Shown one piece after another: positions 1 to 1,832 of a stretch of 1,832 nucleotides of DNA. The DNA comes from Naegleria gruberi (lineage: Eukaryota): the NCBI GenBank assembly GCA_000004985.1, contig GG739320.1. One strand, 5' to 3'. Numbering within the stretch: position 1 is the stretch's first letter; every line of letters begins with the position of its first letter. The translations under genes were made by a program, and so were the position numbers. The notes below the pieces were generated by a model, which worked only from the letters and a program-made list of their open reading frames with translations, did not search any database and had not been told where the DNA came from.

Positions 1-343
1 CTTCCCAAGCATAAGGACGTTGGTATTCAGGAATAGAATAGCACAATTCAAAAAGATTGTCAATTGCTCTATTGTTGGTGGTCAACTCACAAGCTCTTCT
101 TTCAGAGGCAACTATCTTTGGTCTTGGAGGAACAGGTGGACTGAATGTGAGTGGAGAATCTGTTGAAAATGGAAGAGAGGTATCACTCTTAGAGCTTGAT
201 GGAGTTGCTGGTTGTGAAGAAGTGGAAGGAGTACTGGCAATAATGGTTTGTTCCTTCTTGGTCTTCTTCTTGTCTTTCTTTGGGGTAATGTCAGAGCTTG
301 TCTCTGGTGTTTTTCTCTTCTTGTCTTTCTTTTCAGCAGGCAT
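1..343 (-). CDS. 5' end (first 114 codons) of a protein gene that continues beyond the window start. Residues 1-75 form a Lys/Ser/Thr/Pro-rich basic tail with NLS-like motifs. Residues 76-114 open a DUF262 / GmrSD-N-like (ParB-fold) domain with the motif IPEYQRPYAW.
   Basis: My own reverse-complement translation from ATG 343..341 gives MPAEKKDKKRKTPETSSDITPKKDKKKTKKEQTIIASTPSTSSQPATPSSSKSDTSLPFSTDSPLTFSPPVPPRPKIVASERRACELTTNNRAIDNLFELCYSIPEYQRPYAWE. The frame is open from position 1 to an upstream in-frame stop at 383..385, and 343 is the first in-frame ATG. The plus strand here is strongly T/G-skewed, i.e. the minus strand is A/C-rich Lys/Glu/Thr codons. No CTG codons are present, so the translation holds under either the standard code or the CTG-clade code. 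The domain call rests on recalled similarity to the DUF262 N-terminal consensus (F-x-IP-x-[YF]-QR-x-Y-x-W). Confidence 0.7.
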   Translation of the reverse strand, partial: MPAEKKDKKRKTPETSSDITPKKDKKKTKKEQTIIASTPSTSSQPATPSSSKSDTSLPFSTDSPLTFSPPVPPRPKIVASERRACELTTNNRAIDNLFELCYSIPEYQRPYAWE

Positions 344-733
344 GGAGATGTCTTGCAATGATTTTTTTGATTTTGAAAAGTGTTAAACAACCATTATGAT
401 TGAAGTTTAAAAGATGTGATGTACCCATCAAAAATACTTTTAAGTTTACAACAAGACAACTCGTCAAGAAAAACCATCACAGCAAAAAAATGGTTGACCA
501 GTATTTAATAACGTTTGCTTGAACCAATTGGTCATGGTAGTTCCAAAAAAAGTGTGAATTTCGCCTTTATTTTTATCTTTAAAATTTTAGGTGGGTAATC
601 ATTACTGATTATCTTGATACAATCTTGATGTAATTAAACATAATTTTTACCATATAAACTAGATGTTATTTAGTACCTGTTATGTTAATAGTGTGTATTA
701 AAAAACAAAAATGAAATAAAGAGAAACAAAAGC
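344..733 (-). promoter_or_regulatory. Pol II promoter / 5' intergenic region of the DUF262-like gene. Contains poly(dA:dT) tracts, a palindromic double CCAAT site (ACCAATTGGT, 523..532) flanked by a TGACCA/TGGTCA inverted pair, GATA-type repeats (607..630) and TATA-like A/T blocks (566..585, 643..648).
   Basis: A7 tracts at 482..488 and 545..551. The 10-bp perfect palindrome accaattggt presents CCAAT on both strands about 180 bp upstream of the ATG. TGACCA at 495..500 pairs with TGGTCA at 528..533. ATCTTGAT is directly repeated at 611..618 and 622..629, carrying GATA/GATAA cores. These are motif-level observations only. Confidence 0.3.
701..731 (-). terminator. RNA polymerase III terminator: oligo-T runs immediately downstream of the tRNA 3' end.
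   Basis: Minus-strand sequence after the discriminator reads GC TTTT G TTT CTC TTT A TTT CA TTTTT G TTTTT. There is a T4 two nt past the tRNA end, then two T5 runs (plus 707..711 and 701..705). Confidence 0.7.
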
Positions 734-814
734 TGCAGAAGGTGGGATTTGAACCCACGAAGCTTGCGCAGTAGAACTTGAGTCTACCCCCTTTGACCAC
801 TCGGGAACCCCTGC
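734..814 (-). tRNA. tRNA-Leu (anticodon CAA), class II with a long variable arm, intronless, no encoded CCA.
   Basis: The minus-strand sequence GCAGGGG TT CCC GAGTGGTCAAA GGG G GTAGA CTCAAGT TCTAC TGCGCAAGCTTC GTGGG TTCAAAT CCCAC CTTCTGC A folds as a cloverleaf. Acceptor stem is 7 bp (two G-U pairs), D stem 3 bp, anticodon stem 5 bp perfect with a 7-nt loop carrying CAA at 780..778 and G37, T stem 5 bp with T loop TTCAAAT, and a 12-nt variable arm containing a GC-GCAA-GC mini-hairpin. Discriminator A. Confidence 0.93.
745..755 (-). promoter_or_regulatory. Pol III internal promoter B box (GGTTCAAATCC) of the tRNA-Leu gene. The A box (TTCCCGAGTGG) lies at about 797..807.
   Basis: Matches the eukaryotic B-box consensus GGTTCGANTCC and the A-box consensus TRGCNNAGTGG, at the canonical positions within the tRNA. 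Confidence 0.8.
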
Positions 815-818
815 TTCA

Positions 819-869
819 CATTCAACTAGTTTATGAACTAGTTCACTATTGAAACAGTTCATGTTGAAT
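819..869. repeat. Nested palindrome cluster immediately upstream (-5 to -55) of the tRNA-Leu start. It contains a 12-bp perfect palindrome TGAACTAGTTCA (834..845), an 8-bp palindrome AACTAGTT (824..831), and outer inverted arms TTCAAC (821..826) / GTTGAA (864..869) and ATGAAC (833..838) / GTTCAT (857..862).
   Basis: Read directly from the sequence. The repeated unit is GAAC-TAG-TTC. Confidence 0.5.
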
Positions 870-1083
870 AATAAAAACAAGTCAAAAAAAGAATGGGTAT
901 TAGCAGATGTAATGGCACCTATAGAACGTGAATTGGTATTTATCACCAACCCTCTACAACATAGACACGAAATTCTATTGATCGTCGGGAACGGGTCGAG
1001 CTGTCTTTTAGGACCTAACTAGACCAGCAATAGAAGATCTTGATATCGGTTTAATACTTGGGTTATTTTACACCCTGAAGTTT

Positions 1084-1206
1084 TGCCTTCACCAAATTCA
1101 CAACAATAAATTGTGGTTTGCTCTCATTTTCCATTATCTTGTGAATAATCACTTGAATTGTTGTAAAGAAAACCAAGCAAGGTGCTAAGAGAGTTTGGTG
1201 AAGGCA
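1084..1206. repeat. 13-bp perfect inverted repeat (TGCCTTCACCAAA at 1084..1096, TTTGGTGAAGGCA at 1194..1206) bracketing a 97-bp AT-rich spacer. Possible MITE-like or foldback element, or a structured RNA/DNA hairpin.
   Basis: Exact reverse-complement match read directly from the sequence. It extends to 15 bp with one mismatch. A chance 13-bp perfect IR within 100 bp is improbable in 1.8 kb. Confidence 0.55.
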
Positions 1207-1497
1207 CGTCAAGAATATGTGAAAAAATATATTAAATCAATGAACAATATCTTACTATCTTATTTAAAAGTTTAAATCAATAAACAAGATTTCATTATTT
1301 TGTTTTGGCTTGGAAAAATAGTTCAAAAATATTGGCAACACAATCAACAAATTCTTAGAGTTTTCACACATCTTAACTCCAAGAATTTTTCCCCACATTC
1401 ATCATCATGATTTGGAAATTATTTTATTATTCAAGTTGGTAAACCATCATCGGAACAACTACCAATCATCACCATGTAATATTATTTGTGGAAAAAT

Positions 1498-1572
1498 CTG
1501 AAAATAGTGAAATTCAATATTTTCACTAAAATCATCATTACCAGATTCATATAATAATTGAATTAGTGAAAT
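1498..1572 (-). other. 3'-UTR stem-loop (8-bp stem TAGTGAAA/TTTCACTA, 8-nt loop, 1505..1528) built from the 8-mer TAGTGAAA, which occurs three times: 1505..1512 (+), 1521..1528 (inverted), and 1564..1571 (+) overlapping the stop codon.
   Basis: Read directly from the sequence. The hairpin lies 35-58 nt downstream of the TAA of the 1563..1832 gene in its transcript sense. A/T-rich context (TATATG, ATTATTA) is consistent with a yeast 3'-end formation region. Confidence 0.4.
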
Positions 1573-1832
1573 CTCGGATTTCCATACCTTTCAAAGGCTA
1601 CCTTCACAGCAACAACCTTTCCTTTATCTAACTTGTACAAACAAGGATAAATTCCATCTCCAATTGCAGTAGAAGAGTAAACACCAAATGGAAACATGGT
1701 GCAATCATCATTTTGGTTTTCAGCCATGATTTGCAGAATTGCATCCTTCCACTCTAAACTTTCTTGATTGGTATTCTTGAACAAATTATTATCTTCATAC
1801 TTGTCTCCATCAATGAATCCAATTCCATGATC
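1563..1832 (-). CDS. 3' end (89 codons plus TAA stop at 1565..1563) of a protein gene whose 5' part lies beyond the window end. Hypothetical protein of unidentified family.
   Basis: The minus frame is open from the window edge: DHGIGFIDGDKYEDNNLFKNTNQESLEWKDAILQIMAENQNDDCTMFPFGVYSSTAIGDGIYPCLYKLDKGKVVAVKVAFERYGNPRFH*. The supplied 73-aa ORF begins at a TTG (plus CAA at 1782..1784) shown as M, and the true frame continues upstream. Composition looks protein-like and non-repetitive. Confidence 0.6.
   Translation of the reverse strand, partial: DHGIGFIDGDKYEDNNLFKNTNQESLEWKDAILQIMAENQNDDCTMFPFGVYSSTAIGDGIYPCLYKLDKGKVVAVKVAFERYGNPRFH

What the first reader, a model, noticed from the sequence alone, without database searches (positions are those of the whole stretch)
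1..343. Yeast nuclear gene whose first structured domain reads like a prokaryotic DUF262 / GmrSD-N defence-nuclease module
After a ~75-aa eukaryote-style basic tail, the protein continues ...RAIDNLFELCYSIPEYQRPYAWE. This spacing and sequence are what I recall as the N-terminal signature of the DUF262 (Pfam PF03235, GmrSD_N; ParB/sulfiredoxin-fold NTPase) domain: a hydrophobic residue, then IP-x-[YF]-QR-x-Y-x-W. That domain is characteristic of bacterial type IV restriction / anti-phage systems (GmrSD, BrxU, SspE) and is normally followed about 30-60 residues later by a DGQQR motif, often with a C-terminal DUF1524 His-Me nuclease. Finding such a module in an AT-rich yeast chromosome, fused to an NLS-bearing tail and with yeast-like codon composition, would suggest either a domesticated horizontal acquisition or an undescribed eukaryotic use of a DNA-modification-sensing nuclease. 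Possible roles are genome defence or recognition of modified bases. The remaining domains are outside the window.
Basis: partly seen in the sequence, partly recalled or inferred. Interest (0 to 1): 0.85.

Follow-up and report, generated by a model that had tools for sequence, protein, structure and literature searches.

The report
Yeast-like gene starting a DUF262 domain
The cut-off start of a gene from an AT-rich, yeast-like chromosome ends in an 11-residue motif that in bacteria almost always opens the NTP-binding domain of GmrSD-type anti-phage nucleases, but the rest of the gene lies outside the window, so the domain is likely and not proven.

Summary
On the minus strand an ORF starts at ATG 343, with an in-frame stop 13 codons upstream. 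It runs off the left edge after 114 codons and ends ...RAIDNLFELCYSIPEYQRPYAWE.

Pfam's only hit is GmrSD_N/DUF262 (E 0.0063, 17.1 bits, profile positions 11-24 of 199). This is below the 33.2-bit threshold because only the first motif lies in the window. All six weak PADLOC hits are DUF262-type models.

Flank-shuffle controls show that the whole signal sits in the 11-mer IPEYQRPYAWE. That 11-mer is highly specific. Of 121 occurrences of EYQRPYAW in prokaryotic genomes, 114 are followed by DGQQR 49-59 residues later, 6 are too truncated to judge and 1 lacks it. Of 27 non-redundant carriers, 27 are GmrSD_N and 24 also carry the GmrSD_C nuclease.

The context looks eukaryotic and yeast-like: a Lys-rich and Ser/Thr/Pro-rich tail, a tRNA-Leu(CAA) gene, and AT-rich spacers.

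I could not recover the rest of the gene or any fungal orthologue. DGQQR, the nuclease domain, bacterial ancestry and function therefore remain untested. DUF262 annotations already exist in eukaryotes (algae, one mushroom).

Verdict: probably a real new eukaryotic member of a known family. Interest is moderate.

The parts
1..343 (-). 5' part of a protein-coding gene: ATG at 343-341 and 114 codons, cut by the left edge of the window
   Evidence: Translation. In-frame stop 13 codons upstream. GC 0.417 against 0.274 in the adjacent spacer.
248..343 (-). Residues 1-32: Lys-rich basic tail with two KKDKK(R/K) clusters, a candidate nuclear localisation signal (inferred)
   Evidence: Sequence. An exact 17-nt direct repeat at 265-281 and 316-332 encodes the two KKDKK clusters. 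No secondary structure in the single-sequence AlphaFold2 model, which has low confidence.
119..247 (-). Residues 33-75: Ser/Thr/Pro-rich low-complexity region, probably disordered
   Evidence: Sequence. Modelled as coil, pLDDT 53-65.
35..118 (-). Residues 76-103: linker and predicted helix (79-102) ahead of the motif
   Evidence: AlphaFold2 helix 79-102. Similarity to bacterial DUF262 flanks is no better than shuffles. The spacing I-x-x-L-F-x-x-x-Y-x-IP does recur in some bacterial DUF262 proteins, e.g. P0005, P0008, P0011.
2..34 (-). Residues 104-114, IPEYQRPYAWE: first conserved motif of the GmrSD_N/DUF262 domain
   Evidence: Pfam PF03235 E 0.0063, 17.1 bits, profile positions 11-24 of 199. 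PADLOC Orf5, HEC-06 and SspE models. The identical 11-mer occurs in bona fide GmrSD_N+GmrSD_C proteins such as L001. 114 of 115 judgeable prokaryotic occurrences of EYQRPYAW are followed by DGQQR.
734..814 (-). Context: tRNA-Leu(CAA) gene, no intron, no encoded CCA, T runs just downstream
   Evidence: ARAGORN. Rfam RF00005, 48.7 bits. Flanking sequence.
1563..1832 (-). Context: last 89 codons and stop of the upstream neighbour gene, with a weak DUF4241-like C-terminus
   Evidence: Translation. Pfam PF14025 E 0.011, profile positions 150-187 of 189.

Best explanation
The minus-strand ORF is the real 5' end of a nuclear gene in an AT-rich, budding-yeast-like eukaryote. Its product begins with about 100 residues that are not part of any recognisable fold: a Lys-rich segment with two KKDKK clusters, then a Ser/Thr/Pro-rich stretch, then a short helix. 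This region probably serves as a disordered nuclear-targeting or DNA-tethering tail (inferred). At residue 104 the protein enters a GmrSD_N (DUF262) domain, the ParB/sulfiredoxin-like NTPase module of GmrSD, BrxU and SspE. The window ends one residue after that domain's first motif.

By analogy with those enzymes, the unseen part should carry a DGQQR NTP-binding loop about 42-52 residues after W113. It most likely also carries a C-terminal GmrSD_C (DUF1524) His-Me nuclease whose DNA cutting is gated by NTP binding or hydrolysis and by recognition of modified DNA.

Shown: the ORF, the motif, its specificity in prokaryotes, and the eukaryote-like context. Inferred: the rest of the domain, the nuclease, nuclear localisation, and any genome-defence or modified-DNA-sensing role.
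For: ORF and motif. GmrSD_N is the only Pfam family hit, at E 0.0063 for a search of all 24,736 models, and it aligns to the start of the profile exactly where the sequence is cut. All six PADLOC hits are DUF262-type models and all align to profile positions 6-36.

The identical IPEYQRPYAWE occurs in a 566-aa metagenomic protein (L001) that scores GmrSD_N 1.8e-36 and GmrSD_C 5.6e-14. A 568-aa (pro)phage protein (L002, GmrSD_N 2.2e-34, GmrSD_C 5.5e-27) carries the 10-mer IPEYQRPYAW followed by G.

Specificity test. The scan took the first 120 stretches of GTDB genomes that match a back-translated EYQRPYAW, giving 121 occurrences. Of these, 114 have DG[QH][QH]R 49-59 residues downstream, 6 are too truncated to judge and 1 lacks it. 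Of 27 non-redundant carriers, 27 are GmrSD_N and 24 also GmrSD_C. They fall in the same PADLOC families as the fragment's weak hits.

Chance expectation of the motif is about 1e-3 per yeast-sized proteome. Mechanism of the family: a DGQQR NTP pocket that regulates a DUF1524 nuclease or nickase in GmrSD, BrxU and SspE (PMC10952713; PMC4619093).
Against: Only 11 residues carry signal. Shuffling the 20 residues before the motif leaves the Pfam score unchanged (13.1-18.0 bits against 17.1 native). The upstream flank is no more similar to bacterial flanks than shuffles are. The score is half of Pfam's gathering threshold.

The specificity test was done on prokaryotes, not on eukaryotic proteomes. 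No orthologue or full-length relative with a yeast-like flank or basic tail was found in 5.8 billion proteins or in 1.84 billion cluster representatives. The family is therefore at best patchy in sequenced yeasts, and nothing confirms that the domain continues.

Three of the 27 prokaryotic carriers lack GmrSD_C. Known DUF262 systems such as Menshen, Dazbog and PD-T4-2 also lack it, so the nuclease is not assured.
Confidence: 0.7

Rival explanations
1. DUF262-only protein. The domain is real but is not coupled to a GmrSD_C nuclease. The yeast protein would then be an NTP-dependent switch or DNA-binding ParB-like module working alone or with a different effector, with no restriction-like activity.
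For: 3 of 27 prokaryotic carriers of the same 8-mer lack GmrSD_C, and 2 carry RecQ-type helicase fusions. Menshen, Dazbog and PD-T4-2 use DUF262 without DUF1524 (PMC10952713). Eukaryotic domestication often keeps only one module (general knowledge).
Against: 24 of 27 (89%) of the proteins with the identical motif have the two-domain GmrSD architecture. The fragment's best PADLOC models (HEC-06, Orf5) are full-length two-domain families.
Confidence: 0.25
2. Chance or convergent motif. The protein is an ordinary fungal protein of another fold, and the 11 residues resemble the DUF262 signature by coincidence.
For: All signal is confined to 11 residues. The Pfam hit is sub-threshold (17.1 against 33.2 bits), and E 0.006 per protein implies tens of such weak hits to some family per proteome. 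No homologue confirms the assignment.
Against: The hit is to the one family the motif defines. The per-family chance is about 3e-7 per ORF, and the expected number of regex matches is about 1e-3 per proteome. The match sits at the profile's start, where a domain cut by the window edge should be. 114 of 115 judgeable genomic occurrences of the 8-mer are true DUF262. No other Pfam family, SNF2_N included, appears at E<=10.
Confidence: 0.1
3. Non-functional relic or artefact: a decaying horizontally acquired fragment, a pseudogene, or a mis-assembled or contaminant junction rather than a working yeast gene.
For: No orthologue was detected anywhere. The neighbour gene also has only a weak hit, to a family I recall as mostly bacterial (DUF4241). 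The motif is letter-for-letter the bacterial consensus.
Against: The reading frame is intact from a bounded ATG through a eukaryote-style tail into the motif, with no break. Third-position GC (0.325) matches the neighbour gene (0.311), and codon choice is yeast-like throughout. The bacterial versions place the motif 21-84 residues from the ORF start in nearly all cases and have no basic tail. A simple contaminant would therefore not look like this.
Confidence: 0.07

Closest known systems
Single-chain GmrSD-like type IV restriction enzymes of bacteria (Pfam GmrSD_N PF03235 + GmrSD_C PF07510; PADLOC models HEC-06 and Orf5), e.g. the L001 and L041 ORFs found here
   Same: Identical first motif IPEYQRPYAWE. 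These are also the HMM families that best match the fragment.
   Different: The bacterial proteins start 21-84 residues before the motif in nearly all cases and have no Lys-rich or Ser/Thr/Pro-rich tail. They sit in prokaryotic genomes. The yeast protein's DGQQR loop and nuclease domain are unseen.
BrxU, Eco94GmrSD and SspE (characterised DUF262+DUF1524 enzymes; PDB 6jiv/7drs for SspE)
   Same: Same domain family. They provide the working model of a DGQQR NTPase that gates a His-Me nuclease or nickase on modified DNA (PMC10952713). An SspE model gives a weak hit to the fragment.
   Different: These are more distant in sequence than the HEC-06 and Orf5 type: SspE matches L001 only at E 0.0017. 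Their substrates (glc-5hmC, 5mC/5hmC, phosphorothioate) have no known counterpart in budding yeast DNA (general knowledge).
Eukaryotic GmrSD/DUF262 homologues already on record (Chlorella variabilis, Coccomyxa subellipsoidea, Thalassiosira oceanica; a Lentinula edodes gene annotated DUF262)
   Same: A prokaryote-type DUF262 module encoded in a eukaryotic genome (PMC4619093; PMC5406856).
   Different: None is from a budding yeast. In the papers I read, none is described with a nuclear-targeting tail and none has a tested function. Their sequences were not compared here.
SNF2-family helicase motif (L-x-x-Y-Q-x-x-G-x-x-W-L), considered as a look-alike from my own knowledge
   Same: A YQ...W spacing after a basic N-terminal tail, common in yeast nuclear proteins.
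   Different: The fragment has P-Y-A-W-E where SNF2 proteins have G-h-x-W-L. No SNF2_N hit appears even at E<=10.

Membership tests
GmrSD_N / DUF262 (Pfam PF03235) | N-terminal motif [IV]-P-x-[YF]-Q-R-x-[YF]-x-W | tested here: met
   Residues 104-113, IPEYQRPYAW. E, Y, Q, R, P, Y, A, W are invariant and I, P nearly invariant in the 27 carriers, but that set was chosen for the 8-mer. Motif variants in 120 further PF03235 proteins follow the same pattern.
GmrSD_N / DUF262 (Pfam PF03235) | Whole-domain HMM score at or above the gathering threshold (33.2 bits) | tested here: inconclusive
   17.1 bits, E 0.0063, covering profile positions 11-24 of 199. The other roughly 175 positions would lie beyond the window edge, so the threshold cannot be reached whatever the truth.
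GmrSD_N / DUF262 (Pfam PF03235) | DGQQR NTP-binding loop (conserved in nearly 100% of members, PMC4619093), 42-52 residues after the motif's W | not testable with these tools
   The sequence ends at residue 114. In prokaryotes, 114 of 115 judgeable carriers of the 8-mer have it. The source contig could not be retrieved.
GmrSD_N / DUF262 (Pfam PF03235) | ParB/sulfiredoxin-like fold | not testable with these tools
   Only the first strand or motif is present. The single-sequence AlphaFold2 model of the fragment has pTM 0.21.
Two-domain GmrSD-type type IV restriction enzyme (GmrSD, BrxU, SspE) | C-terminal GmrSD_C/DUF1524 His-Me finger nuclease | not testable with these tools
   Outside the window. 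Present in 24 of 27 prokaryotic proteins with the same 8-mer.
Two-domain GmrSD-type type IV restriction enzyme (GmrSD, BrxU, SspE) | NTP-stimulated cleavage or nicking of modified DNA | not testable with these tools
   A biochemical property, known only for the bacterial enzymes (PMC10952713).
SNF2-family helicases (look-alike considered) | SNF2_N HMM match or a Y-Q-x-x-G-x-x-W-L motif | tested here: not met
   No SNF2_N hit at E<=10. The sequence reads YQRPYAWE, with no Gly.

The most novel reading that the evidence does not exclude
A budding-yeast lineage has taken up a bacterial GmrSD-type modification-dependent nuclease, added a nuclear-targeting tail, and uses it in the nucleus as an innate barrier against incoming modified DNA (bacterial, viral or plasmid) or as a sensor of aberrant base modification. 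This would be a restriction-like system in a eukaryote whose own DNA is essentially unmodified.
Probability: 0.2. Interest if true: 0.75.

Novelty: new member of a known kind. Interest (0 to 1): 0.4.

Why it matters
Several bacterial anti-phage modules are now known to have eukaryotic descendants that act in immunity. None of the papers I read reports a function for a DUF262/GmrSD-type protein in any eukaryote. A budding yeast would be an easy organism in which to test one.

If the full-length gene proves intact, it offers a tractable case for three questions. Can a modification-dependent nuclease work in a nucleus? What does it guard against? How was it acquired? If the gene is only one more sporadic, uncharacterised DUF262 copy, it adds a data point to an already known scattered eukaryotic distribution.

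Tried and rejected
**Recovering the rest of the gene or orthologues**
- The word-indexed search of 5.8 billion proteins with the 114-aa fragment gave 26 candidates, none at E<=1. The neighbour's 89-aa fragment gave no candidate.
- An exhaustive phmmer of residues 70-114 against 1.84 billion cluster representatives returned only three repeat-protein artefacts.
- Exact-product look-ups of both cut ORFs found nothing on record.
The IMG/VR scan completed and returned only L002, so the window is not in IMG/VR.
- I spent the single genome-contig scan on the motif-specificity test. This was a planning cost: I cannot exclude that the source contig is in those collections.

**The last homology search**
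- I used a synthetic pattern profile: yeast flank, motif, a random 43-residue linker, and a DGQQR block. I validated it by simulation first.
- It found 1650 hits at E<=0.01. All of the best 120 were PF03235 and all were short bacterial or metagenomic fragments. None had a yeast-like flank or a basic tail.
- Its E-values describe the artificial pattern, not homology to the yeast protein.

**Other tests**
- PDB phmmer with the fragment gave no hit at E<=10.
- hhalign of the fragment against the 27-sequence alignment gave 93% probability. I reject this as circular, because the alignment was selected by the motif.
- Flank similarity is not above shuffles.
- Of eight paper searches, three were poorly targeted. 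None found a paper on fungal or yeast DUF262. One fungal annotation turned up in a table.
- NCBIfam gave nothing relevant.

Full report
**What is in the window.** The window is 1832 bases with 34% GC. All three recognisable features lie on the minus strand.
- An ORF starts at ATG 343 and runs off the left edge after 114 codons. An in-frame stop lies 13 codons upstream of the ATG.
- A tRNA-Leu(CAA) gene lies at 734-814. It has no intron and no encoded CCA, and T runs follow it directly.
- The last 89 codons of another ORF end at 1563.

The spacers are 390 and 748 bp long, with 27% and 31% GC. The two coding pieces have 42% and 36% GC and similar third-position GC (0.325 and 0.311). Codon choice (AGA, CCA, TTG, CAA, AAG) is what I know from budding yeasts. 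The tRNA resembles eukaryotic cytoplasmic tRNA-Leu in its T arm and acceptor end, from my own comparison with remembered sequences. 'AT-rich eukaryote, probably a budding yeast' is therefore reasonable but not demonstrated.

**The observation.** The layout needs one refinement. Residues 1-32 are Lys-rich, with KKDKK twice, encoded by an exact 17-nt direct repeat. Residues 33-75 are Ser/Thr/Pro-rich. Residues 76-103 are a linker that a low-confidence single-sequence AlphaFold2 model draws as a helix at 79-102, with everything before it as coil. The motif IPEYQRPYAWE occupies residues 104-114.

**Is it the DUF262 signature?** Against all of Pfam, the fragment's only hit is GmrSD_N (PF03235): E 0.0063, 17.1 bits, residues 96-114 on profile positions 11-24 of 199. 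Against PADLOC, all six hits are DUF262-type models (Orf5, HEC-06, SspE). The best E is 0.0013, and every hit aligns residues 87-114 to profile positions 6-36.

Pattern scans found two bona fide relatives. L001, a 566-aa metagenomic protein, has the identical 11-mer. L002, a 568-aa IMG/VR protein, has the 10-mer IPEYQRPYAW. Both continue to IDGQQR and score as GmrSD_N plus GmrSD_C.

**How much of the fragment carries signal?** Very little beyond the motif.
- The 34 residues upstream are no more similar to bacterial flanks than shuffled versions are (best score 27, against a null of 22.9 +/- 3.4).
- Shuffling the 20 residues before the motif leaves the Pfam score unchanged (13.1-18.0 bits in nine shuffles, against 17.1 native).
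- Some bacterial DUF262 proteins share the yeast spacing I-x-x-L-F-x-x-x-Y-x-IP, for example P0005 RRAIPDLFDKKYYIPEYQRGYRWE. They were ranked by a profile built on the yeast flank, so this shows compatibility, not evidence.

The case rests on eleven residues.

**How specific are those residues?**
- By chance the regex IP.[YF]QR.[YF].W is expected about 9e-4 times per yeast-sized proteome, and the exact 10-mer about 3e-8 times.
- I scanned GTDB genomes for a back-translated EYQRPYAW. Of 121 occurrences, 114 have DG[QH][QH]R 49-59 residues downstream of the E, 6 are too truncated to judge, and 1 (cut by the locus end) lacks it. In nearly all, the motif lies 21-84 residues from the ORF start.
- Of 27 non-redundant carriers, all 27 are GmrSD_N, 24 also carry GmrSD_C, and 2 carry RecQ-type helicase fusions. 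Their PADLOC families are the ones the fragment hits weakly.

In prokaryotes the 8-mer is therefore close to diagnostic.

**What could not be done.** I could not obtain the rest of the gene or any orthologue.
- The 5.8-billion-protein search and the exhaustive search of 1.84 billion representatives found nothing meaningful for the fragment and nothing for the neighbour gene.
- Exact look-ups of the two cut products failed.
I spent the genome scan on the specificity test.
- The last homology search used a synthetic 'pattern' profile (yeast flank, motif, random linker, DGQQR block), tested in simulation. It returned 1650 hits. All of the best 120 were PF03235 and all were short bacterial or metagenomic fragments. 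None had a yeast-like flank or a long basic tail.

The defining DGQQR loop, the fold, the presence of a nuclease, ancestry and function are thus all untested.

**Most likely mechanism.** If the domain continues, as it does in 114 of 115 judgeable prokaryotic cases, the protein is a ParB/Srx-like NTPase. In GmrSD, BrxU and SspE that domain binds or hydrolyses NTPs through the DGQQR pocket and gates a C-terminal His-Me nuclease or nickase acting on modified DNA (PMC4619093; PMC10952713). The added basic tail suggests nuclear import or non-specific DNA tethering. I put about 0.8 on the DUF262 domain being real, about 0.5-0.6 on an attached nuclease, and about 0.2 on an actual defence or modification-sensing role in the yeast.

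**Comparison with what is known, and novelty.** The closest sequences are the single-chain GmrSD-like enzymes of Firmicutes, Actinobacteria, Bacteroidota and other bacteria (HEC-06 and Orf5 models). BrxU, Eco94GmrSD and SspE are the characterised references. Solved relatives of L001 include 9jfl, 20yv/20yw and SspE 6jiv/7drs.

Eukaryotic occurrence is not new. Three algae were listed in 2015 and a shiitake gene is annotated DUF262. In eight full-text searches I found no paper on a yeast member or on the function of any eukaryotic member.

I classify this as a probable new member of a known kind. It is of moderate interest and capped by the fact that only the first motif is visible.

Noticed in passing
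window 1563-1832 (-): The neighbouring ORF's C-terminus (...AIGDGIYPCLYKLDKGKVVAVKVAF...) gives a weak Pfam hit to the very end of DUF4241 (E 0.011, profile positions 150-187 of 189). From memory this family is mostly bacterial. If so, both genes flanking the tRNA have bacterial-type affinities. No homologue was found in the 5.8-billion-protein search.
   Followed up: partly
window 734-814 (-): The tRNA-Leu(CAA) gene has no intron, two G-U pairs in the acceptor stem and a modest Rfam score (48.7 bits). T runs begin 2 nt after its 3' end, as expected for RNA polymerase III termination.
   Followed up: partly
window 265-281 and 316-332: An exact 17-nt direct repeat (TCTTCTTGTCTTTCTTT) lies inside the coding region and encodes the two KKDKK clusters of the basic tail. 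It suggests a small internal duplication.
   Followed up: no
window 57-390, both strands: Two further long ORFs (109 aa on the plus strand at 57-386, 92 aa on the minus strand at 112-390) overlap the real coding frame. They are probably shadows of the low-complexity, stop-poor Lys/Ser/Thr/Pro-coding sequence.
   Followed up: no
window 1084-1099 and 1191-1206: A 16-nt inverted repeat (94% complementary, 91 nt apart) lies in the long spacer upstream of the tRNA gene. Its meaning is unknown.
   Followed up: no
L046:1641-6092 (+), and ORFs in L106 and L118: Some bacterial carriers of the same motif are 1440-1490 aa long. In the 27-member scan, two members combine GmrSD_N with RecQ-type helicase domains (DEAD, Helicase_C, RQC, RecQ_Zn_bind), and one also has HRDC. 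L046 is the longest member scanned. I did not look into this unusual architecture.
   Followed up: no
L067:948-971 and 3645-3668 (+): A Caldilineaceae MAG contig carries two DUF262 genes with the identical motif, 845 and 970 codons long (stop-to-stop ORFs), on the same strand about 2.7 kb apart.
   Followed up: no

What the first reader, a model, noticed from the sequence alone, without database searches (positions are those of the whole stretch)
119..343. Eukaryote-type basic, disordered N-terminal extension with two NLS-like clusters grafted onto the DUF262-like domain
Residues 1-75 run MPAEKKDKKRKTPETSSDITPKKDKKKTKKEQTIIASTPSTSSQPATPSSSKSDTSLPFSTDSPLTFSPPVPPRP. Two Lys clusters, KKDKKRK at 5-11 and KKDKKKTKK at 22-30, fit the shape of a bipartite or monopartite classical NLS. 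They are followed by a Ser/Thr/Pro-rich linker with many S/T-P sites that could be proline-directed phosphorylation sites. Bacterial DUF262 proteins have no such tail. Its presence argues the protein is targeted to the nucleus and is regulated, rather than being a recent, inert bacterial insertion.
Basis: partly seen in the sequence, partly recalled or inferred. Interest (0 to 1): 0.55.

Follow-up and report, generated by a model that had tools for sequence, protein, structure and literature searches.

The report
Lysine-rich tail on a DUF262 gene
A gene of a mostly bacterial DNA-sensing family (DUF262/GmrSD), sitting in what looks like an AT-rich eukaryotic genome, starts with about 80 extra unstructured residues whose two lysine clusters fit nuclear-import consensus patterns; this is a plausible but untested and fairly ordinary adaptation of a foreign-type gene.

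Summary
On the minus strand an ORF starts at ATG 343..341 and runs off the window at base 1 (114 codons). Residues 1-75 (343..119) read exactly as reported.

Homology to prokaryotic and phage DUF262/GmrSD proteins begins only at about residue 84. In eight comparator loci (five or six distinct genes) the IP[DE]YQRPY.W motif starts 23-32 residues after the start codon; here it starts at residue 104. So a 71-80 residue extension is real.

The tail is lysine-rich (1-31), then Ser/Thr/Pro-rich (33-75), and is predicted coil. It matches monopartite and bipartite classical NLS consensus patterns. Both lysine clusters are encoded by one perfect 17-nt repeat spaced 51 nt apart, which points to a local duplication.

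Three parts of the interpretation are unsupported or unproven:
- S/T-P sites are no more frequent than composition predicts.
- No orthologue or homologue of the tail was found anywhere.
- The source organism is unidentified, and translation and nuclear import are untested.

A eukaryotic origin is inferred from the tRNA-Leu type, 62% non-coding DNA and no match for a 32-nt stretch of the tRNA in either collection. The window ends before the catalytic motifs.

Verdict: a new member of a known kind, of modest interest.

The parts
1..343 (-). 5' part of a protein-coding ORF (114 codons, cut off by the window edge). It encodes an N-terminal tail followed by the start of a DUF262/GmrSD_N domain.
   Evidence: Translation. 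In-frame TAA at 385..383 and a single in-frame ATG. GC is 0.41-0.43 here against 0.27-0.31 in the flanking non-coding DNA.
119..343 (-). The reported tail, residues 1-75. It is low in complexity and predicted to lack regular structure.
   Evidence: AlphaFold2 single-sequence model: coil 1-78, helix 79-102. Uversky plot places 1-75 in the disordered field, though the Ser/Thr/Pro-rich half (33-75) alone falls on the folded side; TOP-IDP is 0.24-0.43 in the tail against 0.04-0.05 in the domain. AAG:AAA is 10:3, as in the rest of the coding sequence (7:1), and the synonymous-codon score is best in this frame.
311..331 (-). Lysine cluster 1, KKDKKRK (residues 5-11). Contains KKRK.
   Evidence: K(K/R)X(K/R) matches at residues 5 and 8. 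It forms the upstream half of the bipartite pattern KR-X10-PKKDK / RK-X10-KKDKK.
254..280 (-). Lysine cluster 2, KKDKKKTKK (residues 22-30), preceded by TP, which makes TPKK.
   Evidence: K(K/R)X(K/R) matches at residues 22 and 26. TPKK is the only full S/T-P-x-K/R site. Tandem Repeats Finder reports a period-12 unit at 254-276.
265..281 (.). Copy 1 of a perfect 17-nt direct repeat (TCTTCTTGTCTTTCTTT on the plus strand). It encodes KKDKK of cluster 2.
   Evidence: the repeat finder family D1/D2, 100% identity, spacing 51 nt = 17 codons. None of 5000 codon shuffles reached a 17-nt repeat.
316..332 (.). Copy 2 of the same 17-nt repeat. It encodes KKDKK of cluster 1.
119..247 (-). Ser/Thr/Pro-rich segment, residues 33-75 (29 of 43 residues are S, T or P). 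Probably a flexible linker.
   Evidence: No secondary structure is predicted. S/T-P sites are not enriched.
2..94 (-). Start of the region homologous to prokaryotic DUF262/GmrSD_N proteins (residues 84-114). It includes the IPEYQRPYAW 'QR' motif at window 5-34.
   Evidence: Pfam PF03235, residues 96-114 matched to profile positions 11-24, E 0.0063. PADLOC Orf5, HEC-06 and SspE models. Alignment A1 with I104, P105, Y107, Q108, R109, P110, Y111 and W113 invariant. 92 plasmid records matched by tblastn, mostly under CDS annotated as DUF262.
383..385 (-). In-frame TAA that closes the frame 14 codons upstream of the ATG.
734..814 (-). Context: tRNA-Leu(CAA). It has no intron and no encoded CCA, and TTTT starts 2 nt after its 3' end.
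   Evidence: ARAGORN. Rfam RF00005, 48.7 bits. Trailer GCTTTTGTTT. A 32-nt stretch of it is absent from 185,579 prokaryotic species genomes and from IMG/VR.
1563..1832 (-). Context: the last 89 codons and the stop codon of a second gene, weakly DUF4241-like.
   Evidence: Pfam PF14025, E 0.011, matching the end of the profile. tblastn to a Priestia megaterium CDS annotated as DUF4241, 31% identity over 82% of the query, E 0.8.

Best explanation
The window holds the 5' end of a DUF262/GmrSD-family gene in an AT-rich, most likely eukaryotic nuclear genome. DUF262 is a ParB/Srx-fold NTPase domain that senses modified DNA in bacterial defence proteins.

Shown:
- The protein starts about 71-80 residues ahead of where its prokaryotic relatives start.
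- The extra stretch is a lysine-rich segment (1-31) followed by a Ser/Thr/Pro-rich segment (33-75), with no predicted regular structure.
- The lysine clusters meet the monopartite and bipartite classical NLS consensus patterns.
- Both clusters come from one 17-nt unit repeated in frame 51 nt apart.

Inferred:
- The ancestral start codon was lost, and translation now begins at the only available in-frame ATG (343).
- The new leader grew by local duplication of AAG-rich DNA.
- The basic part serves as an importin-alpha-type nuclear import signal. It may also act as a non-specific DNA-binding tail, carrying a DNA-acting enzyme to nuclear DNA, with the Ser/Thr/Pro part as a flexible linker.
For: - ORF anatomy and the single in-frame ATG.
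- Extension relative to eight prokaryotic or phage loci and to family profiles.
- Coding-like GC step at the ATG and matching synonymous codon use.
- Non-random basic clustering and NLS consensus matches (with the consensus quoted from PMC5288373).
- Coil prediction for residues 1-78.
- The 17-nt in-frame repeat.
- Eukaryote-like context: the tRNA-Leu has the CCGAG-GGTC-AAGG D-arm and a T-run terminator, only 38% of the window is coding or tRNA, there are no ORFs in the 390-nt and 749-nt spacers, and a 32-nt stretch of the tRNA has no identical match in prokaryotic species genomes or viral contigs.
- The role of DUF262 as a modified-DNA sensor comes from PMC12065111 and PMC4619093.
Against: - No orthologue or homologue of the tail exists in 5.8 billion clustered or 1.84 billion representative proteins, so conservation is untested.
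- The organism is unidentified, and both protein genes in the window belong to mainly bacterial families.
- Three of the six frames are open over the tail, so the open frame is weak evidence.
- NLS consensus matches have high false-positive rates, especially in lysine-rich proteins of AT-rich genomes, and can fail in vivo (PMC5288373).
- The context of the ATG (T at -3, C at +4) is not a strong Kozak context.
- The DGQQR motif and any nuclease domain lie beyond the window, so whether the gene is intact is unknown.
Confidence: 0.5

Rival explanations
1. The tail is translated but is a functionally neutral low-complexity leader. It arose as a by-product of start-codon relocation and slippage in an AT-rich genome, and its NLS-like patterns follow simply from lysine richness.
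For: - The perfect 17-nt repeat and the period-12 microsatellite-like unit indicate recent slippage or duplication rather than a long-conserved signal.
- No homologue of the tail was found anywhere.
- S/T-P sites occur at the level expected from composition.
- Predicted NLSs often fail in vivo.
Against: - Basic residues are strongly segregated into the first 31 residues (P = 9e-5).
- The combination of patterns is rare in shuffles (0.6%).
- A DNA-acting enzyme of more than 500 residues would need active import to reach nuclear DNA (inference from the 566-576-residue relatives).
Confidence: 0.22
2. The tail is not part of the mature protein. Either the locus is a decaying or untranscribed foreign-gene relic, or the real gene model uses another exon or start, so 119-343 is UTR or intron.
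For: - Only 114 codons are visible, and the open frame is uninformative here.
- The start context is weak.
- No matching protein has been called in any public assembly searched.
Against: - The conserved QR motif block is intact.
- There is no in-frame ATG nearer the domain and a stop lies upstream, so this ATG is the only way to translate the domain from this exon.
- GC and synonymous codon use in the tail match the coding sequence, not the spacers.
- No polypyrimidine-AG acceptor is evident on the purine-rich coding strand (read directly from the sequence).
Confidence: 0.13
3. The window is not from a eukaryotic nucleus but from a giant virus, an archaeon or an unusual bacterium. The basic tail would then act as a DNA-binding tail, or as a signal for a host nucleus, rather than as an endogenous NLS.
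For: - Both protein genes belong to families that are mainly prokaryotic.
- The GGTCAAAGG D-loop of the tRNA also resembles archaeal tRNA-Leu (from my own recollection, not tested).
- The CpG observed/expected ratio of 0.32 is also seen in some low-GC prokaryotes (own knowledge).
Against: - A 32-nt stretch of the tRNA is absent from 185,579 prokaryotic species genomes and 2.9 million viral contigs.
- Tail-specific and DUF4241-like peptide patterns found nothing in viral contigs.
- 62% non-coding DNA is atypical for prokaryotes and most giant viruses.
- There is no Shine-Dalgarno-like sequence before the ATG.
- Promoter-like and terminator-like sites occur at shuffle level.
Confidence: 0.15

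Closest known systems
GmrSD-type DUF262-DUF1524 proteins (Type IV modification-dependent restriction enzymes; related BrxU, SspE and PADLOC 'Orf5'/'HEC-06' proteins)
   Same: The N-terminal block ...(helix)...IPEYQRPYAW, containing the family's 'QR' motif, aligns at 40-53% identity with the first ~35 residues of 566-576-residue prokaryotic and phage members.
   Different: This protein carries 71-80 extra N-terminal residues that none of the comparators can encode. The genomic context is not a defence island. The DGQQR motif and the HNH domain cannot be seen because the window ends.
Eukaryotic GmrSD homologues noted by Machnicka et al. 2015 (three eukaryotic organisms among 613 complete genomes, e.g. 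Thalassiosira oceanica; PMC4619093)
   Same: A DUF262-family gene in an apparently eukaryotic genome.
   Different: That paper reports no N-terminal basic tail or localisation signal. No sequence relationship to those proteins could be tested here.
Classical importin-alpha NLS (SV40 PKKKRKV; nucleoplasmin bipartite KR-X10-KKKK)
   Same: KKRK and KR-X10-PKKDK / RK-X10-KKDKK satisfy the consensus patterns quoted in PMC5288373.
   Different: Acidic residues sit inside both clusters (KKDKK). Function is untested and the organism is unknown.
Histone H1-type S/T-P-K-K basic tails
   Same: A TPKK motif and lysine-rich disordered sequence next to a DNA-acting domain (the comparison itself is from my own knowledge).
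   Different: There is only one such motif, and no alanine/lysine/proline repeat pattern.
Prokaryote-derived nucleases in eukaryotes said to have gained nuclear signals (e.g. Fanzor/TnpB)
   Same: The same evolutionary logic: a bacterial DNA-acting enzyme acquiring a eukaryotic targeting leader.
   Different: This is recalled from memory. The one Fanzor paper I opened (PMC10432273) mentions only engineered NLS tags. There is no sequence relationship.

Membership tests
DUF262 / GmrSD_N (PF03235) | N-terminal conserved block containing the 'QR' motif, (I/V)P-x-(F/Y)QR-x-(Y/F)-x-W | tested here: met
   IPEYQRPYAW at residues 104-113, with eight of its positions invariant across the window protein and four comparators. 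The same motif is present in L001-L009.
DUF262 / GmrSD_N (PF03235) | Score above Pfam's gathering threshold | tested here: inconclusive
   17.1 bits against a cut-off of 33.2, E 0.0063. Only profile positions 11-24 of 199 lie inside the window.
DUF262 / GmrSD_N (PF03235) | (I/V)DGQQR NTP-binding motif and FxxxN motif (PMC4619093) | not testable with these tools
   These motifs lie about 40-50 residues past the QR motif in the comparators, beyond base 1 of the window. The window is the whole source.
GmrSD two-domain Type IV restriction enzyme | C-terminal DUF1524 HNH nuclease domain (E/D-H-N-N) | not testable with these tools
   It lies outside the window. Exact-sequence lookup of the neighbouring ORF found no longer contig.
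GmrSD two-domain Type IV restriction enzyme | Location in a prokaryotic defence island or mobile element | tested here: not met
   The neighbours are a tRNA-Leu, 390-nt and 749-nt ORF-free spacers and a DUF4241-like gene.
Classical (importin-alpha) NLS | Monopartite consensus K(K/R)X(K/R), or four consecutive basic residues | tested here: met
   Matches at residues 5, 8, 22 and 26; KKRK at 8-11.
Classical (importin-alpha) NLS | Bipartite consensus (K/R)(K/R)-X10-12-(K/R)3/5 | tested here: met
   KRKTPETSSDITPKKDK (starting at residue 9) and RKTPETSSDITPKKDKK (starting at 10). Found in 7% of shuffles.
Classical (importin-alpha) NLS | The protein is made in a cell that has a nucleus | tested here: inconclusive
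   The evidence is indirect: tRNA type, T-run terminator, low coding density, and no prokaryotic or viral match for a 32-nt stretch of the tRNA. The organism was not identified.
Classical (importin-alpha) NLS | [quoted passage not shown] | not testable with these tools
   This needs a reporter fusion or a binding assay.
Proline-directed phospho-regulated region | S/T-P sites in excess of what composition predicts | tested here: not met
   Six observed against 4.4 expected, P = 0.23. One full S/T-P-x-K/R site.
Intrinsically disordered region | Low hydropathy, high net charge, low complexity, no predicted secondary structure | tested here: met
   The Uversky plot places 1-75 and 1-32 in the disordered field, but the 33-75 half alone falls on the folded side. 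Window entropy is 2.5-3.1 bits over most of the tail. AlphaFold2 gives coil for 1-78 with pLDDT 53-69. No dedicated disorder predictor was available.

The most novel reading that the evidence does not exclude
A eukaryote has domesticated a GmrSD-like, modification-sensing restriction enzyme and sends it to its own nucleus through a newly evolved bipartite NLS. That would be a bacterial anti-phage defence protein re-used as nuclear genome defence, for example against viruses or mobile elements with modified DNA. The tail would be caught in the act of being built by duplication of a 17-nt lysine-coding unit.
Probability: 0.1. Interest if true: 0.65.

Novelty: new member of a known kind. Interest (0 to 1): 0.3.

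Why it matters
If the tail is a working NLS on an intact GmrSD-like enzyme, this would be one more bacterial defence family taken up by eukaryotes. It would also give a clear small example of how a transferred gene gains a targeting signal: a relocated start codon plus local duplication.

As the evidence stands, it is a truncated gene of unknown host with a plausible but untested signal. Lineage-specific basic leaders on foreign-type genes are a familiar pattern, so its value is mainly as a lead for whoever holds the full assembly.

Tried and rejected
Searches that found nothing useful:
- All three word-indexed protein searches found nothing: the 114-residue protein, the neighbouring 89-residue fragment, and residues 69-114 at E <= 10.
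- The exhaustive phmmer search of 1.84 billion representatives returned only a 3862-residue low-complexity protein matching the Ser/Thr/Pro stretch.
- Exact-product lookup of the neighbouring ORF found no contig.
- Scans of viral, metagenome and genome contigs with the protein returned only ordinary prokaryotic or phage DUF262 genes: L001 (refetched as L007), L002, L003, L008 and L009.
- A 32-nt stretch of the tRNA was absent from genome and viral collections.
- blastn of the window against phages gave no match.
- The PDB search gave only a compositional match to CWC15.
- NCBIfam gave nothing meaningful.
- The literature searches found no study of eukaryotic DUF262 proteins beyond the count in PMC4619093.

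Ideas considered and rejected:
- An organellar origin, because the tRNA is not bacterial-type.
- A ciliate genetic code, because read-through of TAA gives non-coding-looking sequence.
- Hidden genes in the spacers, because all frames are dense with stops and there are no Pfam hits.

Not resolved:
- Codon use (AAG, GGA, CCA, AGA, CAA, ATT) fits several AT-rich eukaryotic groups and did not identify the taxon.
- The tRNA comparison with human, yeast and E. coli sequences (74%, 60% and 61% identity) used sequences recalled from memory. It is only a lead.

Full report
**What is in the window**

The window is 1832 bases and is the whole source. It holds three features, all on the minus strand.
- An ORF starts at ATG 343..341 and runs off the window at base 1, giving 114 codons.
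- A tRNA-Leu(CAA) lies at 814..734.
- The last 89 codons of a second ORF end with TAA at 1565..1563.

The two spacers, 344-733 and 815-1562, are dense with stops in all six frames, and their longer ORFs match no Pfam family. Only 38% of the window is coding or tRNA.

**The observation**

The finding's coordinates 119-343 are residues 1-75 of the first ORF, read on the minus strand.
- KKDKKRK is residues 5-11 (window 311-331).
- KKDKKKTKK is residues 22-30 (window 254-280).
- An in-frame TAA lies 14 codons upstream of the ATG.
- There is no other in-frame ATG in the visible 114 codons.

The composition splits sharply.
- 13 of the 15 K/R residues lie in the first 31 residues (hypergeometric P = 9e-5).
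- 29 of the 43 residues in 33-75 are S, T or P.

**Is the tail really an extension?**

Yes. Family profiles place the start of the conserved family at about residue 82-86.
- Pfam GmrSD_N (PF03235) matches only residues 96-114, to profile positions 11-24 of 199. E is 0.0063 and the score is below the gathering cut-off, because the window ends there.
- PADLOC full-length models of DUF262 defence proteins (Orf5, HEC-06, SspE; 558-766 positions) place their positions 6-21 at window residues 87-99.

I collected comparators from several sources:
- an IMG/VR contig (L001, refetched as L007);
- a metagenome contig (L002);
- a Veillonella MAG with the same N-terminal sequence as L002 (L003);
- a Halomicrobium plasmid (L004);
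- a Klebsiella plasmid (L005);
- two further viral contigs (L008, L009).

In seven of the eight loci the IP[DE]YQRPY.W motif starts 23-32 residues after the start codon. An in-frame stop lies 27-55 residues upstream of the motif in those seven, so none of them could encode a long leader. The eighth, the Limosilactobacillus fragment L006, has no start codon before the motif and a stop 15 residues upstream.

In the window protein the motif starts at residue 104. In alignment A1 the prokaryotic proteins begin opposite window residues 74-84. The extension is therefore 71-80 residues long.

**Is the tail translated?**

This is inferred, not shown.

Evidence for:
- ATG 343 is the only in-frame start that can translate the conserved block from this exon.
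- GC drops from 0.43 in the tail to 0.27 just upstream of the ATG.
- Lysine codon choice in the tail (AAG:AAA = 10:3) matches the rest of the coding sequence (7:1), and the synonymous-codon score is highest in this frame.

Evidence against:
- The coding strand is poor in T, so two other frames are also open across the region. The open frame carries little weight.
- The ATG has T at -3 and C at +4.
- No public gene call matches the protein.

**The nuclear-signal reading**

The tail matches K(K/R)X(K/R) at residues 5, 8, 22 and 26. It contains KKRK. It also matches the bipartite (K/R)(K/R)-X10-(K/R)3/5 pattern starting at residues 9 and 10. The consensus patterns are as quoted in PMC5288373.

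In composition-preserving shuffles:
- four consecutive basic residues occur in 7%;
- the bipartite pattern occurs in 7%;
- the three tested patterns occur together in 0.6%.

So the arrangement is more than lysine richness alone. The same paper shows that consensus-predicted monopartite NLSs can be insufficient in vivo in a non-model eukaryote. This is a lead, not a demonstration.

On disorder:
- AlphaFold2 (single sequence) gives coil for residues 1-78 and a helix at 79-102.
- Simple charge-hydropathy and TOP-IDP measures agree that the tail as a whole is disorder-prone, although the Ser/Thr/Pro-rich half taken alone falls on the folded side of the Uversky boundary.

**The phosphorylation reading**

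This is not supported. Six S/T-P dipeptides are seen against 4.4 expected from composition (P = 0.23). Only TPKK at 20-23 fits the full S/T-P-x-K/R consensus.

The two lysine clusters are encoded by the same perfect 17-nt sequence (plus strand TCTTCTTGTCTTTCTTT) at 265-281 and 316-332.
- The spacing is 51 nt, which is 17 codons, so the repeat is in frame.
- None of 5000 codon shuffles produced a repeat that long.
- Tandem Repeats Finder also reports a period-12 unit at 254-276.

The 'bipartite' layout therefore most likely arose by a local duplication. Identity at synonymous positions suggests it is young. This fits a leader still being built from AAG-rich DNA. It also weakens the argument that the tail proves long residence in the host.

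**Where does the window come from?**

This is unresolved. Several features point to a eukaryotic nuclear genome.
- The tRNA-Leu has the CCGAG-GGTC-AAGG D-arm typical of eukaryotic and archaeal, not bacterial, tRNA-Leu. This is from my own knowledge. Alignment to sequences I recalled from memory gave 74% identity to human, 61% to E. coli and 60% to yeast, which is only a lead.
- The tRNA has no encoded CCA and is followed by TTTT two bases after its 3' end.
- Long AT-rich ORF-free spacers surround it.
- AATAAA lies about 135 nt after the stop of the second gene.
- No Shine-Dalgarno-like sequence precedes the ATG.
- Promoter-like and terminator-like sites occur at shuffle level.
- A 32-nt stretch of the tRNA is absent from 185,579 prokaryotic species genomes and from IMG/VR.

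Two things argue for caution.
- Both protein genes belong to mainly prokaryotic families. The second is weakly DUF4241-like by two independent weak hits.
- Neither protein has any relative in the protein collections searched.

The CpG observed/expected ratio is 0.32. Codon use favours AAG, GGA, CCA, AGA, CAA and ATT. These fit several AT-rich eukaryotic groups and do not name one.

**Most likely mechanism**

Established knowledge: DUF262 is a ParB/Srx-fold NTPase domain that senses modified DNA. In GmrSD and SspE it activates a fused DUF1524 HNH nuclease (PMC12065111; PMC4619093).

My best reading has four inferred steps.
1. A gene of this family came to reside in a eukaryotic genome and lost its original start.
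2. It is now translated from an upstream ATG.
3. The new leader's basic part acts as an importin-alpha-type import signal, and possibly as a DNA-binding tail.
4. The Ser/Thr/Pro part acts as a flexible spacer before the first helix of the domain.

The extension, its composition, the consensus matches and the repeat are shown. Translation, import, host identity and enzymatic intactness are inferred or unknown.

**Comparison with what is known**

Eukaryotic GmrSD homologues have been noted before: three eukaryotic organisms among 613 complete genomes, including Thalassiosira oceanica (PMC4619093). I found no study of their function or localisation.

Membership of DUF262 is supported by the QR-motif block. 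It cannot be completed, because the DGQQR, FxxxN and HNH motifs lie beyond the window.

I rate this as a new member of a known kind with a lineage-specific leader. Interest is modest (0.3) unless the full gene and host show an intact, nuclear, GmrSD-like enzyme.

Noticed in passing
window 1084-1206: A long hairpin in the spacer between the tRNA and the DUF4241-like gene. The 16-nt arms are 94% complementary and lie 91 nt apart. Folding 1078-1212 gives about -39 kcal/mol on either strand, z = -3.8 and -4.3 against shuffles. There is no Rfam match. It could be a foldback-element relic or a small-RNA precursor.
   Followed up: partly
window 1563-1832 (minus strand): The neighbouring gene fragment is weakly DUF4241-like (Pfam E 0.011 to the end of the profile; tblastn E 0.8 to a Priestia CDS annotated as DUF4241). 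So both protein genes in this small window belong to mainly bacterial families, which hints at a cluster of foreign-type genes.
   Followed up: partly
window 734-814 (minus strand): The tRNA-Leu(CAA) has no intron, although this isoacceptor carries one in yeast and human (from my own knowledge). TTTT starts 2 nt after its 3' end. A 32-nt stretch of it matches no prokaryotic species genome or IMG/VR contig.
   Followed up: partly
whole window: Strong CpG depletion: observed/expected is 0.32, against 0.74 for GpC and 0.61 for TpA. This is compatible with a CpG-methylating host but is not diagnostic.
   Followed up: no
window 1232-1305: Two adjacent 34-nt direct repeats, 79% identical and spaced 40 nt apart, in AT-rich non-coding DNA.
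   Followed up: no
window 900-1100: A patch of GC 0.40 inside spacer that is otherwise 0.26-0.31. It has no ORF and no Rfam hit, and the fold z-score is only -2.2 on the minus strand.
   Followed up: partly
window 57-390, other frames: Two further frames are open across the tail region (112..390 minus, 92 aa; 57..386 plus, 109 aa). This follows from the T-poor coding strand. Neither frame has a Pfam match.
   Followed up: yes
L006 2501-2608 (Limosilactobacillus mucosae plasmid NZ_CP058956.1): An unannotated fragment carrying the IPDYQRPYAW motif, with a stop 18 residues later and no start codon. It looks like a DUF262 pseudogene remnant.
   Followed up: no
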